DNA from: Calcarisporiella thermophila CBS 279.70
Lineage: Eukaryota > Fungi > Calcarisporiellomycota
Assembly: GCF_041956535.1 (NCBI RefSeq)
Contig: NW_027192196.1
Location: 1,100,752 to 1,164,751, forward strand
Reading direction: 5' to 3'
Length of the DNA: 64,000 nt
The notes beneath the pieces were generated by a model. That model was not told the DNA's origin and did not search any database. It saw only the letters and a list, made by a program, of their open reading frames with translations. A program made the translations under genes and the position numbers. Positions 1-64,000 of this stretch are shown in pieces; positions within the stretch are counted from its first letter, which is position 1; the number at the start of each line of letters is the position of its first letter.

Positions 1-1134
1 GCAACACAGGCTTCTATTGAAGTCGACTCTCTGTACGAAGGCGTTGACTTCTACACCTCGATCACCCGTGCTCGTTTCGAGGAGCTTTGCGCCGATCTGT
101 TCCGTGCTACACTTGAGCCTGTGGAGAAGGTGCTGCGCGACTCTAAGATCGACAAATCTCAGGTGGACGAGATCGTACTGGTGGGCGGGTCCACTCGTAT
201 TCCCAAGATCCAGAAGCTCGTGTCCGACTTCTTCAACGGCAAGGAGCCCAACAAATCCATCAATCCTGACGAGGCAGTTGCCTACGGTGCCGCCGTGCAG
301 GCTGCCATCCTTGCTGGTGATACTTCGGAGAAGACACAGGACTTGCTGTTGCTCGATGTGACTCCTCTGTCGCTTGGTATCGAAACTGCGGGTGGAGTGA
401 TGACGACCCTTATCAAGCGTAACACGACCATTCCCACGAAGAAGTCCGAGATCTTCTCGACGTATGCGGACAACCAGCCCGGTGTGTTGATCCAGGTATA
501 CGAAGGTGAGCGTGCCCGCACCAAGGACAACAACCTTCTCGGTAAGTTCGAGCTCACGGGCATTCCCCCGGCTCCACGTGGCGTGCCCCAGATCGAGGTC
601 ACCTTCGACGTAGATGCCAACGGTATCATGAACGTGACTGCTGTGGACAAGACCACGGGTCGCTCGAACAAGATCACCATCACCAACGACAAGGGCCGCT
701 TGTCGAAGGAGGATATCGAGCGCATGGTCAGCGATGCCGAAAAGTACAAGGCCGAGGACGAGGCGGCAGCATCACGCATCCAAGCCAAGAACGGCCTTGA
801 GTCGTACGCCTACAACCTCCGCAACTCGATCCAGGACGAGAAGCTCGCCGAGAAGCTCAGCGCAGATGATAAGAAGAAGCTGGATGATGCGGTTACCGAG
901 GCGATCAAGTGGCTTGATGAGAACCAGGAGGCGGAGAAGGATGAGTACGAGGACAAGCAGAAGGAACTTGAGCAAATCGCAAATCCGATCATGATGAAGC
1001 TATATGGCGCTGGAGGTATGCCGGGCGGAGTACCGGGTGGAGCACCCGGCGGTTTCCCCGGTGGTGCTGCACCTGGAGGATTCCCAGCGGGCGGCTCAGA
1101 TAACGCCGGCCCCACCATCGAGGAGGTGGACTAA
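1..1134 (+). CDS. SSA1: Cytosolic Hsp70 (SSA-type), 5'-truncated by the window edge
   Basis: Frame open from base 1 ([29 protein letters not shown]); motifs [12 protein letters not shown] and [17 protein letters not shown]; GGMP/GGAP repeats; C-terminal GPTIEEVD. Confidence 0.97.
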
Positions 1135-2329
1135 ATGGAGCAAGTGCCCGGTTTGATAATTTGATTTCTACGCGTGTATAGAGTTTTTTTTTTTTGGTTA
1201 TTATTTAGAGGTTTATCGTTTTATCCCTCTGCCATTTATGTTGCTTTCCTTGTCTCTCGTGAACGCTCTCTTTCCAGTGGAGCGCTAAAATGTCACGAGT
1301 ATGCTTGCGCTTTATTTGTATTTCTATTGAAAATAAACTATTATATGATATATGAACTGCTCTTATTGTTATTTAAAATAGTTATGATTTCATCGAAAAG
1401 GAGTATAGCAAAAGATAAGAGTAAAATAATTAAAGAGTAAATCAGCCAAGGAATAATTTTTGGTAATAGCATGATCCTGGAGCGCGTTTATTGCGAAGGC
1501 GCAAGAGCGTGTTCACTGCCACCGTCACTCTGTCGCTTTGAACCCATGGCCTGGATGCTTAATATAATTGACCTCTTTACCATTTAGTGCTGGCTAACAT
1601 TCTATCTTCACTATTGTGTAGTCTACACTTGCGCCTGTTCCGTTATTTGAAGTATTTCGCATTATTTCTTGGATTCTATTATGCCTTTTAATTGACAATA
1701 TGATGAAACCCTAGTCATCAGAGAAGGAAGTGGTATAAGATTCGATTTGAGCTACAGAGAAGTTATGCTACACTGCATCGGAGACTGGAGAGCGGGGTTC
1801 GGTAGTGTATATATCACTATAAGGCACAATGCTATATTTAGGACGCCATAGATGAAAGGTGATCACCAACCACTTCAGGGCCATAAACATTTAAAGGCCA
1901 AGGATAAAATTTAGTGTTTCTTTTATTCTGAAGCTAACAATTAGTATTCAACAAAGAATGGTAAAAAAGAGAATAACGTATTGACAAGTTCATCTATTTC
2001 ACACAGAAGAAAGAGGGGAAGAGGGAGGGGGGGAATCTACCTTACAGAAAGATAAGAAAAGAACTATAAAAAAATAAGCTAGCAAAGGGATAAATGTTGA
2101 AAGATGCTGCAAGGAAGAAAGTTAACATTAACACACAGGAATAGACACATTTTTAAAACCGAATTTGTAATAGAAGAGCATTATTGTATCGTTCTATATT
2201 AAAACCGTGCAGGGTTATAAAGCACACGGTCTAAAATAAAAAAAAAAAAGAAGATATGAAGGCGCCCCATCCTGGCGCATAGAGAATAAGTGGATACTCC
2301 ATTTCGAAGCAGAAGCCGCGTGCAGCATT

Positions 2330-4571
2330 CTAGAGTTCGAAGTCTCTATCTCGCGTGGCTACCGTGGTGAGCCCCTGGCTCCTTGCGACCACTGAGCTGG
2401 GGCGGAGCATCTCGTCTAAGTTGTGATGCAAAGAGAGCTCTGGCAACACTATCAAGTACACAGTACAGAGAAGAAGGCATAAATATTCAGTGGGCCATGG
2501 TGGAATAAAGAAATCCATGATGAAGGCTTACGTTGCTCGCCTGCTGCGCTCCCGAATTGTGCGCTATCAAACCGATGCTACGGAAAAGTAATGGTTATAT
2601 GTTACTCTTCGTTCACTATATTGAGCCCAAAAAAAAAGGCAGTCGGAGAAGTTGGGCTTACCATTTCATCGTAGATGGTCAACATCTCCTTTTCTATGTC
2701 GCCCTCCAAATTCATATTTACGTCCCACTTCATTATTTTTTCTTTTTTTGATTGTCTCTCCAAGTCCGCGTCTATAGGGGAATCTGGTCGCTCAACGCTT
2801 TCCGCCATACCGTTCGCCCACACTCCGTTGGAATTTATCGGGGGCCCATCCCCCCTCATGGTGGTATCTAGTCGTGCTGCTAGTGGCACAATATCATCGT
2901 TGTCTGCATCTATGACATGGTTCTCCAAACCACCCAGAGGCTCAGCTCGACTTTTGATTTTTTGCTCCCCCCTAACAACATGATGGCATTATATTAGACA
3001 AAAACGTTTCAATATTTACCGAGAGAGGTCACGTACATCTTTTTAGCTTGCTTGTAGTGCTCTGTGCACTGGTCGAACAGCTCTGGATTGGCATTCATGA
3101 AGAAGCGGAGGGCATGGAGGGCGAGGTTATGGGTAGACCTAAAATCAACAGTGTCAAAGACGGCGGGGATCAGCGAGGGAAATGGTGAAATAAAAAGCTT
3201 AAAGGATACAATACCGATTCCATCTCCTTCCCTCAGATTCCCAGAGCTCTCCCAAAACAAGCGGCATCACCACACTCGCGTTTTCACCCATCAACCCCAC
3301 GATCCATTCGTGTTGCCAATAGCCCAAGGCTCGCTCAGCAACTTGGAAATGATGACTGGAGATGCATCGGGCCAATTGCTTCATCAAGGGAACCTGGATA
3401 CGCTGGAAAATGTGCGGCTCCGTGATGTCCAGTATATCTTCCAGCTCGACCAGGAAAAGTAGTTGTTTTGCCGTGCTAGTTTTGGGCCAATACTTCAGTA
3501 GGCCCAACACCACCTATTATCGCAGTAGAGGATCAGAGAAGAGAGAGGTGAGAAATTTGTTGATATATATATTTTTAAACTAAAATCCAAAAAAAATAAA
3601 GGGGATGAGGCTCACTTCTTCAGTAAGGCGTGGATCTTTTTCCAGGAATTGGACAACGCAATAAGTAAGTTGAGGATGGAATGTCGGGAGAGATCGGGTC
3701 TTGTGTAGGGGAATAAGCACACGGATTAAAAACGTTTTGTGCTCCGCCTTCAGGGGCAGTGCAAATCCGTTGATGATACTTTTTTTTTTAAAAATAAGCA
3801 TTGGGTTAGAATCATACTCAACGAGCAGTGAAAAAAATGGGTGCATTACCTTCCAAGGATTTCCAGCAACTCTGCTATGCCGTTTTGTCGCTCCGTCTCA
3901 TAAATAAAACGTAGAAAGATATTGCTGATATTGCGGCGGATAAAGGCCCGCAGTTGCAGGAACTTGCCATAGATGCGATGGAGGGTGGTTTTGAGAAGGT
4001 CGCGCTCGCGGGGATCTTCACTGTCGAACAACTCCAGTAGCTGTCATGAAAATAAAAGAAAATTTAGCTTCGTTTCCTAAATCCCAAGGTCGGTCTGGAA
4101 ATACCCGTAATATGAAGCGTTGATCTACATAGCGCTTTGCTATTGAAGTAGAGAAATCGGGCGACTCAACAAAACGTAGGAACACTTCGTAGACTAGTTG
4201 GAGATGCGGCCATGCGGGGTTCAGTACGGGCTCGTCTTCCTCAGAGGGATCAAGTGGATGCACAGAGGATCCAGAAGATGGAGAAAGGGTGCGAAACACA
4301 TTGGTAGCAAACTAGGAGGAGCAAACACATGTCAACGTCTCAGTGAAAGAATGCAGACTCTAATCCATATATACCATCGAGAACACTGCCGGATAGACAT
4401 GCTCAGTAATCACTCCTTGATTGCAGGATATGTATTCAAGAATTTCTATCAGGGTCCGCCGCTTAATCTCCTTGTCTTCAAGGTTGGAAGCTGCATCGCT
4501 GAAGTCGAAAACTACCAAGCATTGCCGGAGTTTTTTAATCAGCAGCTCTTGTCTCGCCCCGGCGATTATCT
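2330..4571 (-). CDS. RTS1: PP2A regulatory subunit B56/B', multi-exon; 5' exons above ~4571 not resolved
   Basis: Exonic pieces [93 protein letters not shown], joined by GT-AG introns; last exon [14 protein letters not shown] ends at 2330. Confidence 0.92.
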
Positions 4572-5986
4572 CTATTATATCAAAAGCGTGCACAGAAATA
4601 AAGAGTAAATACCACGTAGAGCTGCCACAATTAGATAGAGTGGGTTGAAGGGGTACCATTAAAGCCGCACAAGCGCTCTATCCTCACGCCCTCTTCTCTT
4701 GATGCTTGGTGTTTTGAAGAAGGTTGCCGCCAAGGACCCTTACTTACAATCGGGGCGGATTCCTTTGGCGGAGGATGGAACCGGCTTTGTGAATCTATAT
4801 TCATGCTTTCTTTATTATCGTCTTGAGAGGGATTGGTATGCTGACTATTTGTATTGTGGAGGATCTATAGCGGCAAGTTTGTGGATGGTCATGAAATGGC
4901 GATTAGAAAGCTAAGCAAAAGGTCATACTGGGACATTTACATTATCGGCGTTGTTCCAGGCAGGATTTATGAACATGATCGGCACATCCTCGAACGATGG
5001 ATCGAAATCTTCGCCCCCTTCGTTATCTCTATAATATGGGTGGAACTCGCCTACTGGTGGTGAATGGCTAGTATACTGATAGGGAGGAGGAGGAAGAGAA
5101 GATAATTTAGTTAGTTCCACATGGAAATGGCGAAAGAGGGGCGAGCTCAACAATATATACAAGGCATGGTCAACTTACTTGTATATTTCGGTGCATCACT
5201 CATCAATGTCTTTCCGTTAGAAAATAAAATATATATATTTATCAAACTGAAACAAAGTGGAGGAACCAATACGATTAGCTGCAAATACACGCCAATTCTT
5301 TGATAACAGGACATCCAACGTACCGGTTCTAGCGAGGAATTAAGCAGCCAATGTGGATTCTAAATTTAAGACGAAGCAGGCAGGCCATGATTAATGGAAT
5401 CAGTGCCAATCACTCCAATCATCCCTGAAACAAGCGAAGTGCTCCAGACAAGGTACTTACTCAGAATGTTTGACTAGCGGCTGGAGCTGAGGAAGAGGCT
5501 GGGTCAAGGCGAAGGAGGATGGCAGGAAATGGGGAGAATTTCAGGCCGATGGGCAGAGGGATGAAGGCATGTTCTGCGGGAATCAGGGAAAACAACCGCA
5601 GGGAGGGCCAATACAACCAGCACCCTCCAAAACCGTTTTAAGAAAACTATTAAATAATTTTCTTTTGGATTCAGCGGAGCGCGAAAATATTTAAAGTCAA
5701 CAGGAGAAACAGCTCAATGCGCATGGGCCAATTTCCTCATATAACCTAGCCTCCCTGCCGGAGCCTCTGTCTATTGCTCGCCCGACCCAAGGTTAGGGCG
5801 GCCATTGGCATTTGTGGGCTTATCAAGCAAGTACAGGCAGAGAAGGCGAATGCGAGAGAAAAACAACCCGAGGACCGGGGAGAGTCTCCCCCCATTTCAC
5901 AATGACCAAATACATTCAAGACCAAACAAAAGACCAAACAAACCAAAAGACACAAGATACACAGACACAGCCCGGTCCCCTAGCGC

Positions 5987-8221
5987 TCAGCGGCCATGGC
6001 GATTGCACAGCATATTCATCAGCACCTGGTTCTCCACCTCCACCATCTCCGAGTTCACGTGGTTCGACGCGCATGTCTCGCTGAGCCTCTTCCTCTCCCT
6101 CGGCAGCTGCCTCGCCATCTCGTACACATCCCAAACCTCCGCCCCCAGATCCCGCGTCAGCATCTGGCGGGCTATGCGGTCGTAGGCCTCCACCCGCAGG
6201 GTGGTGTATCTCCTGCCCTCGTAGTCTATGCGGCAGCAAAAATACTGCGGCGGGCGGTAGACGATCCGCGTGCCGTAGGGGAGATAGCGCTGGCGGAGGA
6301 AGGAGACGAGGCGAGTAAGTTCCGTATAAAACTGGTAGTACGGCAGGAAGGCTGCGTCCCAATTGCCGAGGGAGACAATGAGGAGCCGAGGGGGGGCCAA
6401 GGTGAGATACCAGCGCTTGTGCTTGGGCTGGGGGTGGGAAGCGCCGGCCGGCAGGTCAGGGATCTGCTGCCTGATCACGGATTCCTACAGGCCGAGGGGT
6501 GAGCTTCTATGCTTAGACAAGGGTCAGCAGAGGAACCCCCGAAGGGGAAACCTACCTCAGGATAGTCGATGAAAAGCTGGTCCCAGGCCGGATTGTTGAA
6601 TTGCGTCAGTCCATCCCACTTGTAGTTCCAGATCTCTGCGGATTTGAGGACTCCTTGCTCGTCTTTATTCCCGATGATTATCTATACAGAAGGACCCCCG
6701 ATTAGCTACCCCTGTTCATATCACACCGAAGAAGATCCAAATGGCTCACATGGTTCGCGCGCTGAACCGGATCGAACAGAGTAGTGTTCCAGTCTGCCTC
6801 GAGATAGTCCTCGCAATGACAGGCAGTTTGCTTGGCGGTGCTGGCCATGGCTAGCGACTGCTCGTTGCACCAAGCACCTTGTGTGATGATCTTCTTGAGC
6901 GCACGCCGCGTGTTGGAATCCCCAAGCCAGTGGATTAGAGGGTAATTATCGTGAAGACAATCATTGAACTGTTCGTACGTGTATTGGCTAGGTAAAGTAA
7001 TTGTGATCAAAAGGAGTGTCAGCACAAAGTAGAGCCTCATTAGAATCGAAGCGTTGCTAAACTAAAGAATAATTACATATATCGGCACGTATAGGGCGCC
7101 CATACAAGACCGGCGCCCTCGGTGGCAGCCGGCGAATTCTTAGGATATTCATAATATTTGAACTCTTTCATTGGAACCCATCGACCAGCGTGGTCTCCAC
7201 GCGTGCAAACGGGCAGGTAGAAGTGATGGCTCGCACTCAAACTTGCGACTGGGATGCCTTCGTATTTCAAGTTTTCCTTCAGAGCCTCGGGGACCGGCTT
7301 CACCTGAAGCGTTAGCCCATTGGGGTTGGGAATTTCTGTGGGGAGATAGGGGACCATCGGTTGGCCGTCGTATTCGAAATTCCAGCGTCCATCCCGATAC
7401 TCTAGCAACGCCTGCAGGTCATACAATCCTGGGTCTACAATCTGTACTTCAGCCTCATAGATATGGATTCCATCTCGTGGAACAAGAGCATGCTGGGCAA
7501 GGGATGCGGACCGATTTCTCCATGCGGGAAAGTGCGGGTATGAATCAAAGATGACGGCATGGCCAGGCCATTGCTTCAATTTGGCATCGACAACTATTCC
7601 AGAGGTGCGTGAAACAGCATTGAGACTAATGCTATCCCAGAAACTGTCGTGAATAGGCTGATAGCTGTATCGCCACATGTCCTGCACCTCTGGGGCTTCC
7701 GGCGATAGAGCAGGCAGAAAAATTCGCAAACAGAAGGGTTGAGTCGGCAATAGATCCACCGTTACGTTATGACCTCTGCGTTTTGGAAGAGGTGGAATAA
7801 GTATCTCGGGCTGGCTGAGACGAGTAGAAGGTTTGCCAGATGCCAAAAGGATATTTTCAGGGCCACGCTCCAACATGAGGGCCTGCTCAATATGGGAAGG
7901 AAGGGGCATGTTTTCACAAGCGTATCGCCTAAAGTCATCCACAGCGTGTTCTCTGTGTAGAAATTCTCGCGATGACTTCAACCCCATCCCTTCCATCCAT
8001 TCCCCTGCAGCTTTAGCTTCACGCGTTTCAGTCCTGAGAATTTCTCGAACATAGGCAAAGAGGACAATAAAGGACGCAATAGTAAGGACCGAGAATACTA
8101 GGACAATCTTTTTATGAGTGTTGCGTATATATGAGGAGAATAAGGAGGAAGGTTTCTCCGTGGTGTCTTTAGGTGTGGATGACAGAAGAGGTATATAGAA
8201 TGTTGAGGATTTTCCAAGCAT
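5987..8221 (-). CDS. Type II membrane protein with SGNH/PC-esterase-like domain (about 4 exons)
   Basis: N-terminal TM (IVLVFSVLTIASFIVLFAYV); C..GRW..W.P..C preceding HWLGDSNTRR; SLGNWD; C-terminal CASNHV..LMNMLCN; GT-AG introns near 7077-6991, 6749-6683 and 6557-6488. Confidence 0.7.
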
Positions 8222-10146
8222 TCCGTATAGAGATAAAAGCAGAGATTACAATAGGATGTGTATTATAGATCAGAAAATTATGAAGGGAATCAATGAAAAA
8301 GGTTATTATCGGAGAGAGCTACGTCTAGTTAAAGTCATTACATTACAAAGGGCAGGCCATTTAATGCGAAACACCAATGGTTTCAGGAGATGGAGAAGTG
8401 GTGGTATCAAATTGGAGAATAGAACCCTAATGTCAAATCAAGGCTCTGCGGACAATCTAGGCCCAATAGGGAATATAAACAAATGTAGCAGACGAAGCAT
8501 CAAGTGGGTTACACGGTGGCTTATGTCTAATTAGAGAATACTCGCTGGATATACTAAGAATTCAGAAGACGCTAGTTACCTGGTAGAGCTAAGCTTCAGC
8601 ACAGCATGAAAGTGGCCAAAGATAGCATGTGCTACAGAATACTTGATTCGTAGGTCCTCGAAAGCGAGGAATATAGGCATTCGAGCGATGAATCAATTCT
8701 CTAATGCGTTGGCTTTACATTCAGGAAAAGTCGAGATTGAATTACTAAGATAGTTGAATTGGCTTACTAAGTCAACCGTTTGGCTGACTTTGAACGAAAA
8801 AAAAAATCCTATTTTTACTGTTATACAGCACATGGATATGGAAGAAGCAAATATTTCAAATTAAAAAGGTGCAAAGCCAGTATGCTGTTACATTGTGAAT
8901 GTGCATAATATTCTAATGTTTAGTTGAAAGGCTTTAATGGATCCAAGAAGGCTCAATAAATTAATGCAGATTTTTTAGCTAGCTCACTAGCCATCTTTGG
9001 TCGGAATCGGGCATCCAAAATTTTGAGGAACTCAAGCTAGGCCCAGAGGAAACCGGCAAGTTCTAATTGTTGAAAGTAGAAGAAAAAAGGAACTAGTATC
9101 CTTCCATATAGGCCGATATTTTATTGCTAGTAGTTTAATCGAAAAACTCAAGTTATCAGACTATCTTGTAGTAGCTGCAGAGGTCAAGTTACCTATTTGT
9201 TTGAAAAGAGTTTTGCCTTTTGCCTCATGATGGGATTCGTCAATAGTTAAATGAAAATATGCACATATTTAATGTGGATTCGATATTATGGTTGTATCTT
9301 AACAGAAATCCTGTTTTTATTTGTTAACTGTATTTACGGAAATTTTGCCAGTTGAGCAGTTGAAGAGACATTGATATCGAAACTTCGAAGGGGAAAGAAG
9401 AAATATACGACTAAGAGAAAAAATTGAAAGCCTAAAAGAACCTATGGTGATTTAAGCTCAATGCATGGGGTTTAACATATTGTAGCTAAAGAATGTCTCC
9501 AAACATTACCTGTTTACAAATATTATAGTGCTCAAATGCCCTTTTCTTGAATTATCTACTCAGGCTCCTAGTTTCGCGTTAAAATGCTGATCTTAGGCTG
9601 CTGTTTTCTGTTTGGTTTGTTTTGGCAAGTATATTAGATTAATTTAAAACCATGGATCCTAATACAATAAAATATCAGCTTGTCTCTCATAGTCAGAAAG
9701 AATCAATAGCCTTAGGTGCTTATTCTAGAGTGCGGTAATCTGAAGAGCTTTATGTGAACAGGAGCGGAGGGACTGGGAAATTAGAATCTTCTTTTCTGGG
9801 CGAAAATATAATCGGAATGTTGTCATACTACTTTTTTCGGTCCCATCCTTACAACACATAAAACTTGCAACAAACGACACATTCATAGTGTACTGTTACT
9901 TAACGCAGACAATAAGGCACATGTAATGGACTTGGATTAACTTTATTTCCGAGTTAAAGGCCTGTGAAGAAAGTTTGGTCTCTACTCACTTGTGGTCTGT
10001 TCTAACATTTTGTGACGTTAATTAAATCAGGATCTCAGGCGCTCAATCTATCGCATCGTCCAATCTTGTGACCGTTGGACACGTTGTGTCATAGAAAAAT
10101 CACCAAGGCGTTGCCAAGAATCCCTTTGCTTCAACCCAACACTCAG

Positions 10147-10153
10147 TATAAAA
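10147..10153 (+). promoter_or_regulatory. Putative TATA box of ATG8
   Basis: TATAAAA about 95 bp upstream of the ATG at 10245. Confidence 0.4.
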
Positions 10154-10244
10154 TATTGCCGCCTGAAGCCTGCGAGCGCTGAATAGATTTCTGATCACAA
10201 CACATTTTTAACTTGCATAGTAAAACTCTTTGCCACTTAAACTG

Positions 10245-10785
10245 ATGCGCTCCAAATTCAAAGACGAACACCCGTTTGGTAGTGTTCAAATACTTTGGTA
10301 AAAGATGGAAGGAGTTGCTAACCCATGCTGGCCATCAAACAGATAGACGCAAAACGGAAGCTGATCGGATTCGTCAGAAATATCCTGACCGTATTCCTGT
10401 AAGATTCTGGTTATCGACTTGGAAGAGGTGGATGTCTTAACCTTCTAATTACCTCGCAGGTCATCTGCGAAAAGGCTGATAGATCCGATATTCCAGATAT
10501 AGATAAAAAGGTCAGTAGGAACTAATCTATGTAGGGAAGTCAATCCGACTTAATTCTGATTCTACTCTTTAGAAATACCTCGTCCCCGCAGATCTGACCG
10601 TGGGTCAGTTTGTATACGTGATTCGGAAGAGAGTCCAGCTTGCGCCTGAAAAGGCCATCTTTTTGTTTGTAGACGATATGCTCCCACCCACAGCCGCGCT
10701 CATGTCCGCTATATATGAGCAGCACAAGGATGAGGATGGATTTTTGTATATCACCTATTCTGGAGAAAACACCTTCGGGCTATAA
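10245..10785 (+). CDS. ATG8: Autophagy ubiquitin-like protein Atg8 (4 exons)
   Basis: [11 protein letters not shown] / [11 protein letters not shown] / [17 protein letters not shown] / [20 protein letters not shown]...YSGENTFG-L; three GT-AG introns. Confidence 0.97.
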
Positions 10786-11435
10786 TCTTGTAGTATACTA
10801 TCATTATCGCCTTTGTCATCATATTCCATATATTTGCATTGCCATACGCAAGAAGCTCCTTCGTTTTGTTTATTTTATTCCTACCGAGTTATTTTATTTT
10901 ATTTTCTTCTATTTGTATAGCATCCTACTACCCTCCTTGTTTCTCTTTGTGCTTATACTCTAACGGAATACATATCTAGCATGGATCAAGGGGATTTTTT
11001 TGACTTGCGAATTTGATAACGTGGAGTTGAAATTATTGGACTGCTGGCATTGAAATCGAGGATATCCTTTATTAATATGAAATGCTTGTTCTCTTTGAAA
11101 TAAAGCAGCATTCAGAACCATAGTTTCGATAGCTTCGGGCGGCCTTTGATGGCTTTTGATAGCTTTGGAAAGCACGCAAAGCATATTGAGTTTAGAGAGG
11201 ACAATATTTTCCAAAAAGAACAGACCGCAGCAGCATATTAATTAAGCCTATCTAGTCTCGGCAGTTTCGGCAATCACTCTTGTGGAGAAACTATCATTTT
11301 GGTATTTAAGCACGGATTGCTTTGTTACATATTTTGCTTTTGTTCTCTTCACTAGTGTCTTCTTGCGCTAAGCACCCAGCTGGTCACTCTTTGTCACAAA
11401 ACCTAATTATAACTTGTCTTTAATTCTTCCGAAAA

Positions 11436-12987
11436 ATGGTCCCCAAACACCAATATCTTGCTTACTATGGTTGCATCGTCCATTCCCTTGCTCTCTCCCA
11501 ACTGGAGGTGATGCCCAAGTGCTTGCTCCTCGTTGACTTGCACACCGGTAAAATTGAGCGGTTAGAGCGGGAGGTGGGAGAGGATCATGTTGAGGCAACT
11601 TTGGAGGCGTGGGTTGGCCGGGAGAATTGTGATGTAAATATTGAATCATCCGAAATCGAAATGGACCCATATCTTACGCCTTCTCTGTTTGTTTATATCT
11701 TTATAGCTGATCAAGTTGAGAAAGCACCAGTTCCTTATTCCCGGATTTATCGATACCCATGCGGTAGTATTCATCTGGCATTCACTTTGTTTGCAATTCA
11801 AAGGCTAATTCTGACCAAATTTTCCTCCATATTAGCACGCTCCCCAGTACACTTTCCTCGGAAGCGGCCTCGATCTTCCCCTTCTCGACTGGCTTAATAC
11901 TTATACCTTTAAGCGGGAAGCGGATTTCGCCACTCCAGAATATGCCCGCGACAGCTACTCAAAGGTCATTACTCGATTCCTGCAGAATGGAACCACCACG
12001 GCTGCTTTCTACGGCACTATCCACCGTGAAGCGTGCGAGATCCTCGTGGATATCATCCGGGAAAAGGGTCAGCGCGCCTTGGTAGGAAAGGTCAACATGG
12101 ATGCTAATTCGCCGGATTATTACATTGAGACCACGAAAGATAGCTTGGAGCAGACAAGAAAGTTTGTGGCTTCGGTGTTGAGCGAGAAAAATGAGCTGGT
12201 CACTCCCGTCATCACTCCACGATTTGCCATCAGTTGTTCTCGGGAGATGCTCTCCGGCCTCGGTAAGATAGCAGCCGAGTATAATCTCCCCATTCAATCC
12301 CACCTCTCCGAGAACAAGGAAGAGATTGCATTTGTGAGCGAGCTCTTCCCCGAATGCAAGTCTTATACCGAGGTCTATAAGCGCCATGGTCTTCTCAACA
12401 ACCGCACCATCATGGCGCACTGCTGTCATCTCACCGACGACGAAATTCAGCTGATGCGTGAGACTGGCGCAGCCGTTGCGCACTGCCCTAACTCGAACTT
12501 TGCTCTGCAAAGCGGAGTGTGCGATGTGCGCCGGCTATTGAACGAGGGCATTAAAGTGGGCCTGGGAACGGATATTGCAGGCGGTTCGAATGCCAGTATG
12601 CTGGATGCTGTGCGAATGTGCGCAAGTGCATCGAAAGTGTGTGCAATGCGTCACAAAAAGGCGCTTACTTGCGAGCCGGAGGAGAGAGCCGAGAGCAACG
12701 GCAACGGCAGCAAAAAGGAAAATTATGAGTTCTTGTCCATCCCCGAAATCATCTTCTTAGCTACACTGGGTGGTGCTCAGATCCTTGGATTGGGCGATAA
12801 AGTGGGCAACTTTGTGCCAGGCAAAGAGTTTGACGCGTTGTGTGTCGATCCATTTGCCGAAGGATCTCCATTCGATGTGTTCCCGCACGACACAGAGCAT
12901 ACCGTGCTCGAGAAGTTCTTATACTCCGGAGATGATCGCAACCTGAAGCACGTGTATGTTCGCGGTCGTCGGGTTGCAGGTTTCTAA
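11436..12987 (+). CDS. GUD1: Guanine deaminase (amidohydrolase superfamily), 3 exons
   Basis: PGFIDTH-A-HAPQY across an intron, NGTTTAAFYGTIH, GQRALVGKVNMD, PVITPRFA, QSHLSEN, AHCPNSN, GLGTDIAGG, GDDRN. Confidence 0.93.
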
Positions 12988-13267
12988 GCGACCCTCTTAT
13001 ATCATATTTTATTATTTGTTGGTTTTTATTTCGATTATCTTGAACATATACTGTTGTATTTTGAATTCCATATATCAACCATCTTTATCTCTTTTGTTAA
13101 TACACTCATGCTCCATGAGTGAGTAAATAAAGATTCCTTATTAGCTCCGCGCTCTATTCAAATATTTGGTTAGTAGTTTCGGCAAGTGACTGCTTCCCGA
13201 AATAAAATATTCATATTCACACGTCGAGTTAACTGAATTCACAACGTGGTTCAAGAGCGACGGCGAA

Positions 13268-15614
13268 ATGGGCCATTTGATAACGGTTGCATCTTGTGTT
13301 CTTAATCAATGGGCCCTAGATTTCGAGGGCAATCTCCAGCGCATCATTGCAAGCATCCGTGAGGCCAAACGCCGTGGGGCACGTTTAAGGGTTGGCCCGG
13401 AATTGGAGGTGACGGGGTATGGATGCTATGATCATTTTTTAGAGGGCGACACGTACCTGCATTCGTGGGAGATGTTGGCCAATATTCTAAATGATGAAGA
13501 ATGTAATGACATTCTTTTGGATATCGGGATGTAAGTTATATATTGGTTAATGTCACCCTCTCAAAGATTGGTCATTGTATTAAACTTTGTTTGTGGATAT
13601 CTTTATTTTTGGGTTTTTGCAGGCCTATCATGCACAAAAATGTCAAGTATAATTGCCGCGTTCTTATCCTCAATCGCAAGATTCTTCTAATTCGGCCCAA
13701 GATGTTCCTGGCCAACGACGGAAACTACCGCGAACTACGCTGGTTCACTCCGTGGTGTAAACCTCGCACTGTTGAAGAATACTACCTGCCAAGAATGATT
13801 CGCGATATTACCGGTCAGGTGGGTGATACATGCTTGTGCTTTCGGTAGTAGATCTTTGGGCTCGATTTCTTAATATATTTGAATTTACTGCCAGGCAACA
13901 GTTCCTTTTGGTGACGCGATTATATCTGCGAAAGATACGGTTATTGGAGTAGAGCTTTGCGAAGAGCTGTTTACACCTAACAGCCCTCACATTGGAATGG
14001 GCCTTGATGGGGTAGAAATTTTTACCAATAGTAGCGGCAGTCATCACGAGTTGCGCAAACTCAATAGGCGCATTGATCTGATAAAAGACGCGACGCAGAA
14101 GGTGGGCTCATACTTAGGAGATAGTCATACTAGAAATCAACTTGAATACCCTCTATTGCATGTAGGTTGGTGGCGTGTACTTATATGCAAATCAGCAAGG
14201 ATGCGATGGGGACCGACTTTACTATGATGGGTGTGCCCTAGTTGCGGTCAATGGTCAAATAGTAGCGCAAGGATCGCAATTCTCTCTACAAGATGTCGAG
14301 GTGGCTACAGCCACGATTGACATAGAAGATGTACGATCTTATCGTGGTGCGATGACTAGTCGCTGCATTCAAGCTGCACAAACACCAGCATACCCTCGTA
14401 TCAGTATAGACTTCGCACTTTCAAGCGCTGCGCTTGACTCGCAAATCCACGTACGCCCTGATAAACCTCGGGCTGCATTTTACCACACCCCTGAAGAAGA
14501 AATTGCACTAGGTCCTGCGTGTTGGCTTTGGGACTATCTGAGAAGAAGTAAAACTGCGGGATTCTTCCTGCCACTCAGCGGTGGGATCGATTCATGTGCA
14601 ACAGCAACCATCGTGTGCTCTATGACAAGGCTGGTCGCTGAGGCTGCAAAGCAGGGAAATCAACAGATCATTCGCGATGCGCGTCGCATAGTAGGTGAAA
14701 AAGAAGACTCAGACTATCTCCCCACGGACCCAAGGGAGTTTGCGGGTCGAATATTCCACACTTGTTACATGGGCACCGAGAATTCGAGCCGCGAGACGAG
14801 GGACCGCGCTAAGCGACTGGCCGATGCTATCGGGAGCCATCATACAGATCTGAACATGGACACTGCAGTACGCGCAGTTCATACTGTCTTCTCACTGGCC
14901 ACTGGCAAAACGCCGCGCTTCCGCGTGCACGGGGGAACTAATGCGGAAAACTTGGCGATGCAAAACGTGCAGGCTCGGCTACGCATGGTCCTTGCCTACC
15001 TCTTTGCGCAGTTACTTCCGTGGGTGCGCGGACGAGCGGGGGGTCTGCTGGTGCTTGGAAGTGCCAATGTGGACGAAAGTTTAAGAGGTTATTTGACCAA
15101 ATACGACTGCTCCAGTGCCGACATCAACCCCATTGGTGCGATTAGCAAGGCGGATCTACGCCGATTTATCGCCTATGCGCATCAAAAATTTGATATCGCG
15201 GTGCTCGAGGAGTTCTTGAGTGCAACACCGACCGCTGAGCTCGAGCCTATCACTCAAAACTACGTTCAATCTGATGAGGCGGATATGGGAATGACTTACG
15301 ACGAGCTTTCCATCTTTGGCCGACTTCGCAAGGTGGAGCGCTGTGGCCCTTTCGCGATGTTCTCACGGCTCGTCCACGAATGGGGTGACCATCTTCGGCC
15401 TGCGCAAGTGGCCGAGAAAGTCAAACGATTCTTCTACTATTATGCCATCAATCGTCATAAATTGACGACATTAACCCCGAGCTACCATGCAGAGTCCTAC
15501 AGCCCCGACGATAATCGATTCGACCTGCGACCTTTCTTGTATAACGCCGCATTCAATTGGCAGTTCCGGAGGATCGATGCCGCAGCAGAGGCACTGGAAA
15601 AGGTGAACAAATGA
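13268..15614 (+). CDS. QNS1: Glutamine-dependent NAD+ synthetase (4 exons)
   Basis: [91 protein letters not shown]. Confidence 0.97.
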
Positions 15615-16381
15615 AGTCGAATCAAGAGAATGGATTATTTGTGAATTGTTGTTGTGTAAAATTTCGAGAATAAATTATCTTATTGAACGAAAAGTGTGGG
15701 GCGACTTAAAACGTAGAGAAATCTTTGCTCCTTTTAATTTTTACAACGTTAACTAACTCAATAACCAATATGTATGAAGATTTAGGACAAAAGCACCCCA
15801 GAACTGAATAAATTTGTTTCATAGAATCTCCTAAAGTATATAATAGTGCACCGTTTGAAATATCAGGAGTTTTTATTTATGATTTTGGCATTATTATTTT
15901 GATATAGCTAATATAGTTGCTTACACTAGATCAGGCCAACCCCCGCTCAGCATTCAACTCAACAATTGCATATTTGAACAAATTGTGAATCAGAGGCTCG
16001 TAAACATATTTGGGGGCGTTTTGTAGGATATAGGGTCCCTTAGCAGTCTATTTGTCGTAGGTGTTAGACATTTTCTACTAACCATAAAGGCCTTCTGCTA
16101 TTAATGTTCATAAATGCAGAATTTAAGGTCGAGTTTAATGCTAGTTTACCATAATAAAAAATAATAGAAATATAGAAATATTTTATCACCCAGAAGGAGA
16201 GATCAGCAGATTATTGAAAAGTAAATTATCGAGACATTAAAAAGTATTATATTACAACGATATAGAATAAGTGGCAATCGAATCTGACTGCGAGAAGTGG
16301 CAAGAAAAAGCCGACCGATGAGCCATGATGAATTTAATTTAAACTTTTTAGCCTTCAGGTCTCCATGTCTCCATGTCTCCT

Positions 16382-17956
16382 CTAGTTGGTATGCGTCTGT
16401 TTCGGCTTATCGGCAAAAGCCTTGCTAGGTTCAGCTTTTCTATCTCCAGTCTCAGCTGGTTTCCAAGTGTCCCTCGTCTGATCTGGCTTATCGGTGGATT
16501 TCGGCATTGCTTGGGAAACAGTTGGTTTTACAGTAGCATGTGGAGTTTCTACTGATTTTGAAGAGGTAGACTTTTCAGTATATTTGACCTCCTCAGTGGA
16601 GCTAGGAATCTGGGAGGACTTGGGACGAAGAAACGAGTTGATACCCTGAGCATCTATATCAGATACGTCCAATTCCATACGAACATTCTTTTGCTTATAT
16701 GGGATATTGAAAACATAATTGCCAATCTGGGCGGTAATTACCGAATCAATATCCACATCTATACCACTAGGATAGTTGTTTAAGATATCTATTAATGTCT
16801 CTTCGCTGGCGGTTATTATTGTAGCCAGCTTGTTGAAGGCTTTCTCCTGCCTTTGAGGGACGAGAAAGTTGGAGCTATGATCGATTTCTAGGAGAGGGTT
16901 GTTCTTAAACTGAAGTTTTGCCTTAACGTGTGAAACGATAATATCGGTGTCGAGAGGGTTGAAGAGCGAAAAAGTACTATTAGTTTTCCTATAGACAACG
17001 GCATCTAAGCTAAAAACACAACGGGAGCTCCTAATCATTTCATCTTTCACACCCACCACGGTGGCAGGTACTTTGAGAGAAGCAAACGACGGCTTAATGG
17101 ATTCAATAGGGGTCGACTCGCTAGTTCCGACTACGGCCACATTTGAGTTCTGACCCGCAAGGAACGCTTCGAGTACTTCGACTCCAGCTCCATCTCCATT
17201 GGGGTTAATAGCGAGTCGTCCAGAGACAGGATTGGCTCCACGTTTAATGCTAAGATCCTTGAGTGCAAGGCTGCCAATCTTCTTATCCTGATATTGTACA
17301 TCGAACGAAACATCACCAGCATGGATGGCAATATCTGAGGGGTTCTGGAGGGTGGAGGTCACATCAACTTGGATGCCATCCTTAGTGCCACCAACGACCT
17401 TAAACTGTTCGAACTTGAGAGGCACAGATGTCAGCCCATTCATTCCCTTGAGATTCACGTCGTTTCCGAATGGAACCCCCTTAAAGGCTTGTTCGCCAGT
17501 AGAAGTCTTAGTAACAACATCAGAGGTGCCGTGCAAGTTGATGGTAGCCTGCGCCTGTGTAGTGAGGGTCTTGAGCAGTTCTTGGATTTGAGCATGTTTG
17601 TCTGCTGCTTCTTGCAGTGGAAGATCGGCGAACTTGAAAGTAAGCTGACCATTGCCAGAGCTTGCTGGAGCACCCTCAGGGATGGAGAGGGTTGCAATGT
17701 CGTCATTTCCGTACTTGATGATAGCATTTGACAAATACTTCAGAATTGTAGCATCCCCATCGGTGGTGTATTTCACAGTAAGAGAGTCGGAAGTAGAGAG
17801 AGGAGAGTAAGGATCACCTTTTGTGAAGTCGAGGTCGATGGATTTGAGCTCAACGCCATTGATGGTGAATCCATCGGCAGGCTTCTCAACGGGAGCACCC
17901 CGGCAGGTTGCCACAAGAGCCAAGGCGATGGCAATAGAAGGGATCGAAAGCTTCAT
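16382..17956 (-). CDS. Secreted DUF3712/Tag1-like protein, paralog 1 (524 aa, intronless)
   Basis: Signal peptide MKLSIPSIAIALALVATCRG; beta-rich repeats with LKGMNGL, LQNPSDI and FNPL motifs collinear with the large protein at 26340-31233; S/T/P/K-rich tail. Confidence 0.8.
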   Translation of the reverse strand: MKLSIPSIAIALALVATCRGAPVEKPADGFTINGVELKSIDLDFTKGDPYSPLSTSDSLTVKYTTDGDATILKYLSNAIIKYGNDDIATLSIPEGAPASSGNGQLTFKFADLPLQEAADKHAQIQELLKTLTTQAQATINLHGTSDVVTKTSTGEQAFKGVPFGNDVNLKGMNGLTSVPLKFEQFKVVGGTKDGIQVDVTSTLQNPSDIAIHAGDVSFDVQYQDKKIGSLALKDLSIKRGANPVSGRLAINPNGDGAGVEVLEAFLAGQNSNVAVVGTSESTPIESIKPSFASLKVPATVVGVKDEMIRSSRCVFSLDAVVYRKTNSTFSLFNPLDTDIIVSHVKAKLQFKNNPLLEIDHSSNFLVPQRQEKAFNKLATIITASEETLIDILNNYPSGIDVDIDSVITAQIGNYVFNIPYKQKNVRMELDVSDIDAQGINSFLRPKSSQIPSSTEEVKYTEKSTSSKSVETPHATVKPTVSQAMPKSTDKPDQTRDTWKPAETGDRKAEPSKAFADKPKQTHTN

Positions 17957-18097
17957 TGTAGGGTGTCAATGATAGTGAGAAAGAGCAAAACTATATAAGG
18001 AATGGAGATAATAATAATGAGAAAGGAGAAAAGGAATCTAAAAATTAAATAAAGAGTAGAAAAAACAATAAGAGAGTCAATATATAATATAAAAGAA

Positions 18098-18710
18098 GAG
18101 CTCTGCGTATCTCCTTTTATATTATTTTCCCTTCACTTCCCTACCATCAGAGTTCATTCGTACTTCCGGGGCTACCCCAGAATTGTTGTGGAACTGCGTT
18201 GGTTGGTAGCCATGTGTAGAGGACATATTTCACCGCTGCTTCTAACTAAATATTAAAGTTATATCGTGTATCATGGAGTTGGAATAAGCCGAGCATCCTC
18301 GGATGTGAAAGTTGCACTGGAGCAGCAACTCAAAGCTACACGAACAAGCAATTCCACCGGATTAATAGTATAGTAAACGGTGACGAGAGCAGACAAATAA
18401 GATCTGAGACTACTCCTCATTTCATATTAGCATAGCGTTGCTGAATGCATGACAGTGTTACCCATCATCCCACTGATCTAGATTTCTAAGTCAAGGTCGA
18501 ACTCTTTAGATAACCTTGGCCAAGTTCATAGCTTCACTCCGGTTTGGTAGGCAAAGGTGGAGTGAATTAAACTTTCTCATTGAATATTCGCCCGTGTTAT
18601 CATAGTTTATCCTCGCACTATCATGTCTTCCGGGTTCTTGTGCAGTATTCAGAGTTGAAGTTCAATGTATGCTTAGAATAAAGATTAACCTACTTCGAAC
18701 CATATATGCA
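18098..18710. repeat. Upstream region of paralog 1, a diverged direct copy of 20621-21240
   Basis: Collinear similarity with identical blocks such as CAAGCAATTCCACCGGATTAATA (18345-18367 and 20889-20911), TTGGAATAAGC and CATCCTCGGAT. Confidence 0.8.
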
Positions 18711-19268
18711 ATCTATTTTATTGAAGATACACCCATATGATTGAATGCCATAATGCGTGATTGAGGGTTTAGAGTAATTTTATAAATTTAAAAAAATTTG
18801 CGACAAGTTCCATTTTTGTCAAAAAAAAAAAGCAAGTTACTTGAGGGACTTCACTTCCTAGGCACCCATATTATGAAGAGAAGAAATTTTTAGTGTCCCG
18901 AAGCCATGGCCCCAATGACTACATTATAAAATTGAATAGTACGAAAAAATGTTTGAGATATTCTACAATCCAGTACATTTTCTACTTAATTCCTTAAACT
19001 CAATGACGGTTATTCAGACTCAACAGTATTGCTTTTTCTCTATTATCGTTTTTATTTGGTTTAAATTTAACAGTGAAGAATTCATCAGATTAAGAGGTGG
19101 ATTGGTAGCTATTGGTCAAAATATTGTTCATATAAATAGAAGAAGGTATATTATAATAGTTAAAATGAATGGCAATACAAGAAGCTAAAGGTAGAGTGTA
19201 GTCAGACAGATAAAGGAGCGCTATAACAAGATAACTTTGGATCGGCTTTCAAGTATCCATCTCATCTA

Positions 19269-20109
19269 TTAAATGTTAAATGTCTGCTTTGGCTCTTCAA
19301 CGATTGATGTGGTAGGATTAGGCTTCTTGTTTTCAGTCTCGACAAACTTCACTGTACTCTTTGTCTGATTCTTGGTCTCAACAGGATTTTCAGTGGATTT
19401 TGAGTTCTCCTGGGAAACAGATGGCTTTTTAGTGGTGTGTGAAGTTTCCACTGACATTGAAGGGGTGGGACTATCAATTGATTTGGATATCTCAGTGGAG
19501 CTGGGAAATTGAGAAGAGTTGGAGGGAAGAAGCCCCTTCATTCCTTGGGCTTTTAGTTTTAAGTCAAACTCGATGGACACATTATTCTGCTTGTACGGGA
19601 TATTGACAACATAATCGCCAACTTTGATGGTAATAACTGAATCGATATCAAATCTATATGAATAATCGAAATTTTTAAGAAAATCTCCGAGGTTCTCATC
19701 GCTGGCAGTAATTGTGCTAGCAAGCTCGTTAATAATTTTCTCCTGTCCATGGGGAATGAGAATGTTGGTGTCTTGGTTGACCTCGAGGAAAGGGTTATTC
19801 TTAAATGCGATATTTATCTTCAAGTGTGTCACCGTAATATCGGTATCAAGAGGGTTAAAAAGCGAATAAGTAGTCTTGGTTTTCTTATATGCTATGGCAT
19901 TTATGCTCAAATCACATCGAGGGTTCCGGATCAACTTATCTTTAACACCCGTCACCGTGGCAATTGCCTGGAGTGAAGTAAACGATGGTTTAAGTGATTC
20001 AATGGGGGTCGATTCGCTAGTTCCGACTACGGCTACGCTTGAAGTCTGGCCTCCGAAGTACGCCTCGAGTATTTCGGCTCCAGCTGAGGCTCCATCTCCA
20101 CTTGGGCTG
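19269..20109 (-). CDS. Secreted DUF3712/Tag1-like protein, paralog 2 (3' half; 5' half lies in the gap)
   Basis: Open from the gap edge (SPSGDGASAGAEILEAYFGGQTSSVAVVGTSESTPIESLKPSF..GVKDKLIR) and aligns with the C-half of paralog 1. Confidence 0.8.
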
Positions 20110-20620
20110 NNNNNNNNNNNNNNNNNNNNNNNNNNNNNNNNNNNNNNNNNNNNNNNNNNNNNNNNNNNNNNNNNNNNNNNNNNNNNNNNNNNNNNNNNNN
20201 NNNNNNNNNNNNNNNNNNNNNNNNNNNNNNNNNNNNNNNNNNNNNNNNNNNNNNNNNNNNNNNNNNNNNNNNNNNNNNNNNNNNNNNNNNNNNNNNNNNN
20301 NNNNNNNNNNNNNNNNNNNNNNNNNNNNNNNNNNNNNNNNNNNNNNNNNNNNNNNNNNNNNNNNNNNNNNNNNNNNNNNNNNNNNNNNNNNNNNNNNNNN
20401 NNNNNNNNNNNNNNNNNNNNNNNNNNNNNNNNNNNNNNNNNNNNNNNNNNNNNNNNNNNNNNNNNNNNNNNNNNNNNNNNNNNNNNNNNNNNNNNNNNNN
20501 NNNNNNNNNNNNNNNNNNNNNNNNNNNNNNNNNNNNNNNNNNNNNNNNNNNNNNNNNNNNNNNNNNNNNNNNNNNNNNNNNNNNNNNNNNNNNNNNNNNN
20601 NNNNNNNNNNNNNNNNNNNN

Positions 20621-20785
20621 GAACTCTGTGCGTCTCCTTTTATAAATATTTATCCTCGCTTTTCTGGAATGATCAGAGTTTATTTGTATTTCGGTGGTCA
20701 CCCCAGATTATGGTGGAACGGCGCTTGTAGGCTGCACGATGTGAAGGACCTATTTCGTCGCTACCCCTCCATCTTGGAAACGGCT
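20621..20785. repeat. Left arm of a perfect inverted repeat (at least 165 bp, runs into the gap)
   Basis: Exact reverse complement of 21406-21570. Confidence 0.95.
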
Positions 20786-21405
20786 AAACTTCTATGATAA
20801 ATAGTGTTGTGTGCCACGGATTTTGGAATAAGCGGAACATCCTCGGATTTGATTGTCGTACTGAAATTTTAAATCTAAACTGCGTAAGCAAGCAATTCCA
20901 CCGGATTAATATGAAGAGTAAAGTAAATCAAAAACTCCAGCTATAGCTTTGCTCCTCCTTTCCCTTGCAGTCTAACATGATAGAATGCTTGACAGCGTTA
21001 CCTATCTTATTGAGCCATAATTTAAGTCTGGACTTAACTCTTCAAATAAATTGATCAAGGCCTTATTTCTCTACAGCTTGGTAAACTTAGATGAAAGAGT
21101 GTAGATTGATATGAACTTTTTCATTAAATTTTCCTCTTGTTACCTGTTACCACCTAAGTATCACATCTTTTGAATTCTTGTGCAATAATCAGAATTGAAG
21201 CTGAATATTTGCTTAGAACTATGATAACAACGCTACAATATATATATACGAACTATATTGAAGATATAACCATGTGAAAGAATAACGCAATCCATAAAAG
21301 CGGGTTTGAACAGATGTAGATGTTTGCCGCATAACTGTTTTTCACAATATATTGAAGATATATAGTATTTAAGATCAAAAATATAGAAGAAAGGAAGAGA
21401 GTGTG

Positions 21406-21570
21406 AGCCGTTTCCAAGATGGAGGGGTAGCGACGAAATAGGTCCTTCACATCGTGCAGCCTACAAGCGCCGTTCCACCATAATCTGGGGTGACCACCGA
21501 AATACAAATAAACTCTGATCATTCCAGAAAAGCGAGGATAAATATTTATAAAAGGAGACGCACAGAGTTC
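21406..21570. repeat. Right arm of the perfect inverted repeat (proximal promoter of paralog 3)
   Basis: Exact reverse complement of 20621-20785; contains TATAAAAG at 21547-21554. Confidence 0.95.
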
Positions 21571-21708
21571 TTTTTTTTTTTATTCGACTCTTTGATCGTT
21601 TTTCTTCTCTTTATTTTACTTTCGATTCTGTTTCTCCTTTCTCATTTTTATTATTCCCATTCCTTTTATAGCTCTGCTCCTGTCTCTGATTATCATTGAT
21701 AGCCTATA

Positions 21709-23984
21709 ATGAAATTCTCGCTCCCCTCTATTGCCATCGCATTGGTTCTTGTGGCGACCTGCCGGGGTGCTCCCGTTGAGAAACGCGCCGAAGGGTTTAC
21801 TATCAATGGTGTTGAGCTCAAGTCCATCGATCTCGACTTCACAAAAGGTGACCCTTACTCTCCTCTCTCCGCTTCCGACACCCTTACTGTGAAATACACC
21901 GCCGATGGGGATGCTGCCGTTCTGAAGTACTTGTCAAATGCTATCATCAAGTATGGAAATGACGACATTGCAACCCTCTCCATCCCTGAGGGTGCTCCAG
22001 CAAGCTCCGGCAATGGTCAGCTTACCTTCAAGTTTGCCGACCTTCCACTGCAAGGAGCAGCAGACAAACATGCTCAAATCCAAGAACTACTCAAGACCCT
22101 CACTACTCAAAATCAGGCTACCATCAACTTGCACGGCACCTCTGATGTTGTTGCTAAGACTTCTGCTGGCGAACAAGCCTTTAAGGGAGTTCCATTCGGA
22201 AACGATGTGACTCTCAAGGGAATGGGTGGGCTGGCGTCTGCGCCTCTCAAGTTCGAACAGTTTAAGGTCGTTGGTGGCACTAAGGATGGCATCCAAGTCG
22301 ATGTGACCTCCACCCTCCAGAACCCCTCAGATATTGCCATCCATGCTGGTGATGTTTCGTTTGATGTACAATATCAGGATAAGAAGATAGGCAGCCTTGC
22401 ACTCAAGGATCTTAACATTAAACGTGGAGCCAATCCCGTTTCTGGACGACTCATTATNNNNNNNNNNNNNNNNNNNNNNNNNNNNNNNNNNNNNNNNNNN
22501 NNNNNNNNNNNNNNNNNNNNNNNNNNNNNNNNNNNNNNNNNNNNNNNNNNNNNNNNNNNNNNNNNNNNNNNNNNNNNNNNNNNNNNNNNNNNNNNNNNNN
22601 NNNNNNNNNNNNNNNNNNNNNNNNNNNNNNNNNNNNNNNNNNNNNNNNNNNNNNNNNNNNNNNNNNNNNNNNNNNNNNNNNNNNNNNNNNNNNNNNNNNN
22701 NNNNNNNNNNNNNNNNNNNNNNNNNNNNNNNNNNNNNNNNNNNNNNNNNNNNNNNNNNNNNNNNNNNNNNNNNNNNNNNNNNNNNNNNNNNNNNNNNNNN
22801 NNNNNNNNNNNNNNNNNNNNNNNNNNNNNNNNNNNNNNNNNNNNNNNNNNNNNNNNNNNNNNNNNNNNNNNNNNNNNNNNNNNNNNNNNNNNNNNNNNNN
22901 NNNNNNNNNNNNNNNNNNNNNNNNNNNNNNNNNNNNNNNNNNNNNNNNNNNNNNNNNNNNNNNNNNNNNNNNNNNNNNNNNNNNNNNNNNNNNNNNNNNN
23001 NNNNNNNNNNNNNNNNNNNNNNNNNNNNNNNNNNNNNNNNNNNNNNNNNNNNNNNNNNNNNNNNNNNNNNNNNNNNNNNNNNNNNNNNNNNNNNNNNNNN
23101 NNNNNNNNNNNNNNNNNNNNNNNNNNNNNNNNNNNNNNNNNNNNAACCCCAGCGAGAATGGAGCCGGAGTCGAAGTACTCGAGGCATTCCTTGAGGGTCA
23201 AGACTCAAATGTGGCCATAATTGGAACTAGTGGGTCGACCCCCATTGATTCACTTAAGCCGTCGTTTGCTTCTCTCAAAGTACTTGCTAACGTGGCGGGC
23301 GTGAAAGATAAATTGATCCGAGGATCGAGATGGGGAGTGAATATAATTGATGTCATACTTCACAAAAAGTCCTCTTGGAATTTTGCAATTTTCAACCCTC
23401 TCGGCATTGATATCACTATCAATCACATAAAATCTACTATCTCGCACAAGGGTATAAAATTGGGTGAGATCGATCAAGATACTAACATGATTGTTCCTCA
23501 AAGCCAAGATAAAGTCACCGAAATGCTTGCTCTTAAATGTACTGCCACAGATGAGGAATATGTTGATATTTTTAGGGACCCTTCTGACCCATTCAATGTC
23601 GATATCGATTCGGATTTCACAATCAAGATTGGTGCTTATGTTGTCACCATTCCACACAGGCAAAAGAATGTGTTTACTGAACTATTTGTACCCGACCTCA
23701 AAGCACAAGGGATAAATTCACTTCTTCCTGTCAAGTCCTCCAAAATGCCAAGCTCGATTATTGCATCCATGTCAACCGAAATGCTCACTCCCTCAAAATC
23801 AGTGGAGATTCCGCATATCACCACAAAACCATCTATTTCCTATGAAAACCCAAAATCCACTGGATACCCTGCTGAGACAAAAAATCAGACAAAGAGTACC
23901 ACGAAACTAGCCGAGACTGAGGATGGGAAGCCTAACCCTACCAAATCAATCGTCGAAGTGCCAAAGGAAATACACGACATTTGA
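21709..23984 (+). CDS. Secreted DUF3712/Tag1-like protein, paralog 3 (interrupted by an N-gap that is probably ~1 bp in reality)
   Basis: Signal peptide followed by APVEKR; N-half nearly identical to paralog 1; gap flanks ..GRLI / NPSENGAGVEVL are directly contiguous in paralog 1 (GRLAINPNGDGAGVEVL). Confidence 0.82.
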
Positions 23985-26339
23985 TAGGGGAGATGACTAT
24001 TTGAAGATTAAATAAGGTAGAGATTATCTTGTTATAGAGTCCTTTATTTGAACATATTTTACCTTTATATTCTTCTGTAGAAATATTTTAACCTAATATA
24101 ATATATTTTCTCTTGGTGCAAACAAAACTCGACTGATAACTGCTGTTTCGACTCTTGATCCGATAAATTCCTTCATATTATAATTATATTTATTGCAATT
24201 GAAAACCATTTTTAAATGGTGCCAGTTTGAGTACGAATAGTCGAAATACAGGGGTTTAGTGAAAATATATTGGGTTATCTTTTATTATTCTCTATTTATC
24301 ATGAGCAAAAGAATGAGTTAGAAACGCTTTCTTGGTTTCCTTTATACCTAGATAGGTCTTTTATTCCAATATATCCAATTGGATGATAAAGTATACTTAC
24401 ATTAATGCCCAAATAATAATACAATCATTGTTTCTCACGTACTAGTGCAGAAATATCGATATACGTCAAACCTTTGATAAAAAACCAAACCATGAAATGC
24501 AGGTTTACAAATCAAAGATGATAGGTCTAATCTTTAACGATCTTTAATAACCTTTTATCCTCTCAGCGACCTTTTGATTGTTCGATTTTATTTATGAAAT
24601 GCCAGTACCAATAATATTAAAGGATATCCTGAGATATAGAATACTCGCTAGGATAAATTGATGCCGAAATATAAAATTATCGATGCGAGGATTATGCTAA
24701 AATTAGTTGCTGTAACCTCGATATTACTGGGCTGATTATTGCTTTGTACATAGATGCACACCTATGTATAGTAAATTCTTTGATTCATTATTGTTAATGT
24801 GTGAGCTAACCTCATCATTGGAACTAAGGAAATATAATCGTGCTCGAAGAATTCACTGTCAAGATAAGTTGAGAAAAATAAGAAATGAATTCTATCCAGA
24901 GATAGAGATGCCCTGATTTCAGAGCCAATCAGAGCTGCTTTGGGAATAGTGATACCCACTTAAACTATAACTATATTCAATCAATCGTAGCTAACTGGCC
25001 TACCGCAAATTTGAATTTCTGCAGGGAGCATACAAAGCAGAAAACATTGCCTAGCGCCCATGAGCTCTGGCAAAGTATTGTGTTTTATCAAGAAGGCTAT
25101 TATAAGGTGTGCGTTATAGGCCAAATGAAGTCGATTTCAAGATTGCAACTCCCATACTTCTCCAGATGTTCTACCCAACATGTGAGAGCGAGTATCTCCA
25201 CTGGAGTAGGTAGGAATAGTGTGACTACAAATAGATAGATTTAAAGAGCAAGCTAAAATTAGGCGGTATACTAGGTCGGGTTGCGCACGCGATAGGGAAC
25301 TTCAGCGACAGTGAGTCCAGCATTCTTTTCACATGAACTTTTAGGGCTTGTTTGAGTTTATTACCTCGTATTATTGATCAAATAGCATTTAAACTTTGCG
25401 CTTCTAAGAAATACTTTCCGAAAATCGAGAGGAAGAAGGGAAAATAAACTCAGCTAGATTTTTCCCCTTTGCTCCACAAATCTTATCGTATCCTTAGTCA
25501 CCAGAATTAAAGATATTTGTTATGACAAGGGGTGATGGCATATTGTCAGAAATTTATGAAATATACCAATCTATCTTGTGAAGGTAGGGCTAAGACCAAA
25601 TGATGGCTATAGTAGCAATACAGCTATACATGTCTTGAGAAAAGCTCTCTCTTTGCCCTAATTGCCCCCAAAGCGGGGTTTGATAAAATGGCCAAGTATC
25701 AAACAAAGAGGTCTCCGACAAAAGCTGTGGAGAATGCGGATGACAGTAATACCGATAATGGTTTGGCCGATATAAGGTTGATTACTTCGGAGAACACATG
25801 TGCTAATTGTTGCGCCACTAATAATCTACGCGCGGACCTCTCTCTCCGCATCTTTGTTCCGATTTTGGCTATGGTCGAAATTAAGGTTATTTTCGCATTG
25901 TGTTGCAAGCGCTTAGAATAACTTAATTTCCCAAGGCAGGGAGGGGGATGTTCTACAGTCGCCCGCGCCTTACCCATATATTTTCCTATTCCACTCTTCT
26001 CTCCTCTTCTCTTTTAGTTCTCCTCTCCCTACATTCTCATTCCTTCTCATCCTCATCTCTCTCCTTGTAATTTAAAAGAGCCTTTTCAAGGCTGCTAGTA
26101 TCCTCACTTTCATTATCCTAATAGTAATAATAATATCTGGTTTCGACTCAGACTACTCACTTTCCCTCCTTATCAAGGTCCTACTAATATAAGGGCGCTC
26201 CTCTTAATCTCTGGGAAAAGCTCTGAGTAAATTTGTTATAGCGTCATTAATAGAATATCCACTGGTCAGTTTTATATTACATTATTTTTAGCCCAAGTTA
26301 TTACTAACTTCCCCTGTCTTAAGTAGTTATTCCTTAATA

Positions 26340-29300
26340 ATGGATTCAGAGCGAGATCTAGCCGAAAATGTGCGGCATCACGTCGCTCAAGATGAGAATG
26401 ATGCAACCTATTTCGACGAGAAGACTTACTCCATACCCACCCCACGCTTCTACAAGACAAGGCGTTTCTGGATAATTTTCGGAGCGGTCACCGCAGTCCT
26501 TCTTGCAATTTTCCTCCCTCTCACATTTCTCGTCTTCATCCCCATGGCTAACCAAAACGTTGTCACCAGCTCCACTATTAATATCAAAGATGCAAATGTC
26601 ACTAGCGGTAAAGACGGATCTATCGGTATGAGCATGAATGCGCAGATTGATAATACCGGTAAATCGATATTATGATAAAACTCGAATGTCATAGCGATAT
26701 AAACGTCCAAACTTTCTAATTTTTCAATAGGTTCTTTTGATGGTGTTATGGAGTTTCCTGAACCCGTAAGAGTGAGCTTTGATGGAAAAGAGTTTGCTCG
26801 ATTTGCCAATGTTCCACCTGTCAATGTCAGTGGGGGAAGCGGTACTTTCTTGTCTAACTCGGCCCTAGAAGTCACCGATCAAGATGCCTTCAAGGAGTTT
26901 ACCAAGAAACTTATCGTTTCCGACAAAGTCAATTGGCATCTCTCCTCCACCGTCTCTCTCAAGGCAGAAGGAAAGGAACCTAAATCAATACCAATGGAGA
27001 AAGATGTTGATATCATTGGTGAGTGTCTATTAAAACTAGAAATGTAGTGAGATGTTAAACGTCATATCTAATTGAATTTATGAAATTTAGGCTATAATGG
27101 ATTGAACAACATCACAATTTCAAGTTTCCAGATGCCGGGTAATGATACACAGGGTGGAATTGGTATGCGATTGTCTGCTGACTTGTTCAGTGAATCGCCG
27201 GTCAGTCTCCTGCTAGGCAATGTGTTGATGAATGTGACCTATAACAACATCAATTTGGGTTCACGTAAGTTATAAAGATTATCACGCGCTATGCTTTTTT
27301 TGACGAGATCGCTCTTTTCATATAGTCCAAATGAACGATCTCTTTGTTCGACAAGGAATGAACGCCTTCAATATCTCTGGAAGCCTTGTACCGCAAGCGA
27401 ATCCAGCGGATCTTGAGCAGGTCGGTGCATTCATGAGCGATATTCTTGCGGGCCGACGTGTTGTGACCACTGCCATTGCAACATCTGCCCCATCCAATCT
27501 AACCAGCAATCAACCTGCCTGGATGACCGATACTATCAACGGTTTACGTATGAATCTTGGGCTCCAGTCACCCAAGCCCCTTGAGATAATCAGCAACATT
27601 ACACTTGATTATATGCGCATGGCCTTCCATCCTGATGAACCTTATGTTCCCACGACTTCTACCGATGCGATTAAGGCGATAGTCACAGTTCCTTTTGGCT
27701 TTACCATTGATATTTCCAAAGTCAGGCAGAATATTACGGTTTCAAAAGATAATATACCGCTGGCGACTATCAACTCTGACTGGGGAAATGCGCACAATGA
27801 TACCAACATTAAGCGTGTTGTTATTTCTCTTCCAGAGTCAGATTTCAAAGTTCTTTCCGGAAAGGAGCAAGACTTCACTGACTTCGTCACTGAGCTTACT
27901 CTAGAAGATGAAGCCGTAGTGAATCTGGCTGGAAATGCTACTGGTATTGCAAAAACTCCCATTGGCGAGGTGACACTGCGTGATCTGCCCTTCAACAGTA
28001 ATATAACGCTCTATGGTCTCCAAGGTCTTAAAAATCCTCCGCCAAAAGTGAATGGTCTCGATGTAGTTGCAGGAACAAAGAAGGGCCTAAAGCTGAAGAT
28101 TGACACCGATCTAGAAAATCCAAGTAATTTAGAGATTGCTATGGGGTCTGATGTAAGGATGGAAATGGTCTACGAGGGCAAAGATCTTTCCGAGGTTGTT
28201 CTCCCAGATTTAACCCTTCAAATCGGCAAGACCAAGGTTAAGGCAGAGTCGATATTTGATCCCAAGGCTTCAAGTGAGGGAATGAAATTGCTCGAATCAT
28301 TCCTTATGGGTGAGGACAACAAGATCTCTATCAAGGGCACAAAGCATGCCACAGATGTAGAGCCATTAAATCCTGGGCTTGAGCAGATTAAAGTCGGCAC
28401 CAAACTACCTGGCCTAGGTGAAAAGCTCCTCAAATCGGCAAAACTTATTATTCTTCCGGAAACCCCCAGGACAAAAGTCGCTAAGAGTATTGTGGAGGTT
28501 AACAATCCATTCTCTGCCACTCTCAATCTTTTCAAAATCAAAGCCCTTATTACCAACTTTGGAATTCCCGTCGGTACCATCAATGTTGAGAAGTCAGGTA
28601 GCGAGATTGAACTTCCTGGTAAAAAGGTCACAGAAACCACTCTCCCATTGACTATGAATATGGAAATATCGGCTATCATTGGTATCCTGCGCAAGAATGC
28701 GATTCGTGCTGGACTCGATGTCAGGCCACTCGATGAACTTTTGAAGCTGGGCGGTATCCCCATTAATGGTGGGGGTAACGATAGGCGTCTTGCCAAACGC
28801 GGCATCTTCGATGGATTCAACATTGTTGAATTCACGAAGAAAGCTCTCGGACACATCAAAGTATACGTAGATATGGAGATCGGAACGCGTATTGATGATT
28901 ATAGCATGTCCATCCACTATGAGCAGACCAATGTCGACGCTTACACTGATGACTCGATCGCTATTCTGATTCCTCTTATTGGACTTCCTATCATTCAAGC
29001 CATCATCAATCGCTCTGTACTTTCGATCGACTTTACGATTATTCAGGATCCAGCAAATAGTAAATTCAAGGCCAAGATGAAAGGAGCTGTAAGAGAAGCC
29101 GGTCCTGTCGATGCTCTCATCCATTTCAACGAGCCACTAAACATCATCTGGAACGGTAAGACTATTGGCGCAGTTACTATGCCAGACCTGAAAGTAGTTG
29201 GCGGACAAGGAGCCGACATCGATCTCGTGGCAGATGTGGCTGTCGTTGACGGCGCAGCGCTTGAGGAGTTCTCCAAGCAGCTTATTGCACAGCCTTCTTT

Positions 29301-31233
29301 CGATTGGGCACTTGAATCGAATAATCTGAGAGTGGACGCAGTGGGTGCCTCGTTTGCAGGCGTTAAAATGCAAAAGAAAGTAACGCTTAAAGGTATGGAT
29401 GGCCTCAAGGAAGGAGCGAAGATCGAAGAATTCAAGATCACGGGTGCGGATGCTGAAGGCCTCATCATTCAGTCCGTTGCTGCGCTACCAAGCCCAAGTG
29501 ATATCGGTCTTACTGCGAAAGTAATGCGATTCAAGCTTTTCTTCCTAAACACTGAGATCGGTTATCTTCTTGCAAATGATCAGGTTCTTCTTCCCGAGGC
29601 AACTAGTCGATTGTCAATGACCGGTCGCCTCAGACCTGGCATCCCAATCGATATCCTTAGCAAGCTCTTTGGAGCTTACCTCACTAATCGGCCAGTTCCA
29701 TTGCAAGTAGTAGGTGAAGAAGCAATTGGTCCTGAGGGGCGAGTTGATTGGCTCTCCAATGCACTTAAGACTCTCAAACTCACGGTCATTCTTAACGGCA
29801 TTGATAAGTTCCAAATGATTAAGGAAATCACGATTCAAGACTTTAAGATGGTATTGGAAAAAGGTAAAACACCACAAGGTTCATCACAACACACTCTTGT
29901 CAAGTATCAAGTACCTTTCCCTATCGAAGTCAACGTCAATCGCCTTTCTCAGAATGTCAATATCGTGTATAATGGAGTCAATGTCACTGGATTTGCTCTT
30001 AAAGATCAACCAGTCACTTCTACGCCTATTCCTGGCGGTGGAACCATTGATTTCAACTGGGCAGCAGAGCTTCCAGTACAGTCGCAGGAAGGATTTAAGG
30101 CGTTTTTAGCCGATGTTACAGCAAAAGATGAAGTACAGTTCCATCTATCTGGCTCTTCTGGAGTACTAGCGACAACCCCATCTGGCCAGCTTATGCTCTC
30201 TCCTATACCAATTGAGGTCGATACAAAGATGAAGGGTCTTGGTGGTCTTAAGAATCCGCCTCCACAACAATCCGGTGAAGTCAAACTCGGAGGAGGAAAA
30301 TTCACATTTAATGGATGTTCTGGAGCCAATGGAGCTAATCTCGGACTTCCTATAACTGTGTATAATCCAAGTTCCATCACCGTAGAGATGGGAGATGTTT
30401 ATTTCAAAACAGAGTGGGACTCTGTCCTTCTCAAAGGAAAATATATCGTTGGTCCAACCATGATTGAAAAGATGAAGCTTCAACCTGGCGCTAATGCTGT
30501 GACTACAAAGTTCTTTATGTGCGGAGTATGGGATTCAAGGATGAATAATATTTCAGTTCAAGCTTCGTTTTTAAGAGAATTTGCGTCTACAGGAGTGCAG
30601 CTTCGTGCCTTCGGTTATAATGATTATCCTGCACATCCATCCACCGATAACCCATTACTCGTTGATGCCATCACTAAGGTGGACTTACCTATCTTAGTCA
30701 AACATCGCGGGCTCAATCTATTGGCACTTAATTTGACCAGCTCTTCCGTCCTCCCAAGTTCCACTGCTAATATATCCTCGACGGTAGCGTCCTCATCAAG
30801 TGGTACTCCTATCCCATCTGTGACTGAGACATCAATTCCACCTACGAGCGACGTGCCAACTTCGCAGCCACAACCATCTAAGCCAACGACAAAGCAAGAG
30901 TCATCAACTACTGAGAAGCCGGAGAAGCCAACTGATGACAAAAAACCGCCAACTCCAACGGAGACTACTACTCCTCCCAAGAATACAACAGATCCCACTC
31001 CCAATAAACCCCCAGCTGACGATAAAGGCAATGGCAAAGAAGGTGGTAAAGAGGGTGGCAGGGACCAAGGCAAAGATGACAAAAACGCTGGAAAAGACAA
31101 AGAAAAAGCGCCAGGAGCTCAAGCTCTGGGTTTTGAGCAAAAAACCTCCTACGCAACGCAAAATTCTTGGTCACAAGCTCTGATGCTCTCTTTCTTCTGT
31201 TCTCTTGTTATGCCTTTCCTCTTGTTTGCTTAG
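26340..31233 (+). CDS. Large multi-repeat DUF3712/Tag1-like membrane protein (4 exons, about 1560 aa)
   Basis: N-terminal TM (FWIIFGAVTAVLLAIFLPLTFLVFI); GT-AG introns at about 26659-26730, 27019-27090 and 27265-27325; repeated LxGxxGL..NPS units; S/T/P stalk; hydrophobic C-terminus. Confidence 0.85.
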
Positions 31234-31686
31234 GGTTTGTTTTTATGCTAATTTAACTTTATATCTTTGTTTTTTGTTTCGTTAATATCTGCTTATGCAG
31301 AGAAGCAGTAGCTATTATCATTTTTTCTACACTTATTTAATTTAAGAGATCAACTCTGGGATATTGAAAGATATGTTCGCGTCTCCATCTTGTTAACCTA
31401 AAATCAAAAGGCTTCCCTTGGTCACCATCCATTTCTCGCTGGACTATTTATTCAGATAAATCCCAACTCTGAATCAACTGATACTCGGAATATCAAAATC
31501 TATTATGCATTTCGAAACTCTAACATAATTTAAAGCAATTATCGTATGTTTGAAAGGTCAACCACTCCCGTGATTTAGTTGAATGGAGAGCAAGCCTGGC
31601 TTCTAGATGCTTAGCATTTATAGTAGTTTATCATCAATCAAATAACGCAAATATATTACAGAAAAGGAGACTCAAACAAATCAACA

Positions 31687-33486
31687 CTATTTGGGAACTG
31701 CATTAAGTAGGATTTCCACCGCTCTGCTTTCAGGAAACTCTCGCAATATTGCCTCTGCAAATAGATTTCCTACTCGCCCTCGCAGCTCATCTACAAGGGC
31801 TGGCTCAAGGTCCTCTTCCATTTGCTCCGGCTTTTTCTTCTCCTCATTTCTCACGGAGACGCTGTCAGGTTGTGCAGGTTTAGAATTACCCGATAACTTG
31901 ACAGAAGCATCAGAATCCAGTTCCACTCGCAAAAACTCTCGTATTGCATTCATGAGAGCTTCAAAACATCTCTCTGCTTCTATCTTCGGACCACTCTTTT
32001 CTCCGTCCATCTTATCTGCGCCATCTGCACTCTCATCCTCCATTCCATCCCTGCTGCTCAATACAGGCTCAAGTAAAGCACCATAAGCCAACAGGTTCGG
32101 GCATAGCAACACACGCTGGACTTCATGCCCAAGAGCCGTCAGCCCAATAATTGCACCGTACTGCGAAGTGAAAGGTTTTGCTGGATCGAGGAATGCGCGT
32201 AGCAAGGTTTTCGTAACACGCGGTTGCAAAGTGTGATAAGCATCCCCGTAACGAGAGCAAATGGTCGCAATTAGGGTGGCGGCGAGTTGCCGAACCGACC
32301 AATGATCCTGGGTGCGAGGATTCTCGCAAATACGGCGAGCCACAAGGCATGAGAGGATAGTAGGCATCAATTGGTGAAGCTATATGGGTTGAATGCATAT
32401 ATAAAATTACTCAAAGATAGAACATTCGACATTAACGAGTACATACGTAGGGCTCAATAAAGACATGGGGGTTGTCTAACAACGCTTTTACCATCTGTAG
32501 CATTGCCCTCAGCACTCTTAGCTTTCTCATGTTCTGCGTCACTTTTTCCGCCACAAATTGCGCAAAATAAGGCACTAGCTGGTGCAATCCAGGGTCCTGT
32601 CTTAAACTCTCTAACGCTTGTAGCCGCAATGCCTCTCTTCCTCCATCTCTTATGTCTTCAGCATCGTCGGACTCTTCTCCTGCGCCCAAAATTGCGTCTG
32701 TGATTTTGGTATAGTACACCTGCAATTCTTTTGATAGCACGTGTTTGACGAGCGGCTTGACTTCAATTTCAGTGACGCCAGAAGTTGCACCTGGCACGGC
32801 ACGTTTGCTGCGCGGCAATTTAGCGTCATCAGGGGCAGGATTCTGAGCGATGGCTGGTTGCACTCCTTCGATTGCTAGCCAGTGAGCTGAAAAAAAAAAT
32901 AAGTATAGACGATGGGTGGCAAATCATATCAAAACCAAAAGGTTACCAGTGAATGCCACATCGAGCGGTACTTTTGGGAGAGGCTTGCTTAATACACTGT
33001 CTAAATCCAGCTCTTCATCTTCCATATAATACATAGTTCCGGTGTTCTGCCCAATTGTGGCCACGAGTTTCTTGAACTGAGTGCTCTCCGGAGATACAAA
33101 ACCGTAGACGGGTTCAACATTGCGTAGTCGGAGTGCATTGTTTATATCATCAACTGTGAGGCGAGTGCGTTTAGAATGACGCATGAATTTCACCGAGTCC
33201 TATAAATTGGTTCATAAAAAGTGAATACAGATCTACCGAGATGCATTAGAAATAGAGAATCGCGGTAGTAAATTACTTGGATGATCTCAGTGATCCGGTA
33301 TTCAACATCCTGCGCAACAGCTGTGACAACTTCATCTTTTAGTTCTGCGATGCCAATTGATTCCGCAACATTCTAGTCAGTAGAAATAAAACACGTGTAT
33401 TATTTTGGCGATCTTGCGGTATTTTCAACGTCAAGAAATTTTCCCCTATTTACCCTAACCGTATCTTTTGGGAATATACTCGCCAT
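31687..33486 (-). CDS. TAF6: TFIID/SAGA subunit Taf6 (5 exons)
   Basis: MASIFPKDTVR / NVAESIGI..AQDVEYRITEIIQ / KFMRHSKRTRLTVDDINNAL (histone fold); HWLAIEGVQPAIAQNP; KHVLSKELQVYY; DPGLHQLVPYF; DHWSVRQLAA. Confidence 0.95.
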
Positions 33487-33686
33487 CTCTGTATTATCTC
33501 TCACTCCTCACTATGAATACTATAATGTTGCTGGAGAGGAAACAAAATTTCTTTGGGACTGTTATTCTTTCGCTGCAGTTGAGGGTAGGCAATCTATCCG
33601 ACAATTTTTCTTTGTCACTATCCTCAATACATCGATTCCTCCTCTTTTTCTTCACTCTTTTCCGAGAGATATCTTTATAATTAAAG

Positions 33687-34362
33687 ATGCCCAAATTCCT
33701 CAAACCCGGAAAGGTCGTCATCATCCTTCAAGGCCGTTATGCAGGCAAGAAGGCCGTGATTGTGAAAAATATCCTTTTTTATTAGATGGATGGATGGATC
33801 CATCCACTAAGATATTATGCTGCATCTTCAACGCGATCATTAATTTTTTTCGGTATAATCCTTAACCCTGATATCTTTTTGTGATTACATTATGATGAAG
33901 GTACCAAGGATCGTCCATATGGCTTCGCTGTTGTAGCTGGTGTTGAGCGCGCTCCCCTCAAAGTCACGAAGCGCATGGGTCAGAAACTCATCGCAAAGCG
34001 CAGCAAGGTCAAGCCCTTCGTCAAGATGGTTAACTACAACCATTTGATGCCCACACGGTAAACGATCTTAACCATTGAATTTTTCCCGATGATTTCCTCC
34101 TATTGAATGTGGCCTCCTCGTTAATTGCTATCAGTTATGGCCTCGAGCTCGAGAACCTGAAGACCGCTGTTACTCTTGAGAGCTTCAAGGAGCCCACGCA
34201 GCGCAAGGACGCCAAGAAGAATATCAAGAAAATGCTCGAGGAGAGGTATGCATCAGCTTAAACTTATTGTTATCTTGCCAAGATGGACACTTAATATCAT
34301 TCGACGTCACTAGATACACGACCGGAAAGAACAAGTGGTTCTTCACCAAGCTCCGTTTCTAA
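33687..34362 (+). CDS. RPL27: 60S ribosomal protein eL27 (4 exons; intron 1 is AT-AC)
   Basis: [70 protein letters not shown]. Confidence 0.96.
33769..33888 (+). other. U12-type (minor spliceosome) AT-AC intron, phase 1, 120 nt
   Basis: 5' end ATATCCTTT; branch site TCCTTAAC at 33859-33866; 3' end ..TTAC; removal restores VKNYDEGT, while read-through hits TAG. Confidence 0.92.
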
Positions 34363-34730
34363 ACAGGATCGGATATTTGGGGATCTTGTGTTTTGTTGTT
34401 TGCTTTATTGATCTAAAATATACAATATTTTTCTCTCATTTTTCATCGCGAGGTCCAAGTGAGGATCTTAAGAATACTTTAATATTGTTAAATTAAGAGA
34501 AAAATGGATTCAATAATCAATGAGCAAGATAGAGAGTACCAACTTTTTATGCATATACCATCCCATAGAAAGTGTAAGATAGAAAGACAGTTAAACAAGA
34601 GAAAAATCATAGAACACAACGGTAGCAGAAAATGAGGGTGGAGGGGATTATATATATAGGTGAGGATAGAGGAATTAACAATAACATAATATAAAAAGGA
34701 AAAATCTAATAGATAGTCAAATGATAATTA

Positions 34731-36555
34731 TTAATCGCTCTCATTGAACACCTTCTCCGCCACATGATATTTTGTTTCCGCTTTCACTAATCGCCCCAGT
34801 GCGGCCAAGCTACTAGGTATTGTCATGAACAGCATGGCACTCACAGGCAGCCATACGTAGTCGATCAGGTTACGTATTCCACGACTCTCCTGCTTGGAAT
34901 GCTGGAAGAGGTCACGTTCCACGGCACGGTGCAATCGCTCGTAGAGAATGATCATCCCAATAGACGGGAGTGGAAGGACGAGCCCAATAATTTTCACTGA
35001 CTGCCACACACTCGCAAAGAAGGCAGAAGTGAGGGTGGGGTTGACGGGCGATGAGATGTAGGCAAGCAATGGGTCAGGGGGGAAGAGTAGGAGCTGGGTC
35101 AGTGGGACTGCGGCAAACATGAGCCATCCACTTGTGCTGGGTATGATGTGAGCCTCCAGCATCCTAAGACACACCATCCATTTATCCAGCCAGTAGCGGG
35201 GGCATACTTCGCCTTGCTGGGTAGGCAAAATGCTTTCGTCTTCCTTCTTCCGGCCCTTGACCACATTTTCGCAAGCGTGACGGAAGGCATAGCCCAAATC
35301 CGCAACTCCGCTGTAATGTCGCTTTGCTTGAACATACCGAGCGTAGAGGTTCGAGATGAAGCCGGGCGTTTGAACATTGGTCAGATTGATTGGCACATAG
35401 ATGGGCACCGATCGAGCAATTCCAGATGTCTTAAAGAAGCACTTGAGCCACATGTGAAGGTCTTCTCCGATAGCATCGGCATCCACGTCCCAATAGCCAA
35501 CGCGTTCTGCCAGGGTCAAGGGCACACTATACGTACTGCATGGGAAGGACATTCCCAAGTTATTGGATAAATTTTGCATCACCATGATGGACCAGAATAT
35601 GTCTGTCACCCGTACTACTGCAGGAACCTCCATTGCATTGCGAGCAAAGAAAATTGGGGGTGCACAGAGAGTATTTGCTGGGTCCTCTGCCTCGTTCAGG
35701 GCTTTTTCTACATGGAAGACATAGAGCTCAGGAATGGCCGAGTCCGAATCGGAGACCGTGATGACAATTCGGCGCTTGTCTACACCCCGTGCAACTATTT
35801 CATTGCAACCAATACGCGCGGCATAAGCAACGTTGCTACCCTTGCCACGTGCTTCGCCAGGAAGGCCGACAGGATGCACCGTGGTGATGAAGTGGAGAAA
35901 AGCGTCTTTGAACTGCTCACGAAGAGAGGCTGCCTTGGGTGCATGGTTTGCTTCGCTGGCTTCCATAGCGAGAATGATAACGTAATTTGATTGCGCATTG
36001 CTATTGAAAGGAAAAAAAGAGGGAATAAGGGCGCAATTAATACAGGTTGATGGAAAACAATGTAAATACCGGTGGGCAGCCAATCGCTTAATAGTGTCCC
36101 GCAAAAGAGCTTCAGGTTCACTGTAATTAGGGATAATAAAAGCATGAACATATTGATTCTCGTCGAAGGGTTTTAATGCAGATTCTAGTTGTTGATCATC
36201 GTATGCGAAAGAGACACGAGTTGGAGTGGGAGAAGCCGGTGTAGCGGAAGTGGCGGCATTAGCGGTGCCTTCCCGACGATTGATTTCATTCCATTGCCGA
36301 ATATTACGCTAGAAGGCAACAATGCATCTGTAATTAGCCCCGCATCAAAGCAGAGTGGAGGGCGAGATTTACCTTGATATTACGAGTAGTGATGAAAAGC
36401 TTATAGAAATGCGTGCAAGAGGCATAAAAGAAGAGTGAAAAATAGGTGAGCAAGAAGAGTAGATAGAACCGCGGAAAGAAGAGGGGGCCTAGCGGCAGAA
36501 AAGTGACGGTGACTAGCACCGCAACGGGAGCAATGAGATCGTAAAAATGACGCAT
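34731..36555 (-). CDS. Polytopic GT2-like glycosyltransferase (3 exons)
   Basis: N-terminal TMs; HAFIIPNYSEP; GKGSN; DSDS (DxD); GEDLH; QAKRH (QxxRW-like); C-terminal TMs. Confidence 0.82.
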
Positions 36556-37343
36556 TAGGGAGAATTGAATATAAAAGTAGAAAAGGCCAGATGATGAATT
36601 AAAAGATGTAAAATCAGGAAATTATTTAGATTACTAATTAGTTAATTACAGCGTAAGGTTAATTGAATATATAATTAGATTGAAGAGAAGAAAAAAACAT
36701 ACAAGATAAAGAAGAGACAAAAACAATTATGATGAGATTATCATAAGCATAAATTATGGATATAATGGTGATGATATGACCCTAGGCGAAAAAACGTAAA
36801 CAAGAGGAAGAGAGAAGAAGAGGAAGAAATCACAAGCATTTTTTTCGTTCAATATCGTTCGAATCAGAAATGTTGCTTTATTATTCGTACCACCAAACAT
36901 TATCTTGGAGTATCCCCAAAGCTTTATCCGCGGATATTCCTTTATGGCAAAATTCCTTGGGTGAGATAGGAGCTTATGGGCGCAAGAATCACGTTCCGCC
37001 CGAACCCCACATCACTCCAAAGAAATTGTTGAGTCATCGTAGCCCCTTTGAAGAGCTCTCCAACCTAAAAATTGGCTATGTCGATGGACGCCCAGTCACG
37101 GCCCTGATGTTGTTCCACACCATCCTTGCCTTACTGGGCCCCAAACTACCACCGACATGCTAGCATCAATAGCACCAGGGGAGGAGCCTCTGCTTTAACA
37201 GCTGAATGTCAAGCAAAAGCCACTAGTGGCGCTATCACTCGCTGGGATTACGTAGATGTTAGCATAATGAAATTAAATTTTAAAGGCGCAACCATGCATA
37301 GATTGAACGAGAGTGGAAGATTCTCAAATTGAGGCACAGGTTC

Positions 37344-38040
37344 ATGCTTAAAATTGTCCGTCAATTTGGCATGTACGATAATTTGCCACCCAGGCCATTC
37401 TCATCCGGTTTCCAACGATCATCCTCAACTGGCGCTAAGATGACTTCGAGCGAAAGCCTCAATCAGCAACGCGAGCAACTTCCCTTAGTCCGCACACTAA
37501 GGGAGAGCCCCGAATGGGTCGAGTTTCCTTTGCGCACCAAGCCCGGGGAACGCTTTCATTTCACTCTACACTGTCTCCATCGTCCGGAGGCATTTCTGCT
37601 CCACCCCTTGTTCTTTCAACGACTTGACAAGTCAGAGACGGTCATGGTCAATTGGATAGGAAATGAGATGTGCGGCTTTAAAGGCCTTGTGCATGGGGGG
37701 CTTTTCGGAATTCTACTGGATGACTGTGGAGTCATCACGGCAAGTCAACCATTTTGATTCCATTATGACATGGCCGCTTATAATTTAAATGTAGTCGGCA
37801 GCTAACTTTCCATCCCATAACTGCTTCACTGCAACAATGACCATCAACTACAAACGCATTTGCCCCATTAATCAGTTTATTATCACTCGTGCGGCGATCA
37901 GTAAGCTCGAAGGCCGCAAGTGTTTTATTGCGACAAAGATATTGGATCAAGAAGAGAAGCTTGTGGCAGAAGCTACCGCATTGTATTTGGAACCAAAGGA
38001 CAGTAAAAATCTAGTCAAGATTGTGCAAGATAAAATGTAA
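37344..38040 (+). CDS. Hotdog-fold (PaaI/THEM4-like) acyl-CoA thioesterase with possible mitochondrial presequence
   Basis: MCGFKGLVHGGLFGILLDD, FTATMTINYKR, EGRKCF..LVAEATALYLEP; one intron at 37740-37794, probably GC-AG. Confidence 0.85.
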
Positions 38041-38121
38041 TTGTGTATTTATTGGTGAGGAAGCAAAGGGAGGGCAGAAAAGTCAAAGGAAAAATAATAA
38101 TAAAACGCTTTAATATATATT

Positions 38122-39018
38122 TCAACACACGTTTGCGGTTTTTGTATTTAATATTAATCCAACAATAAGTCCATACAATCCGAGTACTTCTGCAAAAATA
38201 AGTATCAGAACCATGATCACAAATAATCGCTGCTGCTGCCCGACCGCCCTTACACACTAGAAAAAGCAATAGAGCTACATTAAGCAGGGTTATTTTCCCC
38301 AAAGTACTTCAAATTTAACCTACATAATCACCAACAATGCCAATCGCATAACCTGCAGATAAGCCCGTGAGTCCCACTGATAGCCCAGATGCCATATGAA
38401 GCAATCCTCTATGTTCATAGGGTTAGAAATAAAACATCCAATAACTAGTTAACTAGTTAACTATGAATACACACGTGAAGAGTGAGTAGGGGTTCGTAGG
38501 CGACACTGGCAGATAGTTCCGTATATCATTTAGACAAATACAATATAATATCATATCAATGCAACAGGAACTTACAATCACCCGATATAATCACTGAGAT
38601 CACCACGCCATACACCGCTAAAATACCCGACATGATTACCGGAATCAAATTCTAGATAAGAGAAAATTAGAATAATAAAAAAAAAATATTCAGAATATTA
38701 TTAAAACCTTCATTATAATTTCGGGTCGAATAACGCCAACGCCAGCAATGCCGATTCCAGATTTAGCTGTCCCATAGGCTGCTCCTAAAGCTGATGAATA
38801 GAATACACATGTAACTGATTCCCCGGAAGTCGATGTAGAATACTAAAAGTAATATTACTCACAAGAAAAAACCATCTGTTTGAATCGCGTAAAAATGTAT
38901 AGGGAGATACAGTCAATCTTAAGTGCGATCATCAGTAAGTGCATGTTAATCTTACCGCACCGCACACGCCGGCAAACCCAAAGAAGGGCGCATAAGCAGG
39001 ACAGTTATCGGAACTCAT
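38122..39018 (-). CDS. VMA11: V-ATPase proteolipid subunit c' (7 short exons; absent from the ORF track)
   Basis: Manual splice gives [21 protein letters not shown] / MVFS / [27 protein letters not shown] / [15 protein letters not shown].. / SPTNPYSLF / [14 protein letters not shown] / ..[22 protein letters not shown], including the catalytic Glu. Confidence 0.9.
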
Positions 39019-39537
39019 TTTTGAATTGTATAATTAATGAAGGGATGTTAATGGAAATCTTGTCTAGTGTTCGAGCCATAAATTTTGTGATGCAGCAATT
39101 CTGCGCCACCTGTACATTTTACTGAGAGTAATTCTAAGGACATTTCCATATCTCCCATCTAAAATACCATTAATACAAGAGATTCTCAACCCTAGTTCTG
39201 TTATTTGTATCGCTCCATGTATCCATATGCCAAGGTCCATTAGTGTTTTATAGCAAAGCATCATTGTGTTAGGAAGTGTAGGGATCTTGTATAAATTGTT
39301 ATATTGCAGCAGTAATTTCAAGGCATAATACCTTGTGTTGGAGTACTCGGTTGATGCACTGCGATATGTACTGGCTGAGCCTGATTAGGAATTAAAATGT
39401 AGTCGTGACCTAATTATATTATACATCCGCTTTGCTCTATTGTAATAAAAATTAAAGAGGCTAATGAACTACGAATTTAAAGTAAAAAACTGTGACTGTT
39501 TTGTCGAAGTTTCCTGCAAAACATATTTCGAACCGAA

Positions 39538-40346
39538 ATGTCCACCAAATTACCATCTTTGATGCCAGAGGGCCTTCATCTTTACTATGACTTCGTCACT
39601 GATGCGGAGGAAATGCAGCTGATAACAGCAATAGATAGCCAAGAATGGGCAGGGAACGGTAGCGGCCCTAATCCAGAATTGCTCAGAAGGACCCAACAGT
39701 ACGGTTATTTATTCAGTTACCGTTACCGGTAAACACTCTGCTCTTCATTTTTCACATATGGTTCCGTTAAAGTTCAATGCTTGTAGGAAAATATTGGAGG
39801 AAATTGGACCATTGCCGGATTTCTTTTCATTTCTTCTTGCCAGGATAAAAGAACGTCGTATTATATCAGAAGAGAATATGCCCAACAGTTTGATTGTAAA
39901 TGAATACTTAGTCGGACAAGGAATTATGCCACATATTGGTAAGTATTTCGTTCTCGATATCGGTGGTATAGACAAAAAGCCTCATTTCTTGTGAACGAAT
40001 TAGATGCCCCCTCCATATTTGGTGAATTTATACTAGCACTTTCATTACTCACGCCATGCGTAATGCGATTCCAGTCTGTAGAGGATGAGGAATGTATTGA
40101 TATTCTATTACGTATGTATCGTATTTATTTTGATGGTTTTCTTTGCCAGTGTGGTGAAAGTGAGCTGGCGTTTTAATTTGCGGACGCATTCACTTCTTAA
40201 TAGCACCCCGAAGCCTGCTAGTCATGTCCGGAAAAGCACGATATAAATATAAGCATTCGATATCCAAAAATGCAATTGATTACATTGATGAACAGGCAAT
40301 AGAGCGTGGTAGGAGGGTTTCCCTTACAATGCGCAGAATATTGTAA
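39538..40346 (+). CDS. AlkB-family 2OG-Fe(II) dioxygenase (4 exons)
   Basis: RRTQQYGYLFSY, VNEYLVGQGIMPH-I-D (HxD), ALSL, RSLLVMSGKARYKYKHSI, RRVSLTMR. Confidence 0.88.
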
Positions 40347-40544
40347 TTATATCTAGAATAATTTGACATGTTTTTAAACGGGATCCAGGCGGGGGGAGAG
40401 GGATGGGATTGCAAATGTAGAGGATATCCATTTTATTTAATTTTATTATATTGTATTTTCTATATTACAAACAAACTCATAGTAATGACAACAATGGACG
40501 TTCTAAATAATAAATAAAAAACAGATTCCTAATACCCAAGTGAT

Positions 40545-43500
40545 TTAGAGTTTGAGCTTAAGGCGCTTTAATGGCCAGCGACGCTTCACCATCTCACGCA
40601 CGGGGCCTAGCACTACTAGACGCTCAAAGAGAATACCAGCGAAACAGTTGGCCATACACAAGCTAATAAAAAAAAAGGTTTTAGCTAAATCTTTCCCAAG
40701 CTATTCACAAATTTATAGCAGGATTCCTTACCCCCAGAGTTTCCACCTAAAGTCCCATGGGAACACATTGTGGTGGATCGGGCTGTTGTAAGTTTCAATG
40801 GCGAAGTCGGGTCTTTGGTATCCAAGCTGAACAAGCGTATCGGGATCTCCACAGTTAATGCGCATCCAACAGCCGAATCGGTTGGGATCGCCCACCGTCG
40901 CCCAAGAGATGAGAGCCAGGTAGAGCACCCAAACACTGACTAGCCAGTAGTTCTTGAACCAAGCTTTACGGAAGTGATGCCCGAAATTGAACACTGCGGC
41001 CGCATTGCAGAATTGGAACAGCGCCGTTAAACCGATTGTTTCTGTCTCATAGTTGTCGCCGATGAGCCACCATTTGGAGATGTCGACGGTTTGGGAGTCG
41101 AACTCATGGCATCGGTACCAGGGTTGGCTTCGCAAGAGAGCCATATTGACTCCTTGGAAGATGAAGTTGAGAGCTACCTGACTAATGGTGGAAACCAGGG
41201 TCTGTGGGCCGAGCAAGCGAGCCGTGGGCCGTACGGGGGCAAGTTTCGAGGTTGCCTTGGCCTGAACAAGGGCTCCGGCCATCACAACGGTAATGAGCGA
41301 GTCGAACATGATCCAGATAGCTTGGGAGAAGGAGACGGAGAAATAGAAGGCAAATAAACGCAGCACCGCCATGGTCTCACCATACATGATCAAGTATTTG
41401 TATGCAGCAAAGCTTGTGGCCAGCGCGCTCCTTCCTTCCTTGAGCAGCGTGACGCACGACATGATGGTACGACGGTTGGTGCTAAAAGGCGATACAATGC
41501 TTGCCTCCGCCTCTGAAAGGGCAATGCCGGCGTGAGAAGCGCGAAGGGCACCTGCATCGTTGCCACCATCTCCGCACATGGCGGTAATACCCCGCTCCAT
41601 ATGCAACTGGACACATTGCACCTTGCCAGCTGGGGTCATTCGCGCGAACACACGGATATCGAAGAGGTATTTGCGAATTAAATTATTTTCCACTAAATAG
41701 TCGAATGCCTTTCCAGTCACGGCAAGCTCTACACCGGAATGTCCCTCGAACCTGTCCGAACTTGAGGATCCAGCAGAATGGTTGAGAATTTCGTCGACAT
41801 TAACGTGAGTTCCTGAATGGTCATCAACATCGCACCAAAATAGTTCCCGTGTCTTTGGATGCACATCGGCGAGCAGTACACGATCTCCCTCCGGAATCAT
41901 ACCACATTGTTTGGCAATATAAATGCCAGTGAGAGCATTATCTCCGGTAATCATGACAGTGCGGGTGCTGCCTTCTTTCAACTCCTTAATTGCAGCATAG
42001 GTATCGTCTTTAAGATTGTTTTTGAAGACAACCAGGCCAAGCATGTCTGCTCCCTCTTCAAGCTGCTCGCGCGTCATTCCCCGCACTTCATCCAAATTGA
42101 TTTCGCCAAGGTCACGATGAGCCATTGCCAACACATAGCATCCTTCACGCGCAAGATTGGAACATACGATGTCATAATCGCCTGGAACGGAGCTTGGCCG
42201 AGCTAATTCTTTCACTTTCTCGAATGAACCCTTAATGAAAATATGTACGTGCTTAGTGGTTGGGTCCAGAACGGCAACGGACATAGATGCACGGGCATGC
42301 ACAAACTCGAATCGTTTGACAATTTGCGCGGGTTGTAAGATTTCTTTCTCCTCTTTGGGCGGTTGGATCGTGTCCAGGAATTCATCATCGGCCTTGGTCG
42401 CCAAATTCCATCCAGTTGCACGGAACATTTCTATATCCACCGGGTTACCGATCAGCTGGTTGTCGAGGGTCGTGACGGTATGGCATGTTGCCAGTCCGAG
42501 TCTCATCAGGTAAGGCTGCTCCACTACCGGCGTCACTTCCTTCTTTTCGAATTCGAATCCTTTTTCACCGGCGGCCACCGGAGTGGCACCATGGAATTCA
42601 AGGCCCTCTTTAGTCAGGGTGCCCGTCTTATCGAAGCAGAAGATTTGCACTTTGCCTGCTATCATAATACGTGGCAAATCGACGCAGTAGATGTTCTTGC
42701 TACGCAGACGAGAGGATGCAACGGATTGACCAACCACGAGACCAGCGGGAAGAAGAGGCGACAAGATTTGGCAAATGCAGTACATGCTAGTGAGAGTAAT
42801 AGGGGAGGGAATTCACATCGTTAATGCCCTCAAATAGGCCCGTCCTCAAAAAGTGCACTCCTTACCCATAGAGCCAAGCAGCACCGCCACCCGCACGCAT
42901 CAGGTAGATCGCCAGTCCAAACAGGATGGCGCCCCAGGTGAGCAAAATCAATAATACCACCTTGAGCTGCTCATTGAATATAAACGATACGGGGCTAGGG
43001 AAGAGGATCTTGCGAACCAGCTGTCCCTTATCTGTTTGAGTGCCGGTGTGGGTGACCAGAGCACGCACTTTCTCTCCTTCGACCACCGGAGTGGACTGTG
43101 AGACGATGGTGCCGGCGTAGAGTGTGTTGATTTTGTTGGCTCCATGACGGTCGTAGCGGGCTGGTTCGTCTCGAAGCGGGAATTTCCTAATGGGAAGCGG
43201 TTCTCCGGTAAGGGAGGATTCATCGACGACGACATTACCGGCCAAGAGGATGGCATCCACAGGGACGGTGCGTTTTTCCGTAATTTCGAACACATCGCCG
43301 GGCACCAAGTCCGCGGTCGAGACCTTTTCTGCCCACTTCCCATCGCGCAGCACACGCACTTCGTCCACGTGTTCGGCCATCTGCTTGATACGAAGTTCAC
43401 TGCGCAGGCGGATCGCAACCTTAATAATGGCACTGATAAGAATTACGATGGTGTCGACGAGACCGACTTGATAGTAGGCGTAGTAGTAAAATAGCCAGAG

Positions 43501-45100
43501 CATCATTGCCTGATATAGGTAGAAGAAGGAGGCGAATTCCTGAAATAGGGCCACCACGAAGTTCGGCACATCCACCGTGATGAAGTTGGGACCGATGAGT
43601 TCTAATTGAGACCAGAGAAAGACGTTATCAAAGGAGGGAGGAGCGAGGGTGGGACGAGGTGGTATTTACCTTGACGCCAGCGCGCATCCTTATCTGTCAG
43701 CCCGTTTGCATGCTTCCACAGCTCGTCATTTGTTTGTCCTAGGTCGAAGGCATAAGGCTCGAAGCGCCCATTATTGTAAACATATCGGGTGCATTGGAAG
43801 TTGAAATATTTTCGGCCCTCTTCTGTGAATTCAATGGGACAGGTGGCGACAAACACGTGCCATCCTGTGGCGCGCTTCAGAACATCCTCGGCCCAGTGCA
43901 CCGCATCCAAAACCGCCGACTTTTCGTCGAGCAGGATGGTTGCTTTTTGTTCGCGTTCAATTTGAACGACGTTGCCCTCGGTGGGTGGGCATGCAATGCG
44001 GAAAAAGTTGCGGATGCGTTTTCGTGCGATGGTGACCGTTCCAAGCCAAATAGCGGCGGCATAGAACACTGCAATGAAGACGCCAGACGCGATATCCCAG
44101 TTAGTTTCGAAGAGGCCCAGCGCGGTGCCAGTGACCGAGCCATAATAATCTGCCGAGAGCACCGACAGGTAGACAAACCAGCCGACGGAAATCAGGCACA
44201 CCGTTCCTAAGAATAGCACGCTGCATCAATACAATTGCCCCAATGCACTTCTAGCCATTGCAAAAATAACAAACCGAAGACAAAGGTGCCGAAATAGTCG
44301 TTTCGATATCCTTTGATGGTCATGGTCTCTACCTCATCCTCGTCTGAGGACTTTGTAGAATCGTCTCCGTCTCCCACCTTTTTATCTCCGGCCTTTTCAT
44401 TAACGCTGCCCTCATCCGCTCCTCCGTTGCTCAGTGGCTTCACTCCACGTTCCCTGAAGCGCTTGTACAGGTTCCATAGCACGAACAACAAGACTTCCGC
44501 GCCAAGGACGGTGAAAGGTACGAGCCACTGAGGCTGTGTGAAATCCGGCCGGGGGGTTGGCGGGACAGGGCAAAACGCTTTGCCCGCCCACATCATTTGT
44601 GCACCTTCGCGGGTTTCCCATTTCCTCACCCCCTGCAAGTTCATTACTCTGGCACATTCGCCCTCAATTTGGGCTGTGCCATTCTTGGGATCGAACTCGG
44701 TGAAGCTCACCTTCACTGATCCGGTTGCGCAGGGGACCAGATTGGTGGTTGCATCGCGGAAGCCGCACAAGCAGACATTCTCAATACCAGCGCAAGAAGC
44801 GCGGCATTCATTCGTGCCATCGTTGCACACCTGCGTACCTGGAGGGCATGTGGGCCTCACGCTGGCCGGACATAGGTCTCTAGAGGTAACGCAGAGAATG
44901 GGGCAGGTGACATTTTCACGGGAGAGTAGCGGGCAGCCCTCGTTCACTAGACAGTTTAGCCAGAGACTGCGTTAGTGCCAATGCAATAGACTGAAATAGA
45001 GTTTAGTGTCTCATAGGGTACCGGTAGTGAATATCGGCATCGCCGTCGCTAATGTAGCGAAGAGCGCCAGTAGAAGTAGAACTTGCAAGCGTCTATTCAT
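40545..45100 (-). CDS. P5-type P-type ATPase with signal peptide and Cys-rich N-terminal ectodomain (about 6 exons)
   Basis: DESSLTGEP, ILSPLLP, FDKTGTLT, KGSFE, MITGDN, FARMTP, MCGDGGND, ASIVSPF; exon 1 MNRRLQVLLLLALFATLATA splices in frame to VNEGCPLLS..CPILC. Confidence 0.9.
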
Positions 45101-46514
45101 GTTTACAAATTCTCATATAGTGGGACATACACCCTGTATGAACACTTGGGATGAAGCAGTACAAAAGAATATGGAGAGAAGGGAGAATGATTGGAGTTGC
45201 AACTGAGAAGCACAGAGAAACTCGATGGGTAATTATGAGGAGATGATGGCCGTCATGCACATCGACTGATGAAGACGAACCGAAAAGGAAAAGTGGGAAA
45301 GAAACAGAGAGAGCAGAAACCGTCTATTTTGTAAACATTCAGTTGCGTCTCATTTCCCTAAAGGAGCCTACGGGCAAACTCCTACCTCACCTTCCTGTTA
45401 AATTCCCCGCATTCAGGCCCGACCAATCACCGCCTGGGAGACGGATCGGTATCCGAGAATGCTTGAAAAAATTTAGCAGGATTCGATAAGCTTTAAGCAC
45501 CATCACAAGGGGCCGAGTGCCTATAGGCCACCGCGACAGCCCTTGTCAGACTCGCGGCCTCATGTCTCAAGTCAGTGCTTCCAGCCCCTCCCCCCTACTG
45601 GCGCCAGGAGCGCGCGATAGATCGATCGGTCTGAAGCAACGAAAAATGCCGGCAGAGACCATGACGTAGCGCCTGGTTGTGCTTGAAATTGCCTGAGTTT
45701 GTCAAATGGCAAAAACGGATTCCACACCCGCTATCTGTGTCATGTTTTGGTCTTCCACACGAATAAACGCAAAGGCTTTGGGTGCAGTAACCTTGTCGTG
45801 TGCCCCTACTCGCATTAAATTGGAGCGAGGTTAGTGCCCTTCCTTTTTCTAATAAGTCGGAGGCTTGGGTTGAGTTGGCACCTAGGGTTCCGATCACAAT
45901 TGAGTTGTAGATGGATGAATGATAAGGAATGACGTCAGTGCCCGTCTCACATCCAATGTCGGTCAAAGTGACTAGCTACTTAGGGATAAAATGGAGGTGC
46001 GCCTCACAGTTTTATTCGCCTTATCTTCTTAAGAGAAAACGTCCTGAGCCACTTTGGGCGTTACATATTGCATTTTCACACGCGGAAACGCGGAACCTAA
46101 AAGAAAGAACGCACGTTTAATTGCCATTAAGCTCATGTCCCCTGAGTTACTCTGAGGTAGCTTAACCCTAATTAGCATGTCTCATTCTGGGCACAAATCT
46201 TGGAAGTCAGGCCTGAGCGGAAGCGACCACTGAGTGTTCTCGAGGGCAAAGGGTATTCAAGACTGCACCCAAGATCTATTAGCTAGGCCCTACATGCATA
46301 AACTGGCAATACGCGCTATAGTGATCAGCTCCTAAATCATGTCTATGGCTTCTTTGAAACAGTCCACATGATCATGTTGTGTGAGTAATCAAAGCGAAAA
46401 CATTTATTTCGTATCGACTATCTTATTTACGCTAACTCACTTCTATACAAAAAGAAAACATATAACCAAAAGGAGAATTGATGCTATGTACGTCTCTTGT
46501 CCCCGAGGCCGGGC

Positions 46515-47472
46515 TTAGAGCTTGGACTGCGTGTCAATCGGGAATAACTCCTCGTCTTCTTCCTCAACTCTTAGCGAGGGAAACCTAGAACAAAATAGAA
46601 ATAGCGTGAGCATTGTATCATTCGCGTTGGCTCATTGATTATCCGTACTTTTTGGGCAGCATGCGAGGGGGCTCCTTATCCCTAACACAGCGATAGGAGG
46701 AGAATTCCTGAATACCCCATCGCTCCCGTAGGTAGTCTTCTTCAATCCATGCAACGCCATTCAAGCCCTCTCTTTTCCTATCACGCGTCATTAGCCAGGC
46801 CGCGTCGGCCATGATATCAGGAGAGCGCATCAGCTCCCTACCGATTCCCGCCAAAGCCTCCGTCGCAGCCGATTCAATGGCTGTCGCAGGCCATAAGCCA
46901 CAAATGACTTTGTCCTCCGGAATTTCAAGTGCTAGGCCTTGGAGAAGCACCGTCATGGCTACTTTGGACATGGCGTAGGGTACTTTGCCTCGGAAGAAGC
47001 GAGAATAGATGGGTGCTGAGAGAACAATGAACCGAGATGGATTGTTGATTCGAAGCCAATGCTGAACGGCGATATAACAGCCACGTGCATTGATGGAATG
47101 CAGCAAGTCATACTTCTTGAGGGGCGTTTCATGAACTGGCCCCCATGTAATTGCACCCGAATTGTATATCACGGCAGTTACCTTGTGATCAGGTAAATGT
47201 TTTTGGGTCTCCTCGAACACTCGAGAAATGTCTTGTTCATTGCGTACATCGCACTTCATCGGAATCGCTTTGCCACCTTTCTCCTTAATGAGCTGCACTA
47301 CTGAATGAATGGTTCCACCGCGGAGTGTATTTCTCACATTTTCCTTCTCCACTTCAGTCTTAGATGAAACAACCACTGCGTAACCTTCGCGAGCAAACTT
47401 GAAGGCCATTGCAGCGCCAATTCCACGCGAAGCGCCGAATATGATGGCTACCTCCTTCATTTTGTTACCCAT
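46515..47472 (-). CDS. Short-chain dehydrogenase (HSDL2-like) with peroxisomal PTS1
   Basis: GASRGIG; YAMSK catalytic YxxxK; LWPATAIES; the second exon FPSLRVEEEDEELFPIDTQSKL* ends in SKL. Confidence 0.88.
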
Positions 47473-47884
47473 TTCAGTTCTAAGTTGGCATGGTAAAAGT
47501 AACTGAAATTCATATGAAAAATTGCCAAGCCTCTCTTCTTGACCTCCAAAGCATGTGAACTTTTATAAAAATATAATTTAATACAGGGAGTTCAACAATG
47601 GAGGAAACAAGTTAAGTATCATAGACCCCAAGTTTGAGGATATATCAAGTTGTTTCGAGCAAAAGACTTTTGAGAAGAGTGGATCGATTTATACGACAAT
47701 GAAACAAAATTTATTCATTCAAGCATTTTCTATACTATCCGTATATCTACTCTCTACGTTTATACCTTTCATAAGTTTTTGACATAAGCAATACACGAAT
47801 TAACTTCGATAGCATGTATATGCGCATACACCATCACCATGAAATTGAAAAAGTTCTCATTTAAATTTATCAACTCGAGCCCAT

Positions 47885-48211
47885 TCAACTATAGGAACTA
47901 CTACACGCCCACGAGACAAGACAGTCCATGACGGGTAGCGCTTGGGCTTGTTTCATTGCATCTCTACAAAACGCTCGACACGCTTTGTCATATATCTTCA
48001 TCATTTCACAGCAACCGATTTGGCTGGGAGATGCACATAAATTTCCATGGAATCCTGCTGTCACCAAACAATCGCCACAGCTACCGCCAACGTTTTTGGC
48101 AGCCGTAAGAAAGTTTTCGCAGTGATTGGCTCCCACTAAATACATAAGATTAAAGGAGCCTATGCCAAGAAGTAAACCTATCCAAGCATAGAGCCTGTTT
48201 GGAAACCGCAT
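47885..48211 (-). CDS. Small secreted Cys-rich protein (108 aa, 10 Cys)
   Basis: Hydrophobic N-terminus, even Cys count, isolated ORF in AT-rich DNA, TATA-like element near 48275. Confidence 0.7.
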   Translation of the reverse strand: MRFPNRLYAWIGLLLGIGSFNLMYLVGANHCENFLTAAKNVGGSCGDCLVTAGFHGNLCASPSQIGCCEMMKIYDKACRAFCRDAMKQAQALPVMDCLVSWACSSSYS

Positions 48212-49580
48212 TTTAAAGTGATTGAAGAATAAATAAATGTGTATATTGGAAACCCTTTAATGAATAGCCTTCGCTATTTATAGTGGCAAAATTGTCTCGA
48301 TCATGTATTGCATTTCCTCAACGAAAACTATGTTCTGCTTATTTTCCAAGATATTTAACCGATTGCTAGCAAGTCCAATATATTTATTTGGCGAGTTTTA
48401 TATATTTGCCGGCATGGACACGCTGAATTTCTTAAAATGCCAATGAAAATAAACCCATGTTTAAAAGTAAGTTGCGGCATGCATTTGTATATCTAATTCA
48501 GCTCGTTTAGATGGTTGTAAAGAATTCCAGATTTATTAAATTACCCTTGTTTAGTTGTAGATAGGATTTAAATGTTCTGGGCAAAGCTTTGAAATCATAG
48601 ATCCCGATTTTCCGTGTAGCTTATTCCAATACAGCAAGTAGACCTGACAAATGGGAGTAGACGTGAAGTAGATAGTTCAAAATATATACAATGTTTTGTT
48701 CCGAAAACACTATGAGAAATAGGCTTTAGCCAGAGAATCACACTTTATAAACCCTTGTCTTTTTTCTCACGATGATTACTGAATAATCTCTCTGACCTTT
48801 AAGGTGGAATCTGAAATTGGTCATCGTTTCACTATAGTTGTCTAATATGTTAATATGAGTAGTTTTCAATTGTTATTTCCACCTTTCCAAATGCTCTTTA
48901 TACCGACCCTTTGTCAGTGAGTCGATTTGCCACTTTGCTAATGAATCTATAACTGAAAATATATTATAGCAAATTAAATGTCAAAATTCTATATCACCCA
49001 CAAAATCCTGAAACTGTCAAATTAGCCGCATATTCTGGCGTGACATATTTATATTGGAGGACGTCAATTGAATATCATCGGCAATTTAAGAGAAAATATG
49101 TATAATAGTGTTGAGGAGTCTATTGCCAACAAAAGAAAACTCCAAACACTACCTCTCCCAGTGCTCCTCTCTCGAGCACTCATAAAACATCTCCTATAGA
49201 GAACAGGCTTAGCTGAGGCTTGGAGATCGCAAGGATCAATCGAAATCTTTCAAAGAGCTATATCCATAGCCTTACCGCATAATTAAAAAGGGAATTTCGC
49301 ATGATTAGAGCCTTAAAATTCGGGTGAGCCTCTTTGATGCATGAGAAGGAGTTATTTTCACTTAATTAATCTGAGTGTTCTAAAATTCTTCGTTTCACTA
49401 AGGCTATGAACAAGATAATTTAAATTCCCATGGAAAGGTAAAAGCTAGCTATACTAAAATAGAGAATTCCCACCCCACAGCCGCTTTCGGGGGTTTTTTT
49501 GCTGCGCACTGAGCAAGCTATAAAAACGAGCCAGGATACTAGGTGAGTCAAAATTCAAAATCGAAAGATACAGGAGCAAC

Positions 49581-49769
49581 ATGCTTAAGCTGAATTTCAT
49601 TCACGTCTCTATTGTTCTGATCATCTTCATCCAATGCATATCTAATGCTGGAGCATGCCAGTCATATCTGGATTGTCGTGGGCTCAGTTGCCCCGGTGGC
49701 TACCCTGATTGTATAAATGGGGCCTGCAAATGTTGCCGAGATGAACCTTCAGGAAAGCGGTGCTGGTGA
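49581..49769 (+). CDS. Secreted defensin/knottin-like peptide (62 aa; 8 Cys in mature part)
   Basis: Signal peptide ending AGA; mature CQSYLDCRGLSCPGGYPDCINGACKCCRDEPSGKRCW; TATAAAAA at 49519. Confidence 0.78.
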   Translation: MLKLNFIHVSIVLIIFIQCISNAGACQSYLDCRGLSCPGGYPDCINGACKCCRDEPSGKRCW

Positions 49770-51308
49770 TATTGGTAAATAATCGGTTACTGGGCTGCTC
49801 CATGACGTATGTAAACATGAACGTATGAAATGTTTCCCAAAAAAAGTCCATCCAGTATTTTATCCAAATATTATTTATATACATTGGCTCTTCAATATAT
49901 AGCACTTTATAAGAATAATGCCTATTATTATTTGGTTATTCAAATAAAAGATATCCTTGAATTCCGAAAGTCACCACAAAGGTTAGATAATTCATTTTAC
50001 TGCTGAAAAGTGTTCCTCGTAGACAAATTTCATGCAATATGGCAAGCCCCAGAAATCAATTAGATAACGAGACAAGGACTGTGCAAATATAGATACTGTA
50101 TGTAGTGCAAAGAATGTATTAAACTACAGCTAGTATAGATAGCCACATCGCATCTAATTTTCATTATCCTTGGTATTTTTATCAACTAATTAATTAACGT
50201 GTTCGTTCCGATATAAAACTATATTGAACTCACCTTAATTACTTGATTTTCACCATGCTTGCCCGACTAAGTTCAACACCCTAACGTGTGTTTAGAATGG
50301 AGAGAATGATTTCAAGCTTTTTTTCAAGATCATGATTTATTATCACGATGAACCCAGGATTTTCCCCAGATTAGCTTTTGTATTAGATCTCTGAATATAC
50401 GCTCTATCAACACGTATGAATTAAATGGCCAATAAAAGATCAAAGAAAAAGCAAATTGAATCCAGAAATCATATACGTCAATGCAATAAATAAATTGTCA
50501 AGTAATATTTTCACAAAAAATACAAGCAGATTTAGCAAATTTAACAACCGTGATATACTCATTTCATCAGTTCAATTACTATCGAAAAGAACAATTGTGT
50601 GTGCATTGGTGTTATGTTCGTCTTTAGATACTAAACATAGTGAAGGATCATATATATTTATAACTCCTTAAGCGGATCGTTTTAGAGTGTGCGGAACAAA
50701 AGTACATTGTTAATTTTAGCGCATTCAAAGGCCTATTTGGCAAATACTTAGATTAAGACGGATACTATCTTACAATCCCATTAGTCCGTTGTATATTGAT
50801 AGCCAGGTAAAAGCTTGCAGATTGAACCGTCCAATTAGTTATGCGCATCGGATGTTATTTATAGTATTAACGCTAAGCGATTGGATTTAGCTAAGGTCTA
50901 ATAATAGGCATAAGTAAACATGATGAAATTGAGGATCCAGCTAAATATATTTCTAAATTCCAGAACATGATGTAGAGAACAATCAACATTACTTTATTTT
51001 TTATATACCTGATTTAACTAATAATCCCATAGGCTGAATACTTGAGTGGTTGCTGCTTTTGAAAGAGCTCGAGTAGGTGTTTCTGACCCCCAATCAAACG
51101 CCCTGTAAAAAAGGGTGAGTTTTTAACTTGTAAATATATTTACCGTGGAACTAAGGAGGGGATTTAAACTCTAAATTTTTTCTTGCTATTTGATCACCCT
51201 AGCGTCTCCCTTTGGAACCTTTATAAAGAGGGAGAATTTTGGAAAAAATATTCCATCGAATTTCCACTCTTTCAGCTAAGCCGTATATAGCCATATAGTT
51301 TTCGACTC

Positions 51309-53314
51309 ATGGCTCGTATTTTTATATTTTTCCTTTTTGCCTTGATTGGGGGTGCATTGGCAGAAGATAAGCAAGGAGGTAATTGTTGAAGCAACATTAT
51401 ATTTATTTGTAGACAAAACATCTCAACTCTTACCTTTCCAATCGTATAGAAAATATTCAGGTGGTTGAAGATCAAATTTTAATTCCAGTATCAGGAGGTG
51501 CTTTTTCGATGAGTGCCAGTAATTTGTCAATAAAGACCACTGACCAAGGTCAAGAGATAATCGTATCCGCTCCCGCAGTGGAAGACCTTGGCAAAGCAGG
51601 CCCGATAACGGTGCGTGGAAGAGAAGCGCAATGGTCTTTTCCGTCTAAGAACTGGACCATACGAGCCACCAGCGAAGACGGGCGACTTGTTATCAATGTG
51701 CAAGGCACGCATGACACTTTACTCACCTGGCCAACCACGGGAGTCGACCAGAATACGTCAACCATGCAAATTCCACGTGGCTCTGGTTTGTCCATCCCCG
51801 TACGGGATCCATTTTGGAATTCGAACTATGAGCAAGGTGGTTTGAACAGCACCGATACATTCGATTTGACAGGCGGAGGTGGTTTTGAGATGCCCTTCTG
51901 GGGATATACCATTGGTAGTCGCGGTGTAAGTTACATTGTGCCTACCGACATTGGAACAAAGGGCAGGACTGTCTCAGATGGCCAGCTTCGTCTCGTGCTC
52001 TCACATGAATTCAGCGATCGTGCAGAAACCCTCAACTACACTGTCATGTTTGCACTCACCGATGACTCGCCGCTGGCGGCTGGTTTGGACTACCGTCGTT
52101 ACCTGATATCACAGAACGCACTATACAAGTTGCAGCAAAAGATTGAAGCTAACCCTGAGGTTGGCAAGCTCATTGGTGCATTTCATGCCTATCTCTGGAA
52201 TCAGTCGCGGACTGATGAAGGCATTGCAAAGATTCGTCAGACTGGAATATCGCGAATGTGGGTAGGCTATGATGCCAGTCCTGAGCTAATGAACAGTAAG
52301 GCCGTGACTGTCGCTCAAGAAGCCGGATATCTTGTCGGCCCGTATGATTCTTGGGCCAACGCGCAAGATCCTGCCAAGTCGGATACTACTGCATCTATTT
52401 GGCCGGGGACTGTATACCCAGATGGCTGCATTATCAAATTCGATGGGAAAATAAGAGAGGGCTTTAAAAAACGTGGTTGCTATTTGAGCTCACAAGCATT
52501 GGCCCAAGATGAACCGACAAAGCATTATATTGCCGAGCGAATAAAGAACGTAACGGCCAACGGCGCCAAAAGTGTCTTCCTCGATGTGGATGCAGCTGGC
52601 GAACTCTGGGACGATTTCAGCCCCAAGCACCGTATGAACCAACTTCAGGATAGGCAAAATCGTATAGAACGAATGCGCAAATTATCAAAGAATTTTGTCG
52701 TTGGTTCCGAGACTGTGCACGGCTGGGCCAGTGAAGTTGTTGCTTTCAGTCATGGTTCTGCAACCGTTGTCGCAGGGGCATTCTGGAAAAAGCAAGGTGA
52801 AATATGGGGCAAGTATTATCCCCCGGCTGGGCCAGACTTTTTTTTCAAACCGGTGACACTACCTGAGTTCTTGCGCAAAGCCATGTTTGATCCCGTGTAT
52901 CGGGTGCCGCTCTACGAAGCCGTGTTGCATGATTCAGTCATTAATTTAGATCGCTGGGAAATCCCACTCTACAAGCTCAATGATCTGGTGACGACACGAG
53001 TCCTGCTTGCCATGCTCTACAATTCCCCCGTGATGCTAGCCCTCAACTACGGTGAATTGGATGCTCACGGTGCGCAGATCGCCGAGCTACAAAAATATTT
53101 CGAGCCTCTACACTCGGCAGCTGCCACCCAGCCGTTGACATCTTTCCGCTACGCAACCTCGGATAAACTGGTGCAAGAGACGGTCTTCGGTGATAATGAG
53201 CTAAAAGTCACCGCTAATTTCGGCAAGGAGATTCATCAAGGTTTACCTGGTGGTTGTGTCGAAGCTGTACTCAAAACGGATAATGAGCCGCGAAGAATTT
53301 GTCCAGCAGCATAG
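51309..53314 (+). CDS. Secreted glycoside hydrolase-like protein (GH129/GHL-like, bacterial-type), 2 exons
   Basis: Exon 1 signal peptide MARIFIFFLFALIGGALA; intron 51379-51449 splices in frame; MPFWG, KLIGAFHAYLW, GYLVGPYDSW, FLDVDAAGE, VVGSE, RVPLYEAVLHDSVI. Family assigned from memory of motifs. Confidence 0.72.
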
Positions 53315-53946
53315 TTCGTTTTATTTTTATTTAGAGTACATCAATATTGATATTTAATTTCTGATGTGTTTATACTTTTAATGTGTCACAGAATTAGAAT
53401 AACTAGATTTCGTTTATCATTTCGAATATTATCATTAGATTGTTAAATTAAACAGTAAGGGAGAGAATAGACCAATATTTGATCATGAAATTTGCCTTGG
53501 TCGATATAATTAACAAAGTATTTAGATTAGTCAAAGATGTTAATAAAATGGAATCCAATTGGCAGCAGTTGTTTTTATTTTAATATAAATAATAGAACAA
53601 GACAATTTAAATTAAAACAAATCCTAGACTAGATCGAAGTAGCGTATTAAACAGTGGCAACAAAGGAAAGGCATTGGCAATCAATAAATTTTAGGACTCT
53701 TTTCTTTTGTAGAAAATATAAGTATATAAAGAGATAAGCTGATATGAAAAAAAAGAATGAAGGCTAGCTAAAAGAATGAAAAAGATTAATATCGAGTGCA
53801 CAAGGGGAAGGCGTATATTCTATTTGGCGCAATTGGCCTGAATAATATAACAGGAGACTCGAAGTTACTTGAAGAGTAAACATTCACTAAGACAGCACGC
53901 GTGTCAACGGGTAAGGGGCTTTAAGTCACAGAGGCAATCGAGGAGT

Positions 53947-55651
53947 TCAGTCGGATGGATTAGCGTTAGATTTCCCGGTTCCCTTGCTTAGTTGCGTTTG
54001 GCTCATATCCGCCATCCATTTAGGAGGCAAGATCCCCGTTTGATCTTGAATTGTAGCCAAAAGTGGTGGGAGATTCTAAATAAAATTTCAAACACGATGA
54101 GCAATAGTGCAAAAATAATGCAGAGTAAGTAGGTTGAGAGAGGGGAAGGAGGGGATAGGGGAAGCAGAAGGTGAGGAAAAAAGTGCTCTCCTCTGCTACT
54201 TTTCTTTAAAATCTCACCTTCATGACATCGGCTACTGGGTTAGAACCCGAAGCGCCAGATCCATCGGTGTTCCAAACCGTAATCTTAGGATTCAAGTTCT
54301 GGACTGCGGTCGCGTTGGCATTAGCAAGGCGTTCAAATGTGCCAGACTCCATCATGAAGTACTGAAGTGCGGCCTGATGATCCCCATGGAAGGCGTCTAT
54401 GATCTCCCGCAGATATTGGATCTTGGTTTGGAAGAGAGCCATTTGTCCCTCAGCTTTCTTTTGCTGTTGGTAAAGCTCAGCATTGGCTGCTTCCATTTGT
54501 GCCTCGGCTTCCGCCTTGGCACGGGCCACTAGCTCAGCTCTCAACCTCTCGGTCTCAGCTGCAGCATGAGTTTCTTGAACATGTCGCAAAAGTTCTGCCT
54601 TACGGAGAGCCGCTGCCTGCTCCGCTTCAATTCTAGCGATCTCCTCCTGTCGGCTATACTCAGCCTCTTTGATCTTCAGTAAGGCAGACGATTTTGCAAC
54701 TGCCTGCTTATTTTCGTTCTCAATGGCTACAGTATCAGCTTCGATCTTTGACGTTTCCTGTCTCGTTTGGGCAATTCGCTGTTTTTCACCAATTTCACCA
54801 CCTAATGAGAGACAGAATATTCAGGATCTTTCTTGAATAGTAATAATTTGGTATATACTAACGTTTTCGCGCTTCTGAAACGTCCACACGAGCCTGCGAG
54901 ATAGCCCCTTCATGTGTCTTTTGCCTATATTTTCATAACAGAAATTAGTTGAAAGTAACGGTGGGAAAACTCTACCATTTGGAAATACATACCTTAGATA
55001 TTTAAAGTACTCACTACCACTCGTGTCCATAAGTTGCTTAATCTGCATTGTTTTAATCAAATATAATATGAATTAGCATTTTAACACACTTCGCAAATCT
55101 GTGATATTGAATCTAATTGCGTACGTTTGCATTATAAATAAAGAGGCCTATCGAAAATAGATGTAGTGCTAATCAGTGGCCGGAAGAGGTAGTATTCATT
55201 ACGTAAGAATTCACTCACCGAATTGATCTAATTCCGATTGAATGCTTCGAACAATATTTTCCTTAAAACTTCTACGGTCACGGAAAATTTCTTCAATCGT
55301 CATACTCGCAGCTAGAACACGTGCTTCACCCTCGATAACACCTCGTACCAATTCCTGGACGTGGGATTCGCCTTTTGGCGTGTTGGTCAAAAGCCGAGCA
55401 TACCGTTCCACCGACTCAAGATCGTCTTTGGGGCCGACGGTAAAAGATCCTGGGAGGAGAAACTCGAGTTTTTCGATGGACATAACATTGAGATCGAGGG
55501 TGTAATTTAGAGGCACGAGTGAAACTGATTGGGAATGTTGCCATGGCCAAATGAGGCCCTTTCGCTGGAGTTTGATATCCTTAATACCAGCACCGGTAAC
55601 AACAAGGAACTCATTGGCGTTAGCAATTCGGTACCAACCAAAGCTTGGCAT
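53947..55651 (-). CDS. Flotillin-like SPFH-domain protein (6 exons)
   Basis: YRIANANEFLVVTGAGI, MSIEKLEFLLPG, GVIEGEARVLAASMTIEEIF, ELDQFG-LFIYNAN-IKQLMD, LNPKITVWNT, NLPPLLATIQDQTGILPPKWM. Confidence 0.9.
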
Positions 55652-56127
55652 TGCGGGAGAGAGCGGAGAGGAGATTACGGAAACTAAGTCAGGGATGTCG
55701 CTTCTCGGGGAGAGGTGCTATTCCGCCATATTTATATGAGAAAGAGTAGTAGCACAGCCATTCACCTCCGCATTGCCAATTGCTTTCATTAAAGACACTA
55801 TAGATGTCACAAGATGCATGTCGGTGACAAAGAGAGGTGTGGCAACCAATTAAACTGAAGCTAGGAAAAAAAGAAATTCATTATTAGAAAAACAGAAATT
55901 TAGTTAATGGGTTAAGCGGAAACAAGTTTTCATCCCGGAATTATCTGGGTCGTATTTTACGTCATATGGGAGGGTTTTTCATTCATGCTTAGGCTGATGA
56001 ATTAAAATTTCCAAAGAAAATTAGATTAACAATGAAAAAGCTTAGCCACACATTTAAACCCCCCAAAAGAGCCTATGTTTTAGTCAAAAAAACTCGCATT
56101 TATTTCTTGATTAGATTATATCAAACA

Positions 56128-57069
56128 ATGTTAGAAGGAGAAACAGTAACGTTTAACGTTGGTGGTCACACATTTGAAATCTCCCTTGCTTTAGTGCTCT
56201 CTAGGCAGCCAAATTCGCAACTGGCAAAATTGGCGAGAGAGTGCCTCCATTCTAATAGTCTTAAACCGATTTTTCTAGACCATAATTCCTCTGCATTTGC
56301 TGTTGTTCTTGATTATATCCGGTATGGTCGGGTGTTTATTCCACCAGATGTTTCGCGTCAAGTGGTGGAGTTAATTTTGAACGACATGAACATCGAATAC
56401 ACGGAGGAGGATATCAACAAAGAACTAAATGATGGTAGCGGACGCTTCATCGGATCTCCAACCTCATCAAATGCCAATAGCAGTATATCATCCCAATCAT
56501 TAGCTGGCACGCTCTCCACTACCGCATCAGCAGGATTGCCTTCATATTCTGAAGCAATTGCATCCTCTGCTTCTTCTGCTTCTATTGATGCGAATTATAA
56601 CAACTATGTCCGAGATGTGAAAGGGGAGCGTATTAATACTGCTTCGGAGCTACTTAGAAGTAAAGTCGAGAGATTGTTTCGAGAGCGATTACTGCACGTT
56701 CTCAATGGTGCTATCTATGCGGGCTATAAGAAGCTTGAAATTCTTTTAGCACCTGAAAGAATGCCCATCGATAAGGACGTATTGCATAATTTTGGAGACA
56801 CAAACACGGTCAGAGAGTGGGTTGGCATTCCTCCAGACGAATCCGATCCAGACGAGATTAGATGGATGTTGCAATCGGAGGCTATGGGACTTCTTAAGAG
56901 CTCTATTGAGAACGAATACTCTGGTGGGGCCGCTTACCAGAGATCGTTGAGCGTATTGAAGCATGTCATTGTTGGTAAAACTTATTGTACCGTGAAAAGA
57001 GAGACAGAATGGGGGCTGATGGAGAGTGTGGGAAAAAATCTGATCAAAATCGAAATAACTTATCGATAG
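56128..57069 (+). CDS. BTB/POZ (KCTD-type) domain protein
   Basis: VTFNVGGHTF..PNSQL..IFLDHNSSAFAVVLDYIRYG; Ser-rich linker with LPSY; likely start ATG at 56128. Confidence 0.82.
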   Translation: MLEGETVTFNVGGHTFEISLALVLSRQPNSQLAKLARECLHSNSLKPIFLDHNSSAFAVVLDYIRYGRVFIPPDVSRQVVELILNDMNIEYTEEDINKELNDGSGRFIGSPTSSNANSSISSQSLAGTLSTTASAGLPSYSEAIASSASSASIDANYNNYVRDVKGERINTASELLRSKVERLFRERLLHVLNGAIYAGYKKLEILLAPERMPIDKDVLHNFGDTNTVREWVGIPPDESDPDEIRWMLQSEAMGLLKSSIENEYSGGAAYQRSLSVLKHVIVGKTYCTVKRETEWGLMESVGKNLIKIEITYR

Positions 57070-58288
57070 CAGACTATTTTCTTGATTTTTCTTGATTCTA
57101 GGTAAATTCAATTCAAGAGGCAATGTTATGCCGAGAATGATTTCGACCTTAGAATATTTCTCACATAGCATGTGCTTTATGTAATGCTTTACTATAAGAA
57201 TAAGCAAGCTATTACCCTAAATATCACCAAGTAAGATTCATGGCCGGGAACATTTTGCATATTCTTTGTTAGTATTTATAAATCATGATTTGTGTTAATA
57301 AGTTTGAGCAAAACAGCATGTTGCTCCAAGGGACTATTGAAAACTTGGAATTTTGCAGACTTGTAGAGTGGTGCTCTATAGCTGATATAGGCGACTATTT
57401 ATTTTTAACTAAAAAGATATAATATGCTCGAATTTAAAAGTGACACTAGTTCAATTTCTTGTCGATATCTATTGCTTGTCCAGAATTTTTGTATCTTTTT
57501 AATAGATGATTAAAAGATTGAGGTCTTCAAAACTTGTTAGCGTATCTTCATGCTGGGCACTCGCATACTTTGTATTATATTCTGTTCATTAACGAATTCT
57601 TCTTTCAAATTTTAGTCCTTATCTCAGAATAGCTGTAGCAGCTGATTACATGGATCAATGTTTTTTACTAAGCGAAATCCAGAAATTTTTGACATGCTAG
57701 CTTCGGGCTAGTCGGGGTTAAGCTACTGTTTTGCTGAGTTGTTTTAAAAACTCAGCAAGACAAGTAGCGTGGAATTTTTCATGATTTGTTTTGTAAAAAA
57801 AAAATGGCCTACTACAATTGTTTGTCTGGTAATTCTGAGTTTTAAAACAAGCACGGTATTCAGTCTTTTTCTCAAAGATTATGATATTAAGTGATATTGA
57901 AAGATGAGCAATATTGAATAATAAGGGCCAAATAATAGAATTTCAATCCATACTAGTGTCAATAAGTATTATTATTCTACCTTTAGCTCTATTTTAAGCT
58001 AAGACATTCTCTGGTTATCCGGAAAGTTCTTGGCATCATGTAAGATGTTTACAGGTCTGAATTCAACGTACTAACGAATCAGAGAAAAGAAGAAAGCAGT
58101 CAACCTGCTGTTTCTCATGTATGATCTAGATCTCTATTTCAACTTGTTCCAACCAAATGCATATTTTGTAAACTATAATAGCCTCATTTCTCCCCGATAT
58201 ATAGAAGGTGGATCGGGAACTTTAGCGACAATATTTCTATCCTATTCCCTTCTCTATAGACCCTCAGTGATTTTTTTCCTCTCTAAAA

Positions 58289-61200
58289 ATGTCGCTCGAT
58301 AGATTTCGAAAAATCTTTAAATATAATAATTGGATTCGATCTCCTTCCTCATTAACTGAGAGATCAGAAAATATACGTGGACGATTGCCATTTTATAATG
58401 AGGATATCGAAATGAGAAATAATGTGGAGGATGCAAGTAGGTAACTCCTTAATAACTTTTATATTCGGGTTGATTAAATTATCAATCGAATAGACATACT
58501 TAATATAGCTAATTGTAAGACAGAGAATAATCTTAGAAATAATGGCTCCAGAGATGAATCAAAGTGCTCCAAGCTTTTAAGACATTATTCTGAGGTCCCT
58601 GAGAGCGTGATTTTCGATACATTTAGGGTAGATCAAAATGGTCTAAATGACTCTGAAGCCAATAGGCGACTAAAACAGCATGGCCCAAATATCCTCTCAT
58701 CAAATCGTCCTCGGCGTGTATTTATGATCATTTTCATGGCTGTATTGCACCCGTTTAACCTGCTTCTGTTATCGCTCGCTATAATTAGTATTTCCGCAGA
58801 AGATATTCCAACCTTTGCTGTGATGTTAGTAGTTGTCTTTCTATCCACTAGCTTAAGAATCTGGCAGGAGTTCAAATCTTTTGTGGCAATTTCCAAAATG
58901 CTAAGCGGATTGCATTCTCATGCAACTGTTTTACGAAGTTTACCGGGCAAAAATGTGAGAAGCATTGAGGTAGATCAGAAAAGTGTAGTCCCGGGTGATA
59001 TAGTGGTATTTTCAGCTGGAGATACCTTCCCTGGTGATGTTCGCATTATTGAATCGAAGGATTTGTATGTTAGGTAAATTTGCATAAAATATAAATTTTT
59101 TCTAGCCATCTTAGGTATTAATTCTCTTTTTTTTATTGTCTTTAGTCAGTCCATCCTTACGGGAGAGAGCTTACCGGTGGCAAAATTTGAAGTTGTATAT
59201 CATAGAGGGTCAGATAAAGAACTCTTTCAACGAGACAATATCTGCTTCATGGGAACAAGTATTCTAAGTGGATATGGAAAGGCAATTGTGCTTGCTACGG
59301 GGGACAATACATATTTTGTGTCAATTGCTGGAATCCTTGTTGCACGGCGTCCCATTAATGCATTTCAAACAGCAGTGCGTAGGATTTCCTATCTTTTAAT
59401 CGGCTTTATGTTCGTTATGCTTCCAGTTGTCGTAGTTATTTCTGGCCTCGTATCATTAAACAGTTGGAGAGACGCTGCACTCTTTGGTATCAGTATAGCA
59501 GTCGGATTAACTCCAGAGATGCTTCCTATGATCGTCAACACATCTTTAGCCCAGAGTGCCCGGGTTCTCGCGAAAAAAAAACTCATTGTTAAAAACTTGG
59601 ATGCGATTCAAAATTTTGCAGCTATGTAAGTAAGACTGAATATAGGCAGGGATATTTATATCTATATTTTAAATATATGAGAAGAGACTAATCAATATAT
59701 TCTAATTATACTATAGAAATGTATTGTGTTGTGACAAAACGGGCACTTTAACTGCAGATATAGTCTCTCTAGTTAAATTTATGGATGCTCAAAACAAATC
59801 GTCGCCAGATCATGTTTTAAAATACGCATATTTAGTAGCTTACTTCCAGGCTGGACTGCGAAGTCATATAGATCAGGCTATATTAAAGTACTCTCATGAA
59901 TTTGGTCAAGGAAATATATCCGAGAGGGGATGGATCAAGCTCGATGAAATTCCAATTGACTTCGTTCGGCGTCGTATGTCAGTACTTCTAAGCAAATACG
60001 ATTCCAATGAGAAACCATTACTGGTAATGAAAGATGCCGTTGAAGAGATACTTAGTGTGTGTACAAGCTACTATATAGATGGGATTAAAGTGAAAGAAAT
60101 TTCTGATGAGATACGCGAGAATCTTTTGAGTATGGGCAATGAGTTAAACAAGGAGGGATTACGGGTGATTGCGGTAGCTTCAAGACAGATGGAAGAATTT
60201 TCTGGAAACCTTATCGGCTTGGATGAAAGAGCTATGGTTTTAAATGGCTTTCTTGCCTTCCTCGATCCTCCGAAGCAATCAGCACTCCATGCACTCAACA
60301 AGCTTCATGACAATAGTATAAACATCAAAATTCTAACGGGTGATTCACTATCCATTGCCCGAAAAATATGTAGCGAGGTTGGCATTATAGCTGAAGAAGA
60401 CAGCTACGTTTCCGGGCATGAGTTAAACCAGCTCTCTCCAGAGGATTATAAGCAGACTGTCGAAAGATGCCAGATTTTTGCCAAGCTTACACCCCTCCAA
60501 AAATTAAAAATTGTAGACACTCTGCGTAATAACGGCAATATAGTAGGATACTTAGGGGATGGAGTTAATGATGCGTTAGCTCTACATGGTTCAGATGTGG
60601 GTATATCTGTCGATTCAGGTACTAGCGTTGCCAAAGAATCTGCAGGTATTGTCATGGCAGAAAAGGATCTAAGCATATTGGCTGATGGGGTGGTTCAGGG
60701 TCGTATCACGCAGGTCAACACCTCCAAATATATATATATAGTCGGAAACTTCGGTAATGCCTTTTCTCTCCTCATTGCTGCACCATGGCTTCCTTTTCTC
60801 CCAATGGAGCCCCTTCAAATCCTTGTGCAAAATCTTCTTTTTGACATCTCGCAGATTTTTTTCCCTTGGGACAGCGTAGACCCGGAGTTGATTCGCAAGC
60901 CTCGAACTTGGAGCATCCGAAATTTATCGTTTTTCATGATTTGCATAGGGCCACTCAACTCTTTATGCGACATCGCCACTTTTTTTGTCACTTTGGTTTT
61001 ATTTTTGCATCCAGAGCAAAAAAGACGACTACCATGTATTTCAATCAGCCTGGTTCCTTGAGAATTTTCTTACTCAAATTCTCATGATACATTTATTACG
61101 TACCAGAAAAATTCCATTTATACAGAGCATGGCTTCTTGGCACGTGTGCGTAATGTCCTTATTTATGTGTATCTTTAGCATTATTCTCCCATATATCCCG

Positions 61201-61335
61201 TTAGGTTCGCTGGTGGTGTTACATCCAGTTCCTCCAATTTATTATTTGTTTTTAGTGTCTATTATTGTAGGTTATTCTTTGATGATCGAGCTTGCGAAAT
61301 TCGCCTATGTTGGATTTTTTGGCAATTGGATATGA
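58289..61335 (+). CDS. mgtA: Mg2+-importing P3B-type ATPase (MgtA-like), apparently frameshifted near 60980; possible pseudogene
   Basis: SQSILTGESLPV, AVGLTPEMLPMIV, AIQNFAAM, CDKTGTLT, DEIPIDFVRRRMSV, FLDPPK, GDGVND, NFGN, LRTRKIPFIQS; three GT-AG introns; the C-terminus lies in a different frame. Confidence 0.8.
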
Positions 61336-61731
61336 AAGTGGAATATATACTAGAATAGATTTAGATGCAATAAAGATTGCAGCTATATAGAGCTTAAATA
61401 TTACTATCCATCTCGATCTGAGCACTTACTTCAGATATTTGGACTATTGATTTGCATGCGCGGTGGATACTGTGTGCCTCTTTGAGGACACAGTGGCTCC
61501 CATATCATCATTAAGTAGATCAGGTTCCCATCTAGGAGAATAACGTGGAAAGCATGGGGATCACTTCGCTCTCCTTATAGTATCCTGATATTTCATTTAA
61601 TTTTGATGACATTTTATAGGGATGTTTAAATGGATAAGTGTTTGGAAAAAAAAAATTAAATAAAATATCAGGAAATTATGAGGATGATAGATCATGATTC
61701 CCTATGCACACTCCTGTTAAAAAATCACAGC

Positions 61732-62407
61732 CCCTACAAAAAACCCGTCTGGTGAAAACTGCTAGAAAACGAATAGGAGCATGTAGAAAAGGTGGAGGAG
61801 GTTCGCGATTCCCTATAATTTTTCAACAATTTCACTATAATTTGTAGACTCCTCNNNNNNNNNNNNNNNNNNNNNNNNNNNNNNNNNNNNNNNNNNNNNN
61901 NNNNNNNNNNNNNNNNNNNNNNNNNNNNNNNNNNNNNNNNNNNNNNNNNNNNNNNNNNNNNNNNNNNNNNNNNNNNNNNNNNNNNNNNNNNNNNNNNNNN
62001 NNNNNNNNNNNNNNNNNNNNNNNNNNNNNNNNNNNNNNNNNNNNNNNNNNNNNNNNNNNNNNNNNNNNNNNNNNNNNNNNNNNNNNNNNNNNNNNNNNNN
62101 NNNNNNNNNNNNNNNNNNNNNNNNNNNNNNNNNNNNNNNNNNNNNNNNNNNNNNNNNNNNNNNNNNNNNNNNNNNNNNNNNNNNNNNNNNNNNNNNNNNN
62201 NNNNNNNNNNNNNNNNNNNNNNNNNNNNNNNNNNNNNNNNNNNNNNNNNNNNTTCACTATAATTTGTAGACTCCTCTCCCATTATTAATATCTTGAAAAA
62301 TAGGTGAAAAGTTTGTAAAAATTTAGGGAATCGCGAACCTCCTCCACCTTTTCTACATGCTCCTATACGTTTTCTAGTAGTTTTCACCAGGAGAGTTTTT
62401 TGTAGGG
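61732..62407. mobile_element. Non-autonomous TIR element (MITE/foldback), CACTA/CMC-like
   Basis: About 100-bp imperfect TIRs starting CCCTACAAAAAA and ending TTTTTTGTAGGG; 3-bp target duplication AGC at 61729-61731 and 62408-62410. Confidence 0.8.
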
Positions 62408-62644
62408 AGCCGTTGTATGACGATGCAGATGGCAGCAATCAAAATATCTTGATAAGGTATATTTCAATGTTTGATTCAAATTAACCAGAAATAGTCTGTC
62501 ATTATAGGTGGGGAATTATGTTAAATATGTATATAGCTAAATATTTCTTGAAATATAAATAGTAATAAGACATCTATAGTTTTTACTTTATAAAATGGAA
62601 TTTCTTACATTCTCTAATAAAAATAAAATATAATGTTATAAATA

Positions 62645-63097
62645 TCATGGAACAACTCTGATTGAACCATACATTCCAAGAGCACATTGTAGTGTGCAAA
62701 TATAATACACCATACCAGGAGACCTAAAAGATTTTATATAGGTACCAGCTATCATTTAAAGAATATTATGAGCACTCTAGAATTGCTTGCAACGTAAAGA
62801 TTAAAAAAAATTACCTCCTATCTTTATTCCTGAACTCATTAAATCATACGGATCTACTCCTTGAGGTGCAGAAACCATAGGGGACGCACAACCAGCGAAT
62901 CCGGGATTGTGTGCTCTCATAATGTTGTGAGGCAGGATACCTTCCCATCTAAAAATGACCGGTTCACCTACTCGCACTGTTATATCTTTCGGGGAGAATG
63001 AGTAAGGTCCGATACCCCCGCTAGATCCAACTCGAACTACTTGTTGGGCGAATATCAAATTGAATAGTCCAAAGAAACAAAAAAGAAATCGCATCAT
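62645..63097 (-). CDS. Small secreted cupredoxin (plastocyanin-like), 2 exons
   Basis: Signal peptide; FSPKDITVRVGEPVIFRW..PHNI; exon 2 AGTYIKSFRSPGMVYYICTLQCALGMYGSIRVVP*. Confidence 0.8.
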
Positions 63098-64000
63098 ACT
63101 GATATAATTTAATCTTGAATGAGCGGAAATGCTTTCAGATGTATTCCCGGCTCGAGTCCCGGCCTTTTATATTTGAATGCCACTAAATTTGCCCAACCCA
63201 TACAAAATCAATCCCCTGTATTCCACTTTTGTAATTCGATAAGGCCATAGCTTTCAATATTGTCCGAGTTTGATTTTCAAGTTTCATATGCGACTCTTGT
63301 AGTATTAGGCTACAAATGGGAGTTTCCAAGCTTGATCAGACATACCGCATTTAGATTTTGAAGAATCAGCGTTTCAGAACTCTCTGCAACAGTATTAATA
63401 TATCCTTAAAAATACAATATATATTCAAGAATATTTATTCTCGAATGGCCATACCGTTTTGGATATCGATTCTTGTGCCGTAAATGTTCACCATATATAC
63501 TGCAGGCAGGAAAGTGAGTTTGAGAAACATATGTATCATTTGGCCTCATCCTCTGGCATCGAAAATGGCATATTACATTGTGCGACTTTATTCAAGGTAA
63601 ATGTTATATTCTATGGTAGTGATTTATCGCTAATTTAAAATTGTAACAATCCAGTTGGGAAACGAACATAGAATATATTTCACTATTCATCGCTTAATCG
63701 TTGATTCATTTTCAGGGCAGATCCTCCTGAAAGATCTTGGATTTTTATTAAATAGACTGCGGACTTTGTCAGCAGTCCACGCTTCAGGATGATGAGGCCG
63801 ATTTATTGGATAAAATGAGCTGGTACAAAGAATAGAGAAAAAGTAAACAAAAAAAAATCGTACGATAATCTGAACGTGATTTTGCTATAAATATGAACCG
63901 ACCAAGGAGATGTTTCCTCGGCCGTTTTGAGCTGGATACTTCCGTTTAAGATGAGTTCCCAACCCGAAATTCTTCATAGTGGGTCAGAGAGCGATTCCGG

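Follow-up and report, generated by a model that had tools for sequence, protein, structure and literature searches.

The three related open reading frames analysed here, P1, P2 and P3, belong to an ordinary, apparently lineage-specific paralog family of Calcarisporiella thermophila with 5'-biased gene conversion. The constant N-terminal half and variable C-terminal part of these proteins are most probably explained by strong purifying selection on the first two domains (A and B) together with gene conversion of the 5' part of the genes. A sequence-only reading of the same DNA had proposed a diversifying recognition head on a constant scaffold; no sign of such a head was found in the sequences.

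The locus, its inverted repeat and its gaps

All three open reading frames (3/3) were recovered where they had been placed previously, by an ORF scan of the 64,000-nt window (the whole stretch of DNA that was analysed). The features of the locus are as follows, with the evidence for each in parentheses.

16382..17956, minus strand: P1, intact, without introns, 524 aa (ORF scan, Pfam, AF2 model)
P1 residues 1-20, minus strand: putative signal peptide (sequence reading)
17042..17896, minus strand: P1 LEA-2 domains A and B, the constrained part, codons 21-305, with the GVKD hinge at its end (omega, AF2 secondary structure, breakpoint)
16649..17041, minus strand: P1 domain C, codons 306-436, a divergent LEA-2 sandwich and the proposed 'variable head' (AF2, Foldseek, ML omega)
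16382..16648, minus strand: P1 tail, residues 437-524, low-complexity and S/T/P/K/E-rich, including the stop codon (sequence, pLDDT, ML omega)
17957..18678, minus strand: P1 upstream region (blastn homology to the P3 and P2-side upstream regions)
19269..20108, minus strand: P2 C-part, 279 open codons and a stop (translation, alignment)
20110..20620, no strand: assembly gap 1, 511 N, expected to hold the P2 5'UTR and codons 1-249
20621..20785, minus strand: the readable terminal part of the P2 repeat arm, carrying the promoter with TATAAAAGG (identical to 21406-21570)
20786..21405, no strand: unique spacer between the arms, 620 bp, its P2-proximal side homologous to the P1 upstream region (blastn)
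21406..22457, plus strand: P3 arm of the inverted repeat, with promoter, 5'UTR and codons 1-249; coding sequence from 21709 (ORF scan, repeat comparison)
22458..23144, no strand: assembly gap 2, 687 N, inside P3, hiding ~1 nt on the assumption that P1 and P3 are colinear
23145..23984, plus strand: P3 C-part, 279 open codons and a stop (translation, alignment)

P2 and P3 lie head to head on the inverted repeat, the arms of which are 100% identical where both are readable (165/165 nt). The coding sequence of the P3 arm is 92.5% identical to P1 at the nucleotide level, and similarity to P1 continues upstream, at 74% over ~280 nt for P3 and at 65% over 616 nt for the P2 side (blastn). An invertible promoter switch was considered as a role for the 620-bp spacer and rejected, as each arm has its own TATA-containing promoter and a flip would redirect nothing.

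The contig edges at gap 2 (left contig ending in CTCATTAT, right contig beginning with AACCCC) match continuous P1 sequence, which there reads GCTATTAACCCC, and therefore ~1 nt is likely to be missing, not 687. With 1 nt in the gap the P3 frame is continuous (RLIINPSEN, compared with RLAINPNGD in P1), whereas with the 687 N as written the C-part is out of frame relative to the N-part. Gap 1 would be expected to contain ~887 nt if P2 is complete, compared with the 511 N written, a shortfall of 376 nt. The P2 C-part starts at the homologue of P1 codon 250 and runs through the final third of domain B and all of domain C to the end of the tail; its contig starts within 1 nt of the homologous start of the P3 C-part contig. 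Because the two C-part contigs start at one homologous base, the ~1.05-kb arm was probably collapsed in the assembly, with 21406-22457 probably representing both the P2 and P3 arms. The behaviour of the assembly also suggests that the unread P2 arm matches the P3 arm exactly. No P2 5'UTR or codons 1-249 were found on a separate contig of the genome assembly. The N-half had been described as constant across the trio, and this is readable in P1 and P3, where residues 1-249 show exactly 20 differences (about 20 had been estimated); the P2 N-half and 5'UTR lie wholly inside the gap at 20110-20620.

Protein architecture and family

The proteins begin with a putative signal peptide and a short propeptide, which in most copies ends in EKR; three LEA-2 sandwiches in tandem follow, and then a disordered S/T/P/K-rich tail. 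Read from the sequence, the N-terminus starts with MK and a hydrophobic core of 15 residues, followed by CRG/AP and then EKR, and resembles a signal peptide; the proteins would be secreted rather than kept in a lumen. By the same reading the P1 tail ends hydrophilic and contains no GPI-like hydrophobic stretch. DUF3712 (PF12505) matched residues 100-220 of P1 and of the P3 N-part with 50.1 and 50.0 bits (cutoff 24.1; E 4e-13 for P1), in agreement with the earlier assignment of DUF3712 units. The Pfam LEA_2 model (PF03168) fell just below its cutoff of 25.4 bits in P1 (25.2 bits, over a short stretch of domain B, residues 202-233) and was also below it in the P3 N-part (20.9 bits) and in P3 domain C (14.6 bits, E 0.046). 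The P2 C-part had no Pfam match.

The AF2 model of P1, the sequence of which is present letter for letter in the ESM Atlas, has a pLDDT of 84.6 and contains three LEA-2 sandwiches with one helix each (model residues 101-113, 237-246 and 365-374); pLDDT is <50 where the tail starts. In this predicted structure the GVKD hinge is the border of domains B and C. Domain C modelled alone (pLDDT 77.7) has the same order of elements as the other units. As a Foldseek search with the three-domain model gave generic tandem Ig-like matches only (integrin legs and similar, TM <0.25), a fold search of domain C alone took the place of the full-length search. Its best PDB matches were known LEA-2 structures: the luminal domain of TMEM106B (8B7D, E 4e-6), Af_0446 (3BUT, 3.6e-5) and Arabidopsis LEA14 (1XO8, TM 0.52). 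Domain C nevertheless differs from these solved structures, with 12-14% identity, TM values of 0.44-0.52 and no significant Pfam LEA_2 match. The second tier of structural neighbours is formed by the ligand-binding sandwiches UNC119 and PDE-delta.

Fungal DUF3712 or Tag1-like tandem LEA-2 proteins consist of gapless tandem sandwiches, in which the DUF3712 model reaches from strand 4 of one LEA-2 domain into the following domain, as far as its strand 3, and LEA-2 domains are marked by an N-p-N/Asx-turn motif after strand 2 (Levine 2021, bioRxiv 10.1101/2021.03.12.435176). The proteins described here are similar in having PF12505 above cutoff, gapless tandem LEA-2 domains bridged in this way by the DUF3712 model, and an N-P-x-D Asx-turn after strand 2 (FNPLDTD in domain C, LQNPSDIA in domain B); N34 is invariant in the domain C alignment. 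They also share their overall fold with Mucoromycota DUF3712 clusters of the ESM Atlas (430-500 aa; TM 0.78-0.91). Most described members, Tag1 included, are anchored as type II membrane proteins and expose their LEA-2 array to the lumen; in the C. thermophila copies, by contrast, there is what looks like a cleavable signal peptide, together with a Kex2-like EKR site, and the protein ends in a long disordered tail. By analogy with what has been proposed for the superfamily, their LEA-2 domains may bind a hydrophobic or lipid ligand.

The family has six copies in the C. thermophila genome (G000), one of them a pseudogene, and no further fragments were found in that assembly. Two NCBI C. thermophila proteins, P0001 and P0002, are identical or near-identical to the genome copies on contigs C11 and C3, which appear in the trees as P6 and P5psi (the C3 copy being the pseudogene). 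P0001 was used as the spliced product of the C11 copy, and exons were kept separate in codon analyses. Apart from two products of this genome, word-based protein searches with the whole protein and with residues 25-440 returned a single chytrid protein (26%), a faint indication that the family may so far be known from C. thermophila alone. No literature was found on this family in Calcarisporiella, nor any for PF12505.

Constraint and probable conversion along the gene

Distances were estimated by NG86 with bootstrap, from 4-fold sites, and with the GY codon model of IQ-TREE. A max-chi-square breakpoint at P1 codon 306 divides the P1-P3 comparison into parts of 91% (left) and 59% (right) nucleotide identity (chi2 224, reached in 0/300 permutations). 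Synonymous divergence changes abruptly along the gene: dS is 0.20 (0.13-0.29) and K4 0.11 in the N-half, dS is 0.36 in the linker, and in domain C dS exceeds 1.3, with a saturated pS of 0.75 and K4 of 0.91. The core at codons 181-240 is 97-99% identical. The sharp divergence reported after GVKD was reproduced, amino acid identity falling to 41-53%; the divergent stretches quoted for the three copies (RCVFSLDAVVYRK / RCDLSINAIAYKK / RWGVNIIDVILHKK; NNYPSGID / KNFDYSYR / RDPSDPFN) are present, as are the scaffold motifs FNPL, DIDS, IP.KQ.NV and AQG in the alignment.

The relationships among copies also appear to change along the gene. P1 and P3 are joined in the N-half tree (support 100/99); the domain C tree groups P1 with P2 (88/86) and P4 with P6 (92/90), leaving P3 alone on the longest branch, and an AU test of a P1+P3 clade on domain C gave p 0.08, which does not formally reject that clade. 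P3 domain C is the most divergent of the family, at 39-45% amino acid identity to all others. The P3 tail and 3'UTR are nearest to those of P2 (dS 0.72; ~95 nt of the 3' flank are 74% identical). Because both flanks of P3 domain C are younger (pS 0.74 in the domain vs 0.49 in the flanks, p 0.003), it forms an island of old divergence. At P2-P3 4-fold sites the same comparison (11/19 in domain C vs 22/57 in the flanks) was not significant, being underpowered with 19-32 sites. The tail is also fast-evolving, yet the P2-P3 kinship there is younger than in domain C.

ML omega, averaged over each domain among six sequences (IQ-TREE GY), was 0.094 in the N-half, 0.27 in the linker, 0.21 in domain C and 0.49 in the tail. 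Pairwise omega in domain C ranged from 0.12 to 0.40 with saturated dS, and was ~0.3 in the P2 C-part. For P1 and P4, an unconverted pair, the N-half has dN 0.067, dS ~2.1 and omega 0.03, and domain C has dN 0.33: amino acids change ~5x faster in domain C than in A+B, still below neutrality. As this contrast is seen in a pair without conversion, it is real, and amino acid change in the third domain does outpace that in the first two, as had been claimed. Diversifying selection, the cause proposed for this, is not borne out by these omega values. The dN/dS check set beforehand returned the outcome named there as refuting that idea, with omega well below 1 and saturated dS in domain C: the divergence is old, and gene conversion has acted on the 5' part. 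Positive selection at a few domain C sites would still be compatible with omega values that are averaged over whole domains in six saturated sequences. When columns of the C-domain were scored by secondary-structure class, the variation was spread evenly and not concentrated in loops, with 2.65 residue types per column in strands, 2.86 in helices and 2.56 in loops. The stretch NN.P.GI[DE]VD[IL]DS is not hypervariable family-wide, as it is common to P1, P4 and P6.

The probable mechanism combines two ordinary processes. Domains A and B are under very strong purifying selection, and domain C and the tail are only weakly constrained, so that domain C gathers amino acid changes at its higher rate. 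In addition, the clustered copies would repeatedly overwrite each other's 5' part by ectopic gene conversion: an older P1-P3 tract would extend from near the start codon as far as codon 306 (dS ~0.2), and a very recent or ongoing tract, from the promoter to codon 249 (~1.05 kb), would keep the P2 and P3 arms identical. Domain C would retain its old, saturated divergence because the copies are too diverged there (56-67% nucleotide identity) for conversion. Paralog pairs homogenised in this way, with 5'-biased tracts, are known from inverted repeats and tandem clusters. The locus resembles such pairs in its perfect arms and short spacer, in the abrupt drop of identity at the tract edge, in kinship that may be discordant along the gene and in divergent segments left unconverted, conversion here being deduced from the sequence of one assembly. 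The ends of the conversion tracts coincide with the change of selective constraint at the domain border.

Alternative readings and significance

Domain C could instead be a head that recognises a ligand or target, on a constant A+B scaffold, its differences between copies being maintained through diversifying selection or because selection opposes homogenisation. Its faster change in the unconverted pair would fit, as would the saturated island in P3, the ligand-binding sandwiches in the second tier of structural neighbours, and the open frame and LEA-2 scaffold kept by every domain C copy except the C3 pseudogene. This reading is nevertheless unlikely: domain C omega is below that of the disordered tail, the variation is not loop-concentrated, the supposedly variable NN.P.GID motif is shared by P1, P4 and P6, the family has only six copies including a pseudogene, and conversion would halt at domain C anyway at such low nucleotide identity. 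A domain C island between younger flanks is also expected under selection against homogenisation. That domain C is a specificity cassette, with conversion keeping the promoter and two-domain scaffold uniform while selection blocks homogenisation of the cassette itself, is judged quite improbable.

The mosaic structure of P3 (5' arm as in P2, linker nearest P1, tail and 3'UTR nearest P2), along with a domain C that is equally far (45% amino acid identity) from P1, P2 and P4, might suggest that this domain was imported from a more distant family member by domain or cassette exchange rather than diverged in place. However, the assembly contains no donor copy, and conversion of the two flanks that spared domain C would give the same mosaic, making import a highly improbable explanation. 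It is also very unlikely that the arrangement is an assembly artefact, in which a single N-half had the P2 and P3 C-parts misplaced around it and P2 were a 5'-truncated relic, giving a duo and a fragment. Both gap lengths are estimates, and gap 1 is too short for a full N-half; but the second, inverted copy of the promoter was assembled beside gap 1 on the P2 side, the P2 C-part keeps its 279 open codons under constraint, and C-part contigs ending at the same homologous base are what one would see at the border of a repeat with two copies.

Alone, the locus reveals no new biological principle. It offers an example of a perfect inverted repeat interrupting a short-read assembly at two homologous positions, and of N-gap lengths that can mislead (687 N for ~1 base, 511 N for ~890). 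It also illustrates that 5' gene conversion and domain-specific constraint can together give the look of a constant scaffold with a hypervariable head. To our knowledge, DUF3712/LEA-2 proteins are widespread in fungi and without tested function, and we know of no description of a specificity-panel role for them. A signal-peptide subfamily with three well-modelled domains, of which two are constrained and the third evolves freely, provides natural variants for tests of lipid or hydrophobic ligand binding. If domain C were a specificity cassette after all, the LEA-2 proteins secreted by the fungus would form a small panel differing in the ligand or target that each recognises.

Family members and assembly of the cluster

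The stretch 16382-23984 carries three mutually related open reading frames, P1, P2 and P3, which together with P4, P5psi and P6 make up a six-member LEA-2/DUF3712 family in this genome. The sole close database matches were two C. thermophila proteins, P0001 and P0002, both of which this genome itself encodes, on contigs C11 and C3. About 12 further DUF3712 loci in the genome are more distant (18-31% identity), the large Tag1-like gene next to the cluster among them.

Family members and the adjoining Tag1-like gene (window positions unless a contig is named; locus-handle positions in brackets)
16382-17956, minus strand: P1, 524 codons, intact, without introns
20108 to 19269, minus strand: readable part of P2, 279 codons and stop, starting at the counterpart of P1 codon 250
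21709-22457, plus strand: P3, codons 1-249
23145-23984, plus strand: C-terminal part of P3, 279 codons and stop, in a different frame of the assembly from codons 1-249
26340-31233 (approximate): large Tag1/DUF3712-like gene adjoining the cluster, 1309-aa ORF, N-terminal membrane anchor at 26340-26675
C10:57645-59228 (L002:1498-3084): P4, intact, 529 aa
C3:1219517-1221070 (L006:1410-2969): P5psi, pseudogene with 3 in-frame stops and 2 frameshifts
C11:45203-46691 (L004:1026-2487): P6, corresponding to P0001, with two short introns (~62-65 nt) within domain C

Introns occur in P6 only, the remaining members being intron-less; P0001 served as the spliced product of P6, and its exons were kept apart in the codon analyses. 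P5psi was translated with X at its stops; NCBI nevertheless lists it as a 457-aa protein (P0002, VTP21DRAFT_7390), using a gene model that splices past the defects. P4 (GC3 0.75, GC 0.59) contrasts strongly in composition with the cluster copies on C6 (GC3 0.42-0.50), and its tail carries EKPS/EKPK repeats; the P6 tail is much shorter and basic. The Tag1-like gene is not the obvious origin of these secreted paralogs, as its identity to P1 (24-30%) is no closer than that of large family members on contigs C3 and C33 (28-30%). On the other side of the cluster, a 479-aa ORF at 14175-15614 resembles the C-terminal part of glutamine-dependent NAD+ synthetase, a housekeeping neighbor, with a short exon-like ORF ahead of it at 13997-14227.

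Runs of N interrupt the cluster at 20110-20620 (gap 1) and 22458-23144 (gap 2); a third gap (61855-62252, 398 N) lies away from the trio. The contig to the left of gap 2 ends in GGACGACTCATTAT and that to the right starts with AACCCCAGCGAG, where P1 has GGACGACTCGCTATTAACCCCAATGG at the homologous place. About one base would be missing at gap 2, as opposed to the 687 N written, and the P3 frame is continuous across it if one base is added (RLIINPSEN; RLAINPNGD in P1). The contig bearing the C-terminal part of P2 begins no more than one base from the homologous position at which the corresponding P3 contig begins. Beyond gap 1, the sequence at 20621-20785 matches 21406-21570, the TATA-containing P3 promoter, base for base (165/165) in reverse complement. 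The inverted promoter copy and the matching contig breaks imply that P2 and P3 face each other head to head in an inverted repeat whose spacer is 620 bp. The simplest reading is two identical or near-identical copies of the arm at 21406-22457 (1052 nt, comprising promoter, 5'UTR and codons 1-249), merged into one by the assembly, in which case gap 1 would conceal ~887 nt and not 511. No separate contig carrying the missing P2 arm was found when the assembly was searched.

Domain architecture and predicted fold

Pfam assigned DUF3712 to residues 100-220 (50 bits; cutoff 24.1) and LEA_2, close to threshold, to residues 202-233, and a Pfam search of domain C gave no significant match. For P1 residues 21-445, AlphaFold2 with an 11-sequence alignment as input gave a model (mean pLDDT 84.6, pTM 0.74) with three successive beta-sandwiches, each with a single helix ahead of its last two strands; the border of sandwiches 2 and 3 falls at the GVKD hinge (P1 303-306). 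Foldseek returned only generic tandem Ig-like matches for the whole model. Domain C modeled alone (pLDDT 77.7) best matched the TMEM106B luminal domain (8b7d, E 4e-6), an archaeal LEA-2 domain (3BUT, 3.6e-5) and Arabidopsis LEA14 (1xo8, TM 0.52); next came UNC119 and PDE-delta, sandwiches that bind lipids. In the ESM Atlas, P1 sits among DUF3712 clusters of Mucoromycota and Ascomycota that share its three-domain fold (TM 0.78-0.91). According to Levine (10.1101/2021.03.12.435176), DUF3712 corresponds to tandem LEA-2 domains viewed out of register; each domain has an N-p-N turn past strand 2, and a hydrophobic groove is proposed for it. The predicted fold is consistent with that description, FNPLDTD and LQNPSDIA being its N-p-N turn.

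Starting with MK, a hydrophobic core of 15 residues and then CRG|AP, the N-terminus resembles a cleavable signal peptide, with cleavage predicted between CRG and AP. A putative Kex2-like dibasic site lies 5-6 residues further on (P1: 17876-17896, and homologous places), reading EKR in P3, P4 and P5psi, KR in P6 and EKP in P1 only. The last 85-90 residues are rich in S, T, P, K and E and are hydrophilic right to the end, and so carry no GPI signal.

Domain-specific constraint and probable gene conversion

The sequence-only reading had described a constant N-terminal half and a hypervariable C-terminal domain, and had proposed a diversifying secreted recognition, adhesin or effector family. All of the motifs it cited were found in the alignment of the trio proteins. 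Its estimate of about 20 differences between P1 and P3 in the first 249 residues was exact (20/249), so that the constancy holds for this pair; it could not be extended to P2, in which the N-half is entirely unreadable. Most of the 20 differences are T/A/S exchanges and, polarized with P4 as outgroup, 9 fall on the P1 side and 7 on the P3 side, with 4 ambiguous. P1-P3 nucleotide identity in 30-codon windows is 84-99% up to codon 300 and 53-67% thereafter, and the maximum chi-square breakpoint is at codon 306, immediately past GVKD (chi2 224; reached in 0/300 permutations).

P1 and P4 form a pair without conversion, and their synonymous sites are saturated throughout (third-position differences 0.51-0.65). 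Their dN rises from 0.067 (N-half) through 0.18 (linker, the last third of domain B) and 0.33 (domain C, codons 306-436) to 0.38 (tail). The low value in the N-half implies very strong purifying selection on domains A and B (omega ~0.03), and amino-acid change in domain C has been ~5-fold faster. The rate contrast that the sequence-only reading noticed is a genuine property of the family. Maximum likelihood codon models of all copies gave omega values of 0.094, 0.27, 0.21 and 0.49 for the N-half, linker, domain C and tail, respectively; no segment approached 1, and the disordered tail is less constrained than domain C. Residue types per column in domain C did not differ between strands (2.65), helices (2.86) and loops (2.56). 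The motif NN.P.GI[DE]VD[IL]DS is common to P1, P4 and P6, indicating that the differences within the trio at this place are peculiarities of P2 and P3 and not family-wide hypervariability. A dN/dS far under 1, saturation of dS in the C-domain and conversion at the 5' side together are the outcome that the sequence-only reading had itself named as refuting its proposal.

Synonymous divergence between P1 and P3 changes along the gene. The N-half shows a dS of 0.20 (bootstrap interval 0.13-0.29), with differences at 12 of 113 four-fold sites (K4 0.11); in the linker dS is 0.36; domain C is saturated (pS 0.75, K4 0.91), the same distance as to P4, which lies on another contig. Had P1 and P3 been young throughout, ~5 x 0.085 = 0.4 substitutions per site would be expected in domain C, against 1.43 observed. 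Codons 181-240 are 97-99% identical, which suggests an even younger sub-tract. Over the 280 nt upstream, identity is only 74% and indels occur, indicating that the conversion tract starts near the start codon. Homology between the upstream regions of P1 and the P2 side is longer and older (616 nt, 65%), as expected of an old tandem duplication. Among the recent N-half differences between P1 and P3 (17210-17956 and 21709-22455), omega is ~0.2, compared with ~0.03 over the longer term between P1 and P4; either constraint was relaxed after duplication or the contrast is a saturation artefact.

P3 is a mosaic, with a 5' arm equal to that of P2, a linker nearest to P1, an orphan domain C (45% identity to each of P1, P2 and P4) and a tail nearest to P2. 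The tails of P2 and P3 are mutually nearest (dS 0.72), and ~95 nt of 3' flank are common to both (74%). Synonymous divergence of P3 is 0.74-0.75 in domain C and 0.49-0.51 in the flanks (permutation p ~0.003), a contrast for which the four-fold-site version is underpowered and NG86 may overestimate pS at high dN. A P1+P3 clade for domain C was not rejected by the AU test (p 0.08).

Alternative explanations and biological meaning

These observations are best explained by two ordinary forces acting together on a small family of tandem LEA-2 proteins of the secretory pathway, specific to this lineage: constraint that differs by domain, and repeated, 5'-biased ectopic conversion among the clustered copies. 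Conversion would be possible in the conserved half because purifying selection holds nucleotide identity there at 77-92%, and would halt where identity drops to 56-67%. The latest product of conversion is probably the pair of perfect inverted arms at P2 and P3. A scaffolding artefact, under which P2 would be a truncated relic, is unlikely: a second promoter copy is present, and the 279 codons of P2 are open and constrained.

The island of old divergence between the younger flanks of P3 is the pattern that diversifying selection on domain C, or selection against its homogenization, would give, and such selection is possible. No positive evidence pointed to it, however, and most of the pattern is accounted for by conversion stopping passively where identity is low. 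Import of the P3 domain C is also possible, but no donor is present in the assembly. On function, the likeliest reading, with roughly even chances, is that the proteins are soluble LEA-2 arrays of the secretory pathway, probably passing to the wall or medium, with a conserved function in domains A and B and with domain C and the tail as loosely constrained accessory parts that have sub-functionalized or drifted. Binding of a hydrophobic or lipid ligand, on the analogy of the LEA-2 superfamily, would be the function of domains A and B within that same evenly weighted reading. The main alternative is a lumenal (vacuolar) destination like that of Tag1 and Vac7. The DUF3712/LEA-2 family and the conversion mechanism are already known, and this subfamily is previously undescribed; the locus is a tidy example and holds no surprise.

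Follow-up and report, generated by a model that had tools for sequence, protein, structure and literature searches.

The gene cluster and its inverted arms

The window, that is, the whole stretch of 64,000 nucleotides analysed, contains a cluster of three genes for secreted DUF3712/LEA_2-like proteins (P1, P2, and P3) in Calcarisporiella thermophila. P1 and P2 form a tandem pair, and P3 is head-to-head with P2. In P1, which is intact, a signal peptide is followed by a DUF3712 and LEA_2-like N-half and then by an S/T/P/K-rich tail. P1 served as the reference for the predicted content of the gaps, and the halves of P2 and P3 were analysed separately. The coordinates of the features are given in Table 1.

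Table 1. Features of the P1-P2-P3 cluster (positions within the window)
Feature	Position	Strand	Remarks
P1 (paralog 1)	16382..17956	-	intact, 524 aa, single ORF
P1 upstream region	17957..18770	-	collinear with P2 upstream (stub and spacer); direct repeats D2-D5
P2 C-terminal half	19269..20109	-	279 codons and stop, open frame
Left gap	20110..20620		511 N; predicted content about 887 nt
Left arm stub	20621..20785	-	sole assembled part of the arm copy of P2; 100% inverted match
Unique spacer	20786..21405		620 bp, 33% GC; ancestral distal upstream region of P2
Conserved upstream block(s)	20807..20911	-	direct repeat D2; common to P1 and partly to the unlinked paralog on scaffold C10 (C10 paralog)
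Right arm (putative collapsed repeat unit)	21406..22457	+	1052 nt; only 100% copy in the assembly
TATA-like box TATAAAAG	21547..21554	+	162 nt before the ATG, inside the arm
T11 homopolymer	21571..21581	+	directly after the 165-nt assembled repeat
Right gap	22458..23144		687 N; about 1 nt hidden, by homology to P1
P3 C-terminal half	23145..23984	+	279 codons and stop, open frame

The N-half matched PF12505 well above the cut-off of 24.1 both in P1 (50.1 bits) and in P3 (50.0 bits), a feature shared with DUF3712 (PF12505)/LEA_2 proteins, of which yeast Tag1 is an example. The LEA_2 score of P1 (25.2) fell just short of its cut-off (25.4), and a Pfam search with the C-halves gave no match. Unlike the large membrane-anchored DUF3712/LEA_2 proteins, the proteins of the cluster are small and secreted, with a signal peptide. 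A KR site is found in P3 and in the C10 paralog; P1 has KP at that position. The C11 and C3 paralogs correspond to the NCBI proteins VTP21DRAFT_1131 and VTP21DRAFT_7390 of C. thermophila (100% over long stretches). A protein word search yielded two paralogs of this genome and no orthologue, and a contig search with P1 for other assemblies encoding it gave no record. An AlphaFold2 model of P1, based on an alignment of four sequences, was too poor for a fold search (mean pLDDT 42, pTM 0.28).

A preliminary description of this DNA had stated that 21406-21570 recurs as an exact inverted copy at 20621-20785, and we confirmed this (the copies are 165 nt long, 100% complementary, and 620 nt apart). 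By its length, an exact inverted match of 165 nt cannot be of chance origin. The right arm consists of 303 nt of upstream sequence and 5'UTR, followed by the first 749 nt of the P3 coding sequence; identity of the two arms was seen directly over the 165 nt and probably extends over about 1052 nt. The stub ends where a T11/A11 homopolymer would start, and the T11 run likely halted contig extension or gap closing for technical reasons. No inverted homology was found beyond the upstream end of the arm (21405/21406); thus, the arm end would be either the original inverted-duplication junction or the product of a non-homologous copying event.

The two gaps and the predicted second arm copy

The arm contig ends with ...CTCATTAT, 2 nt into codon 250. 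On the minus strand, the C-half of P2 begins at 20109 with CAGCCCA, and when it is abutted to the arm the frame continues with 0 nt missing (ATC AGC CCA, I S P). In the case of P3, the C-half starts with AACCCC at 23145, and its frame is kept with exactly one extra nucleotide (or 1+3n) but is lost both on direct abutment and with the 687-N run as written. In the coordinates of the P1 coding sequence, the arm ends at nt 749 and the C-halves of P2 and P3 start at nt 750 and 751, respectively, so the two gaps do break at the same homologous codon, within 2 nt, as had been proposed. Past the break, the identity between P2 and P3 falls to 65% over the first 60 columns.

When the 28.2-Mb assembly was searched with 20621-22457, the full-length arm was found as a single copy, besides the 165-nt self-match. 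The close subfamily comprises six C-halves versus five N-halves, and the cluster itself three versus two. The single arm copy, the shortfall of N-halves, and the shared start codon of the unique contigs give good, though indirect, support to the earlier suggestion that two arms were collapsed in the assembly. The left gap is thus predicted, from sequence comparison, to hold a second, inverted copy of 21571-22457, probably identical, which would provide the 5'UTR and N-half of P2.

The C. thermophila genome is a short-read scaffolded assembly; the assembly data are given as 454, Illumina, or PacBio, the type for each strain being unspecified (PMC11393059). A short-read assembler would have merged the two arms into one contig, and the scaffolder would then have flanked it with N runs whose lengths are arbitrary, the true gap sizes being about 887 nt on the left (the second arm) and about 1 nt on the right. 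The individual gap sizes in the assembly disagree with these predictions, and only their sum is roughly right (1198 N versus 888 nt predicted missing; 3035 nt assembled between the unique halves versus 2724 nt predicted). Metagenome scans with the arm-to-C-half junctions of both genes and with the spacer-to-arm junction gave no match among records that possibly do not cover this genome.

Divergence of the gene halves and of the upstream regions

Synonymous divergence (dS) was calculated by the method of Nei and Gojobori. Among the C-halves of P1, P2, and P3, which have open frames, dS was 0.98-1.22 and dN/dS 0.28-0.31. In the N-half, dS was only 0.22 between P1 and the arm (92% identity) and apparently 0 between P2 and P3; it reached 1.6-1.8 when P1 or the arm was compared with the unlinked C10 paralog. 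Judging from their synonymous divergence, P1, P2, and P3 are old paralogs, and the difference between the N-half dS (0-0.22) and the C-half dS (about 1.0-1.2) suggests that the N-halves were homogenised by gene conversion. This lends indirect support to the conversion between the arms that had been put forward in the preliminary description, although we infer conversion solely from dS within this genome. Between P1 and P3, an identity of 82-88% is kept for 180 nt more past the break, and this points to older conversion tracts arranged as a mosaic.

The spacer contains no ORF of note, and an Rfam scan of the stub, the spacer, and the upstream part of the arm gave no match at E <= 1. No residual inverted homology was found within the spacer; thus, an older, larger, and since decayed palindrome is not supported. 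In the P2 sense, the spacer and the arm upstream sequence align with the P1 upstream region over 826 columns (67% identity, E 3e-55), and in the P3 sense the alignment is limited to 286 nt inside the arm. The spacer is therefore asymmetric, as had been noted, and is collinear with the P1 upstream region only in the P2 sense. The conserved upstream block lies at about -350 from the predicted ATG of P2 and at about -800 to -900 from that of P3. The geometry described earlier is correct in that a flip of the spacer would take this block away from P2, where it lies at about -350, and place it at the corresponding distance (about -350) from P3.

The spacer contains only distal conserved blocks. The TATAAAAG motif is also found at -165 in P1 and at -138 in the C10 paralog. 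As each arm includes this TATA-like box together with 303 nt of upstream sequence, both genes would have a complete proximal promoter in either orientation of the spacer; each arm thus appears to carry its own TATA box and a putative core promoter.

Origin of the arrangement and related systems

We consider it likely that P2 and P3 are old neighbouring paralogs whose 5' halves were homogenised by ordinary gene conversion and whose arms were collapsed in the assembly. The three genes would be old duplicates whose C-terminal halves diverged freely, while ectopic gene conversion may have held the 5' halves alike. The latest homogenisation would have left about 1,052 nt (303 nt upstream and codons 1-250) identical or nearly so in P2 and P3, and would thereby have created a long inverted repeat around the 620-bp distal upstream region of P2, both genes keeping their own, presumably identical, core promoter within the arm. 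As a side effect of conversion, the spacer could now and then be inverted through homologous recombination between the arms. Nothing indicates that the spacer flips frequently, in a regulated manner, or as a switch.

The arms might instead be similar without being identical, with an N-half of P2 that differs from that of P3 by a few per cent, a real gap, and a sequence at 21571-22457 that is either a blend or the P3 copy. We regard this as unlikely. Just 165 nt of the left copy are assembled, and an N-half at 92% identity, as in P1, is a normal state in the cluster; however, a copy diverged by several per cent would normally form a contig of its own, none is present in the assembly, and a collapsed node common to P2 and P3 fits the fact that both genes break at the same codon. 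Less probable still is an assembly artefact, in which the stub would be a fold-back or a gap-closing chimera, only one N-half would exist, one C-half would be a 5'-truncated relic, and the gaps would hide unrelated sequence. The stub is indeed short and located at a contig end beside a gap, such contig ends do occur in short-read assemblies, and neither gap has the size expected from a collapsed arm. Nevertheless, the homology with the P1 upstream region runs without interruption through the stub-spacer boundary (20785/20786), which argues that the left copy is the ancestral context and not a chimera, and the right junction falls within a contig. Moreover, a branch in the assembly graph explains the start of both C-half contigs at the same codon, which independent truncation does not, and both C-halves keep open frames of 279 codons with a dN/dS of about 0.3.

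It has also to be considered whether crossovers between the arms flip the 620-bp spacer at an appreciable and useful frequency, so that distal elements are swapped between P2 and P3 and clones express alternative C-terminal variants. The geometry fits such a switch: the asymmetric spacer is enclosed by long inverted arms that are probably identical, and the block that P1, P2, and the C10 paralog have in common upstream is about 350 nt from the ATG of P2 but about 860-900 nt from that of P3. Flip/flop by homologous recombination between inverted repeats is known in fungi, for example at the Ogataea MAT locus (PMC4238957). We nonetheless regard a switch as very improbable. The TATA box and the proximal promoter are duplicated in both arms, no recombinase is linked to the locus, and the gene family includes no further head-to-head pair of such structure among the matches listed. 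Fungal upstream activating elements generally act in either orientation, so that P2 and P3 may both be served by the spacer they share. Among systems made up of homogenised paralogs, the nearest analogue was stable over about 54,000 mitoses (PMC9731477). Short reads cannot phase the spacer because, as deduced from the sequence, both junctions would read the same in either orientation.

The lack of a recombinase noted earlier agrees with our searches: the tyrosine recombinase family PF00589 had no match on C6, the scaffold that carries the locus, and three weak matches on other scaffolds, and a search of the genome for Flp_C, run without a positive control, gave no match. Bacterial invertible promoters (fimS/FimBE, Salmonella hin, and Bacteroides invertons) have the same formal layout, with inverted repeats around an intergenic regulatory segment. 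In those systems, the repeats are about 10-30 bp long and are recognised by a site-specific recombinase whose gene is close by, and the invertible segment itself contains the promoter. In contrast, the C. thermophila locus is eukaryotic, with arms of at least 165 nt (probably 1052 nt) in place of short sites, the core promoter in the arms, and no linked recombinase. A site-specific invertible promoter of the fim/hin type was rejected on these grounds, the TATAAAAG box (-162) and the 303 nt upstream being situated in the arms and not inside the invertible segment.

Large palindromes, such as the ampliconic regions of the human Y chromosome, have inverted gene copies around a unique spacer, with an identity above 99.9% maintained by intrachromosomal conversion, and short-read assemblies routinely collapse such regions or leave gaps in them. 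The C. thermophila arrangement differs from the Y palindromes in its size, which is in the range of kilobases and not hundreds of kilobases, and in its homogenised tract, which stops mid-gene. A closer counterpart is the flip/flop region on chromosome XIV of S. cerevisiae, which is flanked by the homogenised inverted paralogs YNL018C and YNL034W (Salzberg et al. 2022, PMC9731477). This best-studied analogue is stable on the time scale of laboratory culture: about 53,800 mitoses and 950 meioses passed without a flip. There, an inverted repeat of paralogous genes is kept nearly identical by recurrent gene conversion, and inversion is a by-product of homologous recombination, without a dedicated recombinase; the same would apply to the present locus. 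The yeast region has a 4-kb inverted repeat around a 24-kb segment with 15 genes and occurs in both orientations across strains, whereas the C. thermophila locus, with arms of about 1 kb and a 620-bp intergenic spacer, is known from one assembly, and its homogenisation is limited to the 5' half of each gene.

A regulated inversion is found in the flip-flop mating-type switching of Ogataea (Hansenula) polymorpha and Komagataella phaffii (PMC4238957; PMC6692504), in which homologous recombination between inverted repeats chooses the locus to be expressed. There, expression depends on where a locus lies with respect to centromeric or telomeric silencing, starvation induces the switch, and the segments are 19-138 kb, as against the 620-bp spacer in C. 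thermophila. The present locus shows no sign of silencing or induction and has one assembled state.

If the spacer did act as a switch, the locus would be a eukaryotic counterpart of phase variation by promoter inversion, one that works without a recombinase and in which a conserved -350 element is swapped between secreted-protein genes with a shared N-half and different C-terminal domains; it would be notable only if both spacer orientations occurred with differing expression of P2 and P3. Under the conversion and collapse that we favour, the locus is ordinary and of modest interest. On paper, both gaps would be resolvable, and the fragments would be replaced by two complete models of about 529 aa. 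The locus would then provide a clean, small case of partial-gene concerted evolution in an early-diverging fungus, in which the N-half and the proximal promoter are homogenised while the C-half diverges.

Paralog cluster and assembly gaps

Calcarisporiella thermophila is a thermophilic, early-diverging fungus of the Mucoromycota. The window (G000:C6:1100752-1164751) is part of an assembly of 28.2 Mb in 116 scaffolds, and its N runs of estimated length indicate a short-read scaffolded assembly. The CBS 279.70 deposit is JAZGQU000000000, and the data type is given as 454, Illumina (SOAPdenovo) or PacBio, not specified for CBS 279.70 (PMC11393059). Two gaps interrupt P2 and P3, two of three clustered paralogs (P1 to P3) for secreted DUF3712-type proteins; P3 lies head-to-head with P2.

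Features of the window and related loci, in window positions unless a scaffold is named
Feature	Position	Strand	Remark
NAD+ synthetase-like ORF	14175-15614	+	long; resembles C-terminal part of glutamine-dependent enzyme (by eye, from translation)
P1	16382-17956	-	intact, 524 aa
P2, C-half	19269-20109	-	5' portion inside left gap
Left assembly gap	20110-20620		511 N
Stub (assembled part of P2's arm copy)	20621-20785		repeat unit
Spacer between the arms	20786-21405
Start of arm	21406-21570		repeat unit, inverted
P3, N-half	21709-22457	+	interrupted by right gap
Right assembly gap	22458-23144		687 N
P3, C-half	23145-23984	+
Large neighbouring gene	~27589-30504 (G000:C6:1128340-1131255)		1309-aa open frame
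Third gap	61855-62252		398 N
Upstream block copies	20807-20911; 18279-18367; L003:2578-2617
Paralog on C3	C3:1219517-1221079
Paralog on C11	C11:45188-46691

The proteins have a signal peptide and a tail rich in S, T, P and K; a KR site in P3 and in an unlinked paralog on scaffold C10 is replaced by KP at the same place in P1. The N-half, encoded upstream of the break at codon 250, matched DUF3712 with 50 bits (cut-off 24.1) and LEA_2 slightly below the cut-off, and no Pfam family matched the C-half in the Pfam scan. The AlphaFold2 model (pLDDT 42) was too poor for use. The paralogs on C11 and C3 are 100% identical over long stretches to the C. thermophila proteins VTP21DRAFT_1131 and VTP21DRAFT_7390 at NCBI. 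In both, introns or stops separate the matched pieces, but P1 and the C10 paralog each consist of one ORF; thus, intron presence varies in this young subfamily. In the large neighbouring gene, at least three stretches match the N-half with 27-35% identity.

Probable collapse of the arm

The exact inverted repeat noted in the preliminary description was confirmed: its two 165-nt units are 100% complementary and enclose 620 nt. Its right unit opens the arm (21406-22457, 1052 nt), which consists of 303 nt of upstream sequence and 5'UTR and the first 749 nt of the P3 coding sequence. The proposal that the assembler had collapsed two arms into one is well supported, if indirectly, by four independent lines of sequence evidence. 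In a whole-assembly search, the 1,837-nt contig between the gaps has a single 100% copy, the next-best matches being P1 (87%) and the unlinked paralogs (77-79%). The close subfamily has five N-halves and six C-halves (two and three in the cluster alone). Both unique contigs begin at the same codon, as would happen if a node shared in the assembly graph branched at its end; P2 and P3 are 65% identical in the first 60 columns past this break. Finally, the N runs sum to 1,198 against 888 nt predicted to be missing, and the unique halves are 3,035 nt apart as assembled against 2,724 predicted. The individual gap-size estimates are wrong, as expected if mate-pair links run from a collapsed arm in both directions. 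The second arm is very probably full-length and identical or nearly so. The stub end coincides exactly with a T11 run (21571-21581), which plausibly halted extension or gap closure for technical reasons.

That both gaps break at the same homologous codon was also borne out: the arm, the P2 C-half and the P3 C-half end or begin at nt 749, 750 and 751 of the P1 coding sequence. The arm contig ends in ...CTCATTAT, 2 nt into codon 250. The P2 C-half starts in gene sense with CAGCCCA and directly abuts the arm in frame (ATC AGC CCA). The P3 C-half starts with AACCCC, needs exactly 1 extra base, and is out of frame both on direct abutment and with the 687 N as written. These positions and frames suggest that the right gap hides about 1 nt. 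Judged from the sequence, the left gap must contain the 5'UTR and N-half of P2, about 887 nt if equal to 21571-22457.

Divergence and probable gene conversion

By Nei-Gojobori estimates, pairwise dS among the C-halves of P1, P2 and P3 is 0.98-1.22 (dN/dS 0.28-0.31), and the open frames in both C-halves at the gaps suggest old, functional duplicates. For the N-half, dS is 0.22 between P1 and the arm (dN/dS 0.20) and 1.6-1.8 between either and the C10 paralog (dN/dS 0.04-0.05); we infer a dS of 0 between P2 and P3. On these estimates, the low N-half divergence inside the cluster is attributable to concerted evolution, not to constraint alone, and the difference in dS between N- and C-halves supports well, though indirectly, the suggested homogenisation by arm-to-arm conversion. 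Past codon 250, P1 and P3 continue at 82-88% identity over roughly 180 nt (17030-17206 and 23145-23325), a stretch in which P2 is distinct (65-75%). The final 120 coding nt show 73-78% identity between P2 and P3 and 48-57% between either and P1. This pattern points to a patchwork of earlier conversion tracts in the three genes.

The spacer and its possible inversion

The spacer proved asymmetric, as had been described, with the upstream blocks nearer to P2. In the assembled orientation, the P2 upstream region aligns to that of P1 over 826 columns (67%, E 3e-55), with no break where stub and spacer meet; read in P3 sense, upstream homology ends at the arm edge. The spacer is thus the ancestral distal upstream region of P2, and 21405/21406 is a sharp junction, either the edge of an original inverted duplication, with its inner part kept homogenised, or the end of later non-homologous copying. 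Alignment within the spacer found no decayed inverted homology, and an Rfam scan of it matched no RNA family.

A conserved block in the spacer (20807-20911), shared by the upstream regions of P1, P2 and partly the C10 paralog, is a candidate family-specific cis-element. Relative to the start codons, its position is about -350 for P2 (inferred ATG) and between about -800 and -900 for P3. Its core, CCGAGGATG(N)TTC(N)GCTTATTCC, is found about 350 nt before the ATG in P1, P2 and the C10 paralog. The P1 block reads CCG-N8-CGG, which we take to be reminiscent of a zinc-cluster factor site.

The preliminary description had regarded the spacer as a possible invertible promoter switch. Geometrically this is correct in that a flip would exchange the block distances between P2 and P3. 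The switch itself is unsupported, since each arm has its own TATAAAAG at -162 plus 303 nt of upstream sequence, a profile search with PF00589 found no tyrosine recombinase on the whole scaffold, extending the earlier negative for the window, and a profile search run without a positive control found no Flp-like match in the genome. Elsewhere there are three weak PF00589 (Phage_integrase-like) matches of 25-27.5 bits (G000:C14:777815-778300, C47:47026-47514 and C36:26614-26832), one of them inside a 1066-aa frame that is interrupted by a TGA; these matches could represent Crypton/DIRS-type elements. The printed spacer orientation presumably rests on unseen mate-pair links; as the junction sequences are the same in either orientation, the spacer can be phased only by molecules that extend across the arm for more than 1.05 kb.

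The closest known system is the flip/flop region of Saccharomyces cerevisiae chromosome XIV, where conversion-homogenised inverted paralogs lead to recurrent inversion on an evolutionary time scale, although zero flips occurred among some 53,800 mitoses and 950 meioses (PMC9731477). Positional silencing underlies the regulated flip-flops of fungi, among them Ogataea MAT (PMC4238957), and the P2/P3 locus has no sign of it. By analogy with both systems, spacer inversion is possibly a rare by-product and not a mechanism, and a functional switch is highly improbable. The P2/P3 locus is a fresh example, of modest interest, of an already known kind of structure.
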